Part shown: positions 1-64,000 of the stretch, in pieces | Numbering within the stretch: position 1 is the first letter of the stretch | Layout: each line of letters begins with the position of its first letter | Program-made: the position numbers and the translations under genes | The notes under the pieces: model-generated | Databases searched by the model: none | What the model saw: the letters and a program-made list of their open reading frames with translations, nothing else | Told to the model about the DNA's origin: nothing | NCBI GenBank assembly: GCA_951406725.2 | Contig: OX597815.1 | Coordinates: forward strand, 69,750,001-69,814,000 | Origin: Octopus vulgaris | Taxonomy: Eukaryota | Reading direction: 5' to 3' | DNA length: 64,000 nucleotides

Positions 1-589
1 CAATCATTACCATACTTGTACAACCACCAACACCTTACAAACCACCATTGCTACAAGAACAATATTTTAACCACCTTCGGTAACGACTTCACCGACACTG
101 TCCCCACCATCTCTCATTATCTTCAGAATTTCCAACCATCTTCATCATTGTCCTCGTAGCGGTGTTGTTGTCACCATCTCCATCAGTTGTTTCCAATAAC
201 AACATCACCATCGCTCCTACTTTCCCCACTTCCCCCACTTCCCCCACTGCCACGACCATCACTCTCACTATCGGGAGCCATTAAGGGACCCACTGGGAAG
301 TCATTCTATGTTTTCAACCTCCTAGGTGGAAGCTAACGTGAGACTAAACATATTCATTCACAACTCACCCCAACACTCAAAAATATGTCAGTGAGGGAGC
401 CTCAGCAGTTTCACTGAGCCTCCTAGATGGGAATTAACATGACTCTAAATATTTTTCACATGTAACCAACAATCGCATTCACCAATATAAATATACCACA
501 CGACAAAATAATGCTGGAAACTACTGCCATCATTTCACCATTTACACTACACTTAGACGATAAAATTATGCAAACTGACTCGTTTTATT

Positions 590-801
590 TGTTTACTTGT
601 TTCAGTCATTTGACTGCGGCCATGCTGGAGCACCGCCTTAAAGGATGGCATTTTTAGTCGAAGAAATCGACCCTAAGACTTATTCTTTGTAATCCTAGTA
701 CGAATTCTATCGGTTTCTTTTGCCTAACCGCTAAGTTACGCGGTCGTGAACACACTAATATCGGTTGTCAAGTGATGGTGGAGGGTCAAACATAGACACA
801 A

Positions 802-833
<32 letters not shown>

Positions 834-969
834 GATGGGCTTCCTTCAGTTTCCGTCTACCAAATCCACTCACAAGGCTTTGGTCAACCTGAGTCTGTGG
901 TAGAAGACACTTGTCCAAGGTGCCACGCAGTGGGATTGAATCCGGAACCATGTGGTTGGGAAGCAAACT
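590..969 (-). mobile_element. tRNA-derived CORE-type SINE (family A), head truncated
   Basis: Reverse complement shows CCACATGGTTCCGGATTCAATCCC (B-box region), CACCTTGGACAAGTGTCTTCT (CORE-like), an internal microsatellite and the tail GGCGGTGCTCCAGCATGGCCGCAGTCAAATGACTGAAAC shared by >10 copies in the window. Confidence 0.85.
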
Positions 970-1265
970 TCGCATGTATTAACTTTGGCCAATACCAAGA
1001 ACCAGCACTCATTCAAATCCAATCAATCAAAATCAATTGCTTAGCGAAATCATAGGATCACCGAAAGAAACAAAACCTTCTCTCATTATCCTTTCCAATT
1101 GTCAGTCATTTTCAGTTCCTTTTTTAGTATCTTCGACGCTGTCCAGTAACTCCTAAATTTGCATCCATGATGAACCCGTAATTTTTAACTTTCCATGCAA
1201 AGTGGAATTGTTCGTATGATCTCTAGTAGGTCACAAAAGAAGTAAGAAACACTGTCCTGTACTAG

Positions 1266-1520
1266 GTGGAGTCGTGTGGCTTAGTGCTTAGGGACGTTGC
1301 ACGTATGATCGTAAGATTGCAGTTTCGATTCCTGGACCGAGTAATGAGCTGTGTTCTTGGGCAAAACATATTTTACAGTGCTCTAGTTCACTTCACGTAG
1401 CAAAAATGAATAATTCTGCGACGGACCGGCATCCCGTTCAGGTGTGGGTAGAATATATCTATATCTGCCACAGAATCCTGAAACCGGCCTTATGAGTTAT
1501 GGCCCGGGCACGACCTTTGA
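1266..1520 (+). mobile_element. tRNA-derived SINE (family B, diverged)
   Basis: A-box TGGCTTAGTG and B-box-like TTTCGATTCC; similar to copies at 34309 and 50770. Confidence 0.7.
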
Positions 1521-1667
1521 CCTTTTTTTGGTGGTTTGGGGTTGCATTTATAACCTGATATAAATGGATGCATTTATAACCTGATATAAATGCAAAGAGT
1601 ATCAACTGTTGTATTTCATCCGAGTCCATCTTGCCCACCCGTTTGCGGTTGCCACTATAACATCAGT

Positions 1668-1781
<114 letters not shown>

Positions 1782-3072
1782 ACTGCAGTCAACTTTGATA
1801 AAATAAGCATTTGATGTATCAGCATGCCGAATGCTATATTTACATACCGAATTCTACCAGTAAATAATTGGGTTTAGAGAGCTTCAACAGAGTCACTCAG
1901 CCTCCTAAAATATAACTACAACCAAATCTCTCTCAAATCCCGCCTCGATGCTTAAAAACCAGAATGAGACATTGGATAATGTAACCCTACATATACTGTG
2001 GTTCAAACATCCCCATTTCCACCAATATCACCATCACCACCAATGTTACCCCCCGCCCCCTACTACTGACTTAACCCTATATTTTCCACTTCACCCTATA
2101 TTTTCCAACCGTCTTCTTTGCTTTGTTGTCTACTTATTCAAAACAGAAGCGACAACACCACAGTCACCTTCTCTCTCTTCTCTCTCTCCCTCCCTTTTCT
2201 CTCTCTCCTTCCCTCTCTCTCCTTCCCTCTCTCTTTCTCTCGCTCCCTTCTCTCTCTCCCTCCCTTTTCTCTCTCTCTCCCCTCCCTCTTTCTCTCGCTC
2301 CCTTCTCTCTCTCTTTCGCTTTCATTCACTCCTTGACGAAGGACTAAGATCCGAGACGTCAAACTGTTCACTCATCACGGCAACTGAACTTATCAAACTC
2401 TCCTATTCACTTTCGTTGATATAGGCCATAATTATTTTGATAGGATAACATAACATATCGTAAGACATGTCTAAGAGTGCTACACAACTTAGAGTGTCCT
2501 TCATTGTTTCAACAGTCAGGTATGTAGTAGTACTACTACTAGTAATAGTAGTGTAGAATGTAGTTCCGGGCGGTTTTAAAACTGATTTTAATCTCAGTTT
2601 CAAACCAGAAATTTTACGAGTACGATAAGGAAGGAACTAATCAATTATTAAATTCACTGACTGGTACTTTATTTTATAACCCAACCCCCCCAGAAAGGCA
2701 AAGTTAATTTCAGTACATAGCGAACCGAAAAAAATACCGCAAGATATTTTTGTTTTCTAACAATCTGATGGTTCTGTGCGTTGCTACCAAATTTCATGGG
2801 CACCATTGCTACGGCGTCACTGTTGCCAATGACAACGGAAGCCACTAATAACGAGATACAATAAAGCAACTGGTGTTCATGGAGGAAGAACAGGGAAGAA
2901 ATGGCGATGGGTAGAGATGGAAAAACAGAGAAACGAGTAGGAGCAAAAGAATTCAGTATTTAATTCTCTCTCTCTCATTCACTCTATTTGTTTATTTCGC
3001 TCTTTGTCTCCCTCTCTCAAGCACTCTATCTGTTTATCTCTCTCTCTCTCTAGATATGTGTGTGTGTGTGTA

Positions 3073-4170
3073 AAATTAATACCGATCACAAAAGTGACGA
3101 AAGGTACTGACTAGCACCTCTTATGCTAATTATATTTATTTATGCGCCCTTTTCAAGTCTAGCCAGACTCATGGGCCCGGTTTCCCGGTTTCTGTGGCGT
3201 ATGTATTCTCCCCAGCGTTACCCAAGAAACAGGAAGAAAGAGAGAAAGTTGGGGCGAAAGAGTACAACAGGGGTCACCACCACCCCCTGCCGCAGCCTCG
3301 TGGAGCTTTAGGTGTTTTCGCTCAATAAACACACACAACGCCCAGTCTGGGAATCGAAACCGCGATCCTCCGACCGCGAGTCCGCTGCCCTAACCACTGG
3401 GCCATTGCGCCTCCACTCAAACGCTAATATAAGAGTTAAATTAACTCCAAAGCTACTAAAGCACTATACTTAATGACTGAGAAAGGGAGGTAAGTCTCTA
3501 GCGTATATAGCCGTGTCACGATTTTAAATTAGGGTGTAGACCACCTTAATTCTCATCATTAATTCTCTTAACGTTAGGGTTAAACTCAACTTCCGTAGTC
3601 AATCTTATAAGAAAAACCGTTGAAAACATGTGCTGATTTTCAAAACAGTAAAAGTGTAACCAACAAATTAAAAGTGTAGCTTATTGGCAATTAAAACCTA
3701 AAGGCAAAATTTATAGAGGTCACAAAAGTAACGAAGGGTAGTGACTAGCACACGGCTGTACACCTCCCTCTGTCAGTCATTAAGTATAGTGCTTTAGTAG
3801 TTTTGGAGTTAATCTAACTTTTATTTTAGCATAAGAGGTGCTAGTCAGTACCCGCTGTCACTTTTGTAACCTCTATTAATTTTTCCTTTACGTTATAATT
3901 GCTCATTAGCGACCCTTTTAATTTGTTGGTTACACATTTACAGCTTTAAAAATCAGCACGTTTTCAACGGTTATTCTTATAAGATTGACGAAAGAAGTTG
4001 AGCTTAATCCTAGACAATAAGAGCCGCGGATGAGAATTAAGGTGGTCTACACCAAAATTCGAAATCGCGATACGCTAGGAACTTACCTAGCTTTGTCATT
4101 CATTACGTATAGCGCTTTAGTGACATCTATTAACTTTGCCTTTAGGTTCTAATTACTAATAAGCCACCCT
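3073..4170. repeat. ~310-345 bp unit repeat with fold-back inversion near 3750 and a nested SINE
   Basis: Unit motif CACAAAAGT(G/A)ACG...TGACTAGCAC recurs at 3087 and 3721; 3750-4170 is the reverse complement of the unit; homologous to 6195-6912. Confidence 0.8.
3145..3416 (-). mobile_element. tRNA(Arg)-like SINE (family B)
   Basis: Reverse complement begins GGAGGCGCAATGGCCCAGTGGTTAGGGCAGCGGACTCGCGGTCGGAGGATCGCGGTTTCGATTCCCAGAC; GCTAAT on both sides is a probable TSD. Confidence 0.85.
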
Positions 4171-4417
4171 TATATATATATATAAGAACTGCATTAGGTA
4201 TGATTAGTGTAATTTTGGTAGTAATGACTTATGTCCCTCTTAGTGTGAGGCATTTATGTATAATAATGCCCTCTATACAATATAAATATAATTAATATGT
4301 TCAAAAGGAAAAAAATTATTTTCGAATTCTTTTCTCTTATGAGGTTTTTCACGCTAACTACCTGATAATTTCTTGTTAAGATTCCTTATTAAGAAGTTAT
4401 CCTTAATTGTTAAATTT

Positions 4418-4471
<54 letters not shown>

Positions 4472-4922
4472 TTATATATATGTATGTATAATATCATATA
4501 TAGGCGAAGGAGTGGTTGTTAATGTTATTCTTTGCACTAAGCAAGTCGCACACTATTTTGTAGCTGTGAATTATTGCCAAAAAGAGCTCAACTGTAAGGT
4601 AAGGCTTTTGATTTTGGGCCCAATGGGGGTTTGTTGTTGGTGTGTAATATTTTTTCCAGGCAAGAGATGCTTACTGGATTCTAGACATTTGTCGGCTTGC
4701 AGTTGAGCATTATTGTTCACTTAAGGTGGATTTTTGTCACCAACTTTTGGTGAAATTTGTGGAAGCTGTGTTCTAGTTGCTGTGTTGCTGTTACTATTGG
4801 ATGTACCAGTTGGCCTGGAGTACCTAGTGGCCGGAAAATTTGTGTCTGCAGTGTTCTTGAACTGTTTTCTTTCCTTATATCTTTTTTTTATGACTTTCAT
4901 TGAACTTTTTTCTTCCAAGAAC

Positions 4923-5207
4923 ATGGCGAAGAAACAAGACACTGTGTTGGAGTGGGAAATTGTCCCACGTAAACAGTGGATAAAAAGTCTTGAGGAGAGG
5001 ACGGTGGTGTTGGGAACGTATTCCAAGTCGCTCGACATCGTCGCCTTCTTTAAAAAGATCGATATTGAGAGAGTTGGCGAAATACATGCCAACTATAAAA
5101 TTTATTTCCAGGGGTGTCAAATACGCGACGGTGTGGTTGCTATTTGACACTCTTGAAGAGGCTCGCAATTTTGCAAGTCAGCCCTTAGAAGACTTTGTGT
5201 CCCGATG
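4923..5207 (+). pseudogene. Frameshifted N-terminal fragment resembling a non-LTR retrotransposon ORF1 (RRM-like)
   Basis: MAKKQDTVLEWEIVPRKQWIKSLEERTVVLGTYSKSLDIVAFFKKIDIE then, after a frameshift, ELAKYMPTIKFISRGVKYATVWLLFDTLEEARNFASQPL; the F-x-T-x-EEA motif is RRM-like. Confidence 0.45.
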
Positions 5208-5420
5208 AACTATAGTAAGAGGTTTATAGCCTCAATTGGTTTTATAAAAGAGGTAAAAAGAACAATGTTCTTGAAAAGCATCGATCGGCGGGCGTCGATT
5301 GCTTCTCTCATCAATATCATAATTTTGCTCATCATTTATTTCATTTGTGTTTTTGTCCAGCCCGCACTTGCTACTTGCACTTATCTTTGTAATGCCTTTA
5401 TGGCAAATTTTATGAAATAA

Positions 5421-5819
5421 AGTAGCTTGCTTACGAACCACATGTTTCCGGGTTCAGTCCCACTGCGTGGCACCTTGGGCAAGTGTCTTCTACTATAGCC
5501 TCAGGCCGACCAAACCATCGTGAGTGGATTTGGTAGACGGAAACTGAAAGAAGCCCGTCGTAGATATGCATATATATGTGTGTGTGTATGCGTCTCTATG
5601 TTTGTATTTGTCCCCCCCCCCCCCCCAAACCGCTTGAGAACCGATGCTGGTGTGTTTACGTCCCCGCAACTTAGCGGTTCGGCAAAAGAGCCTGATAGAA
5701 TAAGTACTAGGCTTACAAAGAATAAGTCCTGGGGTCAATTTGCTCGACTAAAGGCGGTGCTCCAGCATGGCCACAGTCAAATGACTGAAACAAATAAAAG
5801 AGTAAAAAGAGAGTAAAGA
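5421..5819 (+). mobile_element. CORE-type SINE (family A)
   Basis: CCGGGTTCAGTCCCACTGCGTGGCACCTTGGGCAAGTGTCTTCT through the tail GGCGGTGCTCCAGCATGGCCACAGTCAAATGACTGAAAC. Confidence 0.9.
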
Positions 5820-5924
5820 GTATATATATATGTATAAATTTATACATATATGTATGTATATATATTTATACACATGCATATGTATGTATATAACAAATAT
5901 ATACATACATATATATATTTTTGT

Positions 5925-6140
5925 GTGTCTGTGTTTATCCCCCACCACCACCACCACAACCACCACTTGACAACCGATGTCGTTTATGTCCCGTAACTTA
6001 GCTATTCAGTAAAAGACTAATAGAAGTACTAAGCTCAGAAAGAATAGGTCCTGGGGTCCATGTGTTCGACTAAAACCCTTTAAGGCGGAGCTTCAGCATG
6101 CCAACAGTCAAATGACTGAAACAAATAAAAATAAAAGTAT
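5925..6140 (+). mobile_element. 3' half of family A SINE
   Basis: CTTGACAACCGATG through CAGTCAAATGACTGAAACAAATAAAA. Confidence 0.8.
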
Positions 6141-6194
6141 ACAAGAATATGCACACACACTTATGCATACGTACATAAATATAAATTAAAAAGC

Positions 6195-6912
6195 GTAACT
6201 TAAAAGCCACAAAATCATTGTCTTAATGGCTGACGAAGGTAAGTCTCTAGTGTACCGAGATTTTGGATTTTGATGTAGACCATCTTAATCCTCATTGCGG
6301 CTCTTAACGCATAGGCTTAACCTCACCTCATAAGAATTCCGTTGAAAACGTATGCTGGTTTTTAAAACGGTAAAAGTGTAAACAACAAATTAAAGGGTGT
6401 GGCTTATTAGCAATTAGAACCTAAAGGCAAAATTAATAGAGGTCACAAAAGTAAACAGAGGGTACTGACTAGCATCGCTTTTGCTAAAGATAAGAGTTAA
6501 ACTAACTCAAAACCAATACTGCACTGTCTTAAGTGACTCACAAAGGGAGGTAAGTCCCCAGCGTACATAGCCGGATCGCGAATTCGGATTTTGATGTAAA
6601 ACATCTTAATACTCATCAGCAGCTATTAACGCCTAGGGTTAAATTCACCCATCTCTGTCAGTCTTATAAGAAAAGCCCTTGAAAATGTGTGTTGATTTTC
6701 AAAGCGGTTTTCTTATAAGACTAACAGAGATAGGTGAGTTTAACCCTAGGCGTTAAGAGCCACTGATGAGGATTAAGATGTTTTACATCAAAATCCGAAA
6801 TCGCGATCCGGCTTTGTCAATCATTACGACAGTGATATTGTGGCTTTTGAGTTAGTTTCGTTCTTATCTTTAGCAAAAGCGGTGCTACCCAGTACACTCT
6901 GTCACTTTTGAG
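6195..6912. repeat. Second locus of the ~310-345 bp unit: about 1.6 tandem units then fold-back near 6690
   Basis: GGTAAGTC at 6238 and 6549; about 6450-6680 pairs with 6705-6910 as an inverted repeat. Confidence 0.8.
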
Positions 6913-6920
6913 ATGTACAT

Positions 6921-6953
<33 letters not shown>

Positions 6954-7077
6954 TGTGTGTATGCATGTGCATATATATTTATGTGCATACATAAAAATGT
7001 ATATACACATTTGTATATACATACATATATACATGTATATATATGCATATATATATATGTGTGTATATATATGTGTG

Positions 7078-7119
<42 letters not shown>

Positions 7120-7121
<2 letters not shown>

Positions 7122-7510
7122 CGCGGGTGTTGCTGTGTGCTGTGTGGTAAGAAGCTTGCTTCCCAACCACATGGTTCCGGCTTCTGTCCCACTACGTGGC
7201 ACCTTGGGCAAGTGTCTTCTACTATATCCTCGAGCCGACCAAAGCCTTGTGATTCGATTTAGTAGGCGGAAACTGTAAGAAATATGTATATATGCGTGTC
7301 CGTGTTTGTCCCGCCCCACACCATCGCTTGTCAACCGATCTTGGTGTGTTTACGTTCCCGTAACTTAACGGTTCAGCAGAAGAGCTGGATAGAATAAGTA
7401 CTAGGTTTACAAAGGATAAGTCCTGAGGTCGATTTGTTTGACTAAAGGCGGTGCTCTAGCATGACCCCAGTCAAATGACTGAAACAAGTAAAAGAATAAA
7501 AGAATAAAAT
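7120..7510 (+). mobile_element. CORE-type SINE (family A), near full length
   Basis: Head GGCGCGGGTGTTGCTGTG...TGGTAAGAAGCTTGC, CORE-like segment and tail; follows (TA)n. Confidence 0.9.
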
Positions 7511-8143
7511 AATATACACACATACTTAATATACAAATATACACACATACATAATATACGAATATACACACATACATAATATACAAAAGCCGCGCGCGCA
7601 CACACTCACACACAAGCACAAACGAAGGAATCTATGCATAATGCATGTATCCATCGCTGGAACGTATAATGCAATATACATATATTTATTTGAATTATGA
7701 AATATACGCACATACATTATGCACGTTCATACTAGCACACGCATTCACATATACACTCTTATACACGCAGTTTACAAATATATATCCGTCAATATGGCTA
7801 CCTGATATCTTCTTCTAATTCAAAGAATGTATTCGTTGGTGTTTGCATACAATAGAGAGAAAGTAGGGTGAGAGGGAGAAACTTAGAGAGAGAGAAAGAT
7901 CGAATGAGAATGTGAGGTGGGTGAGAACTGAGAGGAAGAAAGAGACAAGAAGAGAAAGGAGAAAGAACGTGAATGTGTTTATGTTTGTATGTGTTCGTGT
8001 GATTAAGAACGGCATTACCTGAAGACAAGCGCAGATAAATTTTATGAAATATTTATGTATGTTGAAGTTCTACGCATATAGTATGTGCGGTTGAATGCAT
8101 ATATATGCAAATATAAACAGACACACACACACACACAACCACA

Positions 8144-8188
<45 letters not shown>

Positions 8189-8350
8189 CCACACTCACAC
8201 ACATACATTCACATACGTGAAGCCAGGTGCAGACGAATTTTATGAAATACAGATTTTTTTAATCTCAACACAAAATATATATTCAGTTAAAGTTCATGTA
8301 AATGTGTATAAGTATATATACATGTATATCATATATCATATATACATATA

Positions 8351-8383
<33 letters not shown>

Positions 8384-8557
8384 ACAGATATATGTGTGTG
8401 TGCATGTATGCATGTATGTATGTATACACTGGCGCAGGCACACGTAAACACACACACACACACACACAGAAAAAGAGAGAGAGAGGATGGCCATCCGTGT
8501 TTCATACTCAGAAAGACATACTACTGTGGTTTTTGTTTGAGATAAAATCTTTTTATA

Positions 8558-9329
8558 CGAGGTCTGATCAATAAGTATCCGGACTGTTGCTATAGTAACG
8601 AAGCACAGTGAAGCTGCTCGGCACAGATTGGCCTTGAACTCTGCTGTGCATGCGCACCAAGTTTTAACTTTCTGGTTCACTTCCGCTGTTTACAGCAGTG
8701 GAAGGAAGGAAGGTGTGCAGCGTGTGGTCGTCGTATTGACTGTGACAGAGAAAGTTTTCATGGCGATACCTGCTCATAGGCCCGCGCAAAGTTGCAGAAA
8801 GTGTATGAGGCACACACAAGTGTACAGGCGGTTCAGAAGTTTCCAAGATGGCGGAAAAATGTCGATATTGACGAACGTTCTCGGAGCCCACAACCAGCAG
8901 AACTGAGAAAAACATTGCAGATATGCGTGCAGTTGTGAAGAGAAATTGTCGAATCCCCATCCGTAAATTATCAGGAAATATGCAGATTAGTTACGATTCA
9001 GTTCAATCCATTATCACTGAAGATTTGGGTATGAGACGCATGTCTGCTAAGTTCGTGTTAAAACTGCTTTCAGCTAACCAAAAAGATACTCGGGTTTCAG
9101 TTGCACAAGATCTCATTGATTGTGTTGAGAACGATGAAAATTTTGCGTAGGCCTCTGAGTAGGTATTACCAAGCTTGTGGCAAAATTTGAAGCAGATTCT
9201 CTGCTCAACTTTCTCTGTCATTGTCAATGCGACGATCACACGCTTAGTGCGCATGCACAGCAGAGTTCAAAGTCAATCTGTGCTAAGCTGCTTCACTCTG
9301 CGCGCTTTAGCTTCTTTGTTATAGTAATC
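8558..9329 (+). mobile_element. Mariner (Tc1/mariner) derivative with degraded N-terminal transposase and an inverted copy of its 5' end
   Basis: TA|CGAGGTCTGATCAATAAGTATCCGGAC left end; + strand encodes VKRNCRIPIRKLSGNMQISYDSVQSIITEDLGMRRMSAKFVLKLLS (HTH plus WVPHEL-equivalent); - strand 9148-9222 encodes MTEKVEQRICFKFCHKLGNTYSEAYAK. Confidence 0.85.
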
Positions 9330-10344
9330 AAACAAGTTGTTTTAAAAACATAATATTTATTGAAGCAATGCGAACATAGCAGTGACTGCATTGACTGAGA
9401 TTCGTTTCTTTCTTCTAAGAGCTCATCAATAACGTGTACCCATTTCTCATAGGCTTGAACGAAATTCATGCTTCGATATATAAGAAACAGTAAATGCATT
9501 CACTAATTTTGAGGAATGCTTTCCGGGCTGTGCAAGACTCGGTAAACACAATTGAAACAACATCAAATCAAAACGGCCATCTGTGTATCATGTTAGATGT
9601 ATATGCATCATTGAAAGGCATGTTGCTGGGGTTTAGGCTAAGAGAAAATCTCTTATGAACATGTTTTAACAACACAATATTGAAGCGGAACGCGTCGCAG
9701 CAGTGACTTATAGGAATGTTAGATACGAAAGAACTAGACACGGTCGACATTTTTGCTGGTGTCGTTCTGAAGGCCAAGAGACCAGGGGTTCGTGACATTA
9801 AGAAATAAGTTACCGGTAGTGATGACAAAGAGGTAGCTGATACTCTAAGTGGTAAACGAATGAGGCTGTCAACTGATAATGAACAAGAAAAGCGCAATAA
9901 AATAATTACTTCTTCAATGGATGTGAGTTGTTTTGGTAAAGCCGTTTTGGCGACATCTATTTGGCGCTGCTAATTCATTGCTAGCTTTTTTGATGTTACA
10001 CGTTGTAATGTTGGTCTCATTCTCCCCCAACTCTCTCCTTCTCTCGCTCTTTTTCTCTTCCTTTTCCTCTTTTTTCTCCCCCTCTCTCTCTCTCTTTCTG
10101 TTTATGCGTGTGAGCATCTTTCTTTATATGTATGAGGAGAGGAAAGTGTTTATGTCAGCCATGTCCAATTGATAAATTGCAATCTCTCTGTCTGTCTGTC
10201 TCTCTCTCTATCTATCTCCCTCTCTTTCACTCTCGTTCATTCACTCTATCTGTATATTTTTATGTGCATATTTCTGCGCATGTGTGTAATTGCCTCGAGC
10301 ACCAAAAATGTATGGTTGTCAAAACAGATTGATTTCCCACTCAC

Positions 10345-10437
10345 CAGTGCCAAATAGCCAGCGTCCAATCAGCTGTGCCAAAAATCCTTCAAAGATTCAC
10401 CTCGGCTCCTATATGGAGAGTTGGATCTTCCATTAAC
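10345..10437 (-). other. Candidate internal exon (93 bp) of an unidentified host gene
   Basis: Acceptor TTTTTTTCTGTATTAAG| and donor CTG|GTGAGT flank a non-repetitive, higher-GC segment; all three frames contain a stop. Confidence 0.45.
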
Positions 10438-11142
10438 CTTAATACAGAAAAAAACCCCGTTTGTCCTGAATAAGCACTGTTGAAAATGGGGTACGCTTAA
10501 TACGTCCGGCAGTTTTTTATGCCTTTAAAATACGGTAAGGGAACAGACCAAGAAAACAAAGAAAAAATTGTGTTGAGTTTAAAATGCAGAAAAATTTGAA
10601 CTAGTTACTCAATGATTCACTTGGCAATTTTTTTTTGCCTCCCTCACTACAGAAGCAATACATGTATCAGAGATACAATTATCAACGACACTGATTCTAT
10701 AGAATTCACAGAAATATCTATCTTGTACCAATCTACATCTGTGTTCTTGAAAAAAGTATTTTCGTTGGATGTGATCTAGAATAGAAAGAAAATATGCCGT
10801 GTTTCCGAATTAGATGGAATAACTTTACTATACTAAAAATTTAATGGGCACGAAGAGAAAGAGAGAAAGCGAGAGAAAGAGAGAAAGAGTGGGAGAGAGG
10901 GGGAGGAAAGGGAGAGAGAGAGCGATGTGAAGATGGAGAGTGAAACGAAGAGAAGAGATGTAATTAATAATTTGATAAAGAAGATAGTGATTAGTTAAAT
11001 TTGTTAATTAGATAGATCTGGTTGGTAGTTAGTGGAGTAGGTGGGCATATAAGATAGAATCAAGTTATCAATCATAGTTTCATATACATGTGTGTGTGTA
11101 TTGTGTGTATGGATGTATATATATACATATATTCATATACAT

Positions 11143-11222
<80 letters not shown>

Positions 11223-11305
11223 TGAGCGAGAGGAGAGAGAGGCGGGACAGGCTGTGAAATAATCAATAGTTGATGGGTACTGAGTAGAGAAATAGGAAGT
11301 CACAA

Positions 11306-11348
<43 letters not shown>

Positions 11349-11663
11349 AGAAAGAGAGTGGGTACAGAAAAGTGTTGAGAGGAAAAGGAAAAGAAAGTGA
11401 AGCGAGTGAGAGAGAAAAGGAAAGACGTGATAGGAGAAGATTGAGGTAAACGCGAAAGAATGTATGTTTCCCTGGAAAGGGAAGGCAACTTGATGTAATA
11501 CGTGTTATGAAAGTTTAATTTACATTAATAAACTGATATAGGTGGGGCTTTATATATCCTTGTGCGAAAAATTCCATCTACACTGAGTTAATAAAACGTG
11601 TGCATGCATGTGTTGCGAGTATATATATAATTTGTATGTATATACATATATATATTATATATG

Positions 11664-11710
<47 letters not shown>

Positions 11711-11712
<2 letters not shown>

Positions 11713-12088
11713 GCGCTATGGCCCAGTGGTTACGGCAGTGGACTCGCGCTCGTAGGATCGCGGTTTCGATTCCAAGACCGGGCGTTGTGAGTACTTATAG
11801 AGCGAAAACACATAAAGCTCCACGAGGCTACGCCGGGGGGGGGGAGCGAACCCTGCTCTACTCTTACATCACAACTTTCTTTCACTCTTTCTTCCTGTTT
11901 CTGTTGTACCTGTATTTCAAAGGGTCGCTCTTGTCATATTATGTGTCACGCTGAATATCCCCGAGAACTACGTTAGGGGTATACGTGTCTGTAGAGTGTT
12001 CAGCCACTTACACGTTAATTTCACGAGCAGGCTGTTCCGTTGATCGGATCAACTGGAACTCTCGCCGTCGTAACCGACGGAGTGCCAC
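11711..12088 (+). mobile_element. tRNA(Arg)-like SINE (family B), full length
   Basis: AGGCGCTATGGCCCAGTGGTTACGGCAGTGGACTCGCG...GGTTTCGATTCC to the 3' end CGTCGTAACCGACGGAGTGCCAC; matches 52118-52462. Confidence 0.9.
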
Positions 12089-12458
12089 ATATATATTGTT
12101 TAGTTGTTTGTAAGTACTGATATAAAATGGCTTTTCGATTTGGAAAATCTTACAACGAAAGAGATAAAGACTGAGAATTGCCTGACACGCCACTCATCCA
12201 ATGACTTAATTAATTATTTATAAGAATATATATTTATGAAGTAGCAACACATTTAAAATTTTTTATTTTCTTAATAAATAAATATGGCAGCTGACAAACA
12301 TGGTGGCGCTTCAGAAAAATTTTTTTATTTGTTTATTTATTGCCTTTCATTTTTTGGTGGTCGATTAAATAGTGTACCAGTTAAGTCCTGAGGTCAATAT
12401 AATCGACTTAACTCTACCTTCGAAATTTCTAGCCATGACCCAAAATTTGAAACCATTA

Positions 12459-12837
12459 TTACCTCCGCCTTCGCTAAGGTGGAGGTATTGTTTTCAGTCG
12501 TGTTTGTTTGTTTATCTGTGGACAAGATATCTCAAGAACCGCTTGATGGATTCGGATGAAACTTTCAGGGATGTTTAGCCTCGTGACAGGCACGAACTGA
12601 TTAGATTTCGGGGTCGATCCGGTACCGGACAACGATTCTAGTTTATTTTTCTTGTTTTTTTTTTTTTTTGTTTTTACTTAATTTTTGAGAGTGGTCAGGT
12701 TCATTTTTAGTATTTGCATTTGTGAGAGCAGTCGAGCTTATTTCAGATATTCTCATTTTAAAAATCAGCTCTGGCTAATCGTTGAGAGGATGATGATGTT
12801 GCTTTGGCGGAGGTTTGCGCTCTCGGAATGCTCTTGT
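12459..12837 (+). mobile_element. Helentron-associated non-autonomous element (HINE/DINE-1-like)
   Basis: 5' TTACCTCCGCC with partial inverted repeat GGTGGAGGTA, (GTTT)n tract, 3' subterminal inverted repeat GGCGGAGGT followed by short hairpin GCGCTCTCGGAATGC; T-rich flanks. Confidence 0.75.
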
Positions 12838-12876
12838 TATTATTATAATAATAGTTGTTGTTGCTGTCGTCGTTAA

Positions 12877-13085
12877 TGCAACGAAGTGGCAGAATCTTTA
12901 GCGCGCTGGACAGAATTTAGCGACATTTCGCCCATCTTTACGTCTTGAATTCAAATTCTGCCGAAATTGATTTTGCTTTTCGTCATTTCGGGTTCGATAA
13001 ATAAGCACTGGTGGGGGAAGGGGGTCGATGTAATCATCTTCTCCCTCTCTCATATTTCAGGCCTTGTGCCTATAGTAGAAAGGAT
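12877..13085 (+). mobile_element. SINE family C (diverged)
   Basis: TGGCAGAATC...TTCAAATTCTGCCG...GGGGTCGATGTAATC...CTTGTGCCTATAGTAGAAAGG. Confidence 0.7.
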
Positions 13086-13387
13086 TATTATTATTATCAT
13101 TTTTTTTAAACTCAGGTATTTTATTGGAACTCTTGGAGTCTTGCATGCGCAGCTGGCTTGCTACCTGCAGCCTGTGGCAGCATGCTATCTGTTCTATTTA
13201 ACGATCTAAAACTTTACTAAGGAATCTGACGGTGCTAAGGAGGCAAATCTTTTGTAACAGTTCTACTAGGCACTCAATTCTCATTTCCTTTATATTCCTT
13301 TTTGATGCCTTCTGTTACTGTCTTCAAGGACCCAGCAATAGTTGGCACATTATTGTTGTTGTTGTTGTTGTTGTTTTGTTGTTGTTC

Positions 13388-13452
<65 letters not shown>

Positions 13453-13454
<2 letters not shown>

Positions 13455-14000
13455 GGCGGCAAGCTGGACGAAATGCTTAGAGGTATTTTGTCTGCCGTTA
13501 CGTTCTGAGTTGAAATTCCACCGAGGTCGTCTTTGCCTTTCATTCTTTCGGGGTCGATTAAATAAGTACCAGTTACGCACTGGGGTCGATATAATCGACT
13601 TAATCCGTTTGTCTGTCCTTGTTTGTCGTCTCTGTGTTTAGCCCCTTGTGGGTAGTAAAGAAATAGGTATTTCGTCTGCCGCTACGTTCTGAGTTCAAAT
13701 TCCGCCGAGGTCGACTTTGCCTTTTATCCTTCCGGGGTCGATTAAATAAGTACCAGTTACGCACTGGGGTCGATATAATCGACTAGTCCGTTTGTCTGTC
13801 CTTGTTTTTCCTCTATGTGTTTAGTCCCTTGTGGGTAGTAAAGAAATAGGTATTTCGTGTTCAAATTGCGCCGAGGTCGACTTTGTGTTTCATTCTTTCG
13901 GGATCGAAAAATTAAGTACCAGTTGCGCACTGGGGTCGATCAGATAGAATGGCACCCTCCTCCAAAATTTCGGGACTTGTACCTAGAGTAGAAAAGGGAT
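13453..14000 (+). mobile_element. SINE family C as a head-to-tail multimer (~184 bp unit, about 2.8 copies)
   Basis: Unit GGTATTTCGTCTGCCG...GTAGTAAAGAAATA begins near 13482, 13666 and 13849; preceded by (TTA)n. Confidence 0.85.
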
Positions 14001-14019
14001 TAAAATGGCATAGTTTTTT

Positions 14020-14295
14020 TATTCTTTTATTTTTTCAGTCATGTAACTGCAGCTATGCTGGAGCACTGCCGTTGGTTGAGCAATTCGACTACAAGATTTA
14101 TTCTTCGCAAGCCTAGTACTTATTCTATCAGTGTCTTTTGCCGAACCGCTAAGTTATGAAAATGTAAACACAGCAAGATCGGTTGTCAAGCACACACACA
14201 CACACACATACACACACACACAAATATACACATATATACGACAGTCTTCTTTCAGTTTCCGTGTACGAAACAGGGCTTTGTTCGGCCTGAGGCTA
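14020..14295 (-). mobile_element. Family A SINE, internally deleted
   Basis: TTCAGTCATGTAACTGCAGCTATGCTGGAGCAC...GCCGAACCGCTAAGTT...GGCCTGAGGCTATA. Confidence 0.8.
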
Positions 14296-14313
14296 TATAT
14301 ATATATGTGTATG

Positions 14314-14359
<46 letters not shown>

Positions 14360-14438
14360 GCTATTAAGTTAGACATGGCCTGGGCCAATAATGGCCGAAA
14401 CCTATCAAAGTATCAAAGTATATATGTATGTATGTATG

Positions 14439-14481
<43 letters not shown>

Positions 14482-14484
14482 CCC

Positions 14485-14880
<396 letters not shown>

Positions 14881-14977
14881 TATGTATGTATACATACATA
14901 CATACATATATATACATATATACATATACAAACACACACATATATATATATACGTATACACATACACATATATACAT

Positions 14978-15034
<57 letters not shown>

Positions 15035-15037
<3 letters not shown>

Positions 15038-16245
15038 TATGATATGCCACAAACTGCGTGACCTCGGCATAGCTGGAAAACTTGGAGTGTGGTTGCATGA
15101 CTTCCTGAAAGATAGGAGTCAGGCAGTAGTGGTTAATGGAGCCACCTCTATGAACACACAAATAGTGAGCAGTGTTCCACAGGGCACTGTCTTGGGACCA
15201 CTGCTTTTTGTAGTGGCCCTCTCAGATATGCCCTCAAATGCCCGGATAGCCACTCTGGCCAGCTATGCAGACGATACGAAAGTCTCGCAGAAAATACAGA
15301 ACCCCAGCGATGTTGCACAACTGCAGCAGGAGTTGGACTCAATCTACAGATGGGCTGAGGATAATAATATGCAGTTTAATGCTGAAAAATTCCAGGCCCT
15401 GCGCTACCAGCATCCAAAACTGAATATTAAACTTACAGGATACACTGGTCCACAGGGAATTTCAATCCCAGAGCCTAAGTCTGTGAGGGACCTGGGTATC
15501 GACATGAGTGATGATACCTCTTTCCAAGTGCACATTACCAGGATGGCGACAAAGTGGAGACGACTGGCTGGGAGGATTCTAAGAACATTCAGAACCAGAG
15601 ATAAGGAAACCATGATAGTCCTCTGGCGGACATTCGTCCTCAGCCGCCTGGATTACTGCTCACAGCTATGGTAACCCACCAGTGTAAAATTAACAGCGGA
15701 CCCTGAAGCAATCCAGAGAAGATTCACAAAGAAGATCGTCTCTTTGCAACAGCTCAGCTACTGGGAAAAGTTGAAACAGCTAAGACTCTACTCCCTGGAG
15801 AGAAGACGGGAGAGGTATGCAGTAATATATGTCTGGAAGATCCTGGAAGGAATTGTGCCAAATTTTGGCATTGTAAGCTACACCAATGCTAGAACGGGAC
15901 GACACTGCATAGTGCCAAAGATCCCAGCAATGCCATCACGCTTCAGGACCAGCTTCCGCAACAGCCTGGGTTTCAAGGGCCCACAGCTTTTTAATATTCT
16001 TCCAAAGAGTCTGAGGAACTTGCACAAAGTAGATGTAGCGGTTTTTAAATTAAAGCTGGACATCTTCCTGTCAAGAGTCCCAGATGAACCTACCTCACGG
16101 CAAGAGGTGCAAATGAGAGTAGCTATATCAAACTCCATTCTTCACCAAGTGCCACATATTAGACGAGGTTCGTCGTAATAACAGTGTAGCACAAAACGGC
16201 GGTGCATCAGCATGGCCGCAGCTCTGAGCTGAAACTAAAAAAAAA
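15035..16245 (+). mobile_element. 5'-truncated CR1-group LINE (RT C-terminal half, one in-frame stop, 3' UTR and A-tail)
   Basis: [12 protein letters not shown] and YADD RT motifs; C-terminal YWEKLKQLRLYSLERRRERY and FKLKLDIFLSRVPDEP; stop at 15672-15674; lies within (TA)-rich DNA. Confidence 0.92.
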
Positions 16246-16474
16246 TACATATATATATGCATATATATATATATATATACATATACATAAATATTATATA
16301 TACGTATATATGTATACATAAATATACATAGATATACATGCATACATATACATACATACACATACATAAATATATCATAGTGAAAGTATTAATGGTTTCA
16401 CTATTAATACTGAAAGTATTATCGCACATTACAATAGAGATGTTATTGTTTCACTTTTGACACGTAATACTGAA

Positions 16475-16668
16475 ATAGTGTAAGAGATAAAAGATAGCTC
16501 TGAGCACGCATTAGGCAAGAAGCTGATTTTTTTTTTTTTTGGCCCATGACACTGCATGGACCCTTAGTAAGGAATGTATAAAATTTGGGTAGTTCTTGAG
16601 TTTTAGTGATGCACACATACAGACAAACAGACATTCTCAGTTTTATATGTATATTATAATAAGAGATA
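16475..16668 (-). mobile_element. 5' end fragment of a non-autonomous Helitron-like element
   Basis: Reverse complement reads ATCTCTTATTATAATATACATATAAAACTGAGAATGTCTGTTTGTCTGTATGTG, a typical Helitron-N 5' pattern; no 3' end found. Confidence 0.45.
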
Positions 16669-17203
16669 TATACACACACATATAATCAAGGTGCAAGAAT
16701 GGCGTACTCCGAATGAATAAGGTGATGTGATCCGGTGGTAGAAAGAAATCTAAGAATTAGGTACTGTAAAGCCAGTCAGAACACACGCTCACACATATAT
16801 GTATAGACACGCACACACACACATAAATATATATATACATACATTCATACATCTATATATACATGCACACGTCCACACGCTCACACATACAAATGTTAGC
16901 GTGTGCCTGTAAGTATGCATGTGTATTTACGATTGTATGTATGTATGTATATATGTGTGTCTTTGTGTGTGTGTGTGTGTGTGTGTATGTGTGTGTGTGC
17001 TTGAGCGTGTTTGTTTTTGCACATATGAATATATTAGTGAACACTTGAGCTAATTACATTAACTATATACACTCGTTAATGAAAAACACAGATAAACGAA
17101 AAGCATGTATATACCCGCCTACATATCCGTACTTGTGTGTATATGTATGCATGTATGTATATATATTCATAGGTTTATATGTGTATGTATGTGTGTGTAT
17201 ACA

Positions 17204-17264
<61 letters not shown>

Positions 17265-18229
17265 GTAATATATATATATGTATATATATGCATAAATACA
17301 TATATACATATGTGTATGTATATGTATATATATATATAGATAGATAGATGTATATCTATGTGTGCATATATATATGTATATGTGTGTGTGCATGTGTGTA
17401 TGTGTGTCTGTGTACATACTGATGTGTGCGTACGTGTGCATGTGCGCACGTGCGTTTGGAGCAGAAACGATGGCAAATGAAAGGCGTGTTTTACTAATTA
17501 AGTAGATGTGAACCAACGAACTTAAACACACACACACACACACACACATACACACACACACTCACAAAAGTGCTCTAACATAATTAAGTGAAGGAAATTA
17601 AATGCATAAGCAACATTCAATACAAACAAAAAGATATATACAAACACAGATGTAGAATAACAAAGAAATTTAAGAAACTACACACACACACACATACACA
17701 CACAAGTAAATACATACATACACACACGTATTATAGATTGTGCATATAAGTACACGTAACATTTAGCTATGTACGCTGCGCTAGACGGCGCCATCGATAG
17801 AATTAAGAACAAAATGTTTTGTGGTTATGCCCATTTACATTTCGAGTTCAAATTAAGCGAAAGTCGTTATTCTATGTCTGACAAGTAAAGTACTTTCCAA
17901 GTGCTGTACTCTTATTTCTCTCCATTCACTCGTCACTGTCTTTAATTTAAGAAAGGACTTATTAAATAATATAGTCGTACATATGCAAATAGACGAAATA
18001 ATACATATCATATAAACTAGGAGTAAATGGCGCACAAGGTGCAGTAACTCCTGGTGTATGCGATATAGAATTTATTCGATGATAACAAATTAAAGCTTGA
18101 CTCCGTTACTCCATCGAGTCACCCTTTGCAAGGACACTAAACAATTTTATAGATGAAACATGGAAATGGATTTATTTTCATAAGAAACGGTAAACCTGGA
18201 AATGGATTTATTTTCATAAGAAACGTGAG

Positions 18230-18870
18230 CTATCACTCACGCTTCCCTCTGGCGAAAATCTCGTGGCATCAAATGCTGCTAGAGAACTCGGAGTAACTGT
18301 CGACAACTAGAGTGCCCACATAAACAGTAAAACCAGCATAGCCCGTAGGCTGCGCTCCTGGATCCACAGGATTTTTCGCTCAACAGACGCTTCTGCCATT
18401 ATTTTTCTCTTCTCTTCCTTCGTCCGTCCACCCTGAATAATACCGTCCTCTGTGGCCTCTCTACAATAAACAAAATATAAAATTTGAAGCACCCTACAAA
18501 TCAATGAAAGAAAAAAAGTAGACTAAATGTTACGTCTTGATTATTGGGATCGGCTCGAGAAGCTCAAAATGTATTCCTTCCGACGCCACTGTGAGCATTA
18601 TATCATTTGTATGACGGAGAAAATATTCCAATAGTTTTGCCCAAATGATGTTGGCATCAACTTTAAAATTCATCTAATGCTTGGTCCCCGTACCATCGTC
18701 CTCTGCAAAAATCATCTTCGTGTCATATCACAACACTAAGACAGAACTATCTCAGCACAACTGGCCCTGCTCTCTTTAATATCATGCCAGGATATAATAC
18801 ATAAGAAAAGAAAAAGATCTCATAACATTCAAATGATTAGTGGATGAATATCTGCAGTAAATTCAAGATA
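18230..18870 (+). mobile_element. Old degraded CR1-group LINE 3' fragment (distinct subfamily)
   Basis: Broken translation RELGVTVD...IARRLRSWIHRIFRSTD...FSSFVRP...YWDRLEKLKMYSFRR...GPALFNIMP parallels the LINE at 15035. Confidence 0.75.
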
Positions 18871-19554
18871 GATGGAATTTGAATGTGCTAAAGTTTTGGA
18901 TATTAGAAGACATTACAAATTTAACTTTCTTCAAATCTTATAATAATTCTACTTGTCATTCCATTACTTAGTCCGTCCGTAACACTTCCACGTTATTAGA
19001 GAAAAAGAGTGAGAAAGAAAAGAGAGAGAGAGAGAGAAAGAAAAAGACGGAGAGAGAAAAGGCGGAGAGAGGATAAGAAGGAGAGAGAATCATCCATGGC
19101 GTGTGATAGAGGAAACGTAATTGTAACGATTTCACTTGGTTAATTGAAAGGAAAGAGAGAACAAGAAGGAGAAAGAAAAAGGAGAGAGAGAAAGAAAGAG
19201 GATAATGTGATGCGTGAGACAGAAAGAGGGAGAAATAAAAAGACGGAGAGAGAAGTGTTCATGACGTGAGGTAGGGGAAACGTAATGTTTATTGCGTGGT
19301 AAAAAGTTAACTGAATGTAGTGATGATATAGAGGAGGAGAGTTTAAAATATAATTTTAGCAAAGGGGTGATGTTCTGATGGTGAGGTTAAAGAAAGGCAA
19401 AGAGAGAGGAGGTAGAGAGGGAGAAGAGGGAGAGAGAAGGGGAAGAGAGAGAGATGTTGCTGGTGGAGATGGAGGTAGTGGTGGTGGTGGATGTGGCAGT
19501 GGTGAATGGTGAATGAAAACTACCTTTTTTTAAATGAACTAAATTTTTATATCA

Positions 19555-19887
19555 TCTATTACTTAACGCATATGCATAAGTGCAATTCCGTGAAATATTC
19601 ACGCTTATTTACGTGGCAGATATATGCAATTTAACAAAAGATTTTATCATATGTACGGCAATTTTTTTAATGGGGTAAATGGAAAAATATGAGTGAATAT
19701 TTATTTTATGAGTGCTGTGTATTAAGCATAAAGTATATAAAGTGTATATATAAAGTGCATTAAATAATCATCGTATTCCGATTTCTTCCACTTTTCAATA
19801 ATGCTTTCAGGTTATTTGGATAAAGTTTTCAGAAATAATCCAGTAGGTTTACCATTAATTCTGTGAAATATTCACGGATCCCGCTAG
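19555..19887 (+). mobile_element. Non-autonomous Helitron
   Basis: A|TC start; 3' hairpin CTGTGAAATATTCACGG followed by CTAG|T at 19884-19887; a second copy of the hairpin near 19588. Confidence 0.6.
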
Positions 19888-20151
19888 TATTTATTAATTC
19901 TGTTCTTGAATTTCTTAGTTGTCTTTGAGCTAGTAAATACACTTTAGTAACAGGTCCTTATTTCTATGGATATCTCGCCAAAAGGCTTGACAGTTTCATA
20001 GTTTATATGGCATGTTGATCTATAAAAAAAAAATGTAGTTTCTCAAGAGATAGAATCATGTATTAAATATGGTCCCGCTAAACATTTTATCCGACGTGAT
20101 AACAATACAGCCAGCTCGCCACCGCTCATATATGTGTGTGTGTGTGTGTAT

Positions 20152-20187
<36 letters not shown>

Positions 20188-20307
20188 AATACATATACCG
20201 CTTTGTTTTTATGTAACTGTAACACGAGATCTGGTGTGCCAATGGGAAACGTGCATTCTTTCGCTATCTTGTATTTGTCACACACGCACTCAAAATTCCC
20301 TCTAATG

Positions 20308-20500
20308 TTTGTACAAAGCCAGTAATTTTGAGGGGAGGGGCAATCAAGTACATCGGCGCTAGTAATTGACTGTTTATTTTATCTACCCAAAAGAGATGGA
20401 ATGCAAAGTTGACTTCGGCGGGATTAGAACTCACAAAGAAAAGAGCCAGAAGAAATGCCGCTAAGCATTTTGTGCGGCGTACTAACAATTCTGCCGCCTT
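20308..20500 (-). mobile_element. SINE family C (diverged)
   Basis: GCAAAGTTGACTTCGGCGGGATTAGAACTC...GAAATGCCGCTAAGCATTTT...TTCTGCC. Confidence 0.7.
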
Positions 20501-21539
20501 ATATTTAAATCATAACTGAATATTACTTAATTGATATTTTATCGAACTTACAGATATTCAGATTAATTGGATGAATTGAAATTCCGAAAAATTTACATGG
20601 CAGCTTTCATTTCTGATAAATATCAGTTATTAAAAACAAAATGAATTTTTTGAAATCCGAAGATATTAATTTTATCACGTTTCCATGTTAGACGAATTGG
20701 TTAGCAAAATTTAGCTATCAGTGATGTTTTCTTTTTTTCTCTTCTTTTTTTTTAACTAACGTATTGCAATATATGTTAAACTGTATACATAAATACCGTG
20801 TATATGCATTTACAGATGAATGTAAGCATATACGCACATACACGTGCATACATGCACATAAATACGTACGCAGTTACACACATATGCATACACATAAATA
20901 CTCACGCATACACGGAAAGGCACATACATACATACATACATAGATTCATGGTGATTGCTATCTTCACAAGTGATCGCCGTCTATTTGTGCTTCCTTGTTG
21001 CCAGTGGCATCTCTGAGCTTCTGTCCATGACCTTCTAGATCACTTCTATCCTGCTTTGAAACTGTGCGCCTCCAGTTGGTGCGGATACATGTATACGCAT
21101 GTATACATGCATATATTCACACAAACACGCACAGATAGATAGATATGCACACATATACACACGCACACACGCACGCATGCATGCATACATACATACATGC
21201 ATGCATACATACATACACACACACTCACTCACTCACTCACTCTGACCTGGAGTGGATCTACGAACAATAGCGGCTAAGAAGTGGTTCCACACTCCTCACA
21301 ACCCTGAAGTTTCTAGGATCCCACAACGGATGCAGTTTAAAGTCGTACCCAGGATATGCATACATACATACGAAAGGGAAAAGTTAATCAATCCTAATAA
21401 TAAAGTATAGTAAATTTGCTTTGCTGAATTATTTATTAGTCGTTAGTCATTTCTCAGAGTCTTTACTCCATAATACATACCTACAGATTATTTCATAGAG
21501 AAAAAAAAACAGATGATAAATATCTTCTTTCTTCTTTCT

Positions 21540-21880
21540 GCCTTTAACTCTCCAACGCGGAATAAAGGCCACTTATAGTTGAATTCCATGTCGCATAATT
21601 TTTGGCTTCTGTACTTATACTCTGCCATGAATGTCTCCCTTTCTCTAGTTCCTTTTGTGTTGACCTACGCCACGAGTTCTTAGGCCTACCTTTCTTTCTA
21701 TATCCATCCAGTTTCCACTGTAAAGCACTTTTTGTTACATTTGGTGTTTCTTTTCTAATTGTGCTACCAATCCACTTCCACTTTTTCTTAAATATTTGCT
21801 TCCTAATCGAAACTTAATTTGTTCTTTGCCATAGCTCCATATTGCTTATGTGTTCGGACCATCTAATTTTAAGTATAATA
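21540..21880 (-). mobile_element. RTE-clade LINE 3' fragment
   Basis: Minus strand translates ILKIRWSEHISNMELWQRT...KWKWIGSTIRK...ALQWKLDGYRKKGRP(K)NSWRRSTQKEL, a typical RTE C-terminus. Confidence 0.8.
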
Positions 21881-22341
21881 TAAGATGGCGAAAGAATGCG
21901 CGTTTCCCATTGGCTCACCAGATCTCGCATACAGTTACATAAAAACAAGGCGGTGTATGTATTCGATGCTGTTCACTTTGTTATATGATATGGGAGATTA
22001 TTACTTATAGAGTTTTGTTTAAAAGGGTAGTAAGTAAAAAAGATAACCCAAACTCAAATAGATAAATTTCAGTAAATGCGTGTGCGCACACTTACAACCA
22101 TCCATTGATGCGTACACACACACACGCACACACACGTATATATGTATGTATGCTTATATATGTACACGTATAAATGAACATGTACACAGAAACACACATA
22201 CATACACACACACGCACGCGGACACACACACACATCGAAATATTTCTATGCATTTCTAGAAATATTTTTCCTAAAACCCCACTCATTATAATATTCACGG
22301 CTATCACCACCATTATCAAAACTAAAATGAACACAACGATG

Positions 22342-22560
22342 TCACTGGTATTTTATAGAGGCTCCTTCTGGGTTAAGAAACGTGGTAAAGAGCTCTTCGA
22401 TGTGTGTATGAGTGATCAGGATGATCGAATGTCGTTGGTCTATTTTTGCTGAGAAATAGAGAGAAAAAAAAACAAGATGACGGAGTAACTGTAGCCCATA
22501 ATATGAACGGACGTTAAGGATATCGTGATGGAAGACATATTTGATTGAAATACATGGTGG
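22342..22560 (+). pseudogene. Degraded Penelope-like reverse transcriptase fragment
   Basis: SLVFYRGSFWVKKRGKELFDVCMS...VVGLFLLRN...YRDG resembles the PLE RT pattern SLLF..WVKK..LFDVTMGSxDGAE..LVGL..YRDD. Confidence 0.55.
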
Positions 22561-23141
22561 TAAAGAATATGTCGGTATGAAGGATGTAAGATTTAGCATT
22601 ATGTAACATACTCTAGTGAACTTAAAGTTCCGTGATGCAAAATATGTCAAAGTTCATTTGAATAAAAATTGCAGATATTCGCAATAACTAGGAAAGATTT
22701 ATTCACTGATACCTATATAGGAGGCTGCAATTCTCTTCAAATCATGATTCTGGCTGTGAGTACATGCCACTGACAAGGCCCAAAAAGGCTGAAATTCATC
22801 CAGCATTTTCGCTTGCTACAACTGAGATAATTTTTCGTCTCCATCTGATATAATTATCTTTTCAAAAACTAAACCTCTATAAGAAGTATCATCTCTGCTC
22901 GAAAATCACAGAAAATTACCTGTCTAAGATGTATATACATTAATTATGATACGTAGATGGCTATTTTAGTATTACTACAGTTGCGTATACGTGTGTATAC
23001 GCGCGCGTGTGTACGCATACGCACACACGCGCGCGCACATAGATGCGCACAGACACATACACTCACGCACAAAAACACACACACACACATATGCATATAT
23101 ATTGTGTGTGTGTGTACTTGTGTTTATACATACATACATAT

Positions 23142-23194
<53 letters not shown>

Positions 23195-23522
23195 GCTTGA
23201 AAACATTGCATACTTATACACATGCGCACACCTGCGGAATGTATATGTTCGTGAATAATTGCAATGATTAATGTTGTATAGTATAGTTTTCTATGAAATT
23301 ACGTAGTGTAGTGGTGGTGGTGGCGGTGGCGGCGGCGGCGGTGGTGGTGTTGATGCATGGGTAAGCGTTTCATTGAACTCATCACTATGTCAGCTTCTGC
23401 GTCGGTGCATGTAGCTATGTATATCGCAGCAGAAATGTGTGTATTTCTTGAATACGTCAGCAAAATTTTTATATATACTTATTCACAAACACACATATGC
23501 ATATGCAAACATACATACATAC

Positions 23523-23596
<74 letters not shown>

Positions 23597-23989
23597 TTGT
23601 TTGTGATGTGTGTCTGCGCGAATGTCACCTATTTCAATGTGACTCATATCTGAGTGCAGCGTGGTTGTTACATACAGCTCTATGATATTGCATCAGCGAA
23701 GCTTAGTGTAAAAGAAAGGGGAAAAAAAAGAAGACGGTGAGGAGGAGGAGGAGATGAAGCAAGAAGGAAGGGGAACAAAAAAGTAACTGAGAGAGTAAAT
23801 AATAAAGGTGGCGAGTGAGAGACAGAGGGAGACCTATTTCTTTGCACGCATAATTGATTTTAATGTGAATCTAAGTGAAAAGAAGAGGTGGGCGAGAAGG
23901 ACTTAAGAGGGAGAAAACGGTGAAATAAGTAAATATTTATACGCATGCATATGAGTGTGGATGTTTGTGTGTGTGTGTTCATAAGTGTG

Positions 23990-24039
<50 letters not shown>

Positions 24040-24043
<4 letters not shown>

Positions 24044-24380
24044 AGGCGTGATTGTGTGGTTAAGACGTTTTTCTTCCCAACCACGTTTTCCCGTTCAGTC
24101 CCACTGCACGACATCTCTGGCAGATGTCTTATATATATGTGGGTCGAGGAAGGGTATTTGTGTCTGAGTTTGTCCTTCACCACCGCTTGACAACCAGTGT
24201 TGGTATATTTACGTCCTCGTAGCCTAACGGTTCGGCATAAAAAAAAACTGATGAAATAAGTACCAGGCTTTAAAAAGGAACAAAAGCACTGAGATCACTT
24301 CATTCGACTCAAGATTTCAAGGCGGTGCCCCAGCAAGGGCGCAATCTAGTGAGTAAAACAAGTAGACGATAAAATAAAAG
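24040..24380 (+). mobile_element. Family A SINE (diverged)
   Basis: GCGCAGGCGTGATTGTGTGGTTAAG head; AGGCGGTGCCCCAGCA tail. Confidence 0.8.
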
Positions 24381-24413
24381 ATATATGTGTGTGTATATGT
24401 GTGCGAGTGTATG

Positions 24414-24480
<67 letters not shown>

Positions 24481-25104
24481 TTTTATTCTTTTATCGATTT
24501 CAGTTGTGGGGGACAAACACAGACACAAAGACACACACACACACGTTTATGTATATTTACAACGGGCTACTTTCGATTTCCATCTACCAAATCTACTCAC
24601 AAGGCTTGGTAAAACTGTGGCTATAGTGGAAAACACTTGCTCAACAATCAACATAGAGAGGAAACAGGTACTATGTACGAAATTGAGGCCAGCTGCAAAT
24701 CACGAAACAACACTCGTCTCCAAGCAACACTAAATTCGGATTTTAACCTCTGATAGCTTTTTTTGTTGTTGTTGTTGTTTTTTCCAAGGAACTGAGAAAA
24801 GGTCGGTCATGGAAGGGATCGAAAGCATTCACTACAAGAATTCCCATTACCCCTCAAAATGTATTCCAGGGAGCTTAGCAAATCGTAGAAAAAATATTTC
24901 GAGCAGCGCAACTGCATTGGATAGAACTAGTTTGGAAAGACAAGTCTGATGAAAATGTTAAGTTCATATTTTTTTGATACATAAAAAGTTCGATTCTTTT
25001 GGGACAGGTTTCGTTCATACACACATACACACGCGCATATGCATATTTGTGTGTGTGTGTGTGTGTGTGTATACATATATATATAAATATATACTTACAT
25101 ATGC

Positions 25105-25151
<47 letters not shown>

Positions 25152-25199
25152 CATACATATATAGGTAGATAGATAGATAGATAGATAGATACTCACATG

Positions 25200-25265
<66 letters not shown>

Positions 25266-25333
25266 CATCATTGTAGTATTATTGCAGCAATTAAAATAGA
25301 CAAATACTGTTACATCCTCTTATATTTTATCGT

Positions 25334-25490
25334 TATTTTGTAATAACAATATATTATTGTGTGAGAAAGTTACTGGCCACCGAGTTATTCATGTTTTACT
25401 GGGAAATAAAGATGAAGTGTTAGTGACCAAGGCATTGATAGACGACGAAACACTTTAATACCTAATAATATATTTTCTATTACAAAATAA
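25334..25490. repeat. Small element with ~25 bp imperfect terminal inverted repeats
   Basis: TATTTTGTAATAACAATATATTATT versus TAATAATATATTTTCTATTACAAAATA. Confidence 0.45.
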
Positions 25491-25789
25491 AATTATAATA
25501 ATGGTGTCCGTGTGTTCTAATGGCCGCCATGACTCTACCAAGTTGAAATTATTTTAGTCTAAACACATGATGTCATAAAAGCTACATGTCAGATTAGTAC
25601 AGCTTCAATATATACACATACATATGTGTGTATGTGTGTGTGTGTGTGTGTGTGTATGCGTGTGTGTATTTGTGTGTGCATACATGTATGTCTGTATGTA
25701 TATGTGTTTTATATATATATATGTACACATAGGTATATACATAGTCATACTAACACACTCATGCTAACACATTTGTAATATATAAACAT

Positions 25790-25946
25790 AGCAGTAGCTG
25801 TGTAGCAAGAAGCTTGCTTACCGACCACATGGATCCGGGTTCAGTTTCACTGTGTGCCACCTTGAGCAAGCGTCTGCTGCCATAACCTCGGGTTGACCAA
25901 AGCCTCGTGAGTGGATTTGGTAGACGGAAATCGAAAGAAGCCCGTC

Positions 25947-26030
<84 letters not shown>

Positions 26031-26060
26031 TTGTCCCCCCATCTCGCTTGACAACTGAAA
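25790..26060 (+). mobile_element. Family A SINE, 5' part with expanded internal (TA)n
   Basis: CCACATGGATCCGGGTTCAG...CACCTTGAGCAAGCGTC...GAGTGGATTTGGTAGACGG. Confidence 0.8.
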
Positions 26061-26145
26061 CAAGTGAAAAATATATACATACATATACACAAACACGCAC
26101 ACATCTACATTCATATATGCACTTACATATATGCATAAATATATA

Positions 26146-26182
<37 letters not shown>

Positions 26183-26263
26183 AGTTAATCCAAACATGAA
26201 AACACAAAGAGAAAACACAGCAACGCGAGGACGTGGAACAAGTATAGTATTATTGGACGCTCA

Positions 26264-26304
<41 letters not shown>

Positions 26305-26334
26305 TGACACACACACACATATATATATATATAT

Positions 26335-26585
26335 TGTCAAGCGATGGTGGGCGACAAACACAAACACAAAGACAAGCACACACAAACACACATACGCATG
26401 CGCATGCGCGCGCACACACACACACATACACACATACACATACACATTTACGACGCGCCTATTTCAGTTTCCGACTACCAAATCCACCCACAAGACTTTT
26501 GTTGACTCGGGGCTATAGTGAAAAATACTTGACGAAGGTGCCACACAGTGGTTCTGAACCTAGAACCATGTGGTTGGGAAGCAAC
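26335..26585 (-). mobile_element. Family A SINE fragment
   Basis: TTTCAGTTTCCGACTACCAAATCCAC...GAACCATGTGGTTGGGAAGC. Confidence 0.8.
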
Positions 26586-26586
26586 C

Positions 26587-26817
26587 TTATTTCTTTATTG
26601 CCTACAAGGGGCTAAACATAGAGAGGACAAACAAGGACAGACAAACGGATTAAGTCGATTACATCGGCCCCGGTGCGTAAATGGTACTTAATTTATCGAC
26701 CCCGAAAGGATGAAAGGCAAAGTCGACCTCGGAGGAATTTGAACTCAGAACGTAACGGCAGACGAAATACGGCTACGCATTTCGCCCGGCGTGCTAACGT
26801 TTCTGCCAGCTCGCCGC
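26587..26817 (-). mobile_element. SINE family C, well preserved
   Basis: Reverse complement GCGGCGAGCTGGCAGAAACGTTAGC (A-box)...GAGTTCAAATTCC (B-box)...GCCTTTCATCCTTTCGGGGTCGATAAATTAAGTACC. Confidence 0.88.
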
Positions 26818-27467
26818 AAACGTCTTACCTCATTACTATGTTTTTGCGCGTTTGATTAGAAAATTTCTTGATGAAACTTCAAGTATTCAACAGGTTTTGA
26901 CAGCAATAATAAAATAATGGAAGTTCAAATGTTCGATGAATTACATGATAATAATGTATGATAGAAATTTGGAAGGTAAGTAGGTTTCCAAAGCAATACG
27001 TTATGTTAACAATTAGATATGACGAAGATTTTAAAGAATAAGAAAATAATGTATGACAAGTTCTGTCGTGTTGCCTGAAGGGAAAATCCTATCAAACTTT
27101 TTTAACGTTTTATCGCAATGGAATTTTCTCCTGAGCATTCTTTTCTCATTGAGACTTTATCGTGTTTCTTATCTTTTATTTTACCATTGAAAAACAAAAC
27201 CGCTTTTGAAACCTGTATATATTTTAATAAATTTTTAAAATTAAAAAAAACTACAGTTTATATTAAGACCCAGATGCATTTTCAATCCCCAAAATAATTC
27301 CTATGTATGTATGTATGTATGTATGTATGTATGTATGTATGTATGTATGTATGTATGTATGTATGTATGTATGCATGTATGTATGTATGTATGTATGTAT
27401 GTATATATATATATATGAGAGAGAGGGGGAGACATATATACACGTAGTCACACACGCACACACACTT

Positions 27468-27519
<52 letters not shown>

Positions 27520-27904
27520 GCACTATTTTAATAAGGCAGTGCTGCAGCATGGCCGAAGTCAAATGACTGAAACAAATAAAAGAATAAAAGAATATATACG
27601 CTTATATGTGCCTGTGAGAGTACATAGTTGGTTTAATGTTTACTAAAATACTGAACATCATGTGTTTTCTTTATTGATTATGTATATTGATATTTATTTC
27701 ATTATATATTTGGCTAATCTTTTGAGTATATATATTTATTTGATTAGTTTGTATAATTTCCTTCATTATATTTCTGATTTTACTGAAATATACAAATAAG
27801 GAAAGAATAAATTATTTTATATCATCCGCACCACTTGAAACCGCTTACCAACTTTCTGAAGATTAGATTCTTAACCGTGGTATGTTATTAGCCAATTTAA
27901 ATCT

Positions 27905-28750
27905 GATACAATTTCTGCACAATGTTCATGACCCAACCTCATTCCAGGATCTCAAATCAGTTGCTTGATTTGTATGTCTGTCCAATATACTGCGAAGTTT
28001 ACCCGAGATGTCACTTAGAAGACGATCTGACTGGAATAGTTGTTTGGAAGAAGCTGCAGCCCCGCATTCACCAAGTAAGATGTGGAGCTATTTTGTTATG
28101 ATTTTCTGTCCCTGGTCACCATCCAATCGTCGGCAACTTTGGTATATTCAGCAGAAGAGTATGACGGAAGATATACTGTAACAAACACGAGTTTCGAAAT
28201 CCCTGCACCTAAGATTTACTTCAGCTATGTAAACTAACTTACAATAGCAAACATTGATTTTCACAGAGAATACTGGACAGTCCATGGCTTGAAGAAGATT
28301 TTGAACAGTGAGGACAGCTTCTGTACGAGCTGAAGCTGCAACTCTCATTTAAGAGATTCTTCAAACAACCAACTATGACATTCCTGGACAGTATGTCCAC
28401 CAGTATTACTTCTGATTCCAGGTTAGAAAAATTGCTCATACAAAGATCAGTTAATTAAGGTCAACAGGCTTGGAAGAAATAGTTCTTCCTTGATGCTTCT
28501 AGTGGAACAGGCAGAACTTTTTGGTCAACCAAATTTCTGCTAAATTTTCGTCCCTTCAAGCAAATTGCTTTTGCAGTGGTTTCATTAAGAATTGCTGCAA
28601 CTTTACTCACGACTATCAAGACTACTTGCTTTGCTTTTAAACTGCCACACATGCAATGCCAATTCTGTATGCAATATTGGTAAAGGATCTGAGGAAACAG
28701 GGATTCTGGTGAAGGCCAAACCGAACGTATGAGAGCAACATGTTTCACAG
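27905..28750 (+). pseudogene. Degraded Helitron RepHel (PIF1-like helicase) fragment
   Basis: Broken translation FLHNVHDPTSFQDLK...WNSCLEEAA...FFLDASSGTGRTF (Walker A, cf. FLDAPGGTGKT)...KQIAFAVVSLRIAATLL...FAFKLP...CNIGKGS. Confidence 0.8.
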
Positions 28751-30879
28751 AACTTTCATCTGAGACTCTCGGTTAAAGAATAGATTATTTCCTACCTTTC
28801 CATAGTATTTGAAACTGTGTACAAATTTTTCAAAGATATGATTTTTAAATGATGAATTTGTTAATAACTACAGGGCTCCAGAATATACTATACAAAACAC
28901 ACGTGCGTATATGTGATGAGAAAGAGAGATGGAAGGAGAGGGAGGAGGAGGAATAGTTGACAAAACAAGGTAATTAAAGAGAAAATGAAAGAATAAGAAA
29001 ACCTTATTTTGATGTCAGAAATTGACAACTTTCTTTTCCTTCGCACAAATAATTCTCTGCTCCCACGCTATTATCGCTATCAAAATCTCTTTTCCTGAAT
29101 CCTTCAGATTTTACTTCAGATGGGAATCGAAACCAAGAATTTTTTCCCGTATACTTTCTTTTGAAATGATTTTAGGCCTGTGTGCAAAGTTTGGAAAAGG
29201 TTCGTTCAGAAATGACAGGGTTGTTCCTAAAAATAATCTACCAAATACGTATATATGTCTTTCGATCATTTAAATCTCATCAGAATTAATACAATGCTTA
29301 GTGTTATAGATAAGATTTAGAAAAGAAGTAGCAACAGAGAGAAATAGATAAAAAAAAGGCGATTATGAAAGACATCAGCACCGACATGCTATCGGCAATA
29401 ATTGCGACCCTGCTTCCCCGATAATTTCTTTCATTGCGAAACAAATATATGCGTGTTTGCATTTGTATACATACATATATTTATGTGTGTGTATACATAC
29501 ATTTATATGTATGTACACCCAAACACACACATATATCCATCTGATATACATATATATGCACATACACATCACGAGTAATTCATGAATTATTTTTGCTTCT
29601 TAATCTTAATTAACCTTCTTCTTCTTCTTCTTCTTCTTCTTCTTCTTCTTCTTCTTCATTATTTTTTTGTTGCTTTGTATTATTGTTGCTATACACTAAT
29701 GGTTGAGACCTCTGAAATTATAGATATGAGTATATATGTACGTGTATACGTGGTTGTACATTCATATATGTGTCTGCATACAGGCCTGTTTATATATGCG
29801 CCCTCCACACACACACACACACACGCACACACCTAGAAAACTTATATTTGTTTTTCAGTGGAAGAGGGCTTTGGCGCCGAGCACTTCTGATGAATCTAGC
29901 CAACACACACACTCGTGTACACGTGTATAATTATAGGTTATATCAACAGTAGCGTGAGAAGACGAGATATCGTTGAGAATCATTGACGATGTCAGACATA
30001 ACATGGACGTTACAGAAATTTCTCTGTTATACCATCAAACAGAGCAAAGGAAAGAGGCGAGGAGCACTCTGTGCGGTCCTCATCCTTCGATGAGCTAGAT
30101 ATAGAAGTCAAACATCCTGCAAATCACACATTCGTTCAAAAATGGCGTGCGTGTTTCGAAAGAAAACTGACAAATATCGACGCTTATGTATGTATGTATG
30201 TATGTCATTATTCAGTTTTATTTCAAGATTTCTTGCCAATAGAGAAAGAGCCGGTTTCTAACCTAGCTCCAAGGTTCCTTGGAATTTCAACATCAACAAC
30301 AGGGTATGTATGTATGTATCTATGTGTGTATGTGTGTATGTATGTATGTATGTATGTATGTATGTATGTATGTATGTATGTATGTATGTATGTGTGTATG
30401 TGTGTATGTGTGTGTACAAGACATTGTAGATCTTTGGCTGGGCTAAAAAGTAACATTCGATCACAGCACCAGTAACAGTTAAGCTTCGTGCAATGGCCAT
30501 ACTCGATAACGAGGGGGCAGTCATAATAATGTATGTATGTGCTTCGATCATTTTGGTCTCCTCAGAACTAAGAGTGTTATAGGTAAGATTTAAAACCTAT
30601 TTCTTTAGATAGAAACAGGTGTCAAGAAAAGAAGAATACGTTCTGCGAAGAAGTCTTGAATATATAACGAAAGACTGGACAGTCATCTGCATAACCAACT
30701 ACCTACCTATCTTCCTAATTATCTATAAGAAGAGTGCACTCAATTATTAGAAAAGTATTGATTAGCCTCCAGCTGGTTGGTCACCACCTGAGGTATTCCA
30801 AGAGGTCGAAACATTCAGTTGTGATCCAACGATATGAACCTTTAAGAATTACATCACGTTTTCCATTCCATTCATTCAT

Positions 30880-31108
30880 ATTCTTTCGCTTATTTCAGTC
30901 ATTGGATGTGGCTATGCTGTGACACCTCCTTGAAGAATTTTTAGTCGAAGAAATCGACCTCAGTACTTATTTTTAAGCTTGTTACTTATTCTATTGTTAT
31001 CTTTTGCCGAACCGCTGGGTTACGGGAACGTAAAGACAACGACACCGGTTGTCAAGTGGTGATTGGAAACGATTACACACACAAAGACACACGCACACAC
31101 ACAAACGC

Positions 31109-31181
<73 letters not shown>

Positions 31182-31270
31182 ATGTGCTCCTTTTAGTTTT
31201 TGTCTCCACTTGCAAGGCTTTGGTCGGCCCGAGGCTATAGCAGAAGATACTTGCCCATGGTGCCACTCAG
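30880..31270 (-). mobile_element. Family A SINE
   Basis: TTTCAGTCATTGGATGTGGCTATGCTG tail through GGCTATAGCAGAAGATACTTGCCCATGGTGCCAC. Confidence 0.8.
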
Positions 31271-31677
31271 TAAGATGACCAACAAATACTTCAGGAAGTT
31301 TAATGAAAATATTTAATTAAATTAATAAAGAACAATAAAAATTCATTGATATTATATTGATATAGTGGGAATATTTGATGTGAAATAAGTGTTTGGTGAT
31401 TACTAGTTATCGCATTGATATTTGGCTGGAAAGGAGTGAGTTTTAGCCTTAAATTACCCATGCTTTTCAGATTCAGTTACCTAATAATTCAGTACCCTTA
31501 ATGCTAAAAATTGTTTCAGGTGTTTATCGACCCTCTTGGATATCCACATAGATCCCTCGGAACTTAGACCAATCCCGGAGCCAAATTTTCTTTCGTTTTT
31601 TTTCCTTCTTTATTCATTTATTGGTGATGGGATGATGGGAAACTCATCCTACCGCCTCTTTCTCTGAAACTCTGACT

Positions 31678-32226
31678 CAGTGTTTCTCAACATCTAGTGC
31701 GGCGTTTGGGCGCGTTACCTCCCGCTGGCAGACAAACGAAAGTGCGTACGAGCCGTACTCAGCATCTTGAGCGGTGAGGGGCTCCTTTCATTTGTATATA
31801 CTCAGACGGATCCTCATAGCCATTCGATGTTTAAAAAATTTTATTATATTTTTATAATTAAATATAACGTTTATGTATTTGTTTTGCAAGATTCCTGGTG
31901 TGAAATCATGTGTTGGAACAAATATTGTTATATTTCGAGACGGTTATTTTCCTTTTTAACTTTTGCCAAATACACACGTGTAGTTTCGTTCTTCAATTCA
32001 GATTTATTATTGTTCTTATTTTATGTCCTTTGTCAGGAAATCTTTCGTCACATATTCTGTGACTTCTTCATCGACTCTCCAGCCCACATGTCTTTTCCCG
32101 TTCTGTTTAGTCCATTCTAAATATTATTAGGAACTGTATAAAAAAAATCTGTTAATAAATAAATTTCGACAACATACTCTTATATGGACTCACAAGGATC
32201 ATGTGGACACTGGTTGAGAAATACTG
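31678..32226. mobile_element. hAT-type MITE with a nested PLE-like repeat
   Basis: TIRs CAGTGTTTCTCAAC / GTTGAGAAATACTG; 8-bp TSD CTCTGACT / CTCTAACT (7 of 8 identical). Confidence 0.75.
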
Positions 32227-32444
32227 CTCTAACTGAAGACAACGATTGGTTAATAGAAATTTCACGTAGCAATCACAGCTAATTATTTTGTTTTATGTTT
32301 TACTATGTATCTTTTCCTTTTCCCTGTTATATTTGTTCCAGTTATTAGATTGCGGCCATCGTGGGACACAGCTTTAGAAATGACGCGCAGATGGATTGAA
32401 CTCAAGAACACACAACCACACCTAATTAATTTTTTTCATTTTAC

Positions 32445-32511
<67 letters not shown>

Positions 32512-32677
32512 GTGTGTGTGTGTGGAGGGGAACCATGTTTTATGATTATAAACTTCAACGGCCATGTTGAAGTGTGTTACTAAAACCACATCTGTCGTCT
32601 TATTTCATACGTGTGTGTGCGTGTGTGCGAGAGCGTGCGCGCGCACACGTGTGATTATATGTGTGCGCATATATATG

Positions 32678-32734
<57 letters not shown>

Positions 32735-32935
32735 TAAGAAAAAGGAGGCAGTTAGAATTTTGTATAATTCAGCCTCCTTTTTCTTAATATATAATATCTG
32801 TACATCACTTCAAACACTCTATACATACATACATCACTTCAAACACTCTATACATACATACATACATATCATACATACATACATACATACATACATACAT
32901 ACATACATGCATACATACATACATACATACATACA

Positions 32936-33052
32936 TAGGTAGGTAGGTAGGTATGTAGGTAGAGAGGTAGGTAGGTAGGGAGGTAGGTAGGTAGGTAGGT
33001 AGGTAGGTAGGTAGGTAGGTAGGTAGGTAGGTAGGTAGGTAGGTAGGTAGGT
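32936..33052. repeat. (TAGG)n microsatellite abutting (CATA)n
   Basis: Direct reading. Confidence 0.9.
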
Positions 33053-34037
33053 ATGCATTAGTTTCTTTACATTCGGGTACGAATGTCTATGTGTAACAGA
33101 AAATTGGAATTTGGCAAGTCATGAACTGGAATGGCTTCTTCTGAAAGAAGAATCTATGTTATACATTTATATTTTGGTGTGGTTAGAAATTATTGTGGTA
33201 TACGACATGGAAGCCATATTAACTCATCGACTTTTAACCAGAAACCGACTCATTTACCATAGTAATGTATTTACATAGGGTGCCAGTGGTGGTGGTTATG
33301 ACGGGAATGTCTTTGGTAAAATACTGGACAAAAAGATCGGAAATGTAGGTGGCCAAAAGGTTGAGAGGTCGGCGGTTCGTGCCCTTTACCAGCTGGGCTT
33401 CATTTGTTGTTTTAGGTGCTAAAGTAAGGTTGGAAGGATCTTTGATATGTCGGACAGAAGGCAAGGAGATTGTTTTTTTCGGTTCTTTACTTTCTTAGTT
33501 CAAATTACACCAAGGTTAATGTTACCTTTCATTTTTTTAGGGGTCGATAAAATAAAGTACCAGCCAAGTACTGGTGTCGATGCAATCGACTCACTGATCT
33601 GTGTCTGAATACTAGTCTTCCTATTCACCCAACCAATCGAACTTTCTTTTCACAAGATGTTACATGTTTATCAATAATTTCTCATTGGTCTGCGCGAATG
33701 GGACCAATCGAAGTTTCACACAAACACCACAAAAAAAGCAATGGTTACATATATGTGTGTATGCATTCGTGCGTAAGTTTGTACTTCATATATATATATG
33801 GCAGAAACATCTGCATTGGTTCAAACAATATGGGAGAAACAACACAGAAGTCATATCTAGTCAATTCTTGAGTATGTGACTGTGAAGGTTTGGAAACGTT
33901 GGATATCGATTTAAGAACTTTATTGTTCCAAACCAACTGTAAAAAATGAGAATGAGAAAATATGAAAAATCTAAAATGAAAAGGATGAAACATGAACACT
34001 GTCGTTTATTTAATGAAACTCACATCCACACACCCAC

Positions 34038-34080
<43 letters not shown>

Positions 34081-34308
34081 TTCTATATTTCACCATCTGT
34101 GTATCAAGCTAAATGTATAAACAGCGTTGAAAGGCATGACGCTGTGGTTTTTCTCGAGCGAAAAGTTTTTCATAGATATGTTGTCTTAAAAACGCAAGAT
34201 CTATATATTTGAGCGAGGCAAACCTTACTGCAGTATTGACTCGCGAGAACGACAGATGCATTTCTTCCATTTCGGGGATTCTCAATGCTATATACCAATT
34301 TATTATTG

Positions 34309-34550
34309 TGGAGGTGGCGTAGTGATTAGGGTGTTGGACTCATGATTGTAAGACGGTGGTTTCGATTCCTGGAGCGGGCGACGCATTGTGTTCTTGAGCA
34401 AAACACTGCATTTCACGTTGCTCCAGTCCACTCAGCTGACAAAAATAAGTAATACTATGAGAGACCAGCGTCCCGCCCAGCTTGGGAATTCATACGCCAT
34501 GAAACCGGGAAACCGGCCCTTATGTGTCGGTAAGACTCGTGAACATAACT
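34309..34550 (+). mobile_element. SINE family B variant
   Basis: GGAGGTGGCGTAGTGATTAGGG...GGTTTCGATTCCTGG...TTGCTCCAGTCCACTCAGCTG. Confidence 0.75.
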
Positions 34551-35464
34551 TTACCTTTTTTTTTATTATTTGTCATTTGCTCAAGCGAAATTCGTGCTTC
34601 GATGTATTTGGGAAACAATTAGTGAGTAAACTTAAAAACAACTAATTACAAAATGATAGCAAAAGGCTACTAATTTACTTGTGTATTATTCAAAAAATAT
34701 TTCAATTGGACTTTCATCCTTTTGGGATCGATAAAATAAAGTACCAGTGAAGTATTGGGTTCGATGGCATCGACTAACAACATCAGTAGCATTCTCCTCA
34801 CCTTCTGAACATTACTGCTTCAAGTCCTAGGACTCATAAAGCCGGTTACTCGATTTCCATAATGTATAAGTGACCGAAAACACAACATTCTCCATGAATG
34901 ATTGTCATTACAGGGTAACTCAACGTCGAGGGTTATTCCAGATACAGTAGGACAACTATCTCTGGTGCCAAGTCTTTGTCTTTCCCTTGAATAACATCGG
35001 TGGTGTGGAGAGAGGAAGCTGCTATACATCGGCGACTACCTTGCCCGGACTTGTACTTCGGAGAGTAACTTTTTAAGTGCAATTCCATGGTCATTCATGA
35101 ACAAAAAGGATCTTTTAGTTACACTAAATTTACATACTTACCTTATAAGGTTTCTTGACTCACAGTATATATTATTTATTATTACATTATTTATTTCCTC
35201 CCTATATTATAATTCGCACTCTTCTAACCTGATGAAAAATTATATGTTATTTAATAATACAATTTGGTCCTTGCATTGCATCTGGCTTTCATCATTCCTT
35301 ACCAGTGGTATTCCCTGCTTCCTTATCCCTCTGTGCTTTATGATTATGTGTGTGAATGTGTCTGTGTATATGTGTGTATATATATCGGCATGTATCGATA
35401 CGTAATTAAATGTATGGGTATATGCGGATACACGGCAGCGTATGTTTGTGTATCCGCGTTCATG

Positions 35465-35520
<56 letters not shown>

Positions 35521-35994
35521 GATATACATATACATATATGGGTACAGAGCGTCACCAACTGTAAACAACATGAAATACGTAAACAAGCGAGTTAAATACG
35601 CAAACAACGAGAAAAAAATTGAAAACAGGACAAGTAACACAAAGAACGACCCTTCAACAGTTGTCGGCTGTCTATCTACTCCTCATTTCGAGCATTGAAC
35701 GACAATATGAGTCTTCGAAGACAGTTGCTCCCATAACTTCTAAAATAAGTTTAGGATTTTATGGAGGGTCCAAGTTGGGAACGAAAACAGGACAGTGGAG
35801 ACATACAACGAAACCGAACGAAAACAGACAAGGAGGGTCGTTAGATCAGAACGAGGGGAAAATAGTGAATGCTGGAAGAAATATTTTCTTTGAAAAGAGA
35901 AAAGATAGAAGAGAGAGATAGAATATGCCCAGTCCTTAGAATGTCCGTGCAGGAAAAGGAAGGTGGTCACATGAGGAAAAAATATATATATATA

Positions 35995-36190
35995 TATATT
36001 GTTGTATTTGGGGATGATCACGTTTTTTTTTTTTTTTTTGCCAAATAGACCCACGTACTATATATTCGTTCTTTATTCGTTTATTACTGTTCTTATTTTT
36101 ACTCATGTCCATTGTCCGGAAATCTTTCGTCTCACATCTGTGACCTCTTCAGCGACACTTTCCGTCCTCGTGTGTGCTCCTACTCCGCTT
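35995..36190 (-). mobile_element. PLE pLTR-like repeat with a hammerhead motif
   Basis: Reverse complement TGTCG-CTGAAGA-G-GTCACAGATGTGAGAC-GAAA-GATT-TC-CGGACA; paralog at about 31890-32110. Confidence 0.6.
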
Positions 36191-37573
36191 AGTCCATCCA
36201 TTCTCTTGAATCTTGCACTCACGATCGTCAAATTGCAATTTCGAATCTCAAACCAGATGGCACGTAATGTTTTTGGAGCAAGAACATTTCATTTCACGTT
36301 GCTCCAGTCCACTCAGCTTTAAATGGGCTCCAGCAATAGTTGGGAAGTTAAGCTTGTGAGGGGCCAGCGTTCCAATCAAAAGGGGGTATAGTAATCTCAC
36401 TCCTTCATACATAGTAGAAACTGGATTACGTTCTGGCCTTGTGAATCCTAGGGCTCATGACATAGCTAATTCTATCGTACTTCCTTTTCTTTCTTTATTC
36501 TTACTTTTTGTTGTTTTTGTTTTCCTTCAGTTTCTCCGCATCTCTGTTTTCTTTCTTTTCTTTGTCTTTACATTTTAATATTCCTTCCAATCTTTCTGTT
36601 TTTTACTTTTCTTTGCTTCTCTTCTTTTTAAGTTTTCTTATTACATTTCTCTTTCTTATTCCGTTATTGCTCTCACCTTAATCACTTCTTTCTTTTCCTA
36701 ACAGCTTTCTGTCTGTCATTCTTTATTTTATTCTCTTACTCTTTTTTTTTCTTCCACCTTGTCTTTTTCTTTCTTCTTTCACTGCTTTTCTTTCCATTGC
36801 TCCCGTTGCTTTCTATTCTCTTTCTTTCTTTCATGCTTTCTCTCATTCATTCTTTCTTTCTTCCTCTGATTCTTTTACAATCATTCCGACCATCTTTTTT
36901 CTATCCACATTTTTTTCTTTCTTTCTTTCTTTCTTTCTTCCTTTTTTTCTTTCTTTCCTCTTAAAGTCTTTCCTTCTCTCCTTCTTCCCGTTATTTCTTT
37001 CAGCATGTCTTTCATATCTTTTTTTCTCTCCGTCTTTTTGCATTACATTCATTTCATTCTGTCACTCAATCATTCTTTCCTTGTATTATCTCTTTCATTC
37101 AACATACTTTTTTTTTATCTATCGTCCATTTTCTTACAATTTCTCGTGTTTCTAACCTTCTGTTTATCACACTCTACCTATTTCTGTCTTTCTCTACTTC
37201 TCTCTAGTGTTTCGTTCTTATTTTTTCATTTATAGTTTTTTCGTTATTCAATTCTTTATTTGTTTTATTTGTTTTTGCCTTTCATTTCCTTTTATTTCTG
37301 TCTCGTTTTCTTCTTTTATTCACACCTTTTGTTTTATTTTTCTTTACGATTTCTTTCAATTATTCCCTGCAATCTTTCATTCGTGTGTGTCTATTGTTTT
37401 TATTCTGCTTATTATATATGTTGGTTTTTGTTTTTCATTCCTCATTTCCTTCTACTGTCAAAGACCTACAGATAATCAATGATATAAAGAAAGAGAATCG
37501 GTAAGACAAAAGGAGTGAGCGAAAGGAAGAGCGAAACAGATACAGAGTGAGATGCGGAGAAAGAAAGCAAGCG

Positions 37574-37663
<90 letters not shown>

Positions 37664-38267
37664 GGACAGGGGAAAGAGAGGGCGATTGAGAAGAGACAAT
37701 AGTTATACATATGACTTGTAGAGAGGCAAATACAAGGGAGTTATTTAGGAAGACAAGTTGAGAAGTAAATAGAAATGGTAGGAGACAAAACGACAGCCAG
37801 ACAGACAGAGATTCACAGTCAGACATAGATATAGAGAGGTACAGAGACATACTGACAGAAAGAACTGGGAAGAAGCAAAGAGAGAAGGAAGACAAACGAT
37901 GAACATACAGAGAGAGGCAGACGACAGAGACAGGGAAATAGGGAAAAAGAGAGGGGGAAGTAAATGACAAATAGGAAAGGAAACAGAATTAGATATACAA
38001 ATAGTAAGTGAGAAAGAGAGAGAGGGGAGCAGACATATTGGCACACATACAAAGACAGAGTGAAAGACAAGCAGATATAAACAGAAATAAAGAAAAGTAA
38101 GGAAAGAAAAACAACAAAATAAATCAAATAGAGAGAGAAAGAATGAGAGGGAAGGAAACTTGGTGAGATATGAAGGGGAGAGACTAATGATAGAGTGAGA
38201 AGCAGACAACATAGACAGACTGAATAACAGCCAACGAGAAAAAGAATGCATGAGTGTGAGTGAGTGA

Positions 38268-38355
<88 letters not shown>

Positions 38356-38508
38356 TATTGAGAGAAAGATATGCAAAAAAGCAAACAAGCAAAGATGGTG
38401 GTTTGATGGTTAAATGACGTAGAGAAGGTGGGAATAAAAGCAAACATACGTTTTATAAGAAATATATAGAAGCGGATTGTGAAATAGCAAAAGATAGGGT
38501 ACGAGACA

Positions 38509-38567
<59 letters not shown>

Positions 38568-39902
38568 GGAAACAAATGAGAAAATATAAAGGGGAAAAGA
38601 ATGGGATGAGAGTTGGAAGGAATGGGACAAAGACTTAGTAGACAGTGATATTGCGCGGAGGAACCAGAGTGAGAAATGGGGAGTGAGTGAGAGAGAGAGA
38701 GAGAGAGAGAGAATGGATAGACTAAAAGAAACTAAAACTGGGAATTGGAAACTCAGAGACAGCAGAGTAGGGAGTAAATGGTAAGGAAGAATTGTATTGA
38801 AATGGAGAGAAGTAAAAAAAGAGATAACAAAACTGGAGCTTGGATAGAGAAAATTGATAGGACATAAAACAAGTTAGGGAGAAAGAGATAGATACATATA
38901 GAAACATGGGTTAGAGGATATTTAGGTAAAGACAAATATATAGACAGAGAGGTAATGTAGGAGGGGTGCGGAATAGGAAGATAGAAATCGATATAAACAC
39001 AGACTGAAAATTGAAAACTGAAACCGATATTACAGTGTGATACAGAAGACAGAGAAAGTGTGACGCTAGAAGGCAAGAATAGGTAAAAAAAAAAAAAAAA
39101 AACTGATAGAATGTGTGTAAGGCAGGAAGAGAAACAAATAGATATTGGTTTAAATGAGGCACAAAGCCAATAATTTTGAGCGAGATAAGTAGACATATTT
39201 AAATGCACAAATGCATTTCTATACTATAATAAAAAAAGTAGCGCATCAATTACTTTATGAGTATATGACTTTTACTAAAAGAAATCAATTATTATAGTCT
39301 GCACTGTCTAGAAATTTCTTATAGATTTCAATTTTAATATATTTTAAAATCAAATGTGATTTTCAAGCTCTTTTTCCTTTTTTTTTTTTAATTAAAGGTT
39401 TCAATCAGAAAACTAATATTTATTCACTGTGACATAGCTGTCTTACACTGCGTTTTTTATCGTCTCTGTTTACACTTCTGGAAATACAAATTTTGCCTAA
39501 ATATTTTCAACGCTACTTTCTACAGATATATCAGTGAAAGTATTTCACCGAAATATGAGTTTAATCCTGCGTCAGCCAAAGTATGTTGATTCCTTTCATA
39601 TTTGTTGAGTGTTGCTGAAGAAATAAAAATCAAAATAAGTGATTTTAATTTACTTACGTCAAATATAAACTTGCATAATTGTATTACACAAAGAGACAAG
39701 TAGAAACAGCTAAAGATATAAGTACATACGTACACTTGGATGTAAGTACGTAAGGTAGAGAGACATATACAATAAATAGACACAGACATGTATAATTCAC
39801 ATATACGCATGAAAGCATATAGATACACAAATATACATGGATATGCAGATAGAGTAAGAACCGTTAGCTGGTATGCATCGATGATGCATATGTAAGATTA
39901 AA

Positions 39903-40294
39903 TTCAATTACGAATAAAATGCAGCGCTAGTGTTGTAAACACTATCGACCACACAAAACAACAAAAAAAAGAAATTTCATAGCTGCAAATGGTTCTTATA
40001 CTATTCGTATATAGTCAGAGACTGGCGATTCAGTTCTTCCCTCCACCCTGTTCGATTCAGGTACATGATCTTGATAAGCCACAAAAATGGCGAAATATCG
40101 GTATCCATCACTACTGAATGGGATTGGGGGCGAGTTGTCTCTCCTGTCTATAACTTTCAGATGTTTTAACACCCAGAGCTATGAGGGAGTCGTCCCCAAA
40201 GCGCTATCCGCAGCGAACCGGCAAACAAGCAAAACACATACATTGAATATGTGCGGTCGATAATGTTTACAATACTAGCGCTGCTTTGATTCGT

Positions 40295-40303
<9 letters not shown>
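39903..40303. mobile_element. MITE-like element with ~50 bp TIRs
   Basis: ATTCAATTACGAATAAAATGCAGCGCTAGTGTTGTAAACACTATCGACCACA is inverted at 40250-40303. Confidence 0.7.
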
Positions 40304-40355
<52 letters not shown>

Positions 40356-40648
40356 CAATAATAAAGGGTAAATTTATTAATTAATTAATAATTTTGCCAA
40401 GTAGTTTCGGTATGTTAAAAGAACTATTTTCGGTAAACTTAAACAATATTTTTTATAATTCTGAGTATAATTATAATTAGGGTTCAGCAAAAAAATTTGC
40501 CTCACCACATACCGAAATTTAGAAATAACGGGGGAAAAAAAAATAGCTATTTCTCTACTATAAAAAAATCTTCCAGATAACATACTCAAAAACAATCCAC
40601 GTAGGCAAAGAGAAAAAAACAACAACGAATTCATTCGGCATTTGATTA

Positions 40649-40731
40649 ACTGTGGACGCGTTTCGGAGTTTGATAGGTATGAAAAATGCAAAAAACATTT
40701 TCATTCTATCATTCTCGCTCTTCAGCACAGT
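40649..40731 (-). ncRNA. Type I hammerhead ribozyme, canonical core (PLE-type, palindromic stem III)
   Basis: ACUGUG-CUGAAGA-[stem II, G-C closed, long hairpin]-GAAA-CGCG-UC-CACAGU: 6-bp stem I, intact core, GUC cleavage triplet. Confidence 0.8.
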
Positions 40732-40746
40732 ATTTCAAGATTTTAA

Positions 40747-40963
40747 ATTTGAGAGCACTGAAACAAAAATTGAACATACCTATCTGATTCAAGCGACATC
40801 AGACAAACTATACCCAATGACCATTACCAACGAATTAAAAACTGGGAGAATACGAGATCTCATTCGTATGCTTTGAATTCGTTGGTACTGAATATTGGAT
40901 ATAGTTTGTATGATTCGCTTGAATCAGATAGGTATGCTCAATTTTTTTTTCAGTGCTCTCAAA
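40747..40963. repeat. ~215 bp imperfect palindrome
   Basis: ATTTGAGAGCACTGAAAC...ATTCAAGCGA versus TCGCTTGAAT...TCAGTGCTCTCAAAT. Confidence 0.85.
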
Positions 40964-41172
40964 TATCTCAAAATCGAAATATATCTAAATTGCTATGCTC
41001 AGCGTTTATAACCACAATAACAACATGTCTCTTCATTTCTTGAGTAAGCTGAGGGTCTGCCATTATTATTTTCTGAAACAAAGATTATAAAGAGTTAGCA
41101 AAAAATGCAGCAATGACCCAAAAAGAGTACTCCTCAAATACCTTACGCACCCTATACATGTGTCCTTTGTCT

Positions 41173-41587
41173 GTCCACTAATGGTCTTGTCTTGAATCAC
41201 ATTTATTCATGTTCGTATGTTCACATCTGTATTGTATGTTTATCTATTTCTTGTTGGTTCGTTCTCGTTCTGTTATGTTTTGGTCCCGTTTCCCGGCAGC
41301 TTCTTCATGTTCCTGGTGCCACCAGAAGGGAAACAATATTATCGTAAAACGCGAAATTGCGTTTGACCTTCTAACCGATAAGTGATGACGAGTTGGTAGC
41401 CTTCTGTGTCTGTTTTCCGTTTGTTTGTGCATTTATATTTTTAAACTTATTAACGGAACGCTTTGTGCCTTTGATTTTATTTACCGTAAGTGCTTTTTAT
41501 ATATTCGTACAACGTCTGTTCCTATGCCACATCTGTTCTTTCTCTGGCTCTAACTCTGTCTGTCTCTACCTATCTCTATCTATCTAC

Positions 41588-41657
<70 letters not shown>

Positions 41658-42256
41658 GTCTATCTATATCTCTCTCGCTTTCTTTCTCCTCTTCCCTCTA
41701 TACCCTCTGTCTGTCTCTCTCTCTCTCCCTCTCGCTCTGCCCTCTAGCACTTCCCTCCCTCCTACTACTGACACATAACCTGTGATCATTCTTTTTCCTT
41801 TTTCTCTTTTTCCTTTCTTTTTCACACCGACCGCTGAAGCAACTGGTCGTATTTTCTCTTGTCTTCAACCTGTTTCGCTGTCTGTTATCCTTCTGCTTGT
41901 AATCCTTTAGGATTTTCCACTTAGCGTTATCCATACTTTCGTCTCTGTCTGACCCTAAGGCCGTATTCCGTTTATTTATTCCGTCGTTTTCCCTCGTCCG
42001 TCCACTAATGGTCTCGTCATGAATCACATTTATTCATATTCGTATGTCCAACCCTGTATTGCACGTTTATCCATTTCTTGTTTGTTCGTTCGTTTTTTGT
42101 TTTGGTTCCATTTCCTGGCAGTTTCTTGTTGCTGGTGTCACCAGAAAGGAATCCATATTATCGTAAGACGCGAAATTGTCTTTGACCTTGTGACCGATAA
42201 CTAATGAGGAATTGGTGACCTTCTGTGTTTGTTTTCCGTTTGTTTGTGCATTTATT
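41173..42256 (+). mobile_element. Pair of diverged ~260 bp direct repeats (41173-41437, 42000-42256) flanking a microsatellite-containing core
   Basis: GTCCACTAATGGTCT...TTTTCCGTTTGTTTGTGCATTTAT occurs twice. Confidence 0.7.
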
Positions 42257-42525
42257 ATGTTTTTAGGTTATCTATTTAGATATAGATATAGGTATAGATA
42301 TATATATGCATATATATACTTATACGTATGTATATGTGTGTGTTTATGTGTGTGTGTGTATTATGTAGGTAGGTATGTAGGTAGGTAGGTAGATATGTAG
42401 GTAGGTAGGTAAGTAGGTAGGTAGGTAGGTAGGTAGGTAGGTAGGTAGGTAGGTAGGTAGGTAGGTAGGTAGGTAGGTAGAGAGGAAGGTAGGTAGGTGT
42501 GTATCTGTGCATGTGTATGAATATC

Positions 42526-42577
<52 letters not shown>

Positions 42578-42628
42578 CATACATACATACATACATACAT
42601 ACATACATACATAAACGGGGAGAGAGAA

Positions 42629-42680
<52 letters not shown>

Positions 42681-43254
42681 CAATAAGCTGGAGAGTGTGA
42701 GAAACAGAGAGACACAGACAGACAGATAGACAGACAAACAAAAATAAGGTCCAGAAATCTAAGATAGACAGGGAAAGCTGAGGAGAAGTAAGAGGCAGAA
42801 AGTAGAAGGTAAATGATAGATGAAGACGTTTAAAGCGCGGGATGTGAATGAGTGAGTGAGTGAGTGAGTGAGTGAGTGAGTGAGCGAGCGAGCGAGCGAG
42901 CAGTAGGGTAAAACTAGACTTATCGACAGAAGTTCTCCGAAGATCAGTGATTGATAAATGAAACCCATTTGTCTCAGGGATATGCGAAAGGAGAAGTAGG
43001 AGGAGGGAGTTTAGTGATTGAACTAATCCTTCAATTACCATGGCAACCTGCATCCCAAAGAATTAACGTTTCAATCTATTCCAGCTGCCCTTTATTCTAG
43101 TCTCTTTACTGTTTGCTTTTGTTCCTTTTTGTTTTTGTTTCCAGTTTTTTTTTTTCTTTCGCTATTCTTCTAGTCTTGTAGTCGCCGCTGCCATCGCCCT
43201 TGCCGCTAGCGTCGTCCTCTCATCATCGTCGTTCTTAATTATTGTTGTTATTGT

Positions 43255-43366
43255 TGATGATGATGATGATGATGATGATGATAATGAGACAACGATGATG
43301 ATGATGATGATGAGACTACGATGATGATGATAATGATAAGACAACGATGATTGATAATGAGACTAC

Positions 43367-43425
<59 letters not shown>

Positions 43426-43482
43426 CGATGACGATGATGATGATGAAACTACGATGATGATGACGATGACAATGACGATAAT

Positions 43483-43515
<33 letters not shown>

Positions 43516-43980
43516 TATGATGATAACTACAATAAGTATGATGATGATGATATGATGATGATGACGAATATGCTTATAGGTGTTGTTGGTAGTGGTGTTA
43601 GTGATGGTGGTGGTGTTCGTGGTATGGATGTGGTTTTTATGGTAGCTGTTCTTATTATTGTCGTTGCAGTCGTCGTCGTCGTCGTCGTCGCCCCCGGCAT
43701 TTGTTATTTGATGGTGGAAGCGGTGACACTGCAATAATGAGAGAGTGACGGTGGTGTGTAGTCACGTTCTTGATGGCGGTGCTGACGCTATGGTATGGAT
43801 GTAGTGGCCCTAGTGGGGTAAGTGACGACGGTAATGGTCATGATGGCAATGATGATGACGGTAGTGATGGTGGTGATGATAATGATGGTAATATTGATAT
43901 TGGTGGTGATGATGGCGATGATGACGATGATGGTGATGATGATGATAATGATGATGATAATATCGGCGGTGATAGTAATG
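43255..43980. repeat. (GAT)/(GAC)/(GGT) trinucleotide low-complexity tract
   Basis: Direct reading. Confidence 0.9.
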
Positions 43981-44294
43981 GTGGATTAATTGTTATATTG
44001 TTACTGTGGTTAATTCGGTGGTGCTTTTTCATTGCTACAATAAACGACGTCGGGAAAAATTATCACTTTGTTGCTGTTGTTATTTTTAGAGTTGCGTAAC
44101 CCAGGGGTCAATATTGCCCCCCCCCCTCCATCCACCAGGGGGGGGGGGCATGCGCCTCCGCCCCAAGGGGTCGGTAAACACCTGAAACGATTTTGAGCAT
44201 TAAAGGTGCTGACATGTCGAACTGAACCTGGAAGAGCGGGTGTAATTTAAGACAAAAACTCACTAATTTCCAACCAAATATCGGATTCAGATAT

Positions 44295-44496
44295 TGGCAC
44301 AAAGCCAGCAATTACGAGGTAGAGGGTAAGTCGATTACATCGACCCCAGTACTCGACTGATACTTATTTTATCGACTCCAAAAGAATGAAAGGTAAAGTC
44401 GACCTCGGCGGAATTTGAACTCAGGACATAAAGACAAACAAAATGTCGCTAAGTATTTTGTTCGGTATGCAGACAATTCTGTCAGCTCGCCGCCTT
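44295..44496 (-). mobile_element. SINE family C
   Basis: AAAGTCGACCTCGGCGGAATTTGAACTCAG...TCAGCTCGCCGCCTT. Confidence 0.85.
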
Positions 44497-45006
44497 AATT
44501 TCCTACCAAATATCGATGCAATAACTAGTGTTCACCGAACACTTATTTTACATTAAATATACGGACTATATCAATTCAATATCCCTGAAATTTTATTGTA
44601 CTTTACATTTCTTTAAATATTTCTTATTAAAAAGTGACAATGGCACACAAAGACAAAGGAATTATTATTTCGAAATCAAGAATTTTCTTCTTTATTAATT
44701 GTACTTTTTTAATCTATTTTAGAAATTCACATGACGAGGGTCGACTATTCGTTGAAGGGATCAATAACATAAGAAAGTTTATCAATTCCTTGTTAATTCC
44801 TGTCTGCTTTGTTGGATCACATCTCTTGTCATAGGGGCTGGCAATCTTTCGTTCCAGGGACAAATAAGCGCGAGAATGAAAATGAAGAAAAAGAAAAACT
44901 GAAACCTAAAATGAACAAAAACGAACTCGGCTAACCTGAGGAAACGAAACGAATAAGTAATTACTAAAAGGTAGGTTATTATAAAAATCATTATAATAGA
45001 TTTCTT

Positions 45007-45962
45007 GGATCTTTTCACTTTGACCGGCAGATTTTTAAAATAATTTCTTTGTAACTCAACACTTTTAAACTTCGTATACTGGTAGTGTGTTACATAAAAC
45101 ATCTTTGTCTCTTGGCTTTCTTGAGAAAATTCTGTAGTTTGTAAGCTGTTTGTTGTTTAATTTCTTGCATTTTGGCAATTTCAACCAATCAGTGACGTCT
45201 ATTGAGGTGAATACAATTTCTGCCGTAGTTTGTCAACAACATTTTCTGGCGGTGTCATATCAATTTGTCACTGTTATTTATGAGAAAAAAGATACCCTGT
45301 GGCCATAAACTGAGAGGTCACTCGTAAACAGAGCTGGATAACAAAACCGTTCCCTCTTTAGTGTCTACCCATAATTATGACTCTGGTATCGATCTATTGC
45401 ATTTCAATTTGTTTTAGGGTTAGGGTTAGGGTTAGGGTTAGAGTTAGGGTTAGGGTTAGGGTTAGGGTTAAGGGTTAGGTTTGGGGGAAGGTTATCTTTT
45501 TTTTCTTCAGAAATGTAAATAAACCCAATCTGTTTCTTAAACGAATATGTATGTAATGTGTGTATCTGTGCAACAGAGAGGGAAATTAAAACTGCATATG
45601 TTGTGAACTTAGAATATGTGTTTATTAATAAAAGTTTAATAACGATAATCTTTTATTCATACGAATGTAACTGATATGAAATATGTCATAAATAACAGTG
45701 ACAAACTAAATAGACACCGCAGGAAGTTGTTGTTGACAAACAACAGCAGTAATTGTATTCACCTCAATAGACGTCATTGATTGGTTGAAATTGCCGAAAT
45801 GCAAGAAATTAAACAACAAATAGCTTACAAACTGCAGAATTTTCTCAAGAAAGCCAAGGAAAAAAGATGGTTTATGTAACACACTACCAGTATACGAAGT
45901 TTAAAAGTGTTTAGTTACAAAGAAATTATTTTAAAAATCTGCCGGTCAAAGTGAAAAGATCC
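45007..45962. mobile_element. Non-autonomous DNA transposon with ~277 bp TIRs enclosing (TTAGGG)n
   Basis: GGATCTTTTCACTTTGACCGGCAG ... CTGCCGGTCAAAGTGAAAAGATCC; TTCTT on both flanks; telomeric hexamers at 45414-45480. Confidence 0.85.
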
Positions 45963-45969
45963 TTCTTTT

Positions 45970-46172
45970 AAGCGGCGAGCTAGCAGAATTGTTAGCATAC
46001 CGGACAAAACTCTTTGTGGTATTTGGTCTGTCTTTATGTTCGTCGACCTTGACTTTGCCTTTGAACCTTTCTGAGTCGATAAAATAAGTACCTGTTAAGC
46101 ACTGGGGTCGATGTAATCGACTATTCTCCTCCCCAAAAGTTTCAGATTTTGTGCCTATAGTGAAAAGGATTA
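45970..46172 (+). mobile_element. SINE family C
   Basis: GCGGCGAGCTAGCAGAATTGTTAGC...CTGGGGTCGATGTAATCGAC...GTGCCTATAGTGAAAAGG. Confidence 0.8.
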
Positions 46173-48156
46173 TCATAGATGTCTTTTTTCGTTTCTCAGC
46201 AGCACCATTGAGTTAACTTATAAAGGTTGTGTCGTAGAAAATAAGGCGTTTATAGAAAGAAAGAAAAACATGTAAAAGAAATTGCAAATTGATAACTCAT
46301 TTTGAAAAGTAAAGAAAAATATTTTGGAAGTGAATTTTGCAGCAGAATGGTTACAAAGCTGGACAGAATACTTTGCGATATTTGTTCCGAATCTCTACAT
46401 TCTGCGTTCTCTTTTACCTTTCATCCTTTTGTGATCGATGCAAATGTATCGAGCCAACGCGTGGATTGGCGGAACCTTTAAGAACATTGGATCAGATGTC
46501 TGGTGATATTTGTTCCGGCTCTTTGTGTTTTGAGTTCAAATCCTGCCATGACCTACTTCAGTGGTAGACTTAACCTAATACCTTGGGTGTCTTTTGCGGA
46601 GTCAACTTCCCGGTTGAAGATAGCTTAATCTCTTTAGCCCATCAAGTCTTGGAGGTAGTGTAAAGGGACTGCCTTCCATCCTGACTAAATAGAAGTTAAG
46701 GATTCTATATCATAAACGGAGTTGTACGTCTGTTCAATCAATTATTCGTTTTGTTTACTTAATATATACAAGTTTATTTTTGCACATTCTCAACTTCATT
46801 TTCCTTTCATTTTCAATCCAGCACTTACAGGATTTGATGGCATATAAGACTCTTTCTTTTCCAAAGAAAAAAATCTCAAAAAAAATAATTCCGGGTTCAA
46901 TATGGAAAGTTGGGCTTTCCATAAGCTTTAATGCACTAGAACTTTTTTTTCCTCAAAATGCACTGCTCAAACGGAGGTATGTCTATATGACCATATGTCT
47001 TTTATACCATCAACTATGGTATATCTCCCAAAAGCGAAAGATCGCCGATCTCGTTGTAGGTTTAGAAATGACCCAGAACATCAAATATATCATACTTCAT
47101 TATGGTTTTGGACTACGGCGTACATATCCAATTGCAACGCTATGGAAGTAATTCTGGAGTATATCAGGACATGTCTTTATGAGGTCTTTCTCCAACCACT
47201 GCATTTAGTATTTTTGTAACAGTTTGACAAGGTGAATAAGATTAGCATGTGTATGTGTGCGCGCGTGCGCGCGCGTGTGTGTGAGAGAAAGAGAGAGTTT
47301 GTGTTAGTTTCGTTTCTGTCGCATGCATCACATCTAAACTGGAAACGAACATAAAACTGTTATATTTTCAAGAATAAAAAATCATAACTAATCTTTATCT
47401 TTGCTGTTGGTGTTTTATTCTTAATCTAACAGTTTTAATTATGGAATAGTTATTTTTATTATTTCTATTTTCTATACAAGTTAGTTTGGAATCTTATGCA
47501 TTGATCTTCGTCAATTTATTCAACTAATTTAAAGAAAATCAATTATCTCTGCCTCTTCATATTTTTTCACTGGAAGCAAGATTTATCTCTTGATACAACA
47601 TTCTTAATATTGAAACTTAAGGCGATCGATTGGCGGAGTCGTCAGTGAGTCGGATACAATACTTTCGTATATACTTTACGACTGTCTGCGCTCTGAGTTC
47701 AAATTTCGCCGATTCCAACTTTACTGATCATCTGTACTCTTCATCCTTTACATGATCAATGAGAAATCAAGGCGATAGGTCGGAGGAAATTTTAAGAACA
47801 TCTTTTCGGGATGGATAGAAGACGATAAAGCAATGGTCAAGTACTAGGATTTTCCCTCCTCCTCCTCCTTTCTGGAAGAAATCGGTTGTGGTCAGACCTG
47901 GAGAGAGATGAACACTTCCAGATCTAAAAGTACACTAGATAAGCAGTCTGCCATGGTGATGCCCCTTACATCTCTACCAGGAGATAAAGCCCCAATTACG
48001 AACACCATATTGCTACTTGATAATTAGAACTTGTGATTTACAAGCGTTTTGGTGATGTTCTAACGTTCATACCTTGCTGGTGATTAATGAGGTACTTGGT
48101 CCTATAACACCACGTTTCTATGTGTGTGTGCAAAAGCATTATATTGATAAGTTTTT

Positions 48157-48380
48157 AAGGTGGCGAACTGGCAAATCGTTAGCACGCCGGACGAAATGCC
48201 GCTAAATGCTTCGCGGCAATTTGTCCGTCTTTATGCTCTGAGTTCAAATTTCGACTTCACCTTTCATCTTTTCGATAAAATAAGGGGGAAGACAAAATTA
48301 GTACCAGCTGAGCTCTGGGGTCGATGTATCGACTAGCCCCATCCCTCAAAATTTCAGACCTTGTGCTTATAGTAGAAACG
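48157..48380 (+). mobile_element. SINE family C
   Basis: AAGGTGGCGAACTGGCAAATCGTTAGCACGCCGG...GAGTTCAAATTTC...GGGGTCGATGTATCGAC. Confidence 0.8.
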
Positions 48381-48523
48381 ATTAAATTGCAGGATTTTTT
48401 CGACCAGTAAAAACTGTTCGTTAAATATCTTTTCTGGTGTTCGTTTTGTGACGAGAAAAGTGAAAATAACATAATAGCTAGAAACGACATCGGGACAAAT
48501 TTCTTTATTGATTTGTAAGGAGA

Positions 48524-48646
<123 letters not shown>

Positions 48647-49489
48647 TTTTATATATCTTAAAAGCAAACGCACCCGTCCTTTGGACAGTTTAAGTTGCAT
48701 TGGTGGTATTTTTTTCACCAAATGATTGAACTACCGAGAAGGTTTATGAATCGCACGGCAATCTATGCTTCAGATTAAGCTAGGAACGGAAAATCAAATT
48801 TAAGGCTGGTTATTGTGGAAGTCGTTGCACTTTAATGATCATAGAACATGCAAGCAATGCAAAGTAAAGCTACTAAAATGTTTGGGGAGTAGATTACGGA
48901 TAATGACAACAAAATATAGTTGTTTTACATAAAAGCGAAATTTCCTGTCAGAAACAGCCACATAAACGGAGTAATGAAATTGAAGGGAGACGTTGAAACT
49001 TCCCCTCTGCGAGTTTTTTTTTTTTTTTTCAACAGCAAAGGGAGCTAATTTTTCGGAGAGATAAGCTAACAGAAGCCCTTTTATTCTGTCTTCCCACATA
49101 GTCTGCGCATAAACTAGCAGCGAATGCTGCATAAAGTTAAATTGGTATGGAGCTTTCTGAAAGATGCGAATAGCTTTCGATAGTGGAAGCAAAAATTTTA
49201 TTTAAAGGTTGATTCTTTGGGACGAATCATATGTGATTGTTTAAAAAAGCTAGAGCGACAATGCTAAAATGTATTTGAAACAATGAACAACAGTCGAAAT
49301 ATCATAATGGATGGGTAAATAAGCATCCTTGAAGTGAAACAACGCATTGGTAAACAAAGGTATCAACACGTAGAAGAGAAGGAAGGGAACATCACGTTTC
49401 AAGTAACTCAGAATAGGTAAAGATACGCTTGCCAAAGTTTAATGCAGTTTAATACGGAGATTAAGATTGTTTGGTATTGGATACTCATC

Positions 49490-50129
49490 GCGCACAGTGT
49501 TCCCAGTCAATTTAATCACCGTGGTAGGTGGACAGTCGAAATAAATTAATAGACAAAATCCTTTCACTTTTATAAAAAGATTAAAAAGAATGGACGACCC
49601 TATAAAAAAAAACTATGTTCATTTAGGTCCATTTACGTGGGAGCTCTGGGCAAAATGCTTAGTGCATGACCATCCCTGGGACATAAGTAATGTGTGTGTA
49701 AAATTTGGTGAAAATCGGTTGAGAATTATGGAAATGAATGCGTTCAGTGTTCCAAGTCAGTTTAATCACCGTCGCTGATGGACAAGGGAAATAAATAAAT
49801 AGACAAAATGCTTTCACTTTTATAAAAAAGATTTTAAAAGTATGGAAGACCCTACAGATTATAAAAGAGCTGATTAATGCAAATGAAGAGGAATCATCTA
49901 TTGTTGGTTTCCCATCGCTCTAGAGGCCCCAATATCGATTTTAAAAAAAATTTAAGTAGCCTTTGTTCGGGTTTGGGATATGAAGCAGCTGTATATAAAA
50001 TTTTAAAGAAATCGGATGAAAGATGTAGAAGTTATTGAGATACATAAAATTTTTGTACACACACTCACAAACACACACCACACAAACACACACAGAAAAC
50101 TTCAATTTTTTTTAGATATTAGATTAGAT
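49490..50129 (-). mobile_element. Helitron-like non-autonomous element with 250-bp internal tandem units
   Basis: CAGTGTTCC(C/A)AGTCA at 49495 and 49745; minus-strand start ATCTAATCTAATATCTAAAAAAATTGAAGTTTTCTGTGTG; 3' end not identified. Confidence 0.45.
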
Positions 50130-50321
50130 TAACTTGTTTCAGTCATTGGACTGCGGCCATGCTGTAATTGTGCCTTGAAGGTTTAAGGGTTTAGTCGAAC
50201 AAATCGACCTCCACCCAACCCACCAAAACTTATTTTAAGTTTGGTGCTTACTTTATCGACCTCTTTGGTCGAATCACTTCGTTACGGAAACGCAACTGGT
50301 TGTCAAGCGGTGAGATAGTAA

Positions 50322-50392
<71 letters not shown>

Positions 50393-50565
50393 TCATAAAC
50401 ACGCGCGCGTGACGAGCTTTCAGACAGTTTCCGTCTATCAAATCCACTCACAAGGCACTGGTTGGCCTGGGGTTATAATAGAAGATATTTATCCATGCAT
50501 AGAGGAACTTGAAGTGAAACAAGTGGTTGCAAAATGAGCTTCTTAACCACACGATCATACCTGCT
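50130..50565 (-). mobile_element. Family A SINE
   Basis: TGTTTCAGTCATTGGACTGCGGCCATGC tail; AAATCCACTCACAAGG; head CTTAACCACACGATCATACCTGC. Confidence 0.8.
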
Positions 50566-50769
50566 CCTCTGTTTACTTCTCTATGTTTTTTATAGTTAGT
50601 AATCTTTTTTAATGATTTTCTTTGTTGATCTTTGTTGTTGGAGAACAATTCTTGTCTCTTAACGTCGATAAACATTAATGTTATCTAGAATTTGTAGGGA
50701 GGAAATTTTTATTACTGTGGTACATGTTTTACTGCATATGTGTTGTTATTTTATCGCTTAGGAGGGTGA

Positions 50770-51055
50770 TGTGAAGGTGTGTGGCCTAGTGGTTAGGGGC
50801 GTTGCACTCACGATCGTAAGGTCGTGGTTTCGATTCACGGACATGTCCGTGCGTTGTGTTCTTCAATAAAACATTTCATTTCCTCTTTTCCAGTCTGTTC
50901 AACTGTAAATAAGTTCCAGCAATAGCCGTGATGTTAACCCTGTGACGAGCCGACGTCCCGTTCGAGTGCGGCGGGGGAGTGTTGTAATCTTAATTACATA
51001 TACGTTATCGAAACTGGGTTAATCTCCGGATTTATGAGTCCTAGGACTCAAGACA
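50770..51055 (+). mobile_element. SINE family B variant
   Basis: GTGGCCTAGTGGTTAGGG...GGTTTCGATTCACGG. Confidence 0.75.
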
Positions 51056-51354
51056 GGCCTATAGGAATTAAGAAGGAAAACAGTGCTCATGACATGTCAT
51101 AAGGCCTCCCGAAATTGGCGGGAGAGAGAGAAAGGTGTCTTCAGACTGGAGACTGGACCTAAATGCTTGCAACAGAGCCAGGTTCACTAAAGACATCTTA
51201 GGTCGGAACTTATCCCACTTTCCATGTTGTATAAAGGAGCAACAGTACAATGTTAAGCCCTCACCCTTAAACGAGGCACCATTCAGAATGTCGGAGCGCT
51301 TTAGCAATGTACATATATAAGACACACACACACACACACACACACACACAAGCA

Positions 51355-52082
51355 TAGGTGCAGGCGTGGCTGTGTGGTAAGAAGCTATAGGCGCAGGCGT
51401 AAGAAGCTTGCTTCTCAACCACATGGTTATGGCAGTGGTACCTTGGGTAAGTGTCCTCTACCAGAATTTAGTACGGTATTATCCATATAATTTCAAAGTA
51501 AGGGGATTAAAATCAAAATAAGCAACAAGGATATCCAGAGGTAATGCAGCACGATCGTTTCATGCAACTCCATTTAATTGAACAGTGCAATCATTACATC
51601 AATTTAAAATGTAGACCAATCGTCAGCTGCACAAAGACATAGAATTTTATTAAATGAGAACAATAAATTAGAACACATTAGTATAATTATACTAATGTGC
51701 CCATCTGTTCTAATTCAGTTAAATTCTATGTCTTTGTGCAGCTGAAGATTGGTCTACATTTTAAACTGATGTAATGATTGCACTGTTCAATTAAATGGAG
51801 TTGAATGAAACGATCGTACTGCATTACCTCTGGATATCCTTGTTGCTTATTTTGATTATGTGTGTGTGTATGCTGTTGTGCCTGTGTTTATCCTCCCCAC
51901 CATCGCTTGTCAATCGATGTTGGTGTGTTTACGTCCCCGTAACTTAGCGGTTCAGCAAAACAGACCGATAGAATAAGTACTAGGCTTACAAAGAATAAGT
52001 CCTGGGGCCGATTTCTTCGACTAAAGGCAGTGCTCCTGCATGGTTGCAGTCAAATGACTGAAGCAAATAAAAGAGTAAAAGA

Positions 52083-52085
<3 letters not shown>
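51355..52085 (+). mobile_element. Family A SINE split by a palindromic insertion
   Basis: Head at 51355-51462 and 3' half at 51870-52085 flank the 51511-51857 palindrome. Confidence 0.75.
51511..51857. repeat. ~347 bp palindrome carrying a hammerhead motif on each arm
   Basis: Arms AATCAAAATAAGCAACAAGGATATCCAGAGG...; centre CACATTAGTATAATTATACTAATGTG; + strand TGCAG-CTGAAGA...GAAA-CGATCG-TA-CTGCA at 51737-51823. Confidence 0.85.
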
Positions 52086-52117
<32 letters not shown>

Positions 52118-52120
<3 letters not shown>

Positions 52121-52462
52121 AGGCGCAATGGCCCAGTGGTTAGTGCAGCGGACTTGCGGTCAAAGGATCGCGGTTTCGATTCCCAGACCGGGCATTGTGA
52201 GTGTTTATTGAGCGAAAACACTTAAAGCTCTACGAGGCTCTGGCATGGGGTGGTGGCGAACCCTGTTATATTCTTTCATTCTTTTTCTTCCTGTATTGCA
52301 AAAGTCCGACCTTGTCATACGCTGAATCTCCCCGAGAATTACGTTAAGGGTATGCGTGTCTGTGGAGTGCTCAGCCACTTGCACGTTAATTTCACGAACA
52401 GGCTGTTCAGTTGATCGGTTCATCTGGAACCCTCGTCGTGGTAACCGACAGAGTGCCACGAC
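52118..52462 (+). mobile_element. tRNA(Arg)-like SINE (family B), full length
   Basis: AGGAGGCGCAATGGCCCAGTGGTTAG...GGTTTCGATTCCCAGACC...CGTCGTGGTAACCGACAGAGTGCCAC. Confidence 0.9.
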
Positions 52463-52585
52463 ATATATGCATGTATATGAAGTCAAATCAAATAGTGATA
52501 TTTAACAGGAAATTCATCCATTACGTAAAACTTGTCCATTAAAGCATTTCAACTAATTATAACTGTACGCCAATATGTATGTATG

Positions 52586-52618
<33 letters not shown>

Positions 52619-52635
52619 GTATATATATATATATA

Positions 52636-53614
52636 TAATTTTAATCCAAACGGGAAAACAAAAAAACAACAACAATGGAACAATTACAGTATTATTATTA
52701 ATAGGCGCTCAGGAAATGGAAGCAGGAAGGTATGACGTTTCGAGCGGAGCTCTTCGTCGGAAACATAAAGAAGGAAGAGAGAGGAAAGAAAGATCCCAAA
52801 GCGGGCAACAGGGATAGAGAAAAAAAAAGACTGGTGTTTACGAGTTACACATGGTGAAAGGCGGAAGTTTACGATAACAAGAGCAAAGTAGGTTTTTAAA
52901 GCCAAAGAGTGGAGACAAGGTTGGTAACGCAACAGATGTGTGTGTATGTGTGAGTGTGTGCGTGTGCGTGTGTGTATGTGTGTGTGTGAGGCGAGATAAA
53001 AAAACAAAAAATATATGTATGTGTTAGTGTGTGCGTCTGTGTGTAGGCGTGTGAGGTAGGGCGAGACAGTGGTAGGCAAGCAGACAGTGGTCAGTAGTAA
53101 GAAAAAGAAGGAAAGAGGAAGGGAGGGAGGGGAAGGGGTGGGGGCGTATGTAGCGTGCCAGCGTGTGTTGAGTAGTAGTGTGTGTGTGTGTCCAGTGTCG
53201 TGGTAGTATTAATGGCGAGTAGATTGAATGTGTGTAAGAGTAATGTATATATTTAAGCAATGTGTGTATATGTGTGCGCGTGTGTGTAACAAAAAAAGGG
53301 GGGTTAAGGAAAAAGGACTACAGCTGAGGGGAAGATGGAAGAGTGGTCCCGCGGAGACGGGCGTGGGAAAACCCAACGACAAGCGACGGTCCCAGGAACG
53401 AGCGGGAGGTCTCGTCGGGTCCAAGAGCGAGGTGCATGCGGCGCGTATGCGTGCGCGAACCGGCGCAAGCGCGTGTGTGCGCGCGCCTGCGAGTATGCGC
53501 GTAAGTATGTATGTGTGTGGATGTGTGAGTGTGTCTGTGTGTATGTCTGTGTGTCAGTGTGTCCGATGAATGTATGTGAGTATGTGTGTATATATGTGTG
53601 TGCATAGATGTATG

Positions 53615-53661
<47 letters not shown>

Positions 53662-55957
53662 GTGGGTGTGTGGAAGTGTGTGTATGTGCATGTGTGTGCG
53701 CGTACATACAGGTGTGTGAGTGAGTGTGTGTGTGTGTGTATGTATGTGTGAGTGTGTATGTATGTGTGTGTAAGATGCATGTATGTGTATGGGTGTATGT
53801 ATGTGTGTGTGTATGTATGTATGTGTACGTGCGTGTGTGTTTGTGTATGCGTGTAGGTGTGCGCGTGTGCATGCATGCATGCATGTGCGTATGTGTGTGT
53901 GTGTGCATGTGTGTGGGTATATATGTATGTGCGTATATGTGTGTGTATGTGCGTACATGTGTGTGTGTGTATGCATGTGTGTGTATGTAGGTGTGTAGGC
54001 GTGTGTGTATAGGTGTATGTATGTAAGTATGTATGGGTGTGTCCGTGTATGTGTGTGTATGTATTTGTGTGTATGTAGGTGTGTGGGCGTGTGTATATGT
54101 GTGTATGTAGGTGTGTGGGCGTGTGTATATAGGTGTATGTATGTATGTCTGGGTGTGTCCGTGCATGTTTGTGTGTGTGTGTGTATGCATGTGTATGTAG
54201 GTGTGTGTGTACGTGTGTAATGTATGTGTGTATGCGTGTGTGTGCGTGTGTATGCGTGCGTGTGTGTATGTAGGTGCGTGTGTATGTGTGTGGGAGTGTA
54301 GGTGTGTGTGTGCGTGTGCGTGTTTATGTTGGTGTGTGCGTATGTGAGTGTGAGTGTATGGGTGTTTGTCATGCATGTGTGTGCGCGTGCAGGTGAGTGT
54401 GTGTGTAAGTATGTGTGTGTGTATGTTTGTGTGAGTGTGTATGTGTGTATGTCTGTGTGTATGTATGTGCGTATAGGAGTATGTAGGTATGTGTGTGTGT
54501 ATGTGTATGGGTGTATGTATGTATGTGTGTGTGCATGTGTATAAGTATATGTGTGTGTGCGTATGTGTGTGTATGTGTATGTGTGTGTGTGCATGTATGT
54601 GTGTATGTATGTGTGTAGGCGTGTGTGTGTAGATGTATGTATGTATGGGTGTATGTCTGTGTGTGTTTGTGTGTGTGTGTAGGTAGGTGTGTGTGTCTGA
54701 GTGAGGGTATGGCTGTGTAGGTGTGTGTGTGTGTATGAATGTAAGTGTGTGTGTGTACAAGTGTATGTAGGTGTGTGTGTGTGTGTATGTGTACGTGTGC
54801 GTGTGTATGTGTGTGTGTGTATGCGTGTGAGTGTGAGTGTATGGGTGTATGTCTGTGTGTGTGTATGTCTGAAGTAGGTATGTGTGTGTATGTATGTATG
54901 TATGTGTGTGTGCGGGTATATGTGTGTATGTGTGTGTGTGAGTAGGTGTGCGTGTATGTATGTGGGTAGGGATGCATGCGAGTGTGTGGGTATGTATGCA
55001 TACATACGCACGCGCACATCCGAAGCAAGCCCACACACACGAAGCGCGCTCACGCACACAACGCACAAGCAGTACAACGCAAGCCCAAGGGGCCGACCAA
55101 GCCCCCAGCGCGCGCCAAGGCGCGCGAGCGCAAAGGCTCTCGAACGCCCCGCTACGCGGGAACCGAGGATCCATCAGCCAAAACCGGAAAGCAGAAAAGA
55201 GGGGGGCTGCCTGGATGCAAAAAGGTGTATGTGTGTGTGCATTCAGTGTAAGGGTGTGCATGTGTGGGTATGTACGTATGTGTGTGCCTACATGTATGTG
55301 TGCATGTGTGTGTGTGTGAAGTATGTACGTGCGGTGTGTGTGTGTGTGTGTGTGTGTTTGTATGTGCGTATGTATGTGTGTATGTATGTGTGTGTGTATG
55401 TATGTCTGTGTGTGTGTGTGTGTGTGTAAGTGTGTGTGTGTGTGTGTATGTATGTATGTGTGTGTGTATGTGCATGTTGGTTTGTATGTTAGTGTGTGTA
55501 TGTGCATGTTGGTTTGTATGTTAGTGTGTGCATGTATGTCTATAAGTGTGTGTGATTAAATGTGTGAATGTATGTACGTAGATGGGGCTACGTATGTGTG
55601 TGTGTGAACAGGCGTGTGGGAGGTAGGTGGGTGGGTGTGTGTGTGTGGTGTATCCGGGAAAAAAAAAAAAAGGGGATCTCAAGAGGAGGGGGCTGTGTTA
55701 AGTCCGTGTGGGGTGGTAGTTTGTAGGGTGAAGATGTAGCGTTGCTCCAAGTGGAGCCTGGAAAGTGGGCGACCATTGTGGGGGGCGAGACCAAACACTG
55801 AGATGTCATCTAGGGAATGGCCGGCCGAGCGGAAGTGGCGTGCGACGGGAGAAAAAGAGTGTAGGCGAACGTCCCTCAAGTGTTCAGTGAAACGGTCGGA
55901 CAACCGGCGTCCCGTCTGTCCTACATACAGCATCCCGCATAGGTTGCATTTAATGCA

Positions 55958-56006
<49 letters not shown>

Positions 56007-56215
56007 TAATCCAAACAAGAAAACAAAAAAAAACACAACAACGCAAGGATGTGGAACAAATAAAGTATTATTGGACGCTCAGGAAAGAAGGGAATAAGGA
56101 GGGTTTAACGTTTCGAGCGGAGCTCTTCGTCGGAAACATAGGAGAAGGAAGATCCCGAGAAGGGAAGACAGAGGTGGTACTCACGAGGTCACATACTGAA
56201 AGACGGAAGTAGTAA
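52636..56215 (-). mobile_element. Penelope-like element remnant: pLTR end, (TA)n, GIY-YIG fragment, ~2.7 kb CA-rich tract, second pLTR end
   Basis: Homologous hammerhead-bearing termini at 56000-56210 and 52640-52860 in the same orientation as the GIY-YIG ORF; junctions lie in (TA)n. Confidence 0.7.
55679..55963 (-). pseudogene. PLE GIY-YIG endonuclease domain (5'-truncated)
   Basis: IYCIKCNLCGMLYVGQTGRRLSDRFTEHLRDV...VARHFRSAGHS...LEQRYIFTLQTTTPHGLN: GIY/YIG equivalents, CxxC, catalytic R, E and terminal GLN. Confidence 0.88.
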
Positions 56216-56217
56216 GG

Positions 56218-56279
<62 letters not shown>

Positions 56280-57176
56280 GGAGAGAGACAGACAGATAGA
56301 GACTAAGAGAGGAACAGAGAGAGAAAGAAACATAAATAGAAAGACGTGTGTTTACTCTCATAAATACACAGACAGGTGCTCACGCACACAAACACTCACA
56401 CACTTATTTATGTGTGCATGTGTGTGTGTGTGTGTATGTATGTGTGTGTGTATATGTGTGTGAAACAGTTGAGTTGTTTGAAGTATCGTTAAATAAAAAG
56501 CCAATGCTAAAGCAATAAAAGCTAATTTATTTGATATTTCAACCACAAGAGCCCCTAACCACGAATACTTTAATAAGACAACACAATAGAGAGCCGCCGT
56601 TATAAGAGACAATGAGTTAGAAATACCAAGTTCAAATCCACCATTGAAAGGACATACATACACTTCACCGCTCACAGCGATTGTTAAACTCACAGCAGTT
56701 GTTAAGCTCTGGTTTAAGGCAACTCATGAAAATTACCTTCTTTAATTCTAAAATTACAGACTTTGATTGATTACAACTGCCACCTTCTTGTTAAGATATT
56801 TGTCTAAATGTTGTTGTTGCTGTTCATGTTCTTGTTCTTGTTTGTTTAAACAAAAATCAAGACGCATTCTATAAAGATTTTCTTTTGTGCGTTATTCCAC
56901 TAACAAGAGCAAGAATGACATGTTTGTGTGTGTGTAAGTGTGTGTGTGTGTGTGTGTGTCTGTGTGTGAGTGTGTGTATGTGTGTGTGTGCGTGCGCGTG
57001 TGCCTGTGCGTGTTTTCTATGCAGAAATATATCTATAGGTACATACACACATGCTTATATACATATACATATACATATACATACATATATACATACATAT
57101 ATATATATTACAGAGATGTACTTGCATAGCAAGTGACCTGATCTCAGATGGTGTGCTGGAACGAAAACAATTATGC

Positions 57177-57207
<31 letters not shown>

Positions 57208-57208
57208 C

Positions 57209-57262
<54 letters not shown>

Positions 57263-57281
57263 ATGTATGCATATATATATG

Positions 57282-57334
<53 letters not shown>

Positions 57335-57380
57335 ATATGTATATGCATATAAGCATGTGTGTATGTACGTATAGATACAT

Positions 57381-57447
<67 letters not shown>

Positions 57448-57466
57448 CATATATAATATGCATATA

Positions 57467-57897
57467 GGCGCAGGAGTGGCTGAGTGGTAAGTAGCTTGCT
57501 TACCAACCACATGGTTCCGGGTTCAGTCCCACAGCGTGGCACCTTGAGCAAGTGTCTTCTACTAGAGCCTCGGGCTGACCAAAGCCTTGTGAGTGGATTT
57601 GGTAGATGGTAACTGGAAGAAGTCCGTCTCATACATAAATATATGTGTTTGTGTGCGTGCGTGTGTGTGTGTGTGTGTATATGTTTGTGTGTCTGTGTTT
57701 GCCCCCCACACACACACACAACATCGCTTGACAACCGATGCTGGTGTGTTTACGTCCTCGTAACTTAGCGGTTCGGCAAAAGAGACCGATAGAATAAATA
57801 CTAGGCTTACAAAGAATAAGTCCTGGGGTCGATTTGCTCGCGGTGCTCCAGCATGGCCACAGTCAAATTACTAAAACAAGTAAAAGAATAAAAGAAT
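57467..57897 (+). mobile_element. Family A CORE-type SINE, full length
   Basis: GGCGCAGGAGTGGCTGAGTGGTAAG (A-box), GGTTCAGTCCC (B-box), CACCTTGAGCAAGTGTCTTC, and tail. Confidence 0.92.
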
Positions 57898-57977
57898 ATA
57901 TATATATATATTGGATCGGTAGAGTCATCTGGCAGTATGTATTCTTGGGAAGTTCTAATTGTTAATTCTTACCTGTA

Positions 57978-58064
57978 TTCACCTGATGAAGACGGGGTTT
58001 TTTTTCGCATGATGTAAAACTTCTGTTCATCAATGAAAAACACGTCTGAAACAGCTGTGGTGAA
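57978..58064 (+). ncRNA. Type I hammerhead ribozyme motif with a non-permissive GUG cleavage site
   Basis: TTCAC-CTGATGA-AGACG...CGTCT-GAAA-CAGCTG-TG-GTGAA: stems I and II perfect, palindromic stem III. Confidence 0.7.
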
Positions 58065-58710
58065 CCACAATCCATCTGTTATTGTTTATATATATATATA
58101 AAGTGTATCTCTACTGATTTTCGATAGAATATAGACCCAGTACTGAACGTTACGTTCTGTATACCAATATGTGAGCAATGCAATCGAAACAGAAAAATAA
58201 TTAATGAGTTCATATAAATATTTCAGGAGTTGTTGCTCCTTCTCAGCGTCACTTCCAACTCATTAGCTTTTAACGAATATTTTGCTTAAATAGCCAGTAA
58301 CTTTAGCGGTGTAACACTTTTGGATAGACCAATTTTACACATTAAACACATTCTTGGCATATTTGATAACTGTTTGACTCAGTAAACTACGACATAAAGT
58401 TTCCTAGGTCCGTTCTATGAGCCTACGGAACTTCAAGTTGGGTCAACCTTTTATCAAATGATATATGTAACTCCTACCAGTTGTGTTGCGTACCACTTTC
58501 TTTCGTTTGTCCATTCAACGTTAATGTCATATCGTCTGAAGAAATGAACGCATGAATATGAGCCACCCGATGTCCATGGATACTACCGACTGTACTCTAA
58601 TGATCCCAGGAATATGGACTATAATCGTAAGAAACATGTGATCTGTAGAAACGCGTGTAGGGATATAAAAGTATTTATAAATTCCATCCATGGATTATTA
58701 TTATTATTAT

Positions 58711-60330
58711 TCAGTAGTTTTATTTTTATAATGTGCTTTCAATTCACTACCGAGCGCAGCTCTGTGTGCCTTAGGTATGTGCTGTGATTTGTTGTGATAC
58801 TCTGATGGTTATTGTATGGAAAGTGTTCTGCGTAGGATGTGTGCAGTGCCTAGTAGTGCAATTTTCTGTATGTTATATGTGTTTGTAAGTCCTGGTGTTT
58901 TTGTTATGTATTTGTCTGAATATTTTTTTATCATGCCTAATGCACCTACTATGATAGGAATTGTTTCTGTTTTTAGATTCCACATTCTGGTTACCTCTAT
59001 TTCCAGGTCTTTGTATTTTGAAAGTTTCTCCAATTCTTTTAGAGACACGTTGTCATCTGCTGGTATTGATACATCAATTTGAAAGCATTTTTTTTTTCAT
59101 GATCTCTGACAACTATATCTGGTCTGTTGGTCTTAATTTCTCTATCTGTGTGTATCGGCATATCCCAGAGTATGGTTGCTTTCTCGTTTTCTGTGACCTT
59201 TTCTGGTGTGTGTCTATACCATCTTTTTTCTGTTGTTATTCCATAATGTTGGCATAGCTTCCAGTGTACATAGGTTCCAACTCTGTCATGTCTTTGAATA
59301 TATTCCCTCTTAGCCAGGACTGGGCAGCCAGAGATAATATGATTTATTGTTTCTTGTCCATCTCCACATATTCTGCAGTTACTAGTTATATTTCTTTTCA
59401 TTACATGTTTTTGGTAATTTCTGGTGGGGATTCTTTGGTTTTGTGCTGCAATTAAAAATCCCTCTGTCTCTGCTTTGAGTCCTGAGCTTCTCAACCATTG
59501 CTGGGATTTTTCTTTGTCTATTTCTTTTGCATTTAGTTTAGTCTAGTATTTACCATGAAGGGGCTTTTCTTGCCATCGTTTTATCATGGTTCGTTGCTAT
59601 TCTATTTTTAGTTTGGATTTCATTTGTTTCATAGTTTTTTGTTGTTTCTTCATCTTCTTCTTCTTTTTATTCATATTTATTAGGTGGTATGATTTCTTGT
59701 TTGTATTTGTCAGCTTCCTTAAATACTGAGAACAGTTTTTTGTTTTGCTCGTGTTTTGCCGCTATTTGTATCATTTTTCCTTCCTTCTGAAGTAGATATT
59801 TTTGAAGTCCTATGGTGGTTATTTTATAGTAGTTTTCCAGATGTATAAGGCCTCTACCACCTTCTATACGTTGTATATATAGTCTTTCTATGTCAGATTT
59901 TGGGTGATGCATCCTAGATCCTGTCATTATTTTTCTTGTTTTCCTATCTATTTCGGTCAGTTCATTTAGTGTCCAGTTAAGGATATTGTAGCTGTAACTT
60001 ATAACTGGGACAGCTAAAGTGTTAATACATATTATCTTGTTTTTAGCATCGAGCTCTGTTTTTAGTATTGATCTAACTCGTCTATAATATTCTTTTTTTA
60101 TTTTCTCTTTCATTTATGTGTGTTGTGTCTTATCTAGTTCATGGATTCCTAAGTATTTGTAAGTTTGGCTTTGGTCTAATTCTTTTATTTCATTGGTTTT
60201 ATCTAGTGTGATGTTGCTACTCTTAACTAGTTTTTCTCTTTTCATGGTTACTTTGGCGCATTTTTCTAATCCAAATTTCATATCTATTTCTTTGGTAAAT
60301 CCATGAACTGTCTTTAATAGTGTTTCCATT
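58711..60330 (-). mobile_element. 5'-truncated Dong/R4-clade non-LTR retrotransposon (RT C-terminus, CCHC finger, restriction-like endonuclease)
   Basis: MKFGLEKC, YKYLG, RLY..R.EGGRGL, CRICGDGQETINHIISGC, RHD, NRPDIV..IDV, EKLSKYKDL; few stops or frameshifts; flanked by (TTA)n at both ends. Confidence 0.92.
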
Positions 60331-60334
60331 AGTG

Positions 60335-60380
<46 letters not shown>

Positions 60381-61265
60381 GTATTGTGTGCGCGTGTGCG
60401 CGTGCGTATTACGTATTTCATCATCGCGCACTTGCACACACATATGTTTATATGTATCTATTTATGTATGTGCGTGTATGTAAGGATTGTAGTTGTATGT
60501 CAACCACATTTGGATTTTAAATTTGATCGGTTTAGCTTAGAATGATATAAGAATTCGAGACCCCCGTCTCAGAAAAAAATCGATTCAACTAATTGTATGT
60601 TAAGCTGTGCATTGTTGAAACCCAATAGTGTACATTGACCTTTTAGGTGATCAATATGCACCAACTTCATTGAAACTGCCAAGTTCAATGAAATTGCGTG
60701 ATGTCATAACCATAATGTTTTGTTTATTTGTTTGGTTTTTCTTTTTCTATTTTTCTTTCTTTTCTTTTTTTTTTGGCAACGTCTTTTCTTCCTGTCAGAT
60801 TCTGGCGACTATAATTTTCTTTACAAAGACGAACAATTATATCAAGCATCCATTCTCAAACGAAACAATCACTATTTTTTTTTCTTTCTACAAATACCAA
60901 TACATAGTCATCTTGTTCGTTATCTATCTATCGTTTGTTATCTAACTATCGTTATCTATAGTTACCTATTGTTATCCATTGTTATCCATCGATATCTATC
61001 GTTATCTCCCATTGTCTATCCTTATCCCTTGTTATATCTTTATCTGTCGCTCGTTACCCACCCTATCGTTATCTATTGTTATCGATCATTATCTCTCATT
61101 ATCTCACGTTATATGTATTGTTGTCTATCGTTATCCATCACTATTTCTTGATACCCCTAGTTATGTTTTTTATCTATCTGTTCGTTATCTACCGTTATCT
61201 GTCGTCACGTCACAAATCGTTATCTTTCGTTATCTATCTGTTGTTCGTTATTCATCGTTATCATA

Positions 61266-61689
61266 TCTATAAAAGGGAGGAAATGTGTGCGTGTGTGTGT
61301 GTGTGTGTGTGTATACGTGATTGTAATTTATGCACGTCCACAAATTAGCACGCATGTCGCACAAATTTTAGGAGGACATTCGTCAACACCCTATCTGGGT
61401 TTTGTCAACTTATTTTTTACCGAGGCACCTGTGGATAGTGTAAAAATCTATTTTCAACCATTTTCAACCATAGCTTTTAACCATAACAAATATCAGCCAT
61501 TGCTTTTTGATAGCGTCTAACAAAAAAAAAGATAAAGAAAAGTGGAAGAAGGAGGCAGAGAGTTTGCCGGGAAAGACAAAGTGAGAGGGGGGAGAGAGAG
61601 AGCCATTGCTTTTTTGATGGCGTCTAACAAAAAAATATAAGATAAAGAAAAGTGGAAGAAGGAGGCAGAGAGTTTCATGGGAAAGACAA

Positions 61690-61723
<34 letters not shown>

Positions 61724-62303
61724 AGTGACTACGTTCATAAATAATAAAATGTAAAATGTTTTGTTTTTTGTTTTTGAAAGGCACACTATATTTTATAATC
61801 ATAGTATATATACTTTCTCACACAACAATTACAAAATATTTATTTTAAATCATTTATTTATTTTAAATCGTTCATCTTTCTCCCCACTCTCTTTCTCACA
61901 CACATTACTTTGGGTGCGAAAGAGTTTTATTTTATTTTACGCCGAATAAAAAAGTGTTTTGTTGACAATCCATTTATTTAACAACAAAGAAACAAAGAGG
62001 TGAGTAACAGTTTGTCAGCGACTTACACAATATAAATGGGTACAATTTGCGAGGCTTCCGCCACACGCCACTCCGTTTCACGGACCACAAAAAGGGTTTT
62101 GAGGACAGAGTAGTTGATTCCAAGCAAAAAAACCGATTTTTTTTCTTAGTGAAAATTGTGCGAGTGTTAATCTACAAATTTAACAACATTTTTTCCATTC
62201 ATTTCTGTTTATGAACATGTATGCGTGCGCAAAACATGCAATAAGTGTACGTACGTACGTGTGTGTATGTGTGTTCGTGTCTGTTGCCCATATATATTTA
62301 TAT

Positions 62304-62345
<42 letters not shown>

Positions 62346-62477
62346 TATAATATAACTAATTTCAACGGATTTCGCCCAAATTTGACGTCTATATTACTTA
62401 GTTTGGTTTGAAATAAAGAACTTGATTAGCTTAATAATCGTAACTTAATCCCGGGCAAGGCCGGGTTATACTGCTAG
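61266..62477 (+). mobile_element. Non-autonomous Helitron (~1.2 kb)
   Basis: A|TCTATAAAAGGG...(GT)n 5' end; 3' hairpin CCCGGGCAAGGCCGGG then CTAG|T at 62474-62477; internal ~107 bp tandem duplication near 61496-61700. Confidence 0.75.
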
Positions 62478-62971
62478 TATGTACTATGTTTCCTTCACAT
62501 TCTCCTTCTCTAACTCTTGTCTCTTAAGATTTCTTTGTTCGTCATCAATCGTTATCTATCAACGTTATCTATTGTTATCTATTTATCGTTTCTCTTTATC
62601 ATTATCTATCTATCTATCAATCTATCTATCTATCTATCTCATCTATATATATATCTATATATCTATCTATCGTTATCTTACATTGACATCCTTCTCTCCG
62701 TCTTTCTTCTCCTTTCCTATTTCTGTCTCTGTCACTTTTCTACTCCTTTCACCGTGTCTCCAGTTACCCAATTTACGGTAGAACCAATATATAGCCCCAT
62801 ACCAGCAGTACAAATCGTTTCATTTCCATCAACTAAATTGTCGGAAAACCTCATTACACGCGACGGAAGTAAGTCACACAGACCAGAATTATTCTGAACT
62901 ACAGTTTAACATATCTATTACAGGTCTTCCCATTCTCAGTCTTGTTTTCTCTATATCTTCTATAATAATGA

Positions 62972-62982
<11 letters not shown>

Positions 62983-63065
<83 letters not shown>
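62983..63065. repeat. (TAA)n microsatellite
   Basis: Direct reading. Confidence 0.95.
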
Positions 63066-63614
63066 TAACGTATGAATAATGACTGAGTATTCTACAAAAT
63101 ACAGGGACTCTTAACGTATTTCTCAGGCACGATCAGCGTGAATAAAGTGTACGACAAAGCGAAGGTAAAATCCATCCTACAGGCTTCTTTACAGTTTCCC
63201 TCCGCTCAATTTCCCTCAAATGCATGAGCCGAGTTCAATTCAAAGAAAATATCACTTGCCTCAGGTACAACGAGGTGACATCGAATCCAGCACCACGTGA
63301 CTGCGAGTGGAACTGTAGTGTGCCTCACTGCAACGGAATGCAACGGAACATAGCATGAAATAAAGCACGAAGCTGTGCAGAAACTTCTTAGTTATTAGAC
63401 TTATTCAATGTAGTGGCTAAATCTCACTTAATAAAGTTCCTAGCGTCGAGAAGACACGGGAAGACGAACACTCACCGAGTCATAGCGCGAAAGAAAGGAA
63501 GAAAAGAACTTTCATCTATTCATAAACAATAAGAAAAGAGTCCGACATCGGGGACTTTTACGATAAAAAGATTATATATATATATATACGCATGTATATA
63601 TACTAATTTCAAAC

Positions 63615-63817
63615 TTTGGCACAAGGCCAGCAATTTTTGGAGAGGGGTTTCTCGATTACATCGACCTCAATACTTGACTGGTTCTTATTTTATCGACCCC
63701 GAAAAGGTAAACGGCAAAGTCGACTTCGGCGGAATTTCAACTCAGAACGTAAAAACTGACGAAATGTCGTCAAGCGTTTTGCCCGGAGTGCTAACGATTT
63801 TGCCAGCTGGCCACCTT
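63615..63817 (-). mobile_element. SINE family C
   Basis: TTTATCGACCCCGAAAAGG...AAAGTCGACTTCGGCGGAATTTCAACTCAGAACG...TTTTGCCAGCTGGCCACCTT. Confidence 0.85.
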
Positions 63818-64000
63818 ACACAGATACATATTATATGCATATATACGTACATAGATGTGTGTGTGTGAGTGTGCATGTGTGTGTGTGTGCGTGTGTGCGT
63901 GCGTGCGCAATTGTAAGTATATGTATACATATGTATGTGTACATTTAATCTTGGTTATTTTAGGAATTTAATGATATCTTCCGTACTCACAAGATAAACT

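Follow-up and report, generated by a model that had tools for sequence, protein, structure and literature searches.

The window analysed here, a stretch of 64,000 nucleotides of Octopus vulgaris DNA, contains a 5′-truncated copy of a Penelope-like element (PLE), and we can confirm the minus-strand PLE assignment made for this locus in an earlier note on the same sequence. The upstream end of the copy at 52638-55958 comprises the last ~92 codons of the endonuclease, followed by a long 3′ UTR. The features are listed below, with coordinates of the window.

52638..55958, minus strand: the whole 5′-truncated PLE copy, with (TA)n on both sides
52730..52767, minus strand: hammerhead-like motif near the 3′ end of the element, found by eye; no Rfam call
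53297..53513, minus strand: arm 2 (3′ arm) of a predicted long-range duplex, from folding
53341..53430, minus strand: unique-sequence part of arm 2 and core of the finding, from an A-rich ancestral segment of which about half the A has been lost
53431..53502, minus strand: repeat part of arm 2, a spacer of (CA)n type that has become (CG)-rich where pairing with arm 1 is predicted
53514..54998, minus strand: G-poor, CA-rich spacer of ~1.5 kb, the loop of the putative fold-back
54999..55212, minus strand: arm 1 (5′ arm; the other patch of the earlier note), a duplicate, in inverted orientation, of the ancestral region of arm 2, carrying A>G changes
55679..55958, minus strand: 3′ end of the PLE open reading frame, with the endonuclease C-terminus and stop; the 5′ truncation lies here, at a (TA)n run

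Full copies of the element have a single frame of 1008-1009 codons with a reverse transcriptase, a C-x4-C-x2-C linker and an endonuclease, in which a motif recognised by eye is what we take to be GIY-YIG. The 3′ end of the element is repeated upstream of the frame, and this is a tandem pseudo-LTR arrangement. At L068 and L069 (G000:C10:97.81-97.82 Mb) the young family is present as three full-length units in tandem, with a period of ~6.17 kb. The frame has 483 homologues; homologues bear PF00078, and many PF01541. Compared with Pfam directly, the frame gave a weak RVT_1 match below the cut-off, and the endonuclease piece gave no match. The (TA)n flanks of the copy correspond to a microsatellite target. 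Judged by its sequence, an element with a reverse transcriptase and C-terminal GIY-YIG endonuclease in one frame, pseudo-LTRs and microsatellite targets fits an EN+ PLE. The linker preceding the endonuclease is of the CX2-5CxxC form by which the Neptune/Nematis clade is defined in PMC8557442.

On the sense strand the ~3 kb 3′ UTR is rich in CA and poor in G save for two islands, one of them the patch that is our subject and the other at 55.0-55.2 kb. Throughout the element, the coding frame included, the sense strand has much C and little G (L061:800-3820), and this bias is strong. A coding role for the patch was considered and rejected; the frames that cross the UTR consist of His/Thr microsatellite and are not constant from one copy to another. 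An Rfam search of the element returned only microsatellite-driven miRNA matches, all below cut-off. The hammerhead-like motif at 52730-52767 and another at 56108-56140 have a variant core with C at U4, in both lineages, and neither has an Rfam call; the hammerhead consensus has U at this position. Beside the element, the segments at 50775-50850, 52118-52200 and 57468-57560 were picked out by eye as what are presumably tRNA-like SINE heads.

Composition of the patch and its spread through the family

The earlier note had described a T-poor patch, and its counts are reproduced: there are 8 T in the 90 nt at 53341-53430, of which six precede C, two precede G and none precede A or T. When this 90-nt window, which was chosen after the fact, was shuffled 20,000 times, TA and TT were both missing in 3.9% of cases, and were missing together with the presence of at least six TC in 0.085%. 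The context rule for residual T holds in 53341-53430 and fails in 53431-53500, where 9 of the 11 T precede G and two precede A. The segment 53401-53500 has the highest CpG content of any 100-nt window in the 64 kb (19 CpG). The Cs of the patch are not an assembly error, because contigs from 4/4 public runs support them; aligned to the stretch, these show C>T within the patch only at 53456 (3% threshold).

The same observations had been read as hypermutation of this PLE copy, i.e. as a single insertion made from hyper-edited RNA, and low T, high CpG and the context of the residual T within the window speak for such an event. Yet the patch is 98-100% identical in 40/40 scored paralogues (950 candidates), its 24-nt junction motif has 790 matches in the genome, and both of the young subfamilies carry both islands, with the patch fixed in each. 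An event confined to this copy is thereby refuted, and we attach practically no probability to it. The G-rich patch is an old, lineage-wide change. Aligning paralogues to find the unedited state in today's family, as the earlier note had suggested, yields paralogues that carry the patch. A genome search for the junction motif without G gave two matches, neither of them unedited; one is a copy that does bear G but has undergone two G>T changes, and the other is a truncation junction.

Older relatives and the A>G burst

Direct asymmetric alignment of the window core to distant UTRs gave no match, and intermediates were needed. Just outside the copy, in a (TA)n run at 56003-56220, lies a short 3′-end fragment of an older sister PLE lineage (2422 genome candidates). 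This fragment led to the sister lineage, which is 88-89% identical in nucleotide sequence to today's family in the frame, and through the endonuclease of the sister lineage several intermediates were reached in turn. In a second young PLE family (L123-L132, e.g. G000:C18:50455200-50464700), 71% identical in the frame, the 3′ UTR is short and the hammerhead-like motif is of another form; a distant PLE family (71% nucleotide identity) has no such islands.

The tree of these copies (44 rows, 12 with under half of the columns filled; midpoint root, with the distant family on one side) takes the form of a ladder, in which the basal copies have one island or none. Copies with two islands group in a single clade of 21 rows (support 97/90) on a stem of 0.006 changes per column, nested within the one-arm copies and ending in today's family. 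Two rows of this clade, L255 and L256 (C4:89.25 Mb; C11:59.82 Mb), have neither arm, as if the whole fold-back had been deleted, and are uninformative; arm 1 is missing from one row, L221. At L207 (G000:C4:101287500-101293200, minus strand; sense ~2630-2900) additional TG-rich stretches lie in inverted orientation behind arm 2, which looks like an inversion of later date.

The island under study (arm 2) can be aligned with the one island of the basal copies, and the island at 55.0-55.2 kb (arm 1) with the reverse complement of that basal island. On these alignments, the two islands are the two arms of one inverted repeat. An A-rich single island with no inverted copy within 1.5 kb was found at 10/30 loci in one set and at 30/30 A-type loci in another, the two sets overlapping. 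In the nested clade the inverted duplicate sits 0.8-1.6 kb upstream of the original segment. Since no unedited inverted repeat was found in the 30 loci examined out of 119 candidates, we infer that intermediate.

Changes were scored against the consensus of the one-arm family in the six nearest complete two-arm copies. On the sense strand, 31-39 of the 72-79 A in the arms have become G (41-51%) in 6/6 copies, against 5-22 of 271-324 (2-8%) in the flanks, with p of 1e-15 to 1e-24 per copy; as the six copies share ancestry, these counts represent about one event, and not six. The one-arm control is almost free of A>G at 30/30 A-type loci. Other transitions in the arms number 4-15 of 179-188, and T>C in arm 1 is 0-2 of 28-30. 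Transversions relative to the ancestor (12-18 in arm 1, 5-16 in arm 2) indicate that the arms evolve fast. In a table of 134 paired positions, A-U has become G-U at 39 (24 in arm 1 and 15 in arm 2) and has been kept at 28, while G-C has become G-U at one. Because the partner arm keeps its T, the direction is from A to G, and no root is required to establish it. At 27/37 converted sites, A is kept in no near copy.

The 5′-neighbour order of ADAR is U>A>C>G, and the earlier note had invoked it in full. The disfavour of 5′ G is borne out, with A changed at 2/7 sites after G and at 35/49 otherwise (p 0.04); by neighbour the conversions are U 8/10, A 10/13, C 17/26 and G 2/7. These are small samples from a span trimmed after the fact, running from the first to the last converted site, and without trimming 5′ U falls to 8/18. 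On the 3′ side, in the same trimmed span, A before U was changed at 8/17 sites compared with 23/26 before C or G (p 0.005). Many converted sites are CA to CG, which is the context of CpG decay reversed; sites that are not CpG (AAG, AAT and TAT) were changed too. The strand carrying A>G is that of the open reading frame, and since the copies are 5′-truncated the changed strand is the one that is transcribed and reverse-transcribed. Genes with an adenosine-deaminase domain (PF02137) are present at four loci of the host, untyped among ADAR, ADAD and ADAT. Both arms bear an A>G burst of the ADAR type, in agreement with the editing that the earlier note proposed for its two patches. ADAR is described as disfavouring 5′ G in PMC8586724 and PMC2873906.

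Pairing of the arms and later change

The two arms of today's copy are predicted still to pair. In-register pairing of 55212-54999 with 53297-53513 gives 153 predicted pairs and -216 kcal/mol, compared with -142 ± 8 kcal/mol for shuffled sequences, none of which was as good (0/100); the longest helix between the arms is 13 bp. Each patch folded alone gives z ~ -1, which is not significant. The suggestion that two discrete windows ~1.5 kb apart mark segments of double-stranded RNA thus finds agreement in a predicted duplex between the arms of one fold-back. The minimum-energy fold of the whole UTR retains only 37 pairs between arm 1 and arm 2.

Selection keeping the duplex is suggested by the fate of T. 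In folds taken from intermediate copies, T opposite A was changed at 3-6/30-36 positions, compared with 14-17/34-37 for T opposite G or unpaired (p 0.003-0.1). A compensation test on ancestral coordinates gave 17/37 against 9/28 (p 0.31), and comparisons between near copies and the window gave p of 0.38-0.82, none of them significant. Helix tables drawn from the fold of the window itself were set aside as circular.

The two halves of arm 2 differ in how well they fit the original description. The earlier note had reconstructed the ancestor of the core by converting C back to T, which implies 32 A on the sense strand. The ancestor had 16 in 92 nt, falling to 8-9 after the burst and 8 now; the ancestral core therefore had ~16 T rather than 32, most of its Cs are ancestral, and the reconstruction fails. 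Of the 23 alignable sense Gs of arm 2, the ancestor had G at 13, A at six and T at four, in an alignment that is uncertain at this distance, and of 16 edit-derived Gs in arm 2 only four persist in the window's own copy. The best-fitting part of the earlier description is the repeat, read there as (GT)n turned into (GC)n. Here, of 80 positions, G occupies 0-4 in one-arm ancestors and 20 in the window, rising stepwise through the copies from 0-4 in the one-arm copies to 7-12, 12-14, 16-19 and 20-21.

After the burst, A>G occurred at 11-12/61 sites in the arms compared with 19-28 of 673-742 in the flanks, and at 7/45 on shared states, while T>C in the arms (25/87) was at least as frequent. Editing in later rounds is plausible at most. 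Ongoing editing was sought in RNA-type contigs (4/4), whose RNA status is a guess and which drop rare variants; apart from a subfamily variant present in the genome they contain no new T>C in the patch, and the hyper-edited RNA anticipated by the earlier note did not appear among them.

Origin of the patch and comparison with known systems

The patch forms the 3′ arm of an inverted repeat within the 3′ UTR of this high-copy element. An old A>G burst marks both arms, probably the work of ADAR on the folded RNA and subsequently fixed by the element's own reverse transcription. The starting point would be the single A-rich segment seen in the basal relatives, of which an inverted duplicate would have arisen 0.8-1.6 kb upstream, where the nested clade has it. 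The transcript could then fold into a duplex of ~200 bp, within which roughly half the A across the two arms, and not in the flanks, became G on the sense strand, presumably through ADAR. Retrotransposition of the edited RNA in the germ line would have produced a master element, from which the descendants, including today's family with its intact frames of 1008-1009 codons, would all have inherited the G-rich arms that they carry. More A>G and T>C may have accumulated later, with the arms staying complementary.

Could structure selection acting on ordinary mutation have produced this pattern? After the inversion only pair-preserving changes would survive, leaving G-U pairs with no editing enzyme involved. 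The arms are indeed still complementary, and the lower rate of change of T opposite A (p 0.003-0.1) gives later evolution a filtered appearance. Yet a change from G-C to G-U preserves pairing equally well and occurred once against 39 changes of A-U to G-U; moreover the burst falls on a stem of 0.006 changes per column, and a twenty-fold rise in rate is not produced by purifying selection. We consider this explanation improbable. The same pair table largely refutes the reverse polarity, in which a GC-rich ancestor lost G in the one-arm family by CpG decay. Such decay is brought to mind by the many sites that are CA in one group and CG in the other, and by the age of the one-arm copies. But A is the consensus of the one-arm family and not scattered decay, the partner arm has T and not C opposite these sites (T>C in arm 1 is 0-2 of 28-30), the non-CpG sites AAG, AAT and TAT changed as well, and the one-arm copies are basal; we find this polarity scarcely credible.

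The enzyme cannot be named from sequence alone, and this leaves some room for another adenine deaminase, for ADAR on the DNA strand of sense polarity (its action on DNA is discussed in PMC10209271) or for a hairpin-specific error of reverse transcriptase. However, a deaminase acting on first-strand cDNA should leave T>C on the sense strand, where A>G is seen in both arms, and the avoidance of 5′ G fits ADAR, so we judge this group of explanations very unlikely. ADAR editing of the folded RNA is the reading that we prefer. A more far-reaching version of it, in which one edited fold-back founded the lineage and repeated editing with repair of G-U to G-C led to an A-poor, editing-resistant long-range duplex that selection in the active family maintains for a function in the 3′ UTR, is possible, but we hold it to be doubtful.

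RNA editing is normally not inherited, yet here the ladder of copies in one genome records the states before and after, from a one-arm unedited ancestor through a two-arm clade with half of the duplex A as G to a young family of ~790 copies. Editing of retrotransposon RNA is often assumed to be a defence; it would appear that it can also enter the germ line and be tolerated there, serving as a source of mutation for the element. If the ADAR reading holds, the arms are a dated and site-resolved record of germ-line ADAR preference, and a burst in both arms would show that two segments paired in vivo across a loop on the kilobase scale.

How does this compare with known systems? In the literature covered, no case of a Penelope element with ADAR or A-to-I editing was found. 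ADAR-type A>G hypermutation is known in the avian retroviruses RAV-1 (Felder 1994) and avian leukosis virus (Hajjar and Linial 1995), both cited in PMC8586724. There, as here, clustered A>G arose in RNA that was later reverse-transcribed into DNA; unlike those cases, the octopus element is a non-viral Penelope-like retrotransposon, in which the change is old, has become fixed in the germ line and was passed on to a lineage that expanded to ~790 copies with open frames. The ‘DNA editing’ of LTR retrotransposons by APOBEC, G>A on the cDNA in vertebrates and reported as absent from 19 invertebrate genomes (PMC4866542), likewise leaves a strand-specific cluster made by a host deaminase in genomic copies of a retroelement and read against an unedited relative. 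Here, by contrast, the change is A>G, is confined to the two arms of a fold-back and is found in an invertebrate genome. A-to-I hyper-editing of inverted repeats in transcripts gives clusters of A>G in palindromic regions with 5′ G avoided (PMC2873906), and in cephalopods A-to-I editing of RNA targets repeats and 3′ UTRs (PMC9068888). The clusters and the avoidance of 5′ G are shared with hyper-editing, which is limited to RNA, whereas the changes described here are heritable and in the DNA of the element. Finally, the element resembles the EN+ PLEs of the Neptune/Nematis type (PMC8557442; PMC4209133) in its single frame of reverse transcriptase and C-terminal endonuclease, the CX2-5CxxC linker, the tandem pseudo-LTRs, the microsatellite targets and a hammerhead-like motif (by eye here). 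It differs in its CA-rich 3′ UTR of 3 kb with an internal, putatively edited inverted repeat, which finds no mention in the descriptions consulted.

Follow-up and report, generated by a model that had tools for sequence, protein, structure and literature searches.

A G-rich 3' UTR island of a Neptune-type Penelope-like element in Octopus vulgaris is probably an inherited fossil of RNA hyper-editing

Inosine is read as G by reverse transcriptase (RT). Clustered A-to-G changes attributed to ADAR have been described in avian retroviruses (Rous-associated virus as well as avian leukosis virus), including an inverted-repeat case in which nearly 50% of the As were changed (available part of PMC12925331), and in bovine leukaemia virus, where a cluster of ~70 bp was found in three integrated proviruses (available part of PMC8025556). 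APOBEC G-to-A editing of endogenous long terminal repeat (LTR) elements is also known (available portions of PMC4866542 and PMC2873906), and the former reports none for 19 invertebrates; the APOBEC-centred screen of PMC4866542 was filtered for G-to-A, and its accessible text does not mention ADAR. Coleoid transcripts show widespread editing aimed at repeats and 3' UTRs, according to the part of PMC9068888 at hand. Among Penelope-like elements, the features of the Neptune type are described in PMC8557442 and PMC4209133, as far as their available sections go, and PMC11167929, in the part available, deals with RT initiation and has no bearing on the island reported here.

The window, meaning the whole stretch of 64,000 nucleotides analysed here, comes from the O. 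vulgaris genome, of which a 2.8 Gb assembly in 227 contigs was searched. The features treated below are collected in Table 1. We refer to the family of the window copy as A (subfamilies A1 and A2), to its sister copies as B (groups B1 and B2) and B', and to a more distant family as C. A Penelope-like element with a GIY-YIG ORF end on the minus strand had been proposed around the patch, and this was upheld by a PF01541 match and by the full ORF of a relative (L034), an 884-residue stop-free frame. PF00078 was present in the ORF homologues, many of which also contained PF01541. The GIY-YIG motif is preceded by a linker, C-X4-C-X2-C, fitting the CX2-5CXXC definition, which also applies to Nematis and Naiad and not to Neptune alone (PMC8557442, available part). 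In 4 of 20 loci the hammerhead-like motif occurs twice, ~6.17 kb apart, forming partial-tandem pseudo-LTRs, and the target sites of the element have (TA)n flanks. By its ORF architecture, linker, pseudo-LTRs, hammerhead-like motif and targets, the element would fit the Neptune type. Both hammerhead-like motifs of the window have C for U at core position 4; the motif is identical in families A and B, and a further variant is found in family C. Elsewhere in the window there are broken RT fragments of a non-LTR retrotransposon (58809-60335, minus strand), an inverted repeat of ~150 nt at 51560-51860 (arms at about 51560-51700 and 51700-51860, by eye), and repeats at 51350-51460, 51870-52070, 52110-52490 and 57465-57900, which recur in the flanks of other loci and which we take to be SINE-like.

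Table 1. Features of the window around the G-rich island
Feature	Positions	Strand	Remarks
5'-truncated Neptune-type Penelope-like element, subfamily A1	52636..55964	-	sits in (TA)n; a complete unit has ~6.17 kb
Remaining 3' ORF end, GIY-YIG endonuclease domain	55679..55963	-	PF01541 E 0.0016, below curated cut-off
CA-rich 3' UTR, ~3 kb	52636..55678	-	about 40% A, 40% C and 5% G outside islands and 3' end
G/U-rich, A-poor island (the patch)	55005..55218	-	probably descends from a ~190-nt 3' UTR segment, inverted and A-rich in sister family B'
Island core	55084..55218	-	alignable to the inverted A-rich homologue
UG-rich island tail	55005..55083	-	reverse complement of the ordinary CATA/CA tract adjoining the segment in B'
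Second G-rich patch, same UTR	53321..53500	-	suggestive A-to-G excess against B', same orientation
Minimal hammerhead-like motif in 3' pseudo-LTR	52737..52760	-	Rfam match absent
Short 3'-end fragment of sister family B	56003..56220	-	same hammerhead-like motif at 56110-56133; led to the A-rich homologue

The composition given in the preliminary description was reproduced on recounting. Between 55011 and 55200 there are 8 T, 72 C, 60 A and 50 G, with 24 CpG and no TT, and the 150-nt interval with the lowest T content in the whole 64 kb falls in the patch (6 T, with 10 T in the runner-up). The spared Ts had been taken as a sign of ADAR, on the ground that on the sense strand they are As behind a G. 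As a count this is correct, C lying directly 3' of 6 of the 8 Ts. Given 38% G on the sense strand, the pattern had P = 0.04, and the test repeated on the A1 majority gave P = 0.07 and on subfamily A2 P = 0.49, so that the 5'-G argument from the eight Ts alone is weak. The patch matched no Rfam family at gathering score, and neither hammerhead nor SECIS cores were found in it on inspection by eye.

The same description had proposed that a hyper-edited RNA was integrated at this very locus. Within family A, the paralogs share the C-rich sequence, an outcome that the description itself had named as refuting its proposal. The 40 scored matches (the best 40 of 434 candidates, window included) were 97-100% identical, the other 39 being 97-99% identical, and the C-rich state was found in 14 of 14 aligned paralogs. 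A 30-mer degenerate for A/G had 262 matches in the genome, of which 255 were all-G, and five others listed had a single A; for A1 and A2 together, a degenerate 30-mer with up to three mismatches allowed gave 377 matches. With two forced As, the 30-mer had 0 matches in the genome (controls run), and an A-rich paralog inside family A was therefore rejected. The bases themselves hold in public read sets: contigs of four runs, with four organism labels, carry the same letters, so the patch is no assembly artefact, and C-to-T variants at ≥5% were absent from the patch in these contigs. The genome gave 0 matches to a variant motif taken from the reads. Public runs under five organism labels contain the element. 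The T at 55138 is private to the window copy, with C in 14/14 paralogs and in the three public runs covering the site.

Strand-specific A>G clusters, which had been suggested as something to look for among element copies, were absent from the A1 rows. Among the private substitutions of 69 subfamily A1 rows (40 of them chosen solely by the exact 30-mer) there was neither an A>G excess nor a pure A>G cluster, and A1 intervals rich in A>G held equally many C>T. In the ORF, the 40 copies chosen by the exact 30-mer had 0.39 A>G changes and 3.0 G>A changes per 1000 sites. Ongoing fixation of edits in young copies was rejected, as the 69 A1 rows bear no footprint of it. The patch thus belongs to the regular 3' UTR of a young Neptune-type element and is not specific to this locus. 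That the particular insertion in the window came from a hyper-edited RNA, or that the patch is an artefact, has next to no probability: the composition is as the idea expects, but the other 39 scored copies, the 255 exact 30-mer copies and the agreement of the four runs refute it, and the T at 55138, for which every aligned paralog has C, points in the reverse direction.

We reached subfamily A2 through leads from the public-run contigs, and family B (85% aa) through the fragment of it in the window. L175, a B copy anchored to its own ORF end, contains a homologous island that is likewise G/U-rich and runs in the same orientation; 0/300 shuffles reached its score. Among the matches listed, there were about 30 near-full-length island matches with 68-86% identity, and the 11 of 40 listed island matches examined in sequence form the groups B1 and B2, B2 being intermediate between B1 and A. 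As the window Gs are G at 57 of 64 columns in the B1/B2 copies, the G-rich state is older than the A subfamilies. The fraction of A is about 0.33-0.37 in the core of B', 0.06-0.11 in B1/B2 and 0.05-0.07 in A. On the sense strand, C replaces U stepwise (0.15-0.19 in B1, 0.20-0.22 in B2, 0.26-0.27 in A2 and 0.29 in A1). Family C (68% aa; L066-L080) is a second Neptune-type family, with 55 of 56 scored matches stop-free and a 3' UTR of 0.9 kb that is C/T- and CA-rich; the island was not found in the three family C UTRs read. One family A copy (L164:1-851) has lost the whole island by a deletion between short direct repeats. In another (L149), the island has a 5' end of A1 type and a 3' end of A2 type, and L132 also mixes A1 and A2 letters; these mosaics point to recombination between the subfamilies.

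The counterpart of the island was found in B'. At five independent loci, three of them full-length, B' copies hold a segment of ~190 nt that is inverted relative to the element, as oriented by the hammerhead motif, and that is A-rich when read on the island strand. It could be reached only through B1, because the window form has drifted too far. The inverted-segment homology between B' and B1 had z scores of 10-16. Over 99 core columns (104 columns minus two ambiguous blocks, an A run and a variable repeat), the B' majority (3 rows) and the B1 majority (7 rows) were identical at 78 and differed by 17 A:G, 0 G:A, 0 C/T and 4 transversions (p 1.5e-5), the informative A sites being only 27 and coming from three B' rows. 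All 104 columns gave 18 A:G and 0 G:A. Under flat scoring, the 24 B'/B1 pairs had on average 19.0 A:G, 0.6 G:A, 1.4 C:T and 0.7 T:C per pair. The alignment (A6) was made without L180 and L185; L180 entered the homology-z and flat-scoring tests, and L185 the homology-z test only. Outside the segment, transitions were balanced: one B' copy (L081) compared with L175 showed 10 A:G, 6 G:A, 12 C:T and 17 T:C (Fisher 9e-6), and another (L083) showed 1 A:G, 11 G:A, 17 C:T and 11 T:C. In the tail of the island, there were 8-11 A per 45 nt in B' and 0-4 in B1. In these alignments, nearly all differences are A:G, and they are strand-specific and restricted to the inverted segment.

Three other approaches were set aside. 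A local alignment of the window patch after G-to-A collapsing gave nothing decisive; a weak same-strand match of the 3' third of the patch to B' was superseded by the antisense homology; and a Markov model of sense text plus A>G fitted best (-1.86 vs -2.06 bits/nt) yet did not beat composition by itself (about -1.78).

The core of the window copy itself differs from B' by 18 A:G and 0 G:A, with 21 G:G and 6 A:A, plus 17 C/T and many transversions; the C/T and transversion differences were gained later than the A:G ones. The preliminary suggestion that turning C back to T restores the original text therefore holds in part: 18 Gs of the window core correspond to A in the homologue, and 21 are G there as well. 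On the plus strand, the Cs that fall on B' As lie at 55086, 55093, 55094, 55098, 55102, 55103, 55111, 55115, 55121, 55123, 55125, 55131, 55137, 55164, 55178, 55184, 55185 and 55211, a list that is approximate because the alignment of the window with B' reaches a z of only 4.5-5.2.

A motif with six diagnostic sites, which cannot match A or B2, had 88 matches in the genome, and the copies were bimodal (counted by eye): 71 were in the A state, with 0-1 G, and 17 in the G state, with 5-6 G. One copy missed by this motif (L187, C15:62098025) has an inverted-type junction and B'-like letters. Over 70 nt it differs from L083 by 15 A:G and 0 G:A, and a run of seven As appears in it as an A/G mix. It retains As that were lost in B1 and lacks one A that B1 keeps. 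A fully unedited copy with an inverted-type junction was not present among 19 matches.

The neighbours of the changed bases were compared with those favoured by known deaminases. As with a 5' A were changed in 7/7 cases (p 0.026), those with a 5' G in 2/6 (p 0.15, not significant) and those with a 5' U in 1/4; As with a 3' G were changed in 3/3, and the leading A of a run was often spared. In coleoid AA sites, the downstream A is edited first (PMC8891338, available part), and both the 7/7 after 5' A and the sparing of first As accord with this rule. The 5' preference of ADAR is stated with U equal to A in the accessible part of PMC11120146, and the 1/4 after U runs against it. A combined neighbour score gave p 0.02, with a ranking whose 3' order differs from that in the same part of PMC11120146. 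Read in the other direction, the changed Gs were 0/4 in GA, 6/13 in GG and 7/13 in GC context. The neighbour context would thus fit ADAR in part, and it does not fit APOBEC. A_deamin (ADAR-type) domains were found at four genome loci, and APOBEC_N (PF08210) had no match in the genome, a search in which divergent invertebrate enzymes could be missed.

These contexts bear on the opposite history, in which the G-rich island is ancestral and B' arose by re-inversion together with a strand-specific burst of G-to-A, through cytidine deamination of cDNA or C-to-U changes on its own RNA. A tree of the ORF end plus UTR start groups B' with B1 (100/100), which makes G in B1 and A the parsimonious ancestral state; it is unrooted, and the ORF tree proper lacks a B1 ORF and so does not place B1 by ORF. 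If the root lay between A and B and there had been no recombination, the G state would be ancestral and B' derived, an argument that recombinant copies such as L149 weaken. B' copies also seem no older than B1 in a 32-mer (36/71 identical), and A/G clusters in retroelements are usually taken as APOBEC editing, going by the available parts of PMC4866542 and PMC2873906. The deaminase context is nevertheless absent, no GA being changed and GG-rich stretches being left intact; no APOBEC_N match was found, within the reach of that search; and the invertebrate LTRs surveyed (available part of PMC4866542) are without such editing. The reversal would also have to turn (CG)n into (CA)n and to make a pure A run out of a mixed A/G one, and decay of CpG would yield C:T differences too, which are absent between B' and B1. 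We regard this history as unlikely. The B' state is ordinary CA/CATA text with a tail continuous with the UTR, and the other state has CG repeats, both of which speak for A-to-G, as does the intermediate copy L187; we infer this direction with the root of the tree not fixed.

Gradual loss of A after the inversion, with selection favouring an RNA domain that is folded or rich in G/U and with no burst of editing, was considered along with the folding of the island. In family A, a structure model of 39 pairs is 97.8% paired and includes two double changes, A1 and A2 differ by 15 C/U vs 3 A/G (CG/TG 9 vs CG/CA 1), and short motifs persist across A and B, all of which such selection could explain; there are also A-to-T changes, about 5-6 per pair and partly in the ambiguous run. 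Against this, single-sequence folding of the island gave z near 0 (-0.7, -0.1), families A and B have no consensus fold (-8.9 kcal/mol, covariation -0.16), and divergence is faster in the island than at four-fold sites (0.115 vs 0.074), so that a conserved structured RNA is not established. Moreover, gradual change does not predict 0 C/T beside 17 A:G between B' and B1, nor copies that are bimodal. We consider gradual loss improbable.

The patch is, in our view, probably an inherited fossil: an inversion led to double-stranded RNA, ADAR hyper-edited it, and the edited RNA founded a lineage, with no such event at the locus of the window. The editing mechanism first put forward for the window insertion fails for that insertion and is favoured at this older level, where the A-rich inverted homologue differs from the island in a nearly pure A:G, strand-specific and segment-confined manner. 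The first part of the history is observed, in that the B' segment is oppositely oriented and has A at sites that are G in B1, B2, A2 and A1. It would have begun with the inversion, in a single element, of ~190 nt from the CA-rich 3' UTR. RNA with the inverted piece could then pair with normally oriented transcripts in a long duplex covering just that piece, in trans or, through tandem read-through, in cis; alternatively, the new UG tail could pair with the flanking CA tracts, in which no editing was visible. As the A-rich strand of B' folds no better than shuffles (z 0.5), the duplex partner is deduced. About 60% of the As would have been deaminated by ADAR, so that CA repeats became CG repeats and runs of A became runs of G. 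The RT of the element would copy inosine as G, an established chemistry, and the copy would integrate in the germline. Its descendants would have served as masters of B1, B2, A2 and the young A1, with further loss of A and C/U exchange at many sites, presumably in that order. The CpG-rich island has spread to about 400 loci.

There was probably more than one round of editing. The second G-rich patch of the UTR, compared with B' in the same orientation, has 24 G:A vs 1 A:G at a z of 4, in sequence of low complexity where antisense alignments reach a similar z; it is possibly a second editing event. Its 5' half resembles a CA repeat after A-to-G change. A broader reading, which we hold only tentatively and at somewhat less than even confidence, is that ADAR acts in this animal as a heritable and recurrent germline mutagen of retrotransposon masters: inversions in Penelope-like 3' UTRs would give sense/antisense duplexes that were hyper-edited more than once, and the edited RNAs would have founded the active lineage and, at about 400 loci, made CpG islands out of CA microsatellites. 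Repetition is suggested because the set of changes in L187 differs from that in B1 and the second patch may be another event.

If the fossil reading is true, the genome encodes a record of A-to-I editing in which edited forms, unedited forms and intermediates occur together in one assembly. It would show a route for RNA editing to become heritable without selection on host genes, and a way to build CpG islands from CA repeats and to spread them. The inversion serves as a natural control: turned one way, the bases are beyond the reach of ADAR, and turned the other way, the same bases are exposed to it. This suggests a simple screen in which retrotransposon subfamilies are compared for A/G clusters that lie at inverted segments.

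In the titles and abstract openings of the partial literature covered, we came across no ADAR-type cluster described as fixed in the master lineage of a retrotransposon. With the Neptune clade, the element shares an RT with C-terminal GIY-YIG, the CX4CXXC linker, partial-tandem pseudo-LTRs, a minimal hammerhead motif and (TA)n targets; unlike the Neptune elements in the portions of the literature searched, it has a microsatellite-like 3' UTR of 3 kb with an inverted, A-to-G-shifted island. LTR retrotransposons edited by APOBEC, as described in the available parts of the sources, likewise show one-type, strand-biased mismatch clusters between genomic copies, but theirs are sense-strand G-to-A changes in GG/GA context in vertebrates, whereas the changes in the island would be A-to-G, are without GG/GA context and coincide with an inversion. 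The A-to-I edits of coleoids are in RNA only, and the pattern of the island is in DNA. What retroviral hypermutation by ADAR would have in common with the island are clusters of A-to-G change that entered DNA through reverse transcriptase; the retroviral cases are rare somatic or cultured-cell copies, whereas the island belongs to a non-viral Penelope-like element, is fixed in the genome and has been inherited by successive subfamilies at about 400 loci.
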